From: Flaccisagitta enflata
Lineage: Eukaryota
Reading direction: 5' to 3'
Length of the DNA: 64,000 bases
Assembly (NCBI GenBank): GCA_965153355.1
Contig: OZ231126.1
Coordinates: 25,916,001-25,980,000, forward strand
Each line of letters opens with the position of its first letter. Position 1 is the first letter of the stretch. The notes under the pieces were generated by a model. It was not told the origin of the DNA. It made no database searches and saw nothing but the letters and a program-made list of their open reading frames with translations. The position numbers and the translations under genes were made by a program. This document shows, one piece after another, positions 1 through 64,000 of the stretch.

Positions 1-401
1 AACCTGTGGTGAGTGTACTTGGCTACATTTGTTGACAATTGACTTGAATTGATTGAGGTAGTTACTGATGATACACACTAGCTAGTTAGTTGGTAGACAT
101 TAACCAATCCTTCCCCCCTCTCTCTTCTGTTTCTCCCTCTTTCTCTTCCTGTATATAATAGTTTAAATACACTTTCTTACCTAGTGATTAGAGATAGCAT
201 CCACAGACTGACGTTGGAACCAGCGCCACCGGAAGTGGCGTTATCGGCGTGATTGGCGTAAGATGGACGAAATGGAGAAGGGTGAAGGAAGGACAGAGGA
301 TAAGTAAAAGGAGGAAGAAGAGGAGGAGGAGAAGGAGGAGGGACTTCTTTGAACTGACAGCGTCCAGCAGCAAAGTGCTGACGTGGGGAAAAACAAGAAA
401 A

Positions 402-509
<108 letters not shown>

Positions 510-1051
510 GACAGAGATAGATTCACAGAAAGACAAACAGAGGACGACAGATATGTAAAGACAGACAAGCGCAGTGGCAGGACAGAGAGACACGACGAAT
601 CAGTGAAGTGCAGTGTTTTCTTCTTGAAATATAGAATGTAGATTTTGGCTGATAAAATGAAAGTACATCCGATGGGGACATAATTTGACCCAATGAAAAT
701 ATCCTATATGTAAATACGTGCCTTTGCGGTAATGGGAAATGGAGGGTTTGGCAATGTCTTTTAAATGTCAGTGATAGTTAGATGATTCGACGGTGTCAAA
801 CAGTTCCTAGCATAGCTGCTCAGAGCTCAACCAACTTGATTCTAGCTAGACCTTGAGCTTTTTCGTTGTTTTTTTTTCGAACTCTCGCTATCCGATTGCG
901 ACAATAAAATCTAGTAGCCAACGACCATCATACGCGTAGAAGGTAGTTTTGATCTAACAGTCACTCAGAATCACAGGTGAAGGTTTACATGCAAAAATGA
1001 TAAAAATACAGGCCATAAGTTTGGAAGAATTTATTTGGTTAATTCGCAATC

Positions 1052-1182
<131 letters not shown>

Positions 1183-3074
1183 TAACGCGAAAAAGGAAAG
1201 ATAGAAAGACAAAATCGTAGGAGGCCCCGTCGATGATTTATATCCCTCTTGTCTCAGAGGTAATTTAGAATATTGTGTTCCTTTCTTTTCTCACACTCTT
1301 TTGCTATTCTTTTTATATTTCTTCCTTGTTCTCTCTCTCTCTCTCTCTCTCTTTCTTTTCTTGCCGTCTTTTTTCGTCCGCCTTCCGTCCAACCATCGGG
1401 TTTTTCCCTTTGATGAAGAGGCGCTGCAAAGGTCCGCGACCGCCCGCCTACGAGAGAGAGAGAGAGAGAGAGAGAGACGGCAGTAATTTTTATGTTCATC
1501 CACTAAAAGTGTCAAGTAGGGGCTTCACTTGCCAAATAATGATCACTCGCTTACGGGGCTAGTCAGAGCGAGGATGACGGAATGGAAAGTTTAAGAGAGA
1601 AAAGAAGATATTTTGAGTTACTTAAGTCAACCTTAGAGTCTTTGCTTTAAGCATGGTGGACTATTTACATAGCCTCAATGATTTTAGCATTTGGCAACTG
1701 TTGCTTGTGTACTATTTACATAGACTTTAGCAGTTGTTGATCACTCTTTTGCTTGACTTACTATAGGTAATATGCCGGTTGCTCTTATGATTTTCACAGG
1801 TTTTGAATATATTTTTAAGGTTTTTCAAAAATCTAGTTTTCTAGTTTTCATTTTAGTTAAATTTTCAATTTCAAGTTTTGAATTTTAAGTTTCAAATTCT
1901 AAGTTTTTAAGTCTTAAAGTTTTGAAAAGAAGTAAGTTTTTGGATTTTTAAAATTTTTTTTTTTTTTTTTAAATTTTGATATCTTTTAAAATAGTTTTAA
2001 ATCTTTTAAAAATTTCTTAAAGTTTTATTAGTTTTTTAAAAATTTTTAGTTTTCTTAAAAATTTAAGTTTAAAGTTTTTTCATTTTTCAAAATTTTAAGT
2101 TTTTAGTTTTTAAGTTTAAATTTAAAGTTTTTTTCTTATTCCTTCCCAATTTTCTGTACTATTTACATAGCCTTAAAGTTGGTTTGGAATAAGACTCTTT
2201 CGTTCTACTCCTGATCTAAGTTTCTCCCCCAATCTACCCCTACCTTCTGCCTACCCTCCTACCACTCTTCCTACCCTCCTACCACTACCTCCCACCCACT
2301 CTGCTATCCCCACCTTTGACCCAGCCCTACCTCCTACCTACCTCCTCCAACCTACCTACCCCTGCCTACCTTTCTACCCATACATCCTACCCTCTCCTAT
2401 CTAACTAACCCCATCTCCTACCTACCCTCCTACCCAACCTCCTACCAACCCCTACCTCCTACCTACCCCACTCACTACCTTTTGTTTATTTTATCGCATA
2501 TCTCCCTCTACCTCTACCTTCTGACCTTTTGTTTTTCCTTTATTTCAACTATCTTCACCTGTACCTTTGACCACTGAAGCCCTGTTGATCACATGACCTA
2601 TCCTCTTCCTCATCTTCACCTATCCTTACCTGTCCTATCAATACTGTCATTTCACTACACTGTATCTTCTCCACCACAACCTTTATTAAACTTTTTATGA
2701 TTTATTCTCCTATTTTCCTATCATCTCCTCTATGTTTTGGTATGGGTAATAGCAAGGGTGATGGGAAGCCTCTAAACCCGCCAAGACCATGTGTTGACTT
2801 TAAGCACAAGTCTTGCCTGGTCCACAGTCCAGGTTTACTTATCCATTGATAGTTGGAGATACTTTTTACTATTTATATCTTTTGCTGTTAGTTGAATTAA
2901 ACGATTAAGTCTTTTAACATCTGATATATAGGAATTGTGGAGTGAAAGATGGATGGAAAGAGGGAAGGGAAGGTCGGACAGTCGGAAGGTCAACCGAGAG
3001 GATGCAAGGATGAAAGATAGAGAGGAAAGATGGACAAACGGATGGAAAGAAGGTTTGACAAACAAAATCAAAAA

Positions 3075-3290
3075 GGCTAAGATTTGGGCCTCAAGGCTAC
3101 GGTTTTGGCTTACAGGCAGACTTCAAGCCTCGGCTTTAGAGCTGTGATTTGGGCGTTTGGATTTGAGCTTGAAAGTCAAATATATGTGTGTTTGTGTGTG
3201 GGGGGGGGACAAATAATCTAAGGGAGGAGAAGAAGGAGAAATATGTGTAAGAGCATAGTTCTTCGGCTCCTTCGGGACCGCTGTCCTTAA
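3075..3290 (-). mobile_element. Decayed family B fragment
   Basis: GCATAGTTCTTCGGCTCCTTCGGGACCGCTGTCC end and degenerate GATTTGAGC repeats. Confidence 0.55.
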
Positions 3291-3676
3291 ACGCAAGAAA
3301 AAGAAACAAAGGAAGGGATGAAGAATGGAATAAGAGAATGAGCCGCCGGGCATTCAATCAAGCTCATATTCATGATCGTTTAAACACTATCATTTCTTAC
3401 GTTTAGTTATCCCTATTTGTCTTTGACATGTATTCGGTGGATTCCTAGGGACATGGCGAAGGTGTAGGGGGACACATGAAGACGTTGGATTCATAACTAA
3501 GAGCCTAGGTACAACTGTGAAGGTGTGAACAGACTATGAAAAGACAAAGAGTGGTGGGGTAATGGGAACCAACGGTGTTGAAAGAACGCACTTATTAGAC
3601 ATAAACACGCAATCTATAAAAAATATCGCTGCGCACTGATACGTCCTTGCTCTCCTTTCACATGATTCTCAAACGG

Positions 3677-3830
3677 TTTTTAGTCGCGGACACGCGACTC
3701 TACACCTTGCCGTGTCGTCGGTCCGTCCGTCCGTCGGTCCGTCACATTTCTGAATTCCGAGCGGTTTTTGCGGTACTGCTCCTGCCCAACCGTCCGCGAC
3801 TGGATTGCCGTGTATCCGGCCTTGTTTTTT
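3677..3830 (+). mobile_element. Family A Helentron/DINE-1-like non-autonomous element
   Basis: T-run + AGTCGCGGAC-ACGCGACT 5' hairpin, (GTCC)n, 3' GTCCGCGACT, stem-loop GCCGTGTATCCGGC, CTTGTTT end. Confidence 0.85.
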
Positions 3831-4259
3831 AGCTAATCTGAATTAGAAAAGCAGTGGATTTTTCGGATAAAATGTTTAAACAGTTCTCAAAAGGAAAAGT
3901 TGAACAAATACTTTGAGTGAGAAACAATCGAGTCAATCGGAGCGGACCGGAAGTAAGAGCGCTTTTACCATGACGTATGGCGGCAGCTCTCAGCGCCGAA
4001 ATCATAATGGAAAGAGGAAAAATGAAGGATAAGAAATGGAAACATAGAGGCCAACGCCTCCCCCCCCCCCACCGTTTTTTTTTCTCTTGACTTTCTTCCC
4101 TATTCTTTTTTCTTTTCTCTCTCTCTTTGGATGAATTATCTTTTCATTTTTCAACGGAATACTTTTTTCCTTCAAGACACTCATGAAAATTTAAAAGACT
4201 AAAAATTGATTCTTAATCGAAGCGCGTTTGTGGATAACAAATGGTGTTCCCTCTCATTA

Positions 4260-4317
<58 letters not shown>

Positions 4318-4327
4318 ATCTTTTGTG

Positions 4328-4430
<103 letters not shown>

Positions 4431-4495
4431 ACACACACACACACGCACACACATGCGCGCACGCACGCACGCACGCACGCACACACGCACACACG

Positions 4496-4618
<123 letters not shown>

Positions 4619-5555
4619 CACACCCATACGCAGTAATAGTCTCTGTCGCGGGACCAAAAAGAGTAACAAAATATAGCCACGGCTATAGTAACAGCCGAGA
4701 ACAGAAATTAGAGCAGACTGACAGAGAACCAGACGGAAAGACAGAGAGACAGACATCATAGCAGTCATACAGACTGACGGACAGATAGACAGACATGGTG
4801 ACAGAAAGACAAACAGGTTAACGCGATAGCGATGAGAAAAAGATGAAGCAAGAATATGGGTACAAATGAGTAATCATGAGGATGGAGTGAAAGAACTCTA
4901 TTAGAATTATGATGTTCTTTCATGAGTCTGAACGTCTTGGATGAATGTAGATTAAGAGTAACACCACCATTGTTTTTTTTTATCCTCCTGGAAGAAGCAG
5001 AAAGATAAGAAAAGAAATGAAAAGAGATGAACAGGCAGAAAAACCTAGCTGAAAAAAATGCCAGCGTTAAGCAGAGGAAAAAAGTAAAACAGTGAAAAAA
5101 CTGAAAAATAAAAGAGTGGGAAATTTGCCTCTCTCGCTGCCTCTGACTCAATAACCTAATTCGAGAAAAAAGTGGAAGAAAAAAAGAAGGAAACAATTCG
5201 TAATAAATGAGTTGTTAACTCTCCCTAGACGTTTATTAATGAGTGAAATTGAGACAAATGGTAAAAGAGCCGTGAGGCAAGAATCTTAGCAACAAGGGCC
5301 TTTGACTTTGACTCCATTTCGGGGGTGGAACGAAATCCTTTTGATTTTCTTTATTTTTTCTATCTTTTTATCCCACTTTTCTTTTCTCTTTCTTTCTTTC
5401 TTTCCTTCTTTTTTTCTTACTTTCTCGCGTTTCTCCTGGGTATCTTTCTACCTCTCTTTATTTCTTTCTGTGTATGTTTGTATGTTTGTATGTCTGTATG
5501 TTTGTATGTTCTGTTTGTATGTTTGTATGTTTGTTCTTTGCTCATTGTTTTTTTT

Positions 5556-5635
<80 letters not shown>

Positions 5636-5680
5636 TCCTTCATTAATTCTTTCTGTCATTCTTTCTGCCTGTATAAAGTA

Positions 5681-5894
5681 ACAGGGTGTGCAAAAAATTT
5701 TGCACAAATGCTGAAGCATACAGGATGTAAAAAGCATGCTTCCACTTGGTTCAGTTTTACGAAAATTCTATCATAGTATATTGTTACTGCAGGGGATACT
5801 TCAATTCAAATTTCATTACAGTGGGCTATCTTTAAAGATGATCTTTATATTTTCTAAGCTAAAGTACCAGTGCAATTCTTTTTGCACACCCTGT
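5681..5894. mobile_element. MITE, Tc1/mariner-like
   Basis: TIR ACAGGGTGTGCAAAAA / TTTTTGCACACCCTGT, with TA on both sides. Confidence 0.75.
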
Positions 5895-5896
5895 TA

Positions 5897-5997
5897 GCTG
5901 ATGTTTGTGCATGCATGAAGAAGCTAAATTTTGTGCATGCATGAAGAAGTTGATGTTCGTGCATGTATGAAGGAGTTGACGTTGGTGCGTGCATGGA
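5897..5997. repeat. ~26-bp tandem repeat, about 4 copies
   Basis: GCTGATGTTTGTGCATGCATGAAGAA-like units. Confidence 0.7.
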
Positions 5998-6320
5998 GTA
6001 ATTTCATCGTGCCTCTGCGCTCAGTGAACTGTTAAGATTGCCGCGAGTCTCAATCAGTTTTCTTCATCACATTTTCTTCCCTTCGTGAAAGAACGGAAGG
6101 CACGGTGCGCCGCAGTCGGTCCCATTTCTTAGCTTTAGTTGCAGACTGGTACCACGTCTTTCATCTTCTATCGCATAATGGAAGAACGCCTTGTTTTTTT
6201 GTCTCCACTAAAATCTCAAAAGAAATTTAAATGCCCCTTAAATAATCAATCAAGGGGCATAAATCAGTTGTCAATCAAATCATAGAAACAATATTGTATT
6301 TATATGTTAAAGCTTCTTTC

Positions 6321-6678
6321 TTTTTAGTTGCGGACACGCAACTCCATAAAGGGCTTTGTCCGTCCGTCCGTCCGTCCGTCCGTCCGTCCGTCTGTCCGTC
6401 CTTCCGTCCGTCCGTCCGTCCGTCCGTCCGTCCGTCCGTTCGTCCGTCCGTCCGTCCGTCCGTCCGTCCGTCCGTCTGTCATTCCGTTCGTCCGTCCGCC
6501 CGTCCGTCCGTCCATCTGTCCGTCCGTCCGTCCGTCCATGACCACAAGTCGAAAAGTGCGGAAATGAGTGTTTTAGATGCTTTTTGTGATTGTGAGCGGG
6601 GGACTTGGCGTGTTGATGGGGATTGGATGCCCCTGCCCACCCGTCCGCAACGATATTGTGACCCCGCATCACTTGTTT
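6321..6678 (+). mobile_element. Family A element with expanded (GTCC)n
   Basis: AGTTGCGGAC-ACGCAACT start, ~180 bp (GTCC)n, GTCCGCAAC plus GTGA..TCAC hairpin and CTTGTTT end. Confidence 0.8.
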
Positions 6679-6991
6679 CTTTCTTTTAACAATGCACAAT
6701 TTTGTTTTAGCGTTTTGGATGTATATGCTTAAATTTTTCCCCTTTATCCTGGAGATCATTTTTTTCTTTTTTTTACCGATTTCGGGGCAATGAGTAAAAA
6801 GAAAAAAAAATCAACGAGGAGAAAACAAGGCAACACATGGCATGACCGAGGCTCAGCTAAGTAGGGTAAGAAAGGCATGAGCAAATAGGGCGGATACTGG
6901 CCGTTGCAAGACAAAAAAGTCGCCTCATGGCCTCATTTGAATATGAGGGAGAGAAAAAGAGAGAGAGGGAGAGATAGCGAAAAAGAGTGCG

Positions 6992-7090
<99 letters not shown>

Positions 7091-7226
7091 CAGTGCACAT
7101 GTACAGAGTTTCAAACAAGCTCCATGTTTTAGCATTAGAATGGAATGGAAAATCCTTGAGGGGGAGACGAGGTTCAAGTTGTGGGAAACAACAGAAAGGG
7201 GACCCATACCAAAGTATGAGTGCGTC

Positions 7227-7409
<183 letters not shown>

Positions 7410-7696
7410 GAGACAGAGAGAGAGACAGAGAGACAGAGAGACAGAGAGAGAAAATGGGATGCAAGAAGTAATGCAACGGAGTGAGCAGATGTTAAAGGGG
7501 GTGTGGGTAACCTAATCGATATCAAAAATAGGTTGTCTAGGTAAAAATGGTATTGTTTATCAACAGCGAAACGGCATGAAATCGGGGATGGTGGTTAGTG
7601 GTCTTATCGTTATCAAGACATTATCGCATTTGCTCTCCACCAATTTTTTTCTCAATTTGGTAATATGGTCTCCATCAATTTGCAGGTTGAATTATG

Positions 7697-7851
7697 AACA
7701 AGTAAGTAGGATTATACTTTGGTCGCGGATAGGCAGAGATAGATGCGTGATCTTACAGTTTCTGACTCGATCAACACGGACAAACAGACGGACAGACAGA
7801 CGGACGAACCAACGGTCGGGCAAGGCCGCTTATATAGTTCGTAATTGAAAA
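7697..7851 (-). mobile_element. Decayed family A element
   Basis: AACAAG...GGTCGCGGA end, (GGAC/AGAC)n tract, degenerate 5' end. Confidence 0.5.
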
Positions 7852-10248
7852 TATACTTTGCATCCTCAATTTTTGACACATCAACAACGCCATTCAATAT
7901 TGAGACACTTTCCTCCTTTTTGGCCTGACTGATTCGAAAGCGGTTTTTTTGAATCTTTGACTGCATCATTACAAAAATGAATTAAATCTAGCTCATCACT
8001 ATTATAATTCAGGTCTTTTTATTCTATACAATTTAGGTCTTTTTATTCTTGTTGAACTGCCAAAAAAGAAAAACAGGGTTTTCTGTCAGCACCCGGCACA
8101 CCCTATGCACCCTGCACTGCCAATTTTACCTAAATGTAACGAATGCGCGCGCAAGATCTTCTACCATATGCATTTCTCCCCCCTCATGATGCCTGATGTT
8201 AAATGATCCGATGACACCTCGCGGCATTCATCAGTGACCTCAGCATTCATCAGCGACCGTCGTTTCGCCCTCTTTTATCACGTGAAATCTCTCTTCTCCA
8301 ACTTGTTTATGTTACGAGTCATTTGACGATCATTCCTTCGTCCTAGATCATTTCCTCATCTTTGAAACTGATGTTCTCATCTTTCTCTCTCTCTCTTGAC
8401 TCGTTAGATAATGGATCATTAACTTACCCCTCCCCGCTCGCTTTTACCCTCAATTCACGAACACCGTGACACCGTGACCGCGTAAGTATCGACGAATCTT
8501 CTTTTTATTGGTACCTAAGCGATGATACAAGTATAGAAGCAACGTTCTCCACGAGAGTCCTCACCGTCGTCTCGACTACCATCAAATAAAAGATGGCATG
8601 TGAGAGATGGTGGAAGGGGCGATGGTAAGCAAGAGGATCATGCTGGACGAAAGAATGACGATGGAAGTTGATAAGGATTGAGGATTTGAGGCGTATGTAG
8701 CTAACGCGGGGGTGATAAAACGAGATGAAAACTGCAAAGCACAGAAAAGAGGGGGGAAATGAGAGTGGGAAAAGAATTTGAGATGCAGAAGGATGTTAGG
8801 TTTAGGGTTCGATACATGTCCGCAAGGAGAAGAAGGGGTGAGGGGAAAATGAATGATGTAGGGGACAACTGTGGTAATTATTGTTGTAAGGGGCAAAATG
8901 GTGTGAGGCAAAGCGGTGGGGGTGCATTGAGGAACATGAAGAATGAGAGGAAGAAGAGGAAGAGGAGGAGGAAGAAGAGGATGAAGAAGAAGAAGAAGAA
9001 GAAGAAGAAGAAGAAGAAGAAGAAGAAGAAGAAGAAGAAGAAGAAGAAGAAGAAGAAGAAGAAGGGGAGAAAGAGGAAGAGGAGGTGGAGGCGTCATTGG
9101 GCGTGGCTGAAGGCGGACAAAAGCCCGAAATGTCGGAAGCCAGGGATAGCCATGGATGACGAAGAGGAGGAGGAGGAAGAGGAGAAATAAACCAAGGCAA
9201 ACGAAGAAGAGGAAGAGGAGGAGGAAGGAGAGGCTATGGCGATATTCTATGGGGAATTTACATAGAGAATAGCGACAGAAATGCCTTATTTCTCGTGATT
9301 AATGAGTTTGCGGGTGAGGCGCTGGTTGGCGTATGGGATGCCTCGACCGCGGCCGATACCGAAGCCACCACCTACGTAAATATCACCACCTCCGTCTACA
9401 AACATATGAGGCGAGGCCACCACAATCGCCATCCACGTCACCACCCCCGTATTCTGTCACCACCTACACAGATAACACCATCGCGTCACTAAGTATACGA
9501 ACTTATGGCACCATGACGATCCTTCCCCCCCCCCCTCATCACTTCTATGGAAATATATAATCGCATCATTATTATTGAACTTAGGCGCAAGGCCACTCTG
9601 GTAGCTAGAAGCATAACACCCTCATACGATCTTGTGTGACAAATTCCAAAGTTTCAACCAAACCTATGATATTTCATTTACTGAATCATTGAATTTTTCC
9701 TTGGTCTCCTTTAAGTGATACCGCATCAAAAACAGTGACCCTCAGGGAGGCACCCTTTACGTTGCATATTACGTCACCAATTTTATATGCCGGCGCATAT
9801 CACAGTCAATGCAAATGTAATTGTAACCATTAACGCCATCGCTCTCGCATCTACCACCTTCAGAAACGTGATATCGCCACCATCACCACATTCTCCACCA
9901 CCACCATCATCAAGTTGGTAAGCTTTACCACCACCGTCTCCTCTGTCTTATCACTTCCAACCCAGTTAACAACGTCCCGCTTCATTTTCATCCCCTTCAC
10001 TGACGTCGGTGGCCCTGACGATTACAGGCCAACAGGACCAACGCAACCTTTCTCCACGTTCGGTTTACGCTCAGTCAGTATCTCTGTCTCTGTCTTATTG
10101 TCTCTCGCTGTACCACTGTCTCTATAACAGTGTCTCTGTTTGTCTGTCTATCTGTCTGTCTATTTGTCTCTGTTTCTAATTCTGTCTCTCCCTCTCTGTG
10201 TCTCTCTCTGTCTCTGTCTCTGTCTCTCCCTCTCTGTGTCTCTCTCTG

Positions 10249-10345
<97 letters not shown>

Positions 10346-10416
10346 CTGTGGAAGGAAATGAGAATTATCCCCCAGTAAAACCCGATGCGGTTCGTTGACG
10401 TGAATCCCAAAAGTCA

Positions 10417-10645
10417 AGAGCAGTGATGAAGAATGAGATTTTATATCTTAAGAAGCAGTGGTAAACAATGAATTCTAAGAGAGGTGTTGAAGAATGAGAT
10501 TTTATACCTGAATAAGCAAGGCTAAATAATGAGTTTTCAGAGCAGTGATGAAGAATGAGATTTTATATCTTAAGAAGCAGTGGTAAAGAACGAGTTTTAA
10601 AAGCAGTGATGAAGAATGAGATTTTATATCTTAAGAAGCAGTAAT
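10417..10645. repeat. ~61-bp tandem repeat, nearly 4 copies
   Basis: Recurring GAAGAATGAGATTTTATA. Confidence 0.85.
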
Positions 10646-11549
10646 AGAAGAAGAAATGACGCAGCAGCGAGGCCGTAACATTCCACCGGTTATTTCGCTG
10701 ATCAACTTTGCCTATCGTCTTCGTGCATTCCAATAGAGAACAATCACCAGATTGCTACAATTGAGTGCAAGTGTAGCAAACGTGGTCTCATACAGATCGT
10801 GTTTCCGCGCAAAAAAAAAGCGTTCCCAAATTCAGTTTCCAGTTCTTTTCTTTTTAATTTTTGCATGTGCTTTAATTTCTTTTTGGTTCCATCTTAGCAA
10901 TATTATCGTATCACTTATCACTGACAGTCAGTCGGTCGGCCAGTGTGTCCATCGCGCTCTCAATTATTTAGGTTAAGAAAATTGACGACTTGCTGGCATG
11001 CCTCCTTTCCACACGACTACATCCCCATTCACCTCCACCTCGTCTTCTTCCTCTATCTTGCTCCCCTCTTTATCCTCCGTCCGCCTCCTCATTCTCTCCA
11101 TTCTCCCCCCTTGCCTGTTTCCTTCTAACTTTCGTATTCTTCTAAACTTTTTTGCAAATTCCCTTCGTACTTCCCATGGCCATTTCCTCTTTCCTTATCC
11201 TCTCCTTCTTCTCGTACCCCTTCTCTCTCGCTCTCGCTCTCTCTTCATTGTTTTCCCACCAGTCTCTCTTTAACCTTCAATCCCCCTTTTCTCTTCACTT
11301 CACTTTCCTTCTATCTCCGCTCTATTCTCTCCTTAATTCTCCTTCTTATCATCTCTTACTCCTACAACACCTTTTTCATCTCCACCCGTCTTTTCATTCT
11401 CTCCTCCACATCCTCTTCTTTTTTGCTCCTTGTTCCCTTTTTTCACCTCCAACTCCAAATTTCCTTCTAAACCTAATCCTTTTTCTTCCCACGTGATATC
11501 CGAGTTTTTTTCCTCGCTTTGTTCCGCTCTCTTGCCTCCTCGTTCTTCA

Positions 11550-12945
<1,396 letters not shown>

Positions 12946-13254
12946 TTTTGGGCAGCGGCCCCGAAGGGTTCACCCACTGTCCGCCAGAACACGGAATGAG
13001 ATGACTTGAAATGATCGTCTACAACTCTGATAGGTTTTGAGTCCTTGTGGTGTATATAATACAAATCTAAAAATAACTAAATCATTTTTGGGGCGCTTTT
13101 TGAAATATATACAAAAATAGTACAAATTTAATTCATTTTTCATCATAACTCTTTGTGATGATTTATTTTAGTATTTTTGACCGCAGATTTGGACTTTGGA
13201 CTCTGTGACGTATCAAACAAACCGCAAAGCACTCGCTGAATCTGAATCTTCAGT

Positions 13255-14117
13255 AACAAGCCCAACAGGCCAACAGTCGCGTGCTAAGTTACAACACAAT
13301 TACACAACTTCATACTACACAACTTCATATTACATAACTTCATACAATATAATACATAATACAACTTCATACTACATAACTTCATACTACAACTTCATAT
13401 TACATAACGTCTGTCCCAAAAAAAGTTACATTCTGAACCAATAACGAGTGTCCAATAAAAAGTTGACAATATACCCAAAATACCCAAAATACCCAAAAAT
13501 ACCCAATGATACCCAAAAATACCCAAAAACACCTGAAGATACCCATAGATACTCAAAAATACTCGAAAATACCCAAAAGTACCCAAAAGTATCTGAAGGT
13601 ACTCTAAAATCCCCTAAGTACCTAAAATAACTTAAAAATGACCAAAATTACCCAAAAATACCCAAAAACACCCAAAAATACAGAAAAATAACCAAAAATA
13701 CTCAAAAATATATAAAAAACAAGGCCGGATACACGGCAATCCAGTCGCGGACGGTTGGGCAGGAGCAGTAATGCGAAAACCGCTCGGAATTCAACAATGT
13801 GACGGACGGACCGACGGACCGACGGACCGACGGACCGACCTACCGACCTACCGACCGACACGGCAAGGTGTAGAGTCGCGTGTCCGCGACTAAAAACCAA
13901 AAGTACCTGAAAGTATCTTAAAATACCTTAAGTACCTAAAATTACTTAAGTACCCTAAAGTACCCTGAAGTACCCTGAAATACCTTAGAGTACCTTTAAA
14001 TACCTTAAAAAACCTTAAAAAGTCATAATTTCAAAAACGTGACGGACGGACCGACGGACCGACCTACCGACCGACCGACACGGCAAGGTGTAGAGTCGCG
14101 TGCACGCGACTAAAAAA
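13255..14117 (-). mobile_element. Long family A element with internal tandem arrays, hosting a nested copy
   Basis: AGTCGCGTGCACGCGACTAAAAAA at the right end, AACAAGCCCAACAGGCCAACAGTCGCGTGC at the left end, internal ACAACTTCAT and TACCCAAAA arrays. Confidence 0.8.
13714..13896 (-). mobile_element. Family A element nested in 13255-14117
   Basis: Close reverse-complement match to 3677-3830; inserted in an A-run. Confidence 0.85.
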
Positions 14118-14440
14118 TACCAGAAAAGATCACCGCAAACAGTTATGATTGAAAATGTTCTAGATTTACACCATTTTTTCATTTATTTCAAAAAGCGCCC
14201 CAGGAGTGATTTAGTTTACTTTAGATCTATATTGTACACACTACAATGACCCAAAAACTATCAAAATGAATGACGATCATTCTACCTCAACTCATTCCGT
14301 GTTTTGGCTGGTAGTGCACCAAAGGTGCCAATTGTGTGTAGCATCGTAGCAATGCTGCGCGGCAGGCAAACGCAAAAGTGCGGCAGTTGCAGCCAGCCAG
14401 GGCGGTTATGGAGGAAAAGGGGGAAAGAGACGAAAAGAAA

Positions 14441-14488
<48 letters not shown>

Positions 14489-14586
14489 TCCTGGGAAGTC
14501 ATTTGGTAATTTAGTAATTTGTCTGGTAGATTATTGGAATTTTGTCTGGTAACCTTGGTAAGGGTGCGTCTGCATTCAACCTTGCC

Positions 14587-14760
14587 TTTTTAGTTGCGGA
14601 CACGCAACTCTATAAGAGGCTCTGTCCGTCCGTCCGTCCGTCCGTTGGTCGGTCGGTCGGTCGGTCCGTTGGTGAGCACGAGTCAAAAAGTGGGAAAACG
14701 CGCACATCCGCCCCGCCCACCAGTTCGCAACTGGTGGCCGTGTATCCGGCCTTGTTTTTT
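14587..14760 (+). mobile_element. Family A element (AGTTGCGGAC subfamily)
   Basis: Complete termini; duplicated at 17972-18145. Confidence 0.85.
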
Positions 14761-15149
14761 CGTTTTCGTCCTGCAAAGTTCTATTTAAGTTCGGATTCAG
14801 ATTCCCCCTTCTCCCGCTTATGCGTTTCGTTTTAACTCAATCCTTCTCTCCTCCGTTATACATGTATAAACAGCATTCAATCGTTGAGAAGGACCGAGCG
14901 ATAGTCCCTGGTATATTTTTTTTCTCCTCGATTTTTTCTCGCTTCATGAACAGAGATTAGGTATCGAGATCCGGCAATCCGTGTAACGGATAGGATATAT
15001 GGGATAACGGATAACGGATAAATCACCATGAAAACCGATCATTCCTCTTCCTCCTCGTCTTCCTCTTCTTCCTCCTCTTTCTTCTCCTTCTCTTCTATTC
15101 CTCCAAGATCCTTTGTTTCTTTAAGTCGATCTTATACCGCTTTTGGTGT

Positions 15150-15239
<90 letters not shown>

Positions 15240-15332
15240 TCTCTCGCTTTTAATAGTGTTTAGGCCAAAGTATGATAGGTGGAACAATATCCTTTTCTCT
15301 ACCCTAACTGAAATGAATAGAAATGGGCCTTG

Positions 15333-15530
15333 TATAGTTAGTATAGTAACTATAGAAAGTATAGTAAGAATAGTAAGTATAGTAAGCATAGTAAGTATAG
15401 TAAGTATAGTAAGTATAGTGAGTACAGTAAGTATAGTAAGTATGGTAAGTATAGCAGGTATAGTAAGTATAGTAAGTATAGTAAGTATAGTAAGTATAGT
15501 AAGTATGGTATGGTAAGTATAGTAAGTACA
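15333..15530. repeat. 9-bp minisatellite (ATAGTAAGT)n
   Basis: Direct reading. Confidence 0.9.
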
Positions 15531-16357
15531 GTGGCAATGTTGTCCCTCTTTCATAACCAGGATTTCCATTAGTCAAATGCAATGAACCTTTTACAAAATC
15601 TGTTTGTTTTACTTAGATAATGTGTAACCTTATATAAATAACGTCCAGTTATTTAGGGATAACGACATAAGCATATAATGGCGGATTTTTACCATATAAC
15701 GACCTCATAACGGCCGACCACTGACGCTCAGTAACGCTAATCTCTGACCTGCCCCTGCCCCGGCCCATCCTATTAAATTCATCCATATCATCCCATAGCA
15801 AGCTGATCGGACAAGCGATAAAACCATACTAAAATCCGGCGATAAAAATGCAAAAGGGCAAAAAGACAAACAACAGACCGGAAAACAAGATAAAAACAAC
15901 GTTAATAAAAGCAGAAACACGTCTATAAAACTTACTTTTGGGCCCACTTTCGTTGGTTTCAACCTACAGTCTGTCGATGTCAAATTAACGCGCACTTGTC
16001 CGCTCATTAGTTTATCTGCACAAAAGATGAGAGATTATTGAAATTAGTGAATTCCAAGGGCGCATTCAAACAATCATAAAAATCAATCAATCACTTTAAG
16101 AAGCGATGCCATAATTAAATAAAATCAATCAATCCGAAAACTGATGATACGAAAGACGAAAGCTACGATATTTGCCTACGCAAAAACAAATGGCACAAAA
16201 TCAAGGCGCAACTGCTGGTTACCGACCAGCGTTCAATATAAAAATGGCAAGAAACAAAAGACACGGGCATCGAATGGTCAGAGAAAGAGAAAATAGTATA
16301 TCGCAAAAGAGACAGAAGCGCACACACCTAAGAGACGGACAGACATACATTTCTAAC

Positions 16358-16552
16358 ATACCTTAAGTACCTAAAATTACTTAAGTACCCTAAAGTACCC
16401 TGAAGTACCCTGAAATACCTTAGAGTACCTTTAAATACCTTAAAAAACCTTAAAAAGTCATAATTTCAAAAACGTGACGGACGGACCGACAGACCGACCT
16501 ACCGACCGACCGACACGGCAAGGTGTAGAGTCGCGTGCACGCAACTAAAAAA
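16358..16552 (-). mobile_element. Partial family A element (duplicated 5' part of 13255-14117)
   Basis: Near-identical to 13923-14117. Confidence 0.75.
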
Positions 16553-16769
16553 TACCAGAAAAGATCACCACAAACAGTTGTGATGAAAAATGTTCTAGAT
16601 TTACACCATTTTTTCATTTATTTCAAAAAGCGCCCCGGGAGTGTTTTAGTTTACTTTAGATCTATATTGTACACACTACAATGACCCAAAAACTATCAAA
16701 ATGAATGACGATCATTCTACCTCAACTCATTCCGTGTTTTGGCTGGTAGTGCACCAAAGGTGCCAATTA

Positions 16770-17367
16770 CAGTGTTCGTGGAATAACAGCCTAAACTGGA
16801 GGAAGGTATTTAAGTGTCTTAATTTCATTTGACAAACTTGATATTTGAAATATAAGCTGTTCACTTGTTGCTTTTATCCCTGAGTTTTTTAGTTGCCATG
16901 GAAACCAAAATTATTTTTTTAAACATTTATAACCACTCAAATATCAATATTTTGAGAAATATTGTCAGGGAACATTGCTTAAAATTTAATTGCTATAATC
17001 TTCCCACAGTATGTTCTGTAAGAATATTGCTCGTTTGGCCGTTGCTAGGGGGCATCACACCTAGCAACCGCTAAATGATGCTCCCTAGCAACGGCTAAAC
17101 GAGCAATATTCTTACAGGACATGCTGTGGGAAAGTTGTAGCAAATCTAATTCTGAGCAATGTTCCCTGATAATATTTGTCAAAATATTGATATTCTAGTT
17201 GTTATAAATGTTCAAAAAAATAATTTTGGTTTCCATAGCAACCAAAAAACTCAGGGACAAAAGCATCAAGTGAACAACTTATATTTCAAATATCAAGTTT
17301 GTCAAATAAAATTAAGACTCTTAAATACCTTCCTCCAGTTTAGGCTGTTATTCCACGAACCCCACTG
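16770..17367. mobile_element. 598-bp palindromic MITE, Tc1/mariner-like
   Basis: TA-CAGTG...CACTG-TA; ~290-bp inverted arms; absent from the paralogous site near 14335. Confidence 0.9.
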
Positions 17368-17469
17368 TAGCATCATAGCAATGCTGCGCGGCAGGCAAAC
17401 GCAAAAGTGCAGCAGTTGCAGCCAGCCAGGGCGGTTATGGAGGAAAAGGGGGAAAGAGACGAAAAGAAA

Positions 17470-17525
<56 letters not shown>

Positions 17526-17917
17526 TCCTGGGAAGTCATTTGGTAATTTAGTAATTTGTCTGGTAGATTATTGGAATTTTGTCTGGTAACCTTGGTAAGG
17601 GTGCGTCTGCATTCACCATATCATTTGGATATTTCATCTGGATATCAATATCCGGATATTCTACATAGTGAATTTACAAAATTTACTACATGAAATATCC
17701 GGATAAAAATATTCAAATAAAATATCCGAATAAACTGATTAATGCACACACACTTCTAAGGTAAAGATCTGGTAACTTTGGTAACCTGGGAGAAAAATTT
17801 GGTAATTTTGGTAATTTCTTAGTTATTTTAGCTGATTTGAAGAAATGATTTAAATCTTTTTTTAATGAATCTTTCATTTTGAGCGTCTTATCATTCACCA
17901 TGCGTATGTCACTAGGA

Positions 17918-17949
<32 letters not shown>

Positions 17950-17971
17950 GTTTGCTCTCTCAACCTTTGCC

Positions 17972-18145
17972 TTTTTAGTTGCGGACACGCAACTCTATAA
18001 AAGGCTTTGTCCGTCCGTCCGTCCGTCCGTTGGTCGGTCGGTCGGTCGGTCCGTTGGTGAGCACGAGTCAAAAAGTGGGAAAACACGCATATCTGCCCCG
18101 CCCACCAGTCCGCAACTGGTGGCCGTGTATCCGGCCTTGTTTTTT
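17972..18145 (+). mobile_element. Family A element (duplicate of 14587-14760)
   Basis: Near-identical sequence and flanks. Confidence 0.85.
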
Positions 18146-18772
18146 CGTTTTCGTCCTGCAAAGTTCTATTTATGTTCGGATTCAGATTCCCCCTTCTCCC
18201 GCTTATGCGTTTCGTTTTAACTCAATCCTTCTTTGCTCCTCCGTTATACATGTATAAGCAGCATTCAATCGTTGAGAAGGACCGAGAGATAGTCCCTGGT
18301 ATATTTATTTCTCCTCAATTTTTTCTCGCTTCATGAAGCCATATGAGGGCACGATCCCCCGGCCGCCGAACCCCCGACCCTTTGACCCCCTGAGCCTCCC
18401 ACCTCCAGGGTGGTATCTCATGCGATTTTCCCCTGAACCATGGCTTTTTTTCGCCCCTCCGCCGTCTCGTGTGGTTCCTGTCGCAATTCCAGAATTTTCA
18501 TATTTCTTTTTCCTTCAATTTTTCTTTACCCCGGATTTCTTTGTTTTTTGTTTTTTGTTTTTCGTTTTTTGTTTTGTTTTTTATTTGTCTGTGTTTTCTT
18601 TTCTTTTCCTTCTTTTCTTTTAGCTTCTTTTTACCCCCAGTTTTGTTGTTTTCTTTTTTAGTTCATCTTTTTCGTTCCTTTCTTTTCTTCTTCTTCTTCT
18701 TTCCCTAATCATTTCCCTGACTAAATCTTTTTATTTCTTACATGATCACTGCCTCTCTTTTCCTTCCTTTTC

Positions 18773-18980
18773 TTTTAGTGGCGTGCTACGTGACTCTATC
18801 ATCCACTATGTCAGTTGGTTGGTTGGTCGGTCCGTCCATCCGTCGGTCTCCCTTAGCTTTTTTCGGCATTTACAGGAGGTTTTTGCGCTCCTGCTCCTGC
18901 CCAATTGCTTAATTAGCCTTTTTTATTACTGCCCCTGCCCACCCGCACGCGATTTCGGTAGCCGTGTATACGGCCTTGTT
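18773..18980 (+). mobile_element. Family A element
   Basis: TTTTAGTGGCGTGCTACGTGACT start; GCACGCGATT...GCCGTGTATACGGCCTTGTT end. Confidence 0.8.
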
Positions 18981-19608
18981 CTATGTCCCTTTCGCTCTTT
19001 CTCTCTCTGGGCATTAGTTTCAGTTGTTTTTTTCTGCCTTCGTTCCTTTTTTCTCTCTCTTTCTTCCTTCCTTATTTCTTTTCCTATCTTTCCAGCTTTT
19101 TACGTCTTTTCTTTTTTTCTTTCTTTTCCATGATTTCCCTCTCCAATCTCGATTTTTCTCTCCTTTCTCCATCTTTGCAACACTGGGCGAAGGCTATGGC
19201 GAGGAGGTCATGACTTTTTAGTCAACTCTATTTCTCTCCGTTATTTCTGTCCCAATTTCTTTCTCTTTTTTCACCTCTTTTTCTCTCCTCCTGACCATGT
19301 TTCTCCATTTGTTTTTTTTTTATTGTACTGTATCTTCTGTTCTCTCTCTCTCACTATCGTTCCTGTGAACTTCTGTCCCCTGATTTTTACCATCATTCTG
19401 TCTGTGTGTTTTTCTTTACATTTGACGTTTCTGCCAGTCTAACTCCAATCTCATTTTTGTGTTCTCTGTGTGTTTCTTTGAATGTCTGTACGTTTTTCTA
19501 TCTGTTTATCTCTGTCTAAGTGTCTGTCTTTAGTATTGTTATTGTCTGTCTTTCTAACTATCCCTGCCATTATCTATATCTGTCTCTGTCCCTGTTGTAG
19601 TGACTGAA

Positions 19609-20035
<427 letters not shown>

Positions 20036-20182
20036 AGTTCATGCTTGAAATTCCAGCTCAGACGTAGGCGGAGTCAGTCTGGTTTTTCGTTTGGATTTAC
20101 CTTTTTTTCCTCCTCGTAGTTTTCATGTTTGTTCTTGATAGTTCCTTAATCTAGAGTTGTCTTTTCAAGTTGATGTTGATTC

Positions 20183-20313
20183 TTTTTAGGTGCGACAAAG
20201 CACCTCTATAACTGGCTGTGTCCGTTGGTCTGTCGGTCGGTCTGTTGGTTGGTCGGTAACGCATTTGTTCGACGATCCACACGTCGCACCTTATTGGCCT
20301 ACTTGGCCTTGTT
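20183..20313 (+). mobile_element. Family A variant (AGGTGCGAC subfamily)
   Basis: AGGTGCGAC-AAAGCACCT start; 3' GTCGCACCT, hairpin GGCCTACTTGGCC, TTGTT. Confidence 0.8.
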
Positions 20314-20513
20314 GTTCCTTCTTATCCGTAGAAATCTCTCTTGTTTTTATTGTTTTTGGGATGTTTCAAATTACCGCTTCTTTTATTAGTTTGACATTTT
20401 TCTATTTTAAGGGAGACGAAGTAGTATACATTTTAGAGCATTTTCAGTAAACAACTAGGTATAAAAATTCAAAAGTGAGATTGAATGTCTTGAGAACAAG
20501 GTCTGCTCTATTT

Positions 20514-20770
20514 AAAACAAGGCCAAGACAGTCACGTGCGGTTGTTAAGACCATAAGACTAAAGTCTAAAAGACCAAAAGACTAAATGTAAATTGACTTA
20601 AAATGACTTTGAATAAATTCAAATGACTTAAAATGACTTAAAATGATATAAAATGACATAAATTGACGAAAAAAAGCCAAGTGACGGACGGACTGACGGA
20701 CTGACGGACTGACGGACCGACAGACAGACGGACAGAGCGGGTTGTAGAGTCACTTGCACGCGACTAAGAA
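20514..20770 (-). mobile_element. Family A element with AAAATGACTT array
   Basis: AACAAGGCCAAGACAGTCACGTGC left end; AGTCACTTGCACGCGACTAAGAA right end. Confidence 0.75.
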
Positions 20771-21717
20771 TTTGTTCAAAAATATAATGTTAAAGTAATT
20801 GCTTCCCAAAGATGACTTTTGACCAAGCTAGTAAGATATGTACGTATACATCCAAATGACTCCCAATATGCAGGAGAACGCGGTGGTAACCTTTTGCAAT
20901 GGTACCAGCTCACCAGCAACCTTCGTTCGGATGAATATAAGTCGATGATTCTATGGACCTAAGCGTTTACATATACCCTCGCCTGATCTCGTCGCTTTTG
21001 GTCAAGCCTTTATTTTTTCCCTCATGATGTTTGCGGGGATTTCATCTCCTGACTTGTTTGCGGCGTTTGTGTCAGATTTGGATGCGAGATCAAGGTTAAG
21101 CTTCCAAGCTTTTCCGATCAGTCGAGTCGCTTTTCTTTCCCTTCTCTTTTCCTTTCTTTGACCTTTACCCCTCTTCTAGCATGACTCCCTTGATCATATA
21201 ACTGGATCATGCGACCTCTTGAGTTTGAAACCGCGTGATATTACTTCCAGGATCATGCAGCTGGCTCTCTGAATCAAGTCATTGCATCATGTGAGTTACT
21301 GAGCGCTCCCAAAAACTATCACTACCCAGCCCGGCCTGAAAGGCTGAATGCGACGATGCATGGTTTTCTTTTACCGTGACAGCATCTTTTTTAACGCCAC
21401 TCAAGTTATGCCATCTATGTAAAGAAACCGGATAGCGGGTCACGTGGCCAAACCAGACCTTGCCCCGTGCCGTTGGATCGTGAAACCTTGTGATGGATCT
21501 CTCAAAATTGCTCGGCGCCCGAATATTATTTCTAATCAAACGCCTTCTCAAGAATCCCCCACCCCTTCTTACCTACCACTCTTTCTCTGCCACAAAGGGG
21601 AAACCCTTTTGTAACCCCTCATTTCCATGCTTTCCTTTTCTCATCTGCCTATAAACTTTACCTCTTTTCCAATGCTCTTAGACAATCCCATCAGCTCCAC
21701 TCATGCTTACTCTTCAT

Positions 21718-22023
21718 TAGGGTGGTCACGAAATAGGGTCAAATTTCAAAAAATGATATACTCTAGTTTTTTTTGCATAAATGTACCAAAAAAGGTTTTC
21801 CCACAAGTAGAGGTCTGAATTTGAATATTAAACCATGGCGGCAAAACTATAGGCTTTCTATGGCAATAAAAATATCCCCATAGCAACCCTATAGTTTTGC
21901 CGACAAGGTTTCTTGTTTGATTTCACACCCCATCTTGTGAGAAATCCTTCTTTTCTTGGACATTTGTGCAAAGGGCTCAAGTATATCAATATATGAAATT
22001 TGACCCGATTCGGGACCACCCTA
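21718..22023. mobile_element. hAT-like foldback MITE
   Basis: TAGGGTGGTC / GACCACCCTA termini, long imperfect arms, perfect 8-bp TSD CTCTTCAT. Confidence 0.9.
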
Positions 22024-22369
22024 CTCTTCATCTCCCCCCCCCCCCCCACTTTGACCTTTTTGGTCGCATTTGGAATTTACAACCTTGCATCAGCAAAAAC
22101 TTGTTTCACTGCAAGAGCTTAGGATTGGGGTAATACCCTTCACTTCCACAATTTTTTAGGTCAAGCGTTTTTTCAATTTTCAAGCAGAAGAAAAGACAGA
22201 AAATAATTGTTGACGGTTTCCTCGGTAAGCTCTTTTTGCACTCTTTTTCTTTATTTTTTTCGGCAGACTTTTCTATGTATAGTTTTCTTAAAAACTCAGG
22301 GGAGAGCCATGTTTACCAAAAAAGTTGAGGCTCAGAATGCCATGGAAACCACCGGCCAAAACTATCTCC

Positions 22370-22710
22370 AATGTTCACATATTGTTGAGGTTTCATTGGA
22401 CTTTTTTCTCCCACTCCCCACCTTTATCCTCCTTTTCGAACCCTTTTGATTACATTTGGAATTACAAAGCATCCTTCTCACGTATATGTGAGGTTTGATA
22501 TGACTTTCCTTTTCAAATACCGTCCTTCATCCTCTATTTTGCCTCTCTTTTGGTTGTATTTGGAGTTAAGTAACCTTTTCACATATAGGTGAGGTGTTGT
22601 TGCACTTGCCTCTCCCTCTCCCCACCTTTATCCTCCTTTTTGGACCCATTTAGTTGCGTTTGGAATTATGCAACCTTTTCACATATAGGTGAGGTTTCAC
22701 TGCACTTACC
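22370..22710. repeat. Degenerate ~100-bp tandem repeat
   Basis: Recurring TCACATATAGGTGAGGT and TTTGGAATTA motifs. Confidence 0.6.
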
Positions 22711-22798
22711 ACGTCGTACCGGAAAATGCGCCACTAACTTGGCGCGTGTTAAGAATGCTAACAAGGAGATGAGCTTTTCCTCTCGTTTTTTCCCTCTC

Positions 22799-22946
22799 TT
22801 TTTTTTAGTCGCATGCACGCGACTCTACAACCCACTCTGTCCGTCTGTCTGTTGGTCGGTCGGTCGGTCGGTCGGTCACACTTTGATTTTCTTCGCCGCC
22901 CCTGCCCACCCGCACGCGACTAAGGTAGCCGTGTATCCGGCCTTGT
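22799..22946 (+). mobile_element. Family A element
   Basis: Complete termini with (GGTC)n. Confidence 0.85.
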
Positions 22947-24247
22947 AAAGCTGCGTCCAAATATCTCGTACAGGATAAACAGGTCATATTTACCATTTAT
23001 GGCGTTTTTGTAACCCTCTTGTCATTCAGCATTGAATGAAAAAACAGCAATTTGTAAAGAAAAAAATTATCGTTTTTAATTTTCATGACTACAGTGCGTG
23101 ATTTTTATTTTTCTGCCGTTTGAGCGGTTGCCTTTGGCAACCGTCCTATACATCGTTGTTGTCGACGTTTTCTGCTTTCATCGTCGTCATCATCGTCGTC
23201 GTCATCTTTAGCAGTATTGTCGTCGACATCGTCGTCATCGTCGTCGTCGTCCTCACCGATGCTGGCGTCTTTTAGAATGTTGGCGTTCTCTGGGGATTTT
23301 TTGTCAGAAACTTGAAATGCGTCTTTGACAAGAAAACCGAGTTGGAAGCTGAAAACCCTCAGGGCAAAATCCAACATATCCAACCAACAAGACCACACAG
23401 CACCACACCACACAGCACCACACCACACAGCACCACGGCTAAACACAAAACACTTAAATAAAAGATGAAAACACTCATAGCAAAATCCGATATACTAAAC
23501 CATTTTGACCGCGCAACACCGCACCACACAGCACCACAGCTAACCACAGAATACTTACATAGAAGCTGAAAACCCTCACAGCAAAATCCAATATACCAAA
23601 CTATCAAGGCCACATAGCACATAGCACATAGAACATAGCACATAGTACAAAGCATATAGCACATAGCAAATAGCACATAGCACTGCACCAGACATCCTCA
23701 CAGCAAACCACACAACACTAACGTAGAAACTGAAAACCCTCTAGGCAACATTTTACTAATAGAACCAATCAGACCATACTATCAATACAAATAAAATCGC
23801 ACCACGCCCCAACAAACCACAGAACATTGAGTCAAAATTGTCAGAGCAAGATAAAACCAATCAAACCAACAAGACCCCAAAATACCACACTACACGATAC
23901 TATGTTGCATTGGAAGCTGAAATCCTGAAGGCAAGATCCAACCAACTGAATCAACAAGGTCACACAACGCTGCGCCACAAAATACGACAGACTAACACAC
24001 GAAAACACAATGCATGACACCACGAACACAATATCACAACAAAAAACCTGAATGCTGAAACGCTCAAGACAGAATTCTTCCATTCGGCAAGCGAGGCCAC
24101 AAGATACGTACCACGCCACGTCACGCCACAGCACGCCACATCGTACAGAGTTGGGATTAAGGAACCAACATATTAACACAGAACCACTTCATAGATAAGC
24201 CTGAACTCGTTTACTATCCGCAAACACACTTAAAACAAACATATAGG

Positions 24248-24495
<248 letters not shown>

Positions 24496-24889
24496 CACTC
24501 ACACACATTAAAAGGAACATGTCACATTGATAAATTGCCCTCATCTCGCTATAGAATTCCACTGATGTCATTTTTACATTGACATGGAAAAGAAAAGCAA
24601 TTCTTTTTCTGACGCGTTTTTCATTAACAAGTTAAAACATTGGATTTTGTATCTATTTCCTCTACTTACACATTTTCCCATCTACTTTCCTGCGTATTTT
24701 CCCCATGCCTATGTCCTTCGGTCCCCAAGTATGTCAGTCACAGTTGGTCTGTTACAATTCATCCCATACTATTTGTCTATCTGTGTTTCTTCTGTTTGTC
24801 TTTGTCTGTCTTTTTCTCTGTGTTTCTCTGTCTGTCTGTTTGTCCGTTTGTCTAACTCTGTCTGTCTATCTGTCTGTCTGTTTGTCCGT

Positions 24890-24952
<63 letters not shown>

Positions 24953-25362
24953 TTCTCCTATTGGTTCTGCCCTCACTACCCCCTTCTTTTTCTCCTTCCA
25001 CCCCTTTGGTCTCCTTCCCGCATTGCTCCGCTTTGTCTAACCACGCTGGCTGATTAAACTCAAGCCAGAGTTCCTAATCAAAGTGGCGCTCTGGTGCTTC
25101 GATTTGCCAATTGAGTGCCACTTGGCCACTCGCCGCGCCAACGCCACGTCCGCCACAGTCCGCCACATTCCAACACACTCAGCCAGATTCCGCCTCACTC
25201 TCTCACTCAAACCGTTTCCAACAAGTACATCCGGGGTTTCATTTCTATTTGTTTCTCTCACTATTCCCACGCGTTACATACGGAGATTAGCAATTGGACC
25301 CGCAGATTAGCCAACTACATCCGCTCCCACTTGGCGCCGCAATACCCGGCTTTCTGTCTCTG

Positions 25363-25472
<110 letters not shown>

Positions 25473-26328
25473 TTTCCAGTTCCGCTTTGACCAGGAAGTA
25501 GTAAACTACAGCCGCGCGGGCCGATGAGAGAAAGACTGAAAATGTGATTAACAAGTGAGTGAGGGTGGAAGGGTGGGAAGGCGTGGGATGCTTCAGGTTG
25601 ATTGTCGATGTTCTGCAAGCGCATCGAGTTGTTTCTTAGTATAAAGAATGCAACGATGATATCAAGCAATTGTTTCGTTTAAGAATATTGTGAGTACTGT
25701 ATAGGATTTGAATCGACGTTCAGACGAGATGGAGTTTTTGCCGATGGGACAATGTTTATTGTCTGGGTAAAGATGGCGAATTTTCAACAAACATGGATCA
25801 ACCGTTCAGGTGTGTCAAATGTGGGTGATGACTGAGACCATAACGCTGACGAAGGATGGGGCTGTTGATTTTGGAGCGATCGCTATTTTTCTTTTTCCAA
25901 AAATCAATAAGTAACCGTTCTTTTTTTCAGGATAGAAATCTAATGCAATGTCTGCACTCTCGTCCGCCAAGAAATGAATTTAATAACCAAAAAAAGACTA
26001 TTTTACTATTTCATTGAAGTTGGTATGATTAACCCAGACTCTTTTCTGTGAAGCTTTTAAGAGGATAGCAGCATTTAAAAGTAATTTGAATGCCCTTCTA
26101 TGTAAGGCAAAGGATGAAAAGTCGATAACGTGACTACAACATTATGCAAATTAGGGGCAAAACAGGATTTTTGGAAAAAACGGAAGATGACCGAAATTTG
26201 CAAAAAGAAAAATGGTGAAGGCATCAAAATGAGTAACCCCATGATGCCCTAGCGTTATACTCTCAGGGATTAATGTTATGCACATTGACACACCCGAATC
26301 AACCATATTTGCTTGAATCATAACATGG

Positions 26329-26543
26329 TTTTTAGTCGCGTGCTATGCGACTCTACACCCCGCTATGTCGGTCCGTCGGTTGGTCGGTCGGTTGGTCGGT
26401 CGGTTGGTCCCCTTTTTACTTTTTCGGCGTTTTTGAGCATTTTGAGCATACGGCTCCTGCCCAGATGCCCTAGTGACCTTCTCCAGCACTGCTCCTGCCC
26501 ACCCGCACGCGACTAGGGTAGCTGTGTATCCGGTCTTGTTTTT
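26329..26543 (+). mobile_element. Family A element
   Basis: Complete termini. Confidence 0.85.
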
Positions 26544-26754
26544 ATTCACCCCCTAAATACGTGCGCAGAATCGGTTGATATTGATTGAGGGAAGACACTT
26601 CTTTATTTGGAATCGCTTCCCTATTTGGAGGCATATCCCTATTTGGTTTTCCTAATTTCCTTTGATTTCGGAGAGACAAATGACAACAGACAACTTTAAA
26701 GAAATAGTTGTTTTTGCATTACTTGTCTGGAACAAATGCTTGGTTAATCCACTT

Positions 26755-26936
26755 GCACGAGACTTGGGTAGACGTGTATCCGGCCTTGTTTTTAGTCGCG
26801 GACACGCGACTCTACACCTCGCTGTGTCGCTCCGTCGGTCGGTCCGTCGATAACATTTTTGAATTGCGAGCAGTTTTCGCATTACTGCTCCTGCCCAACC
26901 GTCCGCGACTGTCCTGCCGTGTATCCGGCCTTGTTT
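26755..26936 (+). mobile_element. Family A element (26789-26936) joined head-to-tail to an orphan 3' end (26755-26790)
   Basis: Junction reads ...GTGTATCCGGCCTTG-TTTTT-AGTCGCGGACACGCGACT... Confidence 0.8.
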
Positions 26937-27727
26937 GTAGAAAAGGCCCCATGGAAATTCTTTAGCAAAATGGGTTTTCCCAATTTCAAACAAAAATTCC
27001 AGTTATTGTCTGCTGCGTGCCTTGATTACGACAATTATAAAGTATCTTCTACTACAGTTGAGAAGCTGATAGCACTCCCTTAACTTTGGTCAGCATTGCA
27101 TAGTTTGAAGATTCACGGACTTCGTCAACGGGGCGCGTGGTTGCGCAAAACCCTAAAAGTCTCTTCAGAGATTTCAGGAAGATATACGCGTCGAATGCTT
27201 GCCTAAAGAGCGTGAAGATTTTGGCATGAAAGTTGTATATATAATTCCTTTATGAAATCAGTGTTTTACTTACATTATCACCGAAGAACGTATCACAGGA
27301 TGTCAACTTCGACACTTTTATCTTTTTTTAAATCTTCAAATACGAATAGAATTTTTCTAACAAGTAAATATCGACAATTACTGAGTCTTGGTTAAAATGC
27401 TTCAAAAGTTTTTTTGGACAAGTTTTTGACTGCAATATGCAAATATGAAATCGACGGTTTAATCACTTATTCCTCTCTCTCTCTCTCTCTCTCTCTCTTG
27501 TTATCAATTTTAGCTCTTTTTAGATCAGCTTGATTCCTCGATTTGTTTTTTTCCCCAGTTAAATTGTGGTCTGGGATTCAGACAACTTTGAATGAGCTAA
27601 AGGCCAAATACTAGTTTGTTTCAAATTTAAGTTATTCGAGCTATCGCAATGTTTATCCTTTATCCTTTATCCTATCTAATTCCGTTGACAAGACAGTCCT
27701 CAATTCTAAAACATGAAATAACAATGT

Positions 27728-27825
27728 GATAGCAATACAGTAGCAAGACAGTAGCAAGACAGTAGCAAGACAGTAGCAAGACAGCAAGACAGCAAGACAG
27801 TAGCAAGACAGTAGCAAGACAGTAT
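27728..27825. repeat. 11-bp minisatellite (GACAGTAGCAA)n
   Basis: Direct reading. Confidence 0.85.
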
Positions 27826-27916
27826 GGTAAGGTAAATCCACTGATTTAAATGGCGTCCATGCCAGGGGACCAACAAATTTCATCCACTATGGATGGATTT
27901 CCGTTATTGCCAATAT

Positions 27917-28394
27917 AACAAGTCTAACAGGCCAACAGTCACGTGCTCCGTTTAACATTAATACCCCTTCCTTCTTTCCTCCCTTCCTTTCTTCCTTGAT
28001 TCCTTTCTTTCTTTCTTCCTTTCCTTCCATTGCTTTTTTTTCCTTCTTTCCTTCATTACTTCCCTTTTTTTTCCCTCCCTCTATTCTTTTCCCCTTCATT
28101 CCTTCCTCCCTCCCTTCCACCCTTCCTTTTTTCCTTCCTAATAACAATTTAACCTACCTTCAAATACCCGAGAGTAACTGTAAATAACCAAAAATATCCA
28201 AAAATTAGAGAAATAACCGAAAGTGAAAATTTTAAAATTTTTTTTAGAAACTTCTTTTCCCACCTTGAAAAAACCCACAATCAGTTTTTTTCACCCTAAG
28301 AGGAAACGTCCAAAATTTTAATATGTTACGGACGAACAGACGGACGGACGGATTGACAGACCAAGGTGCAATGTCGGGTGCATGCGACTAGAAA
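27917..28394 (-). mobile_element. Decayed long family A element
   Basis: AACAAGTCTAACAGGCCAACAGTCACGTGC left end; GTCGGGTGCATGCGACTAGAAA right end; (CCTT)-rich interior. Confidence 0.65.
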
Positions 28395-28778
28395 TTAAAA
28401 GCAATTGACATGAAGGGATTATATCTTTATATCTGCTACAGGCGGATTTCCGTTACTCTCGGATCCTTGATAGCGAGGTTTAATTGTAATTATGATAGGC
28501 TCAAAGGAGAAGAAATGCTCACATGCGATTTCAAAGTGATTGAAAGCATTGCTTTTGACTCCTCACTGAGGAGTCCTCAGAGACTTTTCCTCTCACCACA
28601 GTTGTTAACTCTTAATGCCTATACATACTGCGCACACAACACACACATAGTGCAACCCCACACGCACATTGCACACGGCACACCCTCCGCTCCATCAGAC
28701 ATAATCAACACAAATCGATTTCTCCATCAATCATCCCAATCCATGTGTTGCGATACCACTGCGCGTGCCCATGAAAAC

Positions 28779-28926
<148 letters not shown>

Positions 28927-29253
28927 CGATTCGATTCGAAGATTTTATACCACGAGACTAAGAGCAGTCTAAGGGCATCATGACGGCAGGTATTGCATTC
29001 ATTTCAAGGAATAGAATAGGATATCTTCTTCTTCTTTTTCTTCTTTTTCTTCTTCTTCTTCTTCTTCTTCTTCTTCTTCATTTGCTTTCCTCTTTTGTTG
29101 CTGTTCTCGTTTTGATTTTGAAAGTTGCATTTCTTCCCCGAACCATATCCACGTGTTTTGTTATGGAGGGTGGGGGGGGGTTGTTAACATTCAGACATGC
29201 AAGGCATACAATCGGGCATCCAGACGCTAGGGGGCAACAAGTCTTGCACAACT

Positions 29254-29343
<90 letters not shown>

Positions 29344-29646
29344 GGACAGACAGACAGAGAGACACTCATCAGACAGTGATGTTTGTTGACGGCTTTTAAT
29401 CTTCTTTTGCGTCGATGTCGATCTTCCGTCACTGTTCTTCCTGATCTCGCAATAACGTGTTTCGTTGCTCTGCGGTCGTCAGTGCCAGTTTTGACCTTCC
29501 GCCGCCGTCAGCGCCAGTGTCGTACTTTTGCCGCCATCTGCGCCAGTTTCGACCTTCCGCCGCCACCGTCAGCGTCAGTGTAGAGCTGCCGCCGGATGTT
29601 GTTGTTGTTGTAGTGGTTGTTGTTGATGTTGATGTTGATGTTGTGG

Positions 29647-29716
<70 letters not shown>

Positions 29717-29980
29717 CATTATTGTTGTTGTTCTGTTCTTGTCCTTTCGTTTAAGCGTCCAGCAGCTTTATCGATCCATCTTTGACTTGAGACGGCGCAA
29801 TGTCCAGTTGCCTCCACCGGTTAGCCATGTTTGAATTGAGAAAGGCTCTTTTTTAGTAGCGGTTAGATCCGAGTGTTGACTCGGACAACACATACCATTA
29901 AAGACAATCTCACCTCGGAAGAGACTCCAGTGGACGGCAGGTGAGTGTCATTGCTCTTGTTACTTCTGTTTTCGTCGCCG

Positions 29981-30095
<115 letters not shown>

Positions 30096-30166
30096 CGTTG
30101 TTGTTTTTGCCGTTGTTGTTGTCGTTGTCGTTGTTTTTGCCGTTGTTGTTGTCGTTGTTGTTTTAG

Positions 30167-30200
<34 letters not shown>

Positions 30201-30307
30201 CGCATTTGTAATTTTCTTCCTCTTCGCCAGCGTCAGATTCTCGCTTTTTGATTCACGGATGTTGTGATTGCTGTTGTTGTAATTGTTGTTGTTGTTGTTG
30301 TTGTTAG

Positions 30308-30948
30308 CTAAGCGTAGATCATATCAAGAGCAGAGGCGTTTTCCGTTATGTGCTTCACTCTAGAATATTCATCGATGACTTGGCCAATCAGTGGTGAACG
30401 ATGCTCCATACTATTGAATCTTTTACGCGCAAATTCTGTGATATGGGCCTTGATCGGCGGGATTCCACTGCAATCGTGGAGATCGTCAATTGAGACATAT
30501 GCTGGAGTTCTCAAGATGACGCGTAGGGCTTGATTTTGAATCAGTTGTAACTTTTTGATGTGACAATCTGCTGCGTTGACGATGCAAAGGCTGCAATATT
30601 CGAAAAGGGAGCGAATGGTAGACTTATATAACTTAGCGATGACATCCGGTTTGAGGGTAGTTGACATGGACGATATTGCTCGTAGTAGGTTGAGTCTTTT
30701 GTATGATTTTGAGACTATTTTTCGCGTTTGTGGCTCCCATGTAAGTCTTGTGTCAAGCGTGACCCCCAGGAAGTCTGCTTCCTCCGACAGCGAAATTCCT
30801 TCCCCAAAGATGTTTATGGAGACATTGTTCCTTGTTACTTCATCTTTGTGTCTTGGGCATTTGGTAAACAGAATCAACTTTGACTTGTGCGGGCTGAGGG
30901 TCACCTGCCACTTCCGGCACCACTCTTCCAGTTTTTCTACTTCTCTTC

Positions 30949-30951
<3 letters not shown>
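30308..30951 (-). mobile_element. 5'-truncated non-LTR retrotransposon (Jockey/I-group LINE), C-terminal part of RT ORF2
   Basis: Translation includes WCRKWQVTLSPHKS, FLGVTLDTRLTW, LYKSTIRSLFEY and IQNQALRVIL, typical of late RT/thumb motifs. The stop is followed almost immediately by an (AAC)n tail; the 5' end abuts a (CT)n tract. Confidence 0.9.
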
Positions 30952-31039
<88 letters not shown>

Positions 31040-31591
31040 GAGAGACAGAGAGAGAGACAGAGAGAGAGACAGAGAGAGACAGAGAGGGAACAAGAAATTG
31101 AATGCGTTGACCTTTATTGATCGCAATGGACCAATCAGAAACGAGTTTCACAGTTTCTCTCTCTCTCTCTTGCTTTTTCGATGAATGCTTTTCTATTTCG
31201 CTTTTCTTTCCTTTATTTCTTTTCCTCCTTTCCTTCAATGAAACCACTTTGGGCCAATCAGAGAAGTTGACGTTATGCGGACCAATCAGCGGCCGGCGAT
31301 GGTAGGCTTTCTCAAGCCTGAGAGAGAGGCAAAAAAAAAAAAAAAAGTGTCGCAAATGAGGCTCGACCCCGCGATCTGCCAAAACGTCCAAAAATTCTTC
31401 CAAAAAGCCCCGACTCCAAAAAATCAGTTTTGAACCCAAATAAATCCTGAGGTTGCATTCATTCAATCGTGATCTCCTTGCAAACGAAAGTCTTTGCCCT
31501 TTTCGCTTTGGGATATATTTTCTCTCTCTTTTTTCTCCCCATTAGGGTGAATGTGAAACTTAAAGTGGCAGCGAATGTGGCGGTTTGAAAG

Positions 31592-31799
31592 AAAAACAAG
31601 GCCGGATACACGGCTACCCCGGTCGCATGGGTGGGGGTCATAATTGAGGTCACCAGACCATTTGGGCAGGAGCAGTAGGGTCAAAGAATAAAAATCATAA
31701 AAAAAGAAAAATGTGACAAAGCAACCAACCAATCAATCGACCGACCAACCAACCGACGGACAAATCGGGGTGTAGAGTGGCGTAGCACGCGACTAAAAA
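31592..31799 (-). mobile_element. Family A element
   Basis: Complete termini; core shared with 53287-53505 and 61910-62080. Confidence 0.85.
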
Positions 31800-32567
31800 G
31801 AGACAGAAAAGAAGTGGCGCTGCGAATGTGTGCAATGAATGGGGAGAAGGGGAGAGAATAAGGAGGTCTGGTTGTTGAGTAACTGTGAAGGAGGGTGATT
31901 TTCTCCTCCGGACAATTTCAGGTTGGGCATCGATTTTTTCTGAGGTTCCTTTTTTTTTGGGGGGGGAGCCTATTTCTTGATCCCCCACATGATTTTTGAT
32001 TTGTTTTGTTTTGTTTTGTTTAGTTTTGTTTAGTTTTGTTTTGTTTTGTTTTGTTTTGTTTTGTTTTGTTTTGTTTTGTTTTGTTTTGTTTTGTTTTGTT
32101 TTGTTTTGTTTTGTTTTGTTTTGTTTTGTTTTTCTTTTTCTTTTTTTCATCTCAATTCCATCAAAATCTCCCGCACAAGCAATGTTTCACCTTTCCCCTC
32201 AAATCATGCCCGAAGGTCAGAAAAGAGAAATAATAACGTCTTTTTTGAGAACAAAACGATGGCGGTTACCTTATCCTCGTAATTTAGGTCGATAATCAGA
32301 GTCCCGAAAGTCTAATTAAACCCGGAGGCCAAAACGGATGTTTCAAGTCTAGATTTCATACCGTGAAGAAAAAGAGAAGAAAACTTCGAAGTAGGGCGAA
32401 CTGAATGATGAGTGGTGGTGGAGGTTCTGTTTTTGGTAGGGGATATGTTGGTAGTAAAGACGATGGTTGTGGTCGTTGTATTACTACTAAAACAGGTGGC
32501 GGTGGTGATGCAGAGGTGGTGGGAAGTGGTGCTGATGAATTTGGAGATGTGTTGGCAATTGAAATTA

Positions 32568-33221
32568 CCGGGTTATCAGCCTGAGATGTCGGATTCTTTT
32601 AAGCTTTTACTCAGAGATGCCATGGATCTCGAATCTTTACTTGGTTTCCTTTTAAAGAGTATACATTGATGTTTCTTGTATCAAAATTTCATCATCTTAG
32701 GTCAAGTGGCTTGGATTTTATAAGCTTTTGAAGTAAAACCTAATCATCTCTCAGAAGAAGAAAAGGATTTATTAGAAGGTTCAAAAGGACGATATGGATC
32801 GGATCACCATCCCTTCACTCTCAATATCAGAATTTTTGATAAAAATTGTCAGAGAGCACATTTTCAAATAGCATCTTTTCTTCATTATTTTGAGCTGGAA
32901 ACACAAAATCAGTCCAGAGTGAAAAATTGTTTGATGGCGGTTCATAAGTTGGTCAATTCATATTTCATTCAAGACCAACTTTGTGTCTCTGCATCAAAAT
33001 GTTGCAAAATAAGTGAAAATGCCCAGTTCCTTCATTTCCAAAGAAAATGTGGCCAGTCAAAAGTTATGTAGAATCCAAACTACTGGACCCAGGTTCATGA
33101 AATTTTGACACAAAGAACGTCAATCTATACTCTTTAAGTGACAATTAATCAGAAATCCAAGTTCCACGGCATCTCTGAGAAAAAGCTTATCATAATCCGG
33201 CATCTCAGGCTGATGACCCGG
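32568..33221. mobile_element. Foldback MITE with TA TSD (Tc1/mariner-like)
   Basis: TA-CCGGGTTATCAGCCTGAGATG ... CATCTCAGGCTGATGACCCGG-TA; arms extend beyond 100 bp. Confidence 0.85.
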
Positions 33222-33734
33222 TAGAGCTGGACATTTTTAGGTCTGTAAAGTGGCATTGAAATTTCAAAAGTGCTGTTTGTTATGTGGTTGTCCCTTTCGT
33301 GGTGGTGAGAAGGACACCTTTCAGAAAATTAAACAAGAAATGATAAAGAAAAAGAAATGAGGATGAAGAGAGAGGGTGAGGAGGAGGTGGAGGAAGAGGA
33401 AGAAGAGGAGAGAGATTGAGAAAATCTTCTCCAAGTTTGAGATTTTTCTGTCACTCTTGTCAGATGTCAGTCAGTGGGATTTTGCGGGGAAGATGGATCG
33501 GCGACCCACGCTGGTCTTCCTCCTCCTCCTGGCTCCTGCTGCTCCTCCCCTCGACTGTCAGATTGACAGCGATATTGTTGGGAAGACACGAGGGTGGTCA
33601 GAGCATAGATTCAGATTCAGATTCAGACAAATACACACACACACACACACACACACAAAACATAGAGGAATGAGAGAATGAAACCGGAGAATTGGGCGGG
33701 ACACTTGCCTCGGGAAATGATACATCGCCACACC

Positions 33735-33828
<94 letters not shown>

Positions 33829-33849
33829 TGAGGAGGATGATGATGATTC

Positions 33850-34596
33850 TTTTTTTGGACAGCGGCCCCGAAGGGGACGAAGTCCTGTAGAACACAGGGG
33901 GACTTTCGTTCGTCCGTTCGTTCATCCGTTCATCCGTCCGTCCGTCCGTCCGTCCGTCCGTCCGTCCGTCCGTCCGTCCATCCGTCCGTCCGTTCGTCCG
34001 TTCGTCCCCATCAGGCTCCTCAGGCCTCAAATCTGGCTCTCTCAGACCCCCAATCTGGCCTCTCAGGCCTCAAATCCGGCCTCTCAGGCCTCAAATCCAG
34101 CCTCTCAAGCCTCAAATCCAACCTCTCAGGCCTTAAACCTGGCCTCTCAGGCCTAAAATTAGGCTTCTTAGGCCTCAAATCCACATCCCCAGGCCTCAAA
34201 CCTGGCCTCTCAGGCCTCAAACTAGGCCTCTCAGGCCTCAAATCAGCTATCTAAGCCTCAATTTATTGCTCTCAGGCTTCAAATCAGTCCTCTTACCTTT
34301 CAAGCCTTAATCCAGCTCTCTTAAGCCTCAAGTCAGCCCTCCCAAGCTTCTGATTGGCATTCTAAGGCCTTCCATCAGCATTCTTAGACCTCAGTTTAGG
34401 CTCTTGAAGGCCTTCAGTCAGCCCTCTATCGTATCTCATTCACTTCTTGAGGCAGGACGAACGAAAGTCCCCCTGTGTTCTACAGGACTTCGTCCCCTTC
34501 GGGGCCGCTGCCCTGCTTCCCCTCACTCCAATTCACAATCCCTCAAAGCAGGGCAACGGGTATCGCTGACCACATATTGCCCTTGGGCGACCTGTT
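33850..34596 (+). mobile_element. Family B Helentron-like element with 21-bp internal repeats
   Basis: TTTTTGGACAGCGGCCCCGAAGGGGACGAAGTCCTGTAGAACACAGGGG start with an inverted copy near 34470-34513; (GTCC)n; tail GGGCAACGGGTATCGCTGACCA plus GCCCTTGGGC hairpin. Confidence 0.85.
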
Positions 34597-34598
34597 AC

Positions 34599-34922
34599 TT
34601 TTTGGGCAGCCGCCCCAAAGGGGACAAAGTCCCTTGGAACTTTGGACTTTTGTTCGTCCATTTGTTTGTCTATTCGTTAGTCGCCCCAGGCCCTCTCAGG
34701 CCTAAAATCTACCGCCTCAGGCCTGAAATTTGCCCTCTCAGGCCTGAAATCTGGGGGGGGGAGACTGACGGATGGACCAACGGACTGATGAACAAAAATC
34801 CCCGTGTTCTAAACAACTTTGTCCCTTTCGCTGCCCTGCGTCCTCTCTTTCTGATTTAGAACCAGGCAAAGCAGGGCAATGGGTATCGCTGACCACATAT
34901 TGCCCTTGGGCGACCTGTTATT

Positions 34923-34923
<1 letters not shown>
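34599..34923 (+). mobile_element. Second family B element, head-to-tail with the previous one
   Basis: TTTTTGGGCAGCCGCCCCAAAGGGG start; same 3' tail. Confidence 0.8.
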
Positions 34924-35562
<639 letters not shown>

Positions 35563-35675
35563 GTGGTGGAAAGCATTGTGGTTGTTTCTCACTGGAAAAA
35601 GTTTTTCCTGAACCCATTCCAAAAAATCGTCTTATTCATATTCAAAGGTAAAACACGTTTCTCTTCTATTGAACC

Positions 35676-35785
<110 letters not shown>

Positions 35786-36659
35786 GTCAGAGAGAGACAG
35801 AGACAGAGACAGAGACAGAGACAAAGACAGGGACAGAGAGAAAGGGAGAGAGTGAAAAAAGAAAACTTCTGTATATATTTGAAGGTTACATAAAACATGT
35901 TCTTGGCTCACATTAAAGCATGACACAGTGATCCTATTAGAATCTATAAGAAGTAAAGAATATCACTGTCAATAAAATTTTGAGGGTCAATGTTGATATT
36001 TATTTCAATTGCTCGCTGCCAATTCTACGGTCAGTCGGTCTATTATTTATTTGGTTAGTTGGTCAGACAGTTCCTCAGTCAAGAGGTGTAACAAACGGTA
36101 GGATCTGTTGATTGGTCCTGCCATATGTTGGTGGCTTTGTTACAAAGATCGCTTGCAAATGGCAAAACAAAGTCATCACTGACACAACTTGAGTTTATTC
36201 TTTAAAGAAGAGTATTCTGATGTACTTTCACTGATTGTAAATTTCCTGTCCATGCTACAATCTCAATCAATTATTCAATCAATTAATCAACAAGTCAATT
36301 GATCTCTTGGTGTCGCGTTTTGTCTCCTAAAGTTGGAAAAGGCTTTGTTGATCAATCTGTTGGTCAGTCAGTTTATTTGTTCATCCGCAGTTTTTATGCC
36401 CACGATACCTAAATAAAAATTTGGCTCCTAACTCCTAAGGCATTTGTTCAATAGATTATTGTCATGTGATTATATTGTTTTTTGATTCTTGCATTCTTTT
36501 GAAAGCGTTTATTGATAAATACATGGAATAAGCTTCGGGTTTAGTATGTTTTGGAGCACCGTGAGAATCTCAGTGAGAATAGAATCGGGTTGAAGCAGTG
36601 CACCGATGGAGACGAAAGCTATAGCGCTAAAGTCATGTGAAGGCTGAGGTAAAGATTTT

Positions 36660-37170
36660 TCAAGAAGAAGGCAAAGTCAAGTAAATGCAAAGGCAAAGCC
36701 GAGTAAAGGCAAATCCAATAAAGGGCGAATCCAATGAAGGCGAAGGCAAAGCCCAATAAGGTGGAAACCAAGAAAAGGCAAATTTAAGATTAGGCAAAGG
36801 CAAAGCCAAGAAAAGGCAAATCCAAAAATAGGAGAAGGCAAAGCCAAGTAAAGGCGAAGGCAAAGCTAAGTAAAGGGGAAAGTAAAGCCAATTCAAGGGG
36901 AAGGAAAAGCCAATTAAAGACCAAGTCAAAGCCCAGTAAAGGCAAAGGCAAAGCCAAGTAAAGTTGAAGGCAAAGCTAAGTAAAGGGGAAAGTAAAGCCA
37001 AGAAAAGGCCAAGCCAAAGCCCAGTAAGGGCGAAGGAGAAACCAAGTAAAGGTGAAAGCAAAGCCAAATGTGGGCAAAGGAAAAAGCAAAGCCAAGTAAA
37101 GGCGAAGGCAAAGGCAAAGGCAAAGCCAAGTAAAAGCATAGGCAAGACCAAGTGAACGCAAACGCAAAGG
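36660..37170. repeat. Degenerate ~22-bp minisatellite (AAAGGCGAAGGCAAAGCCAAGT)
   Basis: Direct reading. Confidence 0.8.
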
Positions 37171-38109
37171 CGAGTAGACTTTTGGCGATCAAATGATTAG
37201 AAATTCAAATGAAGAACTCGAGGAGTCCTCAGTCAAGCAGTCTCTCCGATAAGTGAAGAAATAGACTACCGAGAGGGGCAGCAGTCAGCTCCAAGGAGAT
37301 GGGAGAGAGATGGAGAGTGATGAGGAGATTTGGGTTTGCAAACTAGAAAGGACTCTCTTGGTGCTTACACCGAGAAAGGACTCTCTTGGTGCTTACACCG
37401 AGATAACATGTACACGGGGGAGAGTGGAAAGAGCTCAGTGGATATAAGATTTGAAAATCTCAGCGTAGATAGTATGTGTGGGCGTGGCTGATTATGGATA
37501 CAGTAAAAGATGAAGAATCAGAGATGTTGAGGTAAGAGACAGGGTGGCAAGGCTCAACTTATTTGTTTAATCGGATGGATAGTCATCGAAAAGCGAAAAG
37601 CTGTATTATGAACATCTTGCCAATATATCTATCCAGATGGCTTGACATGAACAGAATTAGTGAGTTTTTGACAGTTTGTTATAACTCGGAGATTCTAGAG
37701 TCACCTTTCAGTTTATATTTCAAAATTCTCCGTGCTTGAAACTGAACAGCATTGAACGAATCAACCCTTCGGTTTATGGCAGTCGTTTCTAACTATGCAA
37801 ACGAAACAACTTATTCTTCCTGTCTTAAACGGAAGTTCGTTCCTCCATATCGTTTCCGGTCACACCACGTGACAACTGACCAAGTAAAAACTTCGACATC
37901 GTCATTCTCTTAACCGTTATCGTCGTGATCGTCGTTATCGTCATTGTCGTCTCCGTCATATACGTATGTCACGTGCAATGTCGCTCTCCGTATAAAAAGG
38001 AGATACCCCGAAGCTTGGACCATTCCATGTGACAATTGTCACCGATCAATTTCCTTGCCAAACCTCTTCCTTCCTCTCTTATATATTTCCACTGTGTTTT
38101 AATTCCTGA

Positions 38110-38178
<69 letters not shown>

Positions 38179-38195
38179 AGATCACAAAATCACGC

Positions 38196-38906
38196 GGGGC
38201 ATCCTCTGAATCACGAAATTCGTGCTTAAGTTAAAATCATTTCCACTGAAGCACACCCTAGTGCTTCAGTGGAATAAAAACTAACTAGTGCCTGTTGCAA
38301 TTCGAGCTTCAGTGGAATTGGAAGTAACTCATTTTGTCACAGTAGAAAAGATAGTCTATGTAATTTTTGTTAATGCTCATATGAAGGAATCTAGTAATCC
38401 CCTCCTTCCCATCTCTCTCTCTATTTCTCCTCTAATTTTTTCTCCTTTGATGTAAAAAAAAATATATGCTTATTTTTCATTATTTTGAAAAAAAACAATG
38501 GCATGTAACTTATTGTCCTTCAAAAAAACAAAAATTTATAGGAGAGGAATTAGTAAAGGAAAAGATTTTATGATAATAGAAAGAAAAAATTTGAAATAAA
38601 AAGAATATAAAGATATTCAAGAATGATAATTTAAATAAAGAAAATAAAGAAACAATTCTGAATTTAAAGAAATCAAATAAGTTCCTTACTATACTAAAAT
38701 ATTTGCAACCAGTCAAAAAAAAAACCCTAGTAACTTCTAATTTCATTGCAGTAGAATAGAAGCCAATTGCAGTATGAAAAGATGTCAAGAGTCAATCCAC
38801 TGAAGCACGAATTCCAATTCCACTGAAGCACGACGTCGTGCTTCAGTGGAATGGGCCTTGACTGGCCTAATTTCCAGCCCAGAGTTCGTGATTCAATGGA
38901 TAGGCC
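38196..38906. mobile_element. Merlin-like non-autonomous element
   Basis: GG...CC termini, 22-bp imperfect TIR ending TGAATCACGAA, perfect 8-bp TSD AATCACGC, subterminal TCCACTGAAGCAC repeats. Confidence 0.75.
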
Positions 38907-39570
38907 AATCACGCGCACGGTTGACATGACGCTGACCAATACAAGGATGACAATGACGGCAATGACGACGACGACGACGATAGAGTCGACGGAAATGTAC
39001 GGGAGAATAGGAAACGGGCGTACATTGTATCTACCAACGACGTCATAGATGCCAGTGACGGGAGTGACACGGCAGTGACACCATGAATGTATTCATGACA
39101 TGCACGCAAGATGCAGTTAATGGCATCTTCCCGACTCTTTCTCTCTCCCTCTCGGTCATGGAGTCAACTTGGACCCATACAATCGACTTGGATTCTGGCC
39201 TTCATCGTCTTCAACGTCGTCATCGTCGTCTTCATCGTCCTCAACGTCGTCATCTACGTCTCCTACAACGTCACAGTCAACCTCCGGTTGTCGGTCAGGG
39301 TGAATATGAGGAAGATGGATCGGTTTCCTTCGACTAACCCCTTCAGCCTTCCTTTCCTTCCTATTTTCCTCCTTCTTTGCCCTTCCTTTCTTTTCTCTTC
39401 TTTTCCTCTCTCTTCTTCCTCCTCTTTCTTCTTTCTTCCTCTTCCCCTTCCTCCTCATCTTTCCTCTATTCTTGTCTCCACCTTTGCTTGTTGTGTATAT
39501 CCACGATTTCCGTCGTGACTCCGCCCTCAAATCGATGCATCACATTCAATCTCTTTCAATTTCCATCCCT

Positions 39571-39612
<42 letters not shown>

Positions 39613-39781
39613 GTCGTCTTCTTCATCCTTCCTGTACACAAAAAGTTTTTGTTTGTGGATTGGCTTCCAAAAACTTTTTGGGCCCATAATCCTTCGACTA
39701 GACGTCGGGCGTACGGCCGACGTGTATTTGTGCAAACAGTGGTACATCTCGCGAGTAGTTGTCCTTGTTACTTTAAGCATT

Positions 39782-39877
<96 letters not shown>

Positions 39878-39903
39878 TTATTATTGTTGTTGTTGTTTTG
39901 TTT

Positions 39904-39999
<96 letters not shown>

Positions 40000-40334
40000 T
40001 GTTGATGAAATAATGTCAGGAGTTGCTGTTGTCGTCGTTTTTAATGTTATTGTCATTTTTTTTTTTTTTTTTTTGCTAATATAGTTAGCACAGATATCCT
40101 TCAAATGTTTTATCAGCATTATTGTTGCTTGCAAACCTTGTCAAAAACGCAGCAGAAACTCGTAAACTAATCGCCAAACTTCCTCCTAACTAATAAGAAT
40201 ATGATATGATATGTAGATCAGAAAAGTTCTCCATCATAATTTTGGCCAAATTGGGTTAATCAATTCTTGACAGTTTCCGCCGCCTCGATTCTACATCCAC
40301 AGTGTTTTCCTTTGCTCTCAATGACGCTACCTTA

Positions 40335-40373
<39 letters not shown>

Positions 40374-40377
40374 TTTT

Positions 40378-40416
<39 letters not shown>

Positions 40417-41150
40417 CTCTTTCTTTCTTTCTTTTTTTCTTACTTTCTTTTACTTTTTTCTCTCTTTCTTACTTTCTTTTACTTATGACAGCGTGCCCAC
40501 GAAGCCAACATTTAGGGTATCAAAATGGGTCAAAATAAAAAATATATATGAGTGAAAATAGAAAAGCAAGTGAATAAAAGTTATCAAAATAAGACATGCA
40601 TGAAATTTGAAAGGAAAATTTTTATCCGTTTAGCAAGAGACTCAAAATTAGCTCAAATTACTGAGGAAGTTTTACTGAAAATCTCTACAAATTTCTCATT
40701 TGTCAATGACAAGGGGTTGGTCGAAATTATAAGTTTGCATAGGAAATGAAAAAATGAAGAAACAAAGAACATAGTTCTCTTCCCAAATCGTTTTTAGAGA
40801 GAACTATGTCTTTGAAAATGCAAAATTCTTTTGGGTGTGGCTTTCTTATAATTTCGACCTGAGAAAATAGAAAAAAATGTCAACAGAATTTCACTAAAAA
40901 TTTTCATTTTTTTGCGCTTTTGCGTGAGAATTGTTTATCAAAAGGCGATTTAGCGTAAAATATGGAAAAGACGTACATATCAAGTGTATCCAGTGACAAC
41001 TTGAGAAATGATAACATTTGTGGATAGATAATTAGTCCATTATTGATGCAAAAGTGGGGTGAAGCGCTTCATTTTTCCCTGGCAGATTTCACGTCTTATA
41101 TTTCTTTCTCTCTTTTATTCATTCTATATTTCTTTCTTTCTTTCTTTCTT

Positions 41151-41318
<168 letters not shown>

Positions 41319-41532
41319 TCCTTCTTTCTCTCTGTTCGCTTTCTTTCTCCCTTGATCTCAGCTGCGGATCCTCTGGAGAGTATCTCTTTTATAGATCTCC
41401 ACTTCAAGCTCAATTTCACCTACTTTTGATTCTTCCCTTTTCCCATTTCTCAACCTTATAATTGTTCAGAAGCTCCGCTGTCGTGCTAACCCTACTCTAG
41501 CTGCATCTGGCTCCTCCCACGACTCTAGATGG

Positions 41533-41650
41533 AAACAAGGCCGGATACATGGCAGGACAGTCGCGGACAGTTGGGCAGGAGCGGAAATGCTAAAACCACT
41601 CACGATTCAAAAATGTTAGGGACCGACCGACACGACCGCGATTAAAAAAA
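41533..41650 (-). mobile_element. Internally deleted family A element
   Basis: AAACAAGGCCGGATACATGGC...AGTCGCGGAC end with shortened 5' part. Confidence 0.7.
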
Positions 41651-42394
41651 CGACAGCACTAAGCAACAGCCAGAAAATGTATAATATAGTCAAGAGACCT
41701 TGTGCAGTTGTGCCCTCGCGTTTTCTCTTGAAATCCTCATGGTAATAGAGGAGTTTCAATCGTATTGTACTAATTTTTTTAAAAGCAGTAAAAAGAGCTT
41801 TTCATAATACTCGGGTGATGATTAGATTGGAAGTAGGCTTCCGTTACTGAAGGCAATGGGCACAGTACAACTTAGATCAAATGGAACATTGGGGAAAAGC
41901 TCCCACACTCGTTGCCTAGATAGCCCCCTTATTTACTAGCTGATAGGTTCATCATAATTTTTTTTCATATTTTGTTTTTTCCTAAATGAAAAAGAAAAAA
42001 ATAAAGACCGCCGTCCTAATTGTAGAGAACAATAGGCTGATCTGGAATCATTATCATGAGCTCAACGAAGCAAGTATTTCTATTTTCAAAATGCCGGGAA
42101 AAAAATAAATTCTTCATAATTATCAATCATTTCTGATGCTTTACAGACCAGTTTTAGACTCTAAAATTAGAGCCTCTAAACCATTAGTTAGTCGCTAAAC
42201 GCAGATTTGGAAATTCCCATTCACTTGTCACCCAGCAAGAGAGACATGACAGATACATTACGATAAGAGAGTTATAAAGAGAGTGCTGGAAGATGAAAAA
42301 GAGAACTATACGCTAAAAAAGAGACACAGCTCAGATCAGAGAATAAACGGAGAGAGAAGAAGGAAACGATAAATTCCGTTCCCGCGTGACATCC

Positions 42395-43132
42395 TTTTTG
42401 GGCAGCGGCCCCGAAGGGGCCGATGACCTATGCTTTTACACAGGAGAAATTTCTCCTTCTCCTCCTTCTCCTCCTTCTCCTCCTACGTCCCCCCCCCCCC
42501 GTTGAGACCCAAATCCTAGTCTCGAGGCCCTAATCCTAGTCTCAAGGCCCAAATCCTAGCCTTGAGGCTCAAATCCCAGCCCCAAAGCTCAATTCCAAGC
42601 CTCAAAGCTCAAGTCCGAGCCTCAAAGCTCAAATCTCAGCCTCAAAGCTCAAATCCCAGCCTTGAGGCTCAAATCCAGCCTCGAGGCTCAAATCTCAGCC
42701 TTGAGGCTCAAATCCCAGCCTCAAGGCTCAAACCCAAGCCTCAAAGCTCAAATCCCAGTCTTGAGGCTCAAATCCCAGTCTCGAGGCTCAAATCCCAGTC
42801 TCCAGGTTCAAATCCCAGCCTCAAGGCTCAAATCCCAGCCTCGAGGCCCAAATCCTAGCCTCAAGGCTGAAATCCCAGCCTTGAGGCTCAAATCCCAGCT
42901 TTGAGGCTCAAATATCAGCTTGAGGCTCTAATCCCAGCTCAAAAGCTCAAATCCCAGCTGCAAGGCTCATATCCCAGCCTCCATGCCCTAATTTCAGCCT
43001 TGAAGCTCAAATAAAAACAGCATAGGTCATCGGCCCCTTCGGGGCCGCTGCCCCTCTAACCACCTCACACCAACATACACTCACATAGGGGCAACGGGTA
43101 CCGCTGACAATCTAACGCTTTTGCGACTATTT
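42395..43132 (+). mobile_element. Family B element with (GAGGCTCAAATCCCAGCCTCA)-like 21-bp array
   Basis: Subterminal inverted repeat GGGCAGCGGCCCCGAAGGGGCCGATGACCTATGC with its complement near 43020-43053; conserved tail. Confidence 0.85.
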
Positions 43133-43787
43133 CATATTCTGAAGTCTTGAATCTCTGAAACGATGCCAACATTTGTTGCTCTCGGATCTTAAACAGATCT
43201 CCCTTTTCATTTCTCAATTTTTCTTCTCAATTTTCTTTTGTCTCATCTTTGTCATATTTTTCTGTCTCTGCCTCCTGCTTAGCTTCCATTTATCCTGTTT
43301 TCATATCCCTGCTTCACCTCTCATTCCTCCCTACTCTTACCCCAATATATTCTCCCACTGCACCTTTTCGCGTAATCATGCCTGTACGTGAACGTATACT
43401 TAATGAAAATTAGTTAACTTGTTCGACACAATTGATTAAAAATCCGTGCCGATCACCTATGAACAAACAACGACGATCAAACACTCAAATTATTCCTACG
43501 CGTATTCATCCTCTCTATCATTCTCACTCATTTTCTTGCTTTTTTTCCTCGTCCTTATCGCCCCTCTCCCGCCTTCTCACTCTTCCTTCTTACTCACGAG
43601 AGCTCTCTCTCTCTCTCTCTCCTTTCTTGCCTTCCTAAAGAAGAAATATGGGCAGATGATCGCTGGTTGATGGTGTGGCCATTATGTTTGTCACCACCGT
43701 GGGCCTTCCGGTCGGCAAGGCCATCACTCTCTTTCTCTTTCTCTCTTTTTTTCTTTCTTTCTTTCTTTTTTTTTTTCTTTCTTTCTC

Positions 43788-43855
<68 letters not shown>

Positions 43856-43857
43856 TT

Positions 43858-43935
<78 letters not shown>

Positions 43936-44140
43936 TATTTTCTTACTTATTTCTTTCTATCTTCCTTTTTTTTTCTATCCTTCTTTCTTTCTTCCTCTCT
44001 TTCTTTCTTTGTGTCTTACTTTCTTTCTTTCTTTCTTTCTTTCTTTCTGTCATTCTTTCTTTCTTTCTTTCTGACTGTCCTTCTTTCTGTCTGTCCTTCT
44101 TTCTGTCTGTCCTTTTTTCTGTCTGTCCTTCTCTTTTTCC

Positions 44141-44196
<56 letters not shown>

Positions 44197-44204
44197 TCGT
44201 TCAT

Positions 44205-44256
<52 letters not shown>

Positions 44257-44271
44257 TCCTCTCTCTCTCTC

Positions 44272-44412
<141 letters not shown>

Positions 44413-45231
44413 TGCCTAAAGTTTCCCCCTTCAGGGACGATTTGTCTCACGAGTTATTTAAATGAACCAACTTTTTTTCCAGATCGTCTAACTGACCAAC
44501 TCGCGAAGAAGTGAGCTAGAATCATTTCACGACTTACGTCAACAATATCATACTTGCTATCGAAGTGTAGAAACTATGTGAATGTTTCTCATAGAAATGA
44601 AACGCAATCAGTTCTCCTCAGTATATCCACGCATAAAAAATACTCACGAAACAGAATCTAAAAAATCGTTCTTTCTCAATCTAACCTAAAACTAAAGCAA
44701 ACTGTTAACCAAAAGTAGTTGAGGACGAATAATTGTTACCTGAATAAATTGTGTAAACAAAATACAACTAAACGAGACTGAATTCATGGCAACCCTATTC
44801 CCACTTATCTGGGCAGGGGCAGTGATAAAAAAAAACAACTCATTCAGGAAGGAAAACAGGACTATTAACGAAGAGGGGTGAGACTGTCTAAAAGCCATTG
44901 TTGCAAAAAGTTTAGAGATCGTTATCATTCTCTGAGAAGACATTGAAAGATCAAATGATCAATCGAGTCGTCGGTGAGAATTCTAGACTACACAATCCTG
45001 AATTGCGGCTGCCTAGTATACAATCGTGAAACCTGAATAGCATTCGACGGCTCTCATATCGTGTCTAAGAATGGAATCTCTCTCTCTCTCTCTCTCTCTC
45101 TGGATAAGAGAAAAGGGGACTGGAAGCTCAAACGCATTTTCACTTCTACCTTTCTCTCGTGCTTTGCCTCCCAACGTACTTCTGAATAGTATCAAAATAG
45201 TTTCTCCTACGAGCCCATCAGACGTCTAAGA

Positions 45232-47571
45232 ATGGAAGATGACCATTCAATAAGATTCGATCCAAAAGACAAGGGACAAACTGAATCTCCAGACGACACA
45301 AAAACACATAAATGTAATGTCTGTCTTTTTTCATTTTCTCAAAAAAACCAACTCAAATCACACATCAGGACTCACTTGAAAATGCAAACCTCGGAAAAAA
45401 TATTCCAATGTGAATTATGTCCTGCTACTTTTTCCCAACGGTCACATCTGACAACACATATCAGAACTCACACTGGAGAAACACCTTTCAAATGCGAACA
45501 ATGTCCGTCCTCTTTCTCGCAAAAAGTTCATTTTACCACGCACATCAGAACTCACACCAAAGAAAAACCTTTCAAGTGTGAGTTATGTCCTTCTGCCTTC
45601 TCACAACGAGCCCATTTGAAAAACCATGCAAAGGTTCATGCTGGAGGAAAGGCATACAAATGTAAATTGTGCCCATCTTCATTTTCTCAAAGGAGTCATT
45701 TAACAATGCATATAAGAACTCATACTGGAGGAAAACCATACAAATGTAAATTTTGTCCATCTGCTTTCTCTGATCGCAGTGCTTTGGCAAACCATGTCAA
45801 AACACACAATAGGGAAAAACCATTCAAATGTGATTTTTGTCCATCTGCTTTCTCTCAAAAGGCTTATTTGCAATCTCATGTGAGAAGACATACTGGAGAA
45901 AAACCGTACAAGTGTGATTTATGTCCATACGCTTGTACTCAAAGTAGCAGCTTAACAATGCATATCAGAACTCACACAGGGGAGAAACCGTTCAGATGTG
46001 ATATTTGTTCGTATACATGCTCTGGAAGTAGTGCGTTAAGACAGCATGTCAGAAATCACACTGGGGTAAGATCTTTCAATTGCACAAAATGTTCATCCTC
46101 TTTCTCTAGTAGCAGCGCTTTTAGGAGGCACAAAATGACTCACTCCGGAAAAAAGGCAAACATATCAAAAAACTGCTCATCCTACCTCTATGAAAGTGAT
46201 GATTTCACGCAATCTGAAAGAACTGGTGAAGAGGAGCCATTCAAATGTGAGTTATGCCTACTTTCTTTTTCTCAACAACATCTTTTGCACAAACATAGCA
46301 AGATTCACACCGGAGAAAAATCTTACAAATGTGATTCATGCCCATTTACCACATCCAACAGCAGAAATCTGAGAATCCATGGAAGAACTCACATTGCAGA
46401 AAATCGAAAAGAAAAACTGTACAATTGCGATACTTGTTCATATGCTTCTTTTGACAGTGCTTCTTTAAGAAAACATATCAGAACACACACTGGGGAAAAA
46501 CCATTCAAATGTCAACATTGTCCATCAGCTTTCTCTCAAAGAAGTTATTTGAGAAGGCATGCGAGAACGCATACTGGAGAAAAACCATACAAGTGTGACA
46601 TATGTCCATATGCCTCTGCAGGTGGAAGTTCTTTGATTGCCCATGTTAGAACACACACTGGGGAAAAACCTTTCAAATGTGAATTTTGTCCATCTGCTTT
46701 TTCTCAAAAGATTCATTTGAAAACGCATGTGAGGATACATACCGGAGAAAAACCATATAAGTGTGATGAATGTCCATATGCTTCTTCTGAAAGTGGCGCT
46801 TTAAGGAGACATGTTAGAAGTCACACCAAACAAAAGTCAAATAAATCTGACACAAAAGAAACGCCAAACATGTGTGAGATACGTCCCTCTATGATTTCTC
46901 AATCAACTTGCTTGGAAAAACCTGCCAGATTTTCAACTGAGCAAATGCCATACATATGTGAATTCTGTCCATTTGCTACTTCTACTCACTGGAGATTGAC
47001 AGTACATGTCAGAACTCACACTGGTGAAAAACCATACAAATGCGGAACCTGCCCAGCCTCCTTTTCTTCGAGTAGTGCATTAAGAGTACACCTAAAAAGT
47101 CACACAAACGAAAAGCCATACAAATGTGAGTTCTGTCCATATGCCTTTTCTGTAAAGGGAAATCTAACAGCCCATGTCAGAACTCACACCGGGGAAAAAC
47201 CTTATAAGTGTGATGTGTGTCCATCTTCTTTCCGTGCTCGTGGTTCCTTAACAATTCATAAGAGAACTCATTCGGGGGAAAGACCATTTAAGTGTGAATC
47301 GTGTCCTTCTGTTTTTCCTCGTCGTTCTCAGTTAACGCTCCATTCCAGAACACACACCGGGGGAAAACCTTACAAATGCAATTCTTGTCCGTCTTCCTTT
47401 TCTCGCAGCAGTGCCTTGAAGAGGCACAAAAAAGTACACACTAAAGAGAAGCCATTTAAATGTGAATCTTGTCCATCGACCTTCTCTCGTACCTGTGATT
47501 TAACAAAACATGTCAAAATTCATAGTGAGGAAAAACATATCAATGCGGATGTACTACCCAATGCCCCATAG
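45232..47571 (+). CDS. Tandem C2H2 (Kruppel-type) zinc-finger protein, 779 aa, 24 intact fingers plus 2 degenerate ones
   Basis: Uninterrupted ORF with repeated CxxC-x12-HxxxH motifs and TGEKP(F/Y) linkers. Only ~27 aa precede the first finger and no KRAB/ZAD/BTB domain is visible, so upstream exons are possible. Confidence 0.95.
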   Translation: MEDDHSIRFDPKDKGQTESPDDTKTHKCNVCLFSFSQKNQLKSHIRTHLKMQTSEKIFQCELCPATFSQRSHLTTHIRTHTGETPFKCEQCPSSFSQKVHFTTHIRTHTKEKPFKCELCPSAFSQRAHLKNHAKVHAGGKAYKCKLCPSSFSQRSHLTMHIRTHTGGKPYKCKFCPSAFSDRSALANHVKTHNREKPFKCDFCPSAFSQKAYLQSHVRRHTGEKPYKCDLCPYACTQSSSLTMHIRTHTGEKPFRCDICSYTCSGSSALRQHVRNHTGVRSFNCTKCSSSFSSSSAFRRHKMTHSGKKANISKNCSSYLYESDDFTQSERTGEEEPFKCELCLLSFSQQHLLHKHSKIHTGEKSYKCDSCPFTTSNSRNLRIHGRTHIAENRKEKLYNCDTCSYASFDSASLRKHIRTHTGEKPFKCQHCPSAFSQRSYLRRHARTHTGEKPYKCDICPYASAGGSSLIAHVRTHTGEKPFKCEFCPSAFSQKIHLKTHVRIHTGEKPYKCDECPYASSESGALRRHVRSHTKQKSNKSDTKETPNMCEIRPSMISQSTCLEKPARFSTEQMPYICEFCPFATSTHWRLTVHVRTHTGEKPYKCGTCPASFSSSSALRVHLKSHTNEKPYKCEFCPYAFSVKGNLTAHVRTHTGEKPYKCDVCPSSFRARGSLTIHKRTHSGERPFKCESCPSVFPRRSQLTLHSRTHTGGKPYKCNSCPSSFSRSSALKRHKKVHTKEKPFKCESCPSTFSRTCDLTKHVKIHSEEKHINADVLPNAP

Positions 47572-48120
47572 TGAAGTAATACATATCAATTAACAGAAAA
47601 TCTAATACAAAGCTAGTTTTACTGTACATTGAATCTTTGTTAATCTAGAGACTTCTTTAATGTCAAACTATGTCTAAAGATAGTAGTTGAAGCATTCTTG
47701 AAATAGCTTCAAGAGGTTCATGGTTTGACCTTGAAATTTGATTTAAATCAAGAAAAAGTTGATACCGAGAAATTGAGTTGTGTATCGAATTTTCTCTCGC
47801 CACTGTTACTAGCCTGGAATGAATCTCGTATCCAATCTCTTAAACTGCTCATTAGAAAACACATAAATATCTCATACATCTCGAGGCAAAAAACACACAA
47901 TTGCAAAAATGCTCTCTTGCGAAAGCCCTCTCTCTGTACAAGTGTTTTGTCAATATACCAAGATTCACACAAAATAAGAGCCATCCAAATGCAAAATAGA
48001 TGTTTATGCATTTTCCTTCAAAGCGCTCAATCAGCAACTCGAGTCTGGCTCATAATGGAGTAATTGACTTTTTTATTTCAGGCAGATTTCTTCTATTACC
48101 TATGTTTAGAGTAAATACCT

Positions 48121-48859
48121 TTCTTAATAGTGCACGCGACTCAATAAACCGCTTTTTCCGTCAAACATTTTTTTTCCTTTTTGGGCAGCGGCCTCAAAGG
48201 GCTGATGTCCTGTAGGACACAGGGGTGAATTTCCTTACGTACGTCCGTCCGTCCGTACGTACGTACGTACGTACGTACGTACGTCCCCCCAAGTTTCTCA
48301 ATTCTCAAAATACCATTGAATAACATGGGAAAATGACAAAATGCAAACTTCCCATTGAATAACATGGGAAAATGACAACTTGCAAACTTCCCATTGAATC
48401 ACATGGAAAATTTACAAAAAATAGAAGAATGCATATTTCCTATTTAATAACATGGAAAATTACAAAAAAAATGAAAAAAATGCAAAATTGCAATTGAATA
48501 ACATAGGAAATAGACAAGAAATTGTAGAAAATATACAACTCCCATTTGATATCATGGAAATTGTTCCAAAGGCCTGAAATATGCCTACTCAGGACGTGAG
48601 GAAATTCACCCCTGTGTCCTACAGGACATCGGCCCTTTGGGGCCGCTGCCCTGCTCTCACTCTACTTCTTCAGCTGATCACTCCAAGCAGGGCATCGGGT
48701 ACCGCTGACCATGTGCAATCCTTGGATGACTTGTTTTACTTTCTAAGCGTATACAGACGATCATTGCATTAGTGCTCCTGCCCAAATGCCCAAATCCTTT
48801 TTCACCACAGTCCCTGCCCCCCCCCTGCACGCGACTTGGGTGGCCGTGTATCCGGCCTT
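48121..48859 (+). mobile_element. Family A element split by a family B insertion
   Basis: 5' GTGCACGCGACT near 48130 and 3' GCACGCGACTTGGGTGGCCGTGTATCCGGCCTT near 48826-48859. Confidence 0.65.
48178..48737 (+). mobile_element. Family B element with (ACGT)n and ~39-bp internal repeats
   Basis: ~50-bp subterminal inverted repeats; tail GGGCATCGGGTACCGCTGACCATGTGC. Confidence 0.85.
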
Positions 48860-49785
48860 AGATAAATATGAATTATGTTTTAGCAATGTTTTAAGTTCAA
48901 ATTGATACAAGAAGGCAGCTCCGGAAAACAGACATCGTAAAGTCTTATTTACTGAATAAAGGAAACTAGAAAAAAAGTTAGTTCTAGGAATTGCTAGTTG
49001 AGAGTAATAAACTGCTGTAAAGTTGTATATTATCTGCAACATCTGGGTCAAAAAATGAAGAGAAAACCTAAGGTTGGGAAAAGTTTTCCCTCGTTCGTGA
49101 GTTATGCCTGGCAGTGTCAGGGCAAAAAAAAAAAAAAAAGCTACGGAGAACGGAGGAAAGAAAAAAAAAAAGGTTTTGTCGGAGATGGAAACCCAGGTAA
49201 AAGAATCCAGGTCTCGAACACGAAACAGCACGTTGCAGCCCGATAGGTGGGAAAATCTTGACTTTCTTTAGAGGGATGAATGAATGAATGAATGAATGAA
49301 TGAATGAATGAATGAATGAATGAATGAATGAATGGGACGGATGAATGAAATGAGTGGATGGGTTGAACGGGAAAATCAATGGGCAAGATGAATGGTTACC
49401 CAGAGGTAAAGACGCAATGAATCTACGTTAAACATACGAAATAGCATTTCTGAAAGTGGAATCATTATTTTACTGCCGTAGTAAATACCGGTAACTGTTT
49501 TAATTCATTTCATAGGTTTAGAAATACGATATAGGCAAGTGGGTATTATTTTATACGAGTGTTCAACAAATAATAACGAAAGCTAGGAAAGAGGAAAAAT
49601 AACTCGAGAGAGGCTACCTCGATACCTCATTGATAGACTCATTGATAGTGCTGTTGTAAGTGAAATAATTTTTTTAACACATGATTAATGTTTAACACGT
49701 CTTTCTTTCTTTCTGTCTCTCTTTCTCTCTCTCTCTTTCTCTGTCTCTCTGTCTCTCTGTCTCTGTCTCCCTCTTTGTGTGTGCT

Positions 49786-49978
<193 letters not shown>

Positions 49979-50503
49979 CGATCCCGTTCTGGATCTGGAA
50001 TAGGCGAAAAGCGCAGAGGACAAAAATAAATTATTCATCATCCTCAAGGTCGGGACGCGACAGGGCGAATCGGGAGGGAGAAGGAAAGGAAGACAGACAG
50101 ACAGTCTGACTCTGATAGTTACACATACAAACAGAATAATAGATAGACAGATGGACAGACTCATACCGATATCCATGGAGTCGGACTGACTGACACACCA
50201 TCCGAAAGACAGATTTCCAGGAAAGCAGTTGCGCAGAAAGACGAACAGTCATAAACTGACAGACAAAAGAACTAACAGTCTGCCAGACAATTTCACAAAT
50301 GGACAGATGCATATATGCATATGCAGGTTGACAAATAATTTAGAGAGCAGAAGTTACCTCTTTCGTCATTGCTTATGATAAGCCTTTTCCCGTTAAAAAA
50401 AACTTTTTTCAAGTATCATACTCATCTAATTTTTGCTAAGATTAAACTTGGGTGGGTACGTTAGCTTACATTGCCATGCCTCTAATTCACGCGATTTCGT
50501 TCC

Positions 50504-51121
50504 TTTTTGGGCAGCGGCCCCAAAGGGCCGATGTCCTGTAGAACACAGGGGTGAATTTCCATACGTCCGTCCGTCCGTCCGTCCTTCCGTCCGTCCCCCC
50601 CTTCAGAGGCCTGAGGCCCTCATCCAGCCTTCTGGGGCCTGAAATCTGGTCTCTAGAGCTTAAAATCAGCCCTCTCAGGCCCCAAATCAGCTCTTGTACG
50701 CCCCAAATCAGTCCTCTCAGGCCCATAATCAGGCCTCTTAAGCCCATAATCTCGCCTCCCAGCCTGGGACCCAGGCATGAAACCAGCATTCCCAGGCATG
50801 AAACCAGCCATCCTTGACCAAAGTCTTAGACCTGAAATTGCCTCTCTCAGGCTTGAAATCAACCCTCTCGGACCTGAAATCAGCCCTCATCTGGTCATAA
50901 TCAGCCTTCACAGGGCTGAATTCAGCCTTGTTGGCCGGAATCAAACCTCTGGGATATGGCCCCTCACCTCTTCCCAGGACGTATGGAAATTCACCCCTGT
51001 GTTCTACAGGACATCGGTCCTTTGGGGCCGCTGCCCTGCTTTCACCTCGATTCTTCACCTAAACACTCCAAGCAGGGCAACGGGTACCGCTGACCATGTG
51101 CGATCCTTGGATGACATTTTT
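50504..51121 (+). mobile_element. Family B element
   Basis: ~55-bp subterminal inverted repeats, (GTCC)n, degenerate 21-bp repeats, conserved tail. Confidence 0.85.
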
Positions 51122-52965
51122 CCGTTGATTCCAATTTACTGCAATTCAGCATGAGCTTGCTCCATTCCCGTCGATGACAGCTAAGTGCTTACAGCCTCTA
51201 GTATACAAACGAACGTTATGTATAGTAAATAGAATGTTATGGCCGATGCTTACTTCCCGAATATCTTCCGCATTTTGTCTTGCTGTCTGTCAATTTTTTG
51301 TGTACCCTCTATTTAATTTTTTCCCCGCTCTTCAGTACCCGCCCATGAAAATGATACAAAAGTAAAATATATGAGAAGTAAGGGTGGTCAGACAGGCAAT
51401 ACAAACAAAGGTCTGATCAGGTTACACGACTAAGAAGGAGAGAAAAAGGGAAAGAAGGGGAAACATGAAAAAAGAATGATGAAAAAAAGAAAAACTGATT
51501 ATCTTCTCGCCGGTCGTCCTTCGGCCACGAAAGCATCAAAATTGCTGATTCCAGAACATGAAACCAGACTCCTCCAAGGGGAAAAAAGAGAAAAGGAGAA
51601 AGAAAAAAGAAATGGAAAAATAGAGAAAGGAAAAACTGGAAAAAGAAAGAGAGAGTAGAAATGAATGAGGATGGGGAGCTACACTGTGTAGGTGAGCGAA
51701 AAGTCTAGAGTAATATTAAGAAAAAAAATATGTGTCTATCGGACGATTGCTATGACAATATATCAGAATTCGGAAATGGACGTCAACGAAAACAGAATTT
51801 AAGATGTGGGTGTCTTTGACTAACAAAAGTATGATTATGGTTTGTGCTATTTTTCTTTCTTTTATTGCTTGTTTTAAATCAAAACATTGGTGGCGTTTGC
51901 AATATCTAGCCGATGGGGACCTATATTGAGAGTCAATGTGTACACCAGACTAATTCGGCTTTATTGCAGATTCTTGATCCGAAAATGGCATGTTATGTTG
52001 CATTGGATTTTGATTGCTCTGAATCAATCTTGCAGAAAGATATTGTTATTGTTCAAATTAACGATTTATTTAGAGATCGAGTCTGCTACAGTCAGTTAAC
52101 GATATCATACATTTGATGTAAAACACTACTCGATTAAAAAAAAGCCACACCCTATTTTGAGTTGATGAAAAAGACAGAGAAATCTCATGAAAAAATTTTT
52201 CGTTGAAGTGGTTTTAATGATTTTAAGATTTTCTTTCATTCTAGACCAATCCTAGATCTCTATCTCAAACGGTTTAGGAGTTAGAGCTTGTCGAAGTTAT
52301 CTACTAATTTGTAAAATACTCATTTTCTGATGGGATTGCAAACTTATAATTACAATGTTCCAACTATTTCTTATGCCATTTCTAAACGAAGAAAGCTAGA
52401 ATTGCCAGATTGGAGCCAAATAAAAGATCTTTTCAAGAGCTTTCTAACGATCTAAGAAGTAACATTTTATGTAGTTATTTTGAAATTCAATATGTTAATT
52501 TGACTTTTAAAAGTGCGGCTTTTTTATTGAGTCGAGTAGTAGACATCCGAGGATAAACAGGGTATGCTTCGCCCAAGGGGGTGGCCCATGTTAAAAAGGC
52601 GAATAAAAGTGAATTTCCATTTGTCAGGGGCCAGGAGACAAGCATTAAGTTAGGAAAACCTGAACGGGGTTCAGTCAAGGAAAAAGTTAGGGGGTGAGAT
52701 TTTGGGATAGACTGGATTTTGAGCATGTAGTCAAGGAATTGAATCTTGGTACAGAAATGTAGGTTTTAACTCCCATGGTTAACAATAACCCACCTTTGAG
52801 CCATGTAAGAAATGGATTAACTGCTTCTAGATGTTTGGGTTTTGAGATATCAGTTCATGCAGCCGGATTTCATTGGGAATGTCACTATCTGCAATCACAA
52901 GCTGATAATCAATGATATCTAACCGAATTGTGAGTGAATCCAACGTGTACCACGCATTATCAAAT

Positions 52966-53057
<92 letters not shown>

Positions 53058-53286
53058 AAACAACAACAACAACAAAAGTCGCAAAAGCGTTAGATGGTCA
53101 GCAGTACCCGTTGCTCTAATGACTGTGTGAGTATATGTGGATGTGTGATGGTTATAGTTCGGCGATTTGGCTATTTTAAAACGGTTCAATTAGGTTCAAT
53201 TATTAAACAAGTATTCGCGAATGTAGGTTCGGTTCAATTACTACTAAAATCGATTTTCGGGTACGGTTTTTAACAATTACAATGTC

Positions 53287-53505
53287 TTTTTAGTCGCGTG
53301 CACGCGACTCTACAACCCGCTTTGTCCGTCGGTTGGTTGGTCGGTTGGTCGGTTGGTCGGTTGGTCGGTCGGTCGGTCACACTTTACTTTTTTTTATGAT
53401 TTTATTTATTTGACCTCACTGCTCCTGCCCAAATGGTCTGGTGACCTCAAATATGGCCCCTGCCCACCCGCACGCGACTTCGGTAGCCGTGTATCCGGCC
53501 TTGTT
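53287..53505 (+). mobile_element. Family A element
   Basis: Perfect AGTCGCGTGCACGCGACT palindrome, (GGTC/GGTT)n, complete 3' end. Confidence 0.9.
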
Positions 53506-53933
53506 GATAAACTCTTTCTCATACCAGATTAAAGGCGATCATTTAGAGTATCTTAAAATGAATCCCAAACAAGAAAATCAAATCTTGTTTTATAAAGAAT
53601 ACTAATGAAATTATAAAATATATATAATGAAAAAAAACTACTATAATCACACTCTTTTTCATATCTGCAATCTGTATCTATATATGATTGTGCTTTTATT
53701 TTTAACAATATATTTTTCTTTTTTATCTTTTTTGATTTTTCACTTTTCATTTTTTGAGAATGATTGAAATCAAAATAGGCAAAAAGTGGTTGGTTTTGTC
53801 TTTGACTTTTCACTTTGAAAAAAAAAAGATAAGTTTGGGTAAATGATCCTTAAATATCACATATGCAAAGTTACAATTATGATTATAATCATAATCATCC
53901 TTGTTAAGGTCATTGAAGCGCAGGGAGAGTGTG

Positions 53934-54939
53934 CATTACGTCCAGTGAAGCGCCCCAAACTTCGACTATGGCTCTCACCAATCCTACGACAGTTGAGGCT
54001 TGATAAAAAAATGTTCCATGCAAAATTTTGGGCCTCTGAGATAGCAGGAACCTTCGTTAGGGTGAGCTTGAAGTTTGTATTGAATTAGCATTGGAATCAA
54101 TATTTCTTTTATGCAAATTATGTCTCTGCCAAAGATTTCTATGTAAACTTCATGGTCACTAGCTTGTACTGAAATGACAATAAACAATAAAATCAGAACT
54201 CCACAAGTAGTTCTTATTGCGGGGCTGTCTTGGGCTTCCAATGACATCACTTTTGGTCTGAAAAAATTGCATCTTGCTGTCCGCGCCTTACCTTGAATTT
54301 TCCTTCAGCCAATGGGAAACCAAAAATTTCAAAGTGCTTAAATCTCTGTTTTGACTGCAGATTTGAAATCTGCAGAAAAAACTGTTAATTGAAAGTGCTT
54401 TCCTTTTTTCAATATTTCAACTAGAAGGTGCTCAAAATAAGTGTCAAAGTTTGCAAAACTTACCTTTCTCTTTTATTTATATGTAAAATCGCCGAACTTA
54501 CTTTTTTTTATATCTTTAAGATGAATTTTGACTATGATCCCAAAGGAATATTGAAAAAAGGAAAGCACTTTCAATTAACAGTTTTTTCTGCAGATTTCAA
54601 ATCTGCAGTCAAGACAGAGATTTAAGCACTTTGAAATTTTTGGTTTCCCATAGGCTGAAGGAAAATTCAAGGTAAGGCGCGGACAGCAAGATGCAAATTT
54701 TTCAGACCAAAATTGATGCCATTAGAAGCCCAAGACAGCCCCACAACAAGAACTACTTGTAGAATTCTGATTTTATTGCTTTTAGTCATTTAGGTACAAG
54801 CTAATGGTCACCCTAACAAAGGTTCCCGCAATTCCAGAGGCCTGAAATTTTGCATGGGATATTTTTTTGCCAAGCCTCAACTATGGTAAGATTGGTGAGA
54901 GTCAGTGTCAAAGTTTGGGGCGCTTCATTTGACGTAGTG
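53934..54939. mobile_element. 1-kb CACTA-like foldback element
   Basis: CATTACGTC / GACGTAGTG termini (reverse complement CACTACGTC), 2-bp TG flanks, arms of ~400-480 bp around a ~130-bp spacer. Confidence 0.8.
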
Positions 54940-54984
54940 TGCATAGATTGAGAGAGACATGACAGTAGAGGAAGAAGAAATCAG

Positions 54985-55060
<76 letters not shown>

Positions 55061-55950
55061 GTGAAGAAGGGGGTTAGGAGATTAGAATTAGAGAAGAAAC
55101 CGAGCCACTCGATCGGTTTATTGTTGTTTTCCGATTTCCGGTCATTGATAAAATGGTAACCTAGTTTAGGTTATTATCGGGTACCCTCCGACCGTTAGTG
55201 ATGGTGAGAGGGGCAGCAGCCCCAAACCAGCCTATGACCTATGCTTAGAAAGATTTGAGGCTCGAGGCTTAAATTTGACCATTAATAATAGGATTTGAGC
55301 CTCGAGGCTGTGATTTGAGCCTTGAGGCTGTGATTTGAGCCTTGAGTCTGTGGTTTGAGCCTCGAGGCTGCGATTTGAGCCTTGAGACTAGGATTTGGAC
55401 CTCAAGATCGGCCTAGGATATTAGCTTCGAAGAAGGTGGACAGAGGAGAAGGAGAAGAAGGAGAAGAAGGAGAAATTTCCCTGTGCAAAAGCATAGGTCA
55501 TTGGCCCCTTCGGGGCTGCTGCCCAAAATCATTGTTAAAAACATTTTTAAAAACATTGTCAAAAATATTGTTAAAAACATTTTCTTTATTTTCTTTGATA
55601 TTATATGGAAAAAATACCTATGCCCAAGTGGATTCCTTCTTAAACTATCAAGCCTAACATGGCATGATGGGCCTTTGTCTAAAACGAGTTTAAAAAATCC
55701 GAAATTGTAGTGACTTGTATAAAAAGATATATTTGATAGCCGAGGATTGTTGTTGACCCTTGAAAAAAAATTTTTCTCTAGAATTTTTGTAAAAACACAC
55801 TAAAAAGTTTCTGTTTTTTACATATTTCACATAGATCTTCAGGATGTGTATGTGATTTATATTTCTGGTAATATTTCAAATCATTTGATAGGTCGCACTA
55901 TTTAGTTTTATGAAAACAATTCTTTCATATTCTAGGCCACCTCATCGGTG

Positions 55951-56457
55951 TTTTTTAGTCGCGTGCACGCGACTTTACACCTTGCTCTGTCAGTTGGTCC
56001 ATCGGTCGGTCCGTCGGTCCGTCGGTAATATTTCTAAATTTTGAATGTTTTTAACATTTTTTGATATCTTTTTACATTTTTTACCATCTTTTAACACTTT
56101 ACCTTTTTAACATTTTTTAACATGTTTTAGCATTCTTTTAACATTTTTTAACATTTTTTAACATTTTTTAACATTTTCTACCATTTTCTAACCTTTTTTC
56201 AACATGTTTAACATTTTGATATGTTTTTAGTCGCGGACAAGCGACTCTATAAGAGGCTTTGTCCGTCCGTCCCTTGGTCGGTTGGTTGGTCGGTCGGTCG
56301 GTTGGTCGGTCCGTGGTGATCGAGTTGGAAAGTGTGAAAATGCGCATTTGCGCCCCTGCCCACCCGTCCGCGACTGGTATTGGCCGTGTATCCGGCCTTG
56401 TTGCTCTTTTGTTTGTCATTTCCAGACGCACGCGACTGTTGCCCTCTTGGGCTTGTT
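55951..56457 (+). mobile_element. Family A element with TTTTAACA array, hosting nested copy 56224-56402
   Basis: Two 5' ends (55951, 56224) and two 3' ends (56402, 56457) in nested order. Confidence 0.8.
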
Positions 56458-57614
56458 GTGAATTGCGTTAAGCAATTCACTATAACTCCACAAAATGTTT
56501 TTCTTCTTTTTCCTTTTTTTTTTCTTTTTTTTCCTTTTTTTTTCCTTTTTTTTTCTTCCACTCTCTTTGAAAATAGGGTTTTGTTTTTCACTGTCTTTCC
56601 CTTGTCCTTCCCTTGTCTAACCCTATATGAAAACGGCTTCTGTTTCTTTGTCCTTCCCTTGTCTTTCCCCATATGAAAATGGCTTTTGTTTCTCTGTTCC
56701 CCTCTTGTCTTTCCCTATATGAATATGGGTAATGTTTTTCTATTCTTCCCTTGTCTTTCCCTATGTGAATATGGGTAATGTTTTTCCATTCTTCCCTTGT
56801 CTTTCCATATGTCAATATGGGTAATGTTTTTCTATTCTTCCCTTGTCTTTCCCTATGTGAATATGGGTAATGTTTTTCTATTCTTCCCTTGTCTTTCCCT
56901 ATATGAATATGGGTAATGTTTTTCTGTTCTTCCCTTGTCTTTCCCTATGTGAATATGGGTAATGTTTTTCTGTTCTTCCCTTGTCTTTTCCTATGTGAAT
57001 ATGCGTTATGTTTTTCAGTTCTTCCCTTGTCTTTCCCTACATCAATATGGATAATGTTTTTTAATTCTTCCCTTGAATATGGGTAATAATTTTCAGTTCT
57101 ACCCTTGTCTTTCCCTATATCAATATGGCTTTTGTTTCTCTGTTCTTCTCTTGTCTTTCCCTATGTGAATATGGGTAATGTTTTTCTGTTCTTCCCTTGT
57201 CTTTTCCTATGTGAATATGCGTTATGTTTTTCAGTTCTTTCCTTGACTTTCCCTTTGTAAATATGGTTAATGTTTTTCAGTTCTTCCCTTGTCTTTCCCT
57301 ATGACAACATGGGTAATGTTTTTCTGGTCTTCCCTTGTCTTTCCCTAATTGACTATGGGTGATGTTTTTCACTTCTTCCCTTGTCTTTCCTTACATATGT
57401 AGGGGTAATTTTTTCAACTCATTCCTTGTCTTTCCCTATATGAATATGGGTAATGTTTTCCAGTTCTTCCCTTGTCTTTCCCTACATCAATATGGCTTTT
57501 GTTTCCCTGTTCCTCCCTTGTCTTTCCCTATACAAATATGGGTAAGGTTTTTCAGTTCTTCCCTTGTCTTTCCCTATATGAATACGAGTAATGTTTTTCA
57601 GTTCTTCCCTTGTC

Positions 57615-59196
57615 TTTTTAGTCGCGTGCACGCGACTCTATAACCCGCTCTGTCGGTTGGTCCGTCCGTCTGTCCGTCCGTCCGTAACACTTTGCTTTTT
57701 TTTGTCGTTTTACGTCATTTTAGGGTATTTTACATCATTTTAAGTCATTTTAAGTCATTCTAAGTCATTTCCAGTCATTTTCAGTTAATTTTAGTCACTT
57801 AAGTCATTTTGTCATTTTTTGTCATTTTTGTCATTTTATATCATTATAAGTCATTTTAAGTCATTCTTAGTCATTCTAAGTTATTCTAAGTCATTCTAAG
57901 TCATTACAAGTCATTCTAAGTCATTACAAGTCATTCTAAGTCATTCTAAGTCACTCTAAGTTATTTTTTGGCTTTTGAAGTTTTTAGTAACACTTTGCTT
58001 TTTTGCATCGTTATTGGTCAATTTTGGTCGTCTGGAGTCATTTTGAGTCATTTTTTTGTTGTTTTTGGTCATTTTTGGTTGCGTTTAGTTATTTTTGGTT
58101 GCTTTTAGTCATTTTTGGTCATTTTTGATCATTCATGTCACTTTGTACATTTAAACCATTTGTGTCATTTTTGGGCATTAGAAATAGTTTTAAGTCATTT
58201 TAAGTCATTTTGGAACATTTCAGGTCATTTTTGGTCATTTAACATGTTTTTTTGGTTTTTGTTTTTTTTTTTTTTTTTGTTTTTGGTTTTTTTTTGTTTT
58301 TTTGTTTTTTGTTTTTGTTTTTTTTGTTTTTGGGTTTTTGGTTTTTGTTATTTTATTTTTTTAAAATTTTTTTGTTTTTTTATTTTTTGGTCATTTATGT
58401 TTTTTGGTACGTTATGGTCATTTATGTTTTTTGGTATGTTTTTGTCATATATGTCATGTCAAGTCTGCTGGTTTCAAGTTGGCTGATTAAGGTCTCCTGG
58501 TTTAAGTCTGCTGGTCAAGTCTGCTGGTTTAAGTCTGCTGGTTTAAGTTGGCTGGTTTAAGTTGGCTGGTTTAAGTTGGCTGGTTTAAGTCTGCTGGTTT
58601 AAGTCTGCTGGTTTAAGTCTGCTGGTTTAAGTCTGCTGGTTTAAGTCTGCTGGTTTAGGTCTGCTGGTCTAAGTCTTCTGGTTTAAGTCTGCTGGTTTGA
58701 GTCTGCTGGTTTGAGTCTGCTGGTTTGAGTCTGCTGGTTTGAGTCTGCTGGTTTGAGTCTGCTGGTTTGAGTCTGCTGGTTTGAGTCTGCTGGTTGAAGT
58801 ATGCTGGTTTAAGTATGCTGGTTTAAGTATGCTGGTTTAAGTCTGCTGGTTTGGGTCTGGTTTGAGTCTGGTTTGAGTCTGGTTTGAGTCTGGTTCATGT
58901 CTGGTTCATGTCTGGTTTAAGGCTGGTTTATGTCTGGTTTATGTCTGGTTTATGTCTGGTTTATGTCTGGTTTATGTCTGGTTTATGTCTGGTTTTGGTC
59001 TGGTTTACATCTGGTTTTGGTCTGGTTTAGGTCTGGTTTAATTCTGGTTTGAGTCTGGTTTGAGTCTGGTTTTAGTCTGGTTTGAGTCTGGTTTGGGTCT
59101 GGTTTAAGTCTGATTTTCGATAAAAAGATAGAATAAGGAGTCAGGTCAGTTCAGTTATTTTTGTCCTGCACGCGACTTATAAGTGTTGGCCTTGTT
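57615..59196 (+). mobile_element. 1.6-kb family A element with several expanded minisatellites, inserted in the 46-bp satellite
   Basis: AGTCGCGTGCACGCGACT start, GCACGCGACT...GGCCTTGTT end; internal AAGTCATTCT, AAGTCTGCTGGTTT and GTCTGGTTT arrays; satellite resumes on both sides. Confidence 0.85.
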
Positions 59197-60154
59197 CTAT
59201 TTGAATATGGGTAATGTTTTTCAGTTCTTCCCTTGTCTTTCCCTATGTGAATATGGGTAATGTTTTTTCTGTTCCTCCCTTGTCTTCCCTATACATTTAT
59301 GGGTAATGTTTTTCAATTCTTCCCTTGAATATGGGTAATGTTTTTCAGTTCTTCCCCTGTCTCTCCCCGTATGAATATGGGTAATATTTTTCAGTTCATC
59401 CTTTGTCTTCCCCTACATCAAAATGGCTTTCATTCATCTGTACTTCCCTTGTTTTTCCCTATATGAATTTGGGTAATGTTTTTTAATTCTTCCCCTATAT
59501 CAATGAGGCTTTTGTTTCTCTATCCTTCCCTTGTCTTTCCACGTATGAATATGGGTAATGTTTTTCAGTTCTTCCTTTGTCTTTCCCTGTATGAATATGG
59601 GTAATGTTTTTTATTTTTTCCCTTGTCTCTCCCTATATCAATATGGCTTTTGTTTCTCTGTTCTTCTTGTCTTTCCCTATATGAATATAGGTAATGTTTT
59701 TCAGTTCTTCCCCTGTCTTTCCCTGTATGAATATGGGTAATGTTTTTCAGTTCTTCCCTTGTCTTCCCCTACATCAATATGGCTTTTGATTCTCTGTTTT
59801 TCCCTTGTCTTTTCCTATATGAATATGGGTAATGTTTTTCAGTTCTTCCCTTGTCTTCCCCTACATCAATATGGTTTTTGTCTCTCTGTTCATCCTTTGT
59901 CTTTCCCTATATGAATATGGGTAATGTTTTTCAAATTTTCCCTTATCTTCCCCTTTATCAATATGGCTTTTGTTTCTCTATCCTTCCCTTGTCTTTCCCT
60001 GTATAAATATAGGTAATGTTTTTCAGTTCTTCCCTTGTCTCTCCCTATTTGAATATGGGTATTGTTTCTCAGTTCTCCCCTTATCTTTCCCTTTATCAAT
60101 ATGGCTGTTGTTTCTCTGATCTTCCCTAGTCTTTCCCTGTATGAATATAGGTAA

Positions 60155-60482
60155 TAGCCTAACAACAATAAATGCAATGTCATAGAAAAGTTCTCTATCA
60201 AAGAGATACGGCCCAAAATCATGTTTACAGATGGTTCATAAAAAAAATTCAGCCCTAGAACCCCTATAAATTGGCGCCGCCACCCATCCCCTTTCCCATA
60301 ATAAAATATAGGCAAAAACCCTTCCTGTACATTTTCTATAGGATATGAGGTGGGTGGCGGCGGCAATTTTTAGAGGCCTCAGGACCAAATTTTTGTTGTG
60401 GTTCATCTGTATACATGATTTTGAGTCATATCCCTCTGATAGAGAACTTTCCCATGACTTTGCATATATTCTTGTTATGCTA
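60155..60482. mobile_element. hAT-like foldback MITE inserted in the satellite
   Basis: TAGCCTAACAA / TTGTTATGCTA termini, ~140-bp arms, 8-bp TSD ATAGGTAA/ATGGGTAA (one mismatch). Confidence 0.85.
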
Positions 60483-61909
60483 ATGGGTAATGTTTTTCAG
60501 TTCTTCCCTTGTCTTCCCCTACATCAATATGGCTTTTGTTTCTCTGTTCTTCCCTTGTCTTTCCCTATATGAATATGGGTAATGTTTTTTAGTTCTTCCC
60601 TTGTCTTCCCCTACATCAATATGGCTTTTGTTTCTTTGTTCTTCCCTTGTCTTTCCCTGTATGAATATGGGTAATGTTTTTCAGTTCTTCCCTTGTCTTC
60701 CCCTACATCAATATGGCTTTTGTTTCTCTGTTTTACCCTTGTCTTTCCCTGTGTGAATATGGGTAATGTTTTTCAGTTCTTCCCTTGTCTTCCCGTACAT
60801 CAATATGGCTTTTGTTTCTCTGTTTTACCCTTGTCTTTCCCTGTATGAATATGGGTAATGTTTTTCAACTCTTCCCTTGTCTTTCTTATTTCATTATGGC
60901 TTTTGTTTCTCTGTTCATCCCTTGTCTTTCCCTGTATGAATATGGGTAATGTTTTTCAGTTTTTCTTTGTCTTACCCTATATCAATACAGCATTTTTTCT
61001 CTGTTCTTCCCTTGTTTTTCCCTATATGAATATGTGTATTTTTCAGCTCCTCTTTGTCTCTCCCTATATCAATATGGCTTTTGTTTCTCTGTCCTTCCCT
61101 TGTCTTTCCCTATATAGATATGGGTAATGTTTTTCAGTTCTTCCCTTGTTTTTCGCTTTATCAGTATGGTTTTTTTTTCTCTGTTTTTCCTTTCTCTCTC
61201 CCTTAATGAATATGGGTAATGTTCTTCAGTTCTTCCCTTGTCTTTCTCAACATGAATATGGCTTTTATTTCTCTATTATTTCCTCATCGTATGTTCTTGT
61301 TTTACTATTATAAAATAAAATTTAAGTATTTCCACTAAACATGTTGTCAATTGCACCTGCAATTCACATGTTTGGCGACAGCCACTGGTTTTTATAGTGG
61401 TCAAAATGACGAAATTTTTGAAAATCGTTCACGAAAGTTTTTGAAGCAACTTTCAACACTGGGCAACTCGACTCTTTAACGTTTACAGAAGTTGTATACT
61501 CAACGTGTTTTGGACTCACAGTAACAGTGTTTTTATACCAACTTGTCTTTTTTTTTCACTTAAAAAAGCTTGTAGTTTTGTAGTCTTGTAGAGTATGGCG
61601 TTGTGTGCTCTGTCGCTTATGACGAATAAAAGAAATTATATATCCAAGCAAATAAATATTCATATGCAATCAAATGATTATTCATAGGATCCCCCTTTAT
61701 TATCATGGACACTGACTGCTGCTAGAATTGAAAAAGACAGGATGACCTCCAACTTTGACTTCCTCGAGGGATATTTGAGCCCGTGTCTGTCTGTCTGTCT
61801 GGCTATCTTTCTGTCTCCGACTGTCTTACTGGCTGTCTCTATTTAGAATACAAACCGGACGTGCTTTTCCAAATAACGATGAAGACATGGACCATTCATT
61901 CTCTGGAAC

Positions 61910-62080
61910 TTTTTTTTTAGTCGCGTGCACGTGACTCTACAACCCGCTTTGTCCTTTGGTCGGTCGGTCGGTTGATTGGTCACACTTTACTTTTTTTATG
62001 ATTTTATTTCTTTGACCTCACTGCTCCTCCTGGTGACCTCAAATATGGCCCCTGCCGGAATAGCCGTGTATCCGGTGTTT
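61910..62080 (+). mobile_element. Family A element with internal deletions
   Basis: Matches 53287-53505. Confidence 0.8.
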
Positions 62081-62109
62081 ACTTTACATTCATCAACTCA
62101 TCTCTGCTC

Positions 62110-62287
<178 letters not shown>

Positions 62288-62418
62288 GGGAGGTAGCGGC
62301 CCAAAGGAGTTGATGCCTTGCAGTGCACAAAGGCGTATTGATATGTATCCACCCATCTAAAAATCCCTCAATCAACTACCCACAAGGTTGGAAATTTGGT
62401 CCTTGGCTTGCAACTGGG

Positions 62419-63166
62419 CAGCTGAGTCTCCTACATTTCTAAGAAACGTAGGAATCTGGGTTAGAAAGCTTAGGATCCTAGATTTCCTAACCAACTTTAC
62501 AATGGGAAATTAAGTTTTTCTCATTTTAATTCAGAAAGCGCCACTTCAATTTTCCCAATTTTTTGGGTGATTACTAACAACGGGACGACATCCTGATGCC
62601 ATAGAATAATAGCGTCGCCACTCAACTCTAAGTTGGTGGAAAAACTGAAAGAAAAATTTCTACCTAGGTTTCTTACGTTTCTAGGTTTTCTAAGAAGATT
62701 TTGCGTAGGTTTCTTAGAATTCTAGGTTTTCCAAGGTTTACAATGTCAGTGAAAATAGAAATCTTTTCTAACTAAAGAGCGAGTCAACCAATAAAAGGAG
62801 CAAGAAATGTACGAGGAAAAAAAAATTCCATTCTTGCTGGTATTGTAAATCCTCAGAAACCTAGAATTCTAAGAAACATAAGCAACATTTTCCTAGAAAA
62901 CCTAGAAACATAAGAAACGTGGGTAGGATTTTTTCATTCACATTTTTAATATATTTACAGCAGAGTGGCGATGCTATTCTTTTATGGCATTAGGATGTCG
63001 TCCCACCGTTAGTGATCACCCAAGAAATCAGATAAAATGAAGCAGCGCTTTTTAGGATAAATTGAAAAAACTCATTTTCCTTTTGTGAAATTGGTTAGGA
63101 AACCTAGAAACGTAGGCTTCCTAACCCAGATTCCTACGTTTCTTAGAATCGTAGGAAACCCAGCTG
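62419..63166. mobile_element. Foldback element with CAGCTG termini and 5-bp flanking duplication
   Basis: CTGGG-CAGCTG...CAGCTG-CTGGG; ~330-bp imperfect arms rich in CCTAG/TTTCTAAG motifs. Confidence 0.8.
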
Positions 63167-63814
63167 CTGGGGTTTAGACTTTCAGTTTTAGGAAAAGAAG
63201 ATATGTGTATGTTTTGGCAAAAATTGTGAGGAATATGATTTTGACTAATTCATGGAAATCTCACTAACAATATTTACCACAAAAACACAAATTTACTCAT
63301 GAAAATTTGACAATGACGCTGGGCGTTACAAAAACCTACTTTTACCCAACTACCATCGCTTATCTTCTTATCAATATGAAGATACCGCTGACCAAATGCG
63401 ATCTTTGGTTTTCTAGTTTCCCTGTTTTTGCCTCCGTCTCCCGTTTTCCCCCATATTTCCCTTGAATGTATATATGGAGATGGCGTTTGAGTCCCTCCAT
63501 TGCGTGTCTCAGTCGTTGATTTGGGGAAAAGAGGAAAATAGAATAGAGAAAAGGAAAAAAAGGAAGAAAAAAAAGATATAGAACGAAGGAAAAAACAGAA
63601 GAAGTAGAAAGGACATTCTCTACTTTCTTTCTTTTTCCCCCTTTTCTCTTGCTTTGTCTTTCTTTTCTTTTTTCCTTCATCGTCGAATTCATTGGGGTGG
63701 AACGGATGACGGGAGGGCCCACAAAAAAAAGTCGCTGAATCAAGTCCATTACTGCGATGGTTTTATAATTTGAGACCTCCCTCCAAGAACAGGTTTCATG
63801 ATAATTGGGCTCTT

Positions 63815-64000
63815 TTAAAGAGGAGAAAGGGTCGACTGTTTGTTTAAACGCCCTCCGCCATCGATGTCGCCGTCCAAGTCGTTGTTCTGCGTGGGTTCCA
63901 AGTCTATTGACGACATTTGATCAGTGATATCAAAATACGTTTGGGTTGAAATTGGAGAACTGTTTTTGATCTTTACCCTGTTTGCAAAAGCAACTGCAAC
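63815..64000 (-). CDS. Possible 3' end of a coding sequence running in from beyond the window
   Basis: 61 open non-repetitive codons (VAVAFANRVK...NNDLDGDIDGGGRLNKQSTLSPL*); no recognisable domain. Confidence 0.25.
   Translation of the reverse strand, partial: VAVAFANRVKIKNSSPISTQTYFDITDQMSSIDLEPTQNNDLDGDIDGGGRLNKQSTLSPL

What the first reader, a model, noticed from the sequence alone, without database searches (positions are those of the whole stretch)
56456..61393. A whole 46-bp satellite array appears to be the cargo of one Helentron-like element
Seen: the array is bracketed on the left by TT-GTGAATTGC-gttaa-GCAATTCAC-TAT and on the right by GCAATTCAC, a 5-nt spacer, the hairpin TGGC-gaca-GCCA and CTGGTTTTT. 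This is the same grammar as the small family A elements, but with unrelated sequence. Known: Helentron-derived DINE-1/HINE elements carry central tandem repeats that can expand into satellites. Inference: this is a separate family captured during satellite formation, and possibly still mobilisable as a unit.
Basis: partly seen in the sequence, partly recalled or inferred. Interest (0 to 1): 0.8.

Follow-up and report, generated by a model that had tools for sequence, protein, structure and literature searches.

The report
Tandem-repeat array inside a HINE-like transposon
A 46-bp tandem-repeat array about 2.8 kb long sits between two ends that have the typical layout of a non-autonomous rolling-circle transposon (a Helentron-derived "HINE"), which is a known way for satellite-like DNA to arise, and it could not be tested here whether the unit has other copies or can still move.

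Summary
The 46-bp array has about 61 monomers (2.8 kb of repeat within 4.9 kb).

- **Left end:** T-GTGAATTGC-gttaa-GCAATTCAC-TATAAC, followed by a T/C-rich simple repeat.
- **Right end:** GCAATTCACA, a 4-bp-stem hairpin, then CTGG-TTTTT.
- **Inverted match:** 10 bp, perfect.
the right end is also a near-palindrome.

A 9-mer inverted match alone is not significant (28% of shuffles). The full layout appeared in 0 of 20,000 shuffles and 0 of 2,920 real window pairs. Every structural part published for HINEs is present. The window's abundant "family A" uses the same layout with unrelated sequence.

The array is not one clean cargo. A family A element (57618-59196) and a foldback MITE (60156-60482) are inserted in it. 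Part of it has become a 92-bp dimer repeat. The "TT" at the left is the last two bases of an abutting family A element.

The decisive test was impossible. Copy number, empty sites and an autonomous partner remain untested.

Best reading: an old HINE copy of a second family whose central repeats expanded in place. It is a new member of a known kind, and "still mobilisable" is unsupported.

The parts
55956..56457 (+). Context, not part of the element: a composite family A HINE-like element. Its left end lies at 55956, a 10-bp repeat array follows, and a complete smaller family A element is nested at about 56228-56403. Its right end GCACGCGACT...GGGCTTGTT stops at 56457, directly against the 5' end of the element described here.
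56457..56466 (+). 5' subterminal inverted repeat (subTIR), TGTGAATTGC
   Evidence: perfect 10-bp inverted match to 61359-61368
56472..56480 (+). Inverted repeat GCAATTCAC, complementary to the 5' subTIR across a 5-nt loop. It is followed by TATAAC (family A has CTATAAC at the same place).
   Evidence: In one search the DNA fold gives a 9-bp stem at -9.2 kcal/mol, z -5.1, and 0 of 200 shuffles fold as well.
56498..56557 (+). T/C-rich simple repeat with periods of 10, 11 and 21. It sits where HINEs carry their microsatellite.
56558..57617 (+). Array block 1: degenerate edge monomers, then mostly A-type 46-bp monomers without higher-order structure
   Evidence: adjacent identity 0.86, i/i+2 identity 0.84
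57618..59196 (+). Later insertion: a complete family A HINE-like element. It has a T-run, the palindrome AGTCGCGTGCACGCGACT, CTATAA, a (GTCC)n microsatellite, repeat arrays of 10, 14 and 11 bp, and the right end GCACGCGACT...GGCCTTGTT. It sits in a T-run of a monomer with no target duplication. Boundaries are ±2 nt because of the Ts.
59197..60155 (+). Array block 2: mixed A and B monomers
60156..60482 (.). Later insertion: a 327-bp foldback (MITE-like) element, flanked by a 9-bp duplication of array sequence (ATAGGTAAT / ATGGGTAAT)
   Evidence: (331 aligned columns at 75.5% identity to its own reverse complement)
60483..61285 (+). Array block 3: alternating B/A monomers forming a 92-bp higher-order repeat, more degenerate towards the right edge
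   Evidence: adjacent identity 0.73, i/i+2 identity 0.90
61286..61345 (+). Non-repetitive, AT-rich right flanking segment between the last monomer and the terminal structures
   Evidence: (no other copy in the window)
61346..61354 (+). GTCAATTGC, a near-copy (8 of 9) of the 5' subTIR. It forms a near-palindrome with the 3' subTIR across the loop acct.
   Evidence: (I2)
61359..61368 (+). 3' subTIR, GCAATTCACA
61373..61384 (+). 3' stem-loop TGGC-gaca-GCCA, 4 nt after the 3' subTIR
   Evidence: It is present in the minimum-energy fold, but that whole 59-nt fold is only weakly better than shuffles (z -1.9).
61385..61393 (+). CTGG plus TTTTT, the proposed 3' terminus. Family A ends in CTTG plus T2-5 at the same place.

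Best explanation
The stretch 56457-61393 is one copy of a non-autonomous Helentron-type rolling-circle transposon (a HINE). It belongs to a family different in sequence from the window's abundant family A.

The proposed history, which is inferred rather than shown, is as follows:
1. The element inserted into a T-rich site. It carried a left flank (subTIR, complementary inverted repeat, simple repeat), a few 46-bp central repeats, and a right flank (subTIR, stem-loop, T-run).
2. The central repeats then grew in place by unequal exchange or slippage to about 61 monomers. This gave a homogeneous left block and a 92-bp dimer block on the right.
3. Later a family A HINE and a foldback MITE landed inside the array. 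Another family A element came to lie head-to-tail against its 5' end.

Shown: the terminal architecture, its statistical excess over chance, the array structure, and the nested insertions. Inferred: that the ends were ever used by a Helentron transposase, the order of events, and growth in place. Nothing shows that the unit is still mobile.
For: 1. All the structural parts that the literature lists for HINEs are present and in the right order. The parts are a 5' subTIR, an inverted repeat complementary to it a few bases away, a microsatellite, central tandem repeats in one orientation, a 3' subTIR followed by a palindrome, and T strings at the boundary. They are listed in the passages of PMC4067079 seen and in the Results of PMC7492417 read. 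Here the subTIR is 10 bp and perfect, the inverted repeat is 9 bp after a 5-nt gap, and the hairpin starts 4 nt after the 3' subTIR. The oyster elements have 11-12 bp subTIRs, 7-12 bp inverted repeats and gaps of 1-12 bp.
2. Chance does not give this. The palindrome with arm recurrence occurred in 4 of 20000 shuffles and 0 of 2920 real window pairs. The full layout occurred in 0 of 20000 and 0 of 2920.
3. A blind scan of the window for the same layout returned 7 rows. Three were family A pairings, three were overlapping registers of one site at 38243-38841, and one was this element. There were 0 hits in 20 Markov-1 windows on both strands.
4. The genome demonstrably holds active-looking HINEs with this layout. 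There are 9 family A left ends and 14 right ends in 64 kb.
5. Family A left and right subTIRs co-vary within elements: AGTCGCGTGC/GCACGCGACT, AGTCGCGGAC/GTCCGCGACT, and AGTTGCGGAC/GTTCGCAACT (the last 9 of 10).
6. One family A copy sits in a T-run of the array with no target duplication.
7. The 5' end of the element begins exactly where a family A right end stops (56457/56458). The same head-to-tail arrangement is seen between two family A elements at about 26790/26800.
8. All 39 core matches of the monomer are in one orientation and lie only between the two ends.
Against: - Only one copy of each end and one array exist in the 64 kb. Family membership in the sense of a dispersed repeat is therefore unproven.
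- The subTIR is shorter (10 bp) than the published 11-13 bp.
- The 3' hairpin has only a 4-bp stem, and the fold of the right end is not clearly better than shuffles (z -1.9, with 9 of 200 shuffles as good).
- The 5' T string is only TT, and it is shared with the neighbouring element, so the true 5' boundary and target site cannot be read.
- No empty site could be examined.
- No Rep/helicase ORF lies in the window. Of 77 ORFs of at least 90 aa scanned against Pfam, only a C2H2 zinc-finger protein passed curated cut-offs.
Confidence: 0.65

Rival explanations
1. Composite origin. The left end and the right end are real HINE ends but come from two copies of the family. Unequal recombination between their central arrays, or growth of an array across two neighbouring copies, joined them. 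The present unit was then never transposed as such.
For: The array has three domains with different organisation. The left block is A-type only, the middle is mixed, and the right is a 92-bp dimer. The same 32-bp deletion monomer occurs at 57067 and 59319, which shows large internal duplications.
Against: All monomers share one orientation, and between-block identity (0.80-0.81) equals within-block identity (0.79-0.84). One array that grew in place explains the data as well. No second copy is known.
Confidence: 0.12
2. A cut-and-paste (TIR-type) miniature transposon carrying tandem repeats. It would have 10-bp terminal inverted repeats and would be unrelated to Helentrons.
For: There is a perfect 10-bp inverted repeat at the two sides. 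MITEs that carry tandem repeats are discussed in the literature cited in PMC7492417 (Discussion).
Against: No clean target-site duplication flanks the 10-mers; the flanks read ...GCTTGT | and | TGTTTGG. The extra features are specific to HINEs and are shared with family A in the same window. These are the inverted repeat next to the 5' repeat, the hairpin and T-run outside the 3' repeat, the TATAAC after the left palindrome, and the simple repeat.
Confidence: 0.08
3. Coincidence. This is an ordinary satellite-like array in unique DNA. A chance palindrome lies on one side, and a chance recurrence of its arm lies next to a trivial hairpin and a T-run on the other.
For: A bare 9-mer inverted match between the flanks is common (28% of shuffles, 11.5% of real window pairs). 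Perfect palindromes with stems of at least 9 bp are more frequent in this window than in random sequence (35 rows from about 15 sites). A 4-bp hairpin and T5 are cheap in T-rich DNA. The case was chosen by eye from a very large scan.
Against: The joint layout occurred in 0 of 20000 shuffles and 0 of 2920 real pairs, and in 0 of 20 random windows in the blind scan. The second near-palindrome at the right end was not used in those tests. The exact abutment to a family A right end also argues against chance.
Confidence: 0.1

Closest known systems
Cg_HINE elements of the Pacific oyster and the related bivalve Pearl elements (Vojvoda Zeljko et al. 2020, PMC7492417; Results and Discussion part 1 read)
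   Same: The module order is the same: left flank with subTIR, complementary inverted repeat and microsatellite; central satellite-like repeats in a fixed orientation; right flank with subTIR and palindrome. Targets are T-rich with no duplication. Several families unrelated in sequence coexist in one genome. The window's family A even shares the GTCC-type microsatellite named in that paper.
   Different: - The monomer here is 46 bp, against 138-181 bp (that survey only looked at 100-500 bp).
- There are about 61 monomers here, against an average of 3.6 and a maximum of 29.3. In base pairs, 2.8 kb lies within their range.
- The subTIR is 10 bp rather than 11-12 bp.
- The simple repeat is T/C-rich, not a tetranucleotide.
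- The right end is also palindromic.
- No sequence identity was found. The 9-mers of these ends are absent from the one supplementary file held as text.
DINE-1 / HINE / Helentron as defined by Thomas et al. 2014 (PMC4067079; passages only)
   Same: It has subTIRs, a short inverted repeat 3-22 bp from the 5' subTIR, a microsatellite, central repeats, a 3' stem-loop, insertion at TT, and 2-5 Ts at the boundaries. 'Palindromic subTIRs' are reported there for Culex Helentrons.
   Different: The subTIRs there are 13 bp. Those families are defined by many copies and by autonomous partners that share the ends. Neither could be examined here.
Helitron2 (as summarised in PMC4067079)
   Same: [quoted passage not shown] That is what this element shows: a palindrome at the left, and a near-palindrome plus a second hairpin at the right.
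   Different: Only the one-sentence description was seen. No Helitron2 sequence or protein was compared.
Family A of this window
   Same: The grammar is identical, position for position. It runs: T-run, palindromic 5' subTIR, (C)TATAAC, simple repeat, tandem repeats, 10-bp 3' subTIR, a 4-6 nt gap, a 4-bp-stem hairpin, C-T-(T/G)-G, T-run.
   Different: There is no significant sequence similarity at either end. Family A repeats have periods of 10-14 bp. Family A has at least 9 left and 14 right ends in 64 kb, against one each here. Family A right ends are not palindromic at the subTIR.

Membership tests
HINE (non-autonomous Helentron) | Subterminal inverted repeats at the two ends | tested here: met
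   There is a perfect 10-bp match between 56457-66 and 61359-68. This is shorter than the published 11-13 bp.
HINE (non-autonomous Helentron) | A short inverted repeat complementary to the 5' subTIR, a few bases downstream of it | tested here: met
   A 9-bp inverted repeat follows a 5-nt loop. The fold has z -5.1.
HINE (non-autonomous Helentron) | A microsatellite in the left flank | tested here: met
   A T/C-rich simple repeat lies at 56498-56557 with periods 10, 11 and 21. It is not the tetranucleotide type common in oyster elements.
HINE (non-autonomous Helentron) | Central tandem repeats in one orientation relative to the flanks | tested here: met
   All 39 of 39 core matches are on the + strand between the ends.
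HINE (non-autonomous Helentron) | A palindrome or stem-loop after the 3' subTIR | tested here: met
   TGGC-gaca-GCCA lies 4 nt after the subTIR. The stem is only 4 bp, so this is weak on its own.
HINE (non-autonomous Helentron) | Insertion within TT or a T-rich site, T strings at the boundaries, no target-site duplication | tested here: inconclusive
   The 3' end has T5. The 5' end has only TT, shared with the abutting family A element. No duplication is visible. No empty site was available because no genome is held.
HINE (non-autonomous Helentron) | A dispersed multi-copy family with conserved left and right flanks | not testable with these tools
   There is one copy in the window. The collection scans do not cover the organism: even the abundant family A end gave 0 hits in viral contigs.
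HINE (non-autonomous Helentron) | An autonomous Helentron (Rep/helicase/endonuclease) sharing the termini | not testable with these tools
   No Helitron-like or helicase domain was found in 77 window ORFs of at least 90 aa or among 51 ORFs of at least 150 aa. The rest of the genome was unavailable.
Cut-and-paste TIR MITE | Terminal inverted repeats flanked by a target-site duplication | tested here: not met
   No matching duplication lies next to the 10-mers. By contrast, the foldback insert at 60156-60482 shows a 9-bp duplication.

The most novel reading that the evidence does not exclude
This could be a low-copy second Helentron-derived family, with palindromes at both ends, that is still moved as a roughly 5-kb unit with about 61 monomers on board. 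Whole satellite arrays, not just a few seed repeats, would then be copied to new sites by rolling-circle transposition. That would be a direct snapshot of how a transposon seeds a satellite.
Probability: 0.08. Interest if true: 0.55.

Novelty: new member of a known kind. Interest (0 to 1): 0.27.

Why it matters
HINE or DINE-1-type elements carrying tandem repeats are already an accepted route from transposon to satellite DNA in Drosophila and bivalves. This locus would add one more family.

It would also be a clear example of a central array grown about twenty-fold beyond the usual few monomers while both ends stay intact, with later insertions that give a relative time order. It is useful for annotating this genome's repeats. 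It could matter more if genome-wide data showed other copies with variable monomer numbers. As it stands it confirms a known pattern and does not open a new one.

Tried and rejected
- **Whole-genome search:** no genome is held for this window.
- **Earlier findings:** One search was rejected for a missing field.
- **Sequencing runs:** two runs of 'organism A' hold 0.55 and 0.50 of the sampled words. Eighteen marine or seawater metagenome runs hold 0.14-0.40. None was laid, so nothing is concluded from them about copy number or habitat.
- **Read laying:** I did not resend it.
- **Collection scans with the 20-nt monomer core:**
  - Metagenome contigs gave 1 locus with a single match in a fermentation metagenome.
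  - Genome contigs gave 1 locus with a single match in a bacterial MAG.
  - Viral contigs gave 0.
  - Single matches are not arrays, so these are taken as chance.
- **Scans with the end motifs:** the left palindrome with a free loop gave 2 unrelated viral contigs. The right end gave 0.
- **Control scan:** the abundant family A end also gave 0 in viral contigs. These collections therefore do not cover the organism, and absence there says nothing.
- **Sequence homology between the ends of this element and family A:** not significant. I dropped the idea that the shared outer bases of the subTIRs (GT....TGC) show common descent.
- **Literature string searches:**
  - The end sequences of family A and of this element appear in no paper of the library.
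  - The 9-mers and monomer cores are absent from the held supplements of PMC7492417 and PMC8268682.
  - A search for '46 bp' + 'satellite DNA' + 'Helitron' gave 2 unrelated papers.
- **Paper reading:** it closed, so the supplements of PMC11136912 (satellitomes of five oyster species) were not seen. They could hold a related monomer.
- **Taxon:** the nearest Atlas clusters to a jockey-like reverse-transcriptase fragment are eukaryotic, with Arthropoda commonest. This is a lead only, and the organism was not identified.
Full report
**What is in the sequence.**
- The left palindrome GTGAATTGC-gttaa-GCAATTCAC lies at 56458-56480. It is unique in the window at up to 3 mismatches.
- The right string TGGCGACAGCCACTGGTTTTT lies at 61373-61393 and is also unique.
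- GCAATTCAC occurs three times in 64 kb, twice in the left palindrome and once at 61359-61367. The expected number is 0.49.
- The inverted match between the two sides is in fact 10 bp: TGTGAATTGC at 56457-66 against GCAATTCACA at 61359-68.
- TRF reports the 46-bp array in three pieces, 56603-57617, 59197-60155 and 60491-61273, and a 92-bp period over 59488-61274.
- A 20-nt core of the monomer has 39 matches at up to 3 mismatches. All are on the + strand, all lie between 56721 and 61227, and none lies elsewhere in the window.

**Is it more than chance?** A bare 9-mer inverted match between the two flanks is not significant. It occurs in 5535 of 20000 Markov-1 shuffles of the two 161-bp flanks, and in 336 of 2920 pairs of real window segments at the same spacing. 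The flanks are T-rich and A-rich, which explains this.

The composite layout is a different matter:
- A perfect palindrome (stem of at least 9, loop of at most 12) on the left occurred in 199 of 20000 shuffles and 129 of 2920 pairs.
- Such a palindrome with its 3' arm recurring on the right occurred in 4 of 20000 and 0 of 2920.
- With a hairpin and T5 behind the arm it occurred in 0 of 20000 and 0 of 2920.

That script hit its time limit only after printing all results.

As a blind control I scanned the whole window, both strands, for the same layout. The scan gave 7 rows:
- 3 were family A pairings (53292-53471, 55957-56429 and a cross-pairing).
- 3 were overlapping registers of one site at 38243-38841.
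- 1 was the element in question.

Twenty Markov-1 windows gave 0 hits. One feature was not used in either test. The right end is itself a near-palindrome, GTCAATTGC-acct-GCAATTCAC (I2: 11 nt, 91% complementary). Both ends therefore carry a version of the same hairpin.

**What family A is.**
- *Left end:* a T-run, the 18-bp palindrome AGTCGCGTGCACGCGACT, CTAYAA, and a (GTCC)n-type microsatellite. There are 9 matches at up to 3 mismatches.
- *Right end:* GCACGCGACT, a few bases, a hairpin within GCCGTGTATCCGGC, then CTTGTT with up to five Ts. There are 14 matches of the hairpin motif. A second, shorter right-end type reads GCACGCGACT...TTGGCCTTGTT.
- *Co-variation:* the left and right 10-mers co-vary within elements. 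The pairs are AGTCGCGTGC with GCACGCGACT, AGTCGCGGAC with GTCCGCGACT (element at about 56228-56403), and AGTTGCGGAC with GTTCGCAACT (9 of 10, element at about 14590-14760). This is what functional subterminal inverted repeats should do.
- *Insertion behaviour:* one family A copy (57618-59196) sits inside the 46-bp array. The interrupted monomer stops after ...CTTGTCTTT plus Ts and resumes at CTATTTGAATATGGG. No array bases are duplicated, and the insertion lies in a T-run.
- *Agreement with the literature:* these features match the published definitions. The passages of Thomas et al. 2014 (PMC4067079) list subTIRs, an inverted repeat 3-22 bp from the 5' subTIR, a microsatellite, central repeats, a 3' stem-loop, TT targets and 2-5 boundary Ts. 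Vojvoda Zeljko et al. 2020 (PMC7492417, Results read) give subTIRs of 11-12 bp, inverted repeats of 7-12 bp after gaps of 1-12 bp, GTCY/GTCC/GTCK microsatellites, a right flank with subTIR plus palindrome, and no target duplication.

**The element in question, part by part.**
- *Left flank:* T-GTGAATTGC (5' subTIR), gttaa, GCAATTCAC (inverted repeat), and TATAAC (family A has CTATAAC at the same position). A 60-bp T/C-rich simple repeat follows at 56498-56557.
- *Array:* degenerate first monomers come next, then the array proper.
- *Right flank:* a 60-bp AT-rich unique stretch, the near-copy GTCAATTGC, acct, GCAATTCACA (3' subTIR), tgtt, TGGC-gaca-GCCA, CTGG, TTTTT.
- *Comparison with family A:* laid beside a family A right end, the order and spacing agree position for position. 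The order is a 10-mer, 4-6 nt, a 4-bp stem, a 4-6 nt loop, a stem, C-T-(T/G)-G, and a T-run. The sequences themselves are not significantly alike. Global alignment against 2000 shuffles gave p 0.13-0.91 for four right ends and 0.056-0.34 for four left ends.
- *Folds:* as single-stranded DNA the left palindrome folds at -9.2 kcal/mol (z -5.1). The right end folds into both hairpins, but the whole 59-nt fold is only weakly better than shuffles (z -1.9).

**The left boundary.** The same right-end type occurs at 13284(-) and 27946(-) followed by unrelated sequence, so the palindrome is not part of family A.

That family A element appears to start at 55956. It holds a 10-bp repeat array and a complete smaller family A element nested at about 56228-56403. 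The two elements therefore lie head to tail with no base between them. Two family A elements do the same near 26790-26802. This fits insertion into the T string at another element's boundary. It also means that the original target of the element cannot be read.

**The array.**
- Anchoring on the conserved CTTCCCTTGTCT gave 61 anchor points. Two monomer types exist: A (…TATGAATATGGGTAATGTTTTTCAGTT) and B (…TACATCAATATGGCTTTTGTTTCTCTGTT).
- Of the 61 anchors, 52 full-length monomers were compared. I left out truncated monomers, those cut by the two insertions, the first two anchors (56555 and 56596), and two double-length intervals.
- Left block: 20 monomers, adjacent identity 0.86, i/i+2 identity 0.84, so there is no higher order.
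- Right block: 15 monomers, adjacent 0.73 and i/i+2 0.90, which is a 92-bp B-A dimer.
- Middle block: 17 monomers, 0.74 and 0.83.
- Identity between blocks is 0.80-0.81.
- The array bases total 2823.
- The outermost monomers on both sides are the most degenerate.
- A 32-bp deletion variant recurs at 57067 and 59319, which shows larger internal duplications.
- A 327-bp foldback element lies at 60156-60482, aligning to its own reverse complement at 75.5%. It is flanked by a 9-bp duplication of monomer sequence, ATAGGTAAT / ATGGGTAAT.

The array is therefore old enough to have been hit twice and to have reorganised internally. It looks like growth in place rather than a freshly captured block.

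**What could not be tested.**
- Exact-pattern scans of the metagenome, prokaryote-genome and viral collections gave only isolated single matches or nothing.
- The very abundant family A end also gave nothing in viral contigs, so at least that collection does not cover the organism; the control was not run on the metagenome or prokaryote-genome collections.
- No Rep/helicase ORF is in the window. Of 77 ORFs of at least 90 aa with non-trivial composition, only a 793-aa C2H2 zinc-finger ORF passed Pfam cut-offs (ORF list).

Copy number, paired occurrence of the ends, empty sites and an autonomous partner are all open.

**Mechanism proposed.**
- *Shown:* the terminal architecture and its excess over chance, the one-orientation array, and the nested insertions.
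- *Inferred from the established model for Helentrons/HINEs (named papers above):* a Helentron Rep/helicase-endonuclease supplied in trans recognises the palindromic 5' subTIR and the 3' subTIR plus stem-loop. It copies the single strand between them by rolling-circle replication and inserts it at a TT without duplication.
- *Inferred from the array structure:* after insertion the few central repeats expanded by unequal exchange or slippage.
- *On mobility:* the Discussion of PMC7492417 cites a model in which mobility falls as repeat number rises. That makes a 4.9-kb copy with 61 monomers and two foreign inserts an unlikely active unit, even though its ends are intact.

**Comparison and novelty.** The closest known things are the oyster Cg_HINE and Pearl elements and Drosophila DINE-1. 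They share the module order, and several sequence-unrelated families coexist in one genome.

The differences are a short 46-bp monomer, a much higher monomer count (about 61 against a mean of 3.6 and a maximum of 29.3 in the oyster survey, which only considered 100-500 bp monomers), a 10-bp subTIR, a T/C-rich simple repeat, and palindromes at both ends. The last feature recalls the one-line description of Helitron2 in PMC4067079.

Six structural criteria were tested. Five are met and one, the target site, is inconclusive. The two criteria that make a family (multiple copies and an autonomous partner) could not be tested. I therefore file it as a probable new member of a known kind, not as a proven one.

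No printed match to the end sequences was found. The search '46 bp' + 'satellite DNA' + 'Helitron' gave 2 unrelated papers. Paper reading closed, so the supplements of the five-oyster satellitome paper were not checked.

**Verdict.**
- HINE-type element with a central array expanded in place: 0.65.
- Composite of two copies: 0.12.
- Chance: 0.10.
- TIR-type MITE: 0.08.

Interest is modest at 0.27. This is a tidy example of a known route from transposon to satellite, and its only potentially new aspect, mobilisation of a whole array, is untested and unlikely.

Noticed in passing
window 38243-38870: A third candidate with the same grammar and unrelated sequence. TT-CCACTGAAGCAC-accc/ta-GTGCTTCAGTGG lies on the left. 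CCACTGAAGCACG-ACGT-CGTGCTTCAGTGG lies on the right, followed by GGCC-ttgact-GGCC and a T-rich stretch. The two are about 600 bp apart with an AT-rich interior and no tandem repeats. The layout scan found it. Like the element studied, it has palindromes at both ends.
   Followed up: partly
window 60156-60482: A 327-bp foldback (MITE-like) insert inside the 46-bp array. It aligns to its own reverse complement over 331 columns at 75.5%. It is flanked by a 9-bp duplication, ATAGGTAAT / ATGGGTAAT.
   Followed up: partly
window 54306-54670: Another foldback-like element. It has long inverted arms that each contain the small palindrome CTGCAGATTT-N-AAATCTGCAG. Class unknown.
   Followed up: no
window 14590-14760, 56228-56403, 53292-53506: Family A subfamilies differ in their 10-bp subTIR, and the left and right copies change together within each element. 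This is natural compensatory evidence that these 10-mers are the recognised ends.
   Followed up: partly
window 26772-26802 and 56457/56458: HINE-like elements lie head to tail with only the T string between a right end and the next left end. This suggests that element boundaries are themselves preferred targets, or that read-through copies occur.
   Followed up: no
window 57618-59196: A single family A element carries several different short-period arrays in series, with periods of 10 bp, about 8 bp (T-rich), 27 bp, 14 bp and 11 bp. Together they are far longer than its flanks.
   Followed up: no
window 45190-47571 (+): An uninterrupted 793-aa ORF made of about 20 or more C2H2 zinc fingers (zf-H2C2_2 E 2.8e-165). 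It is the only clear protein-coding feature near the finding.
   Followed up: partly
window 30311-31147 (-): A fragment of a jockey-like non-LTR reverse transcriptase fused in frame to a (CT)n-derived low-complexity stretch. The nearest Atlas clusters are eukaryotic, with Arthropoda commonest. Pfam gave no hit at E 0.01 or better.
   Followed up: partly
whole window: The density of simple repeats is extreme. There are 215 TRF rows in 64 kb, including (CTTT)n, (GA)n and (TGA)n arrays of several hundred bases.
   Followed up: no
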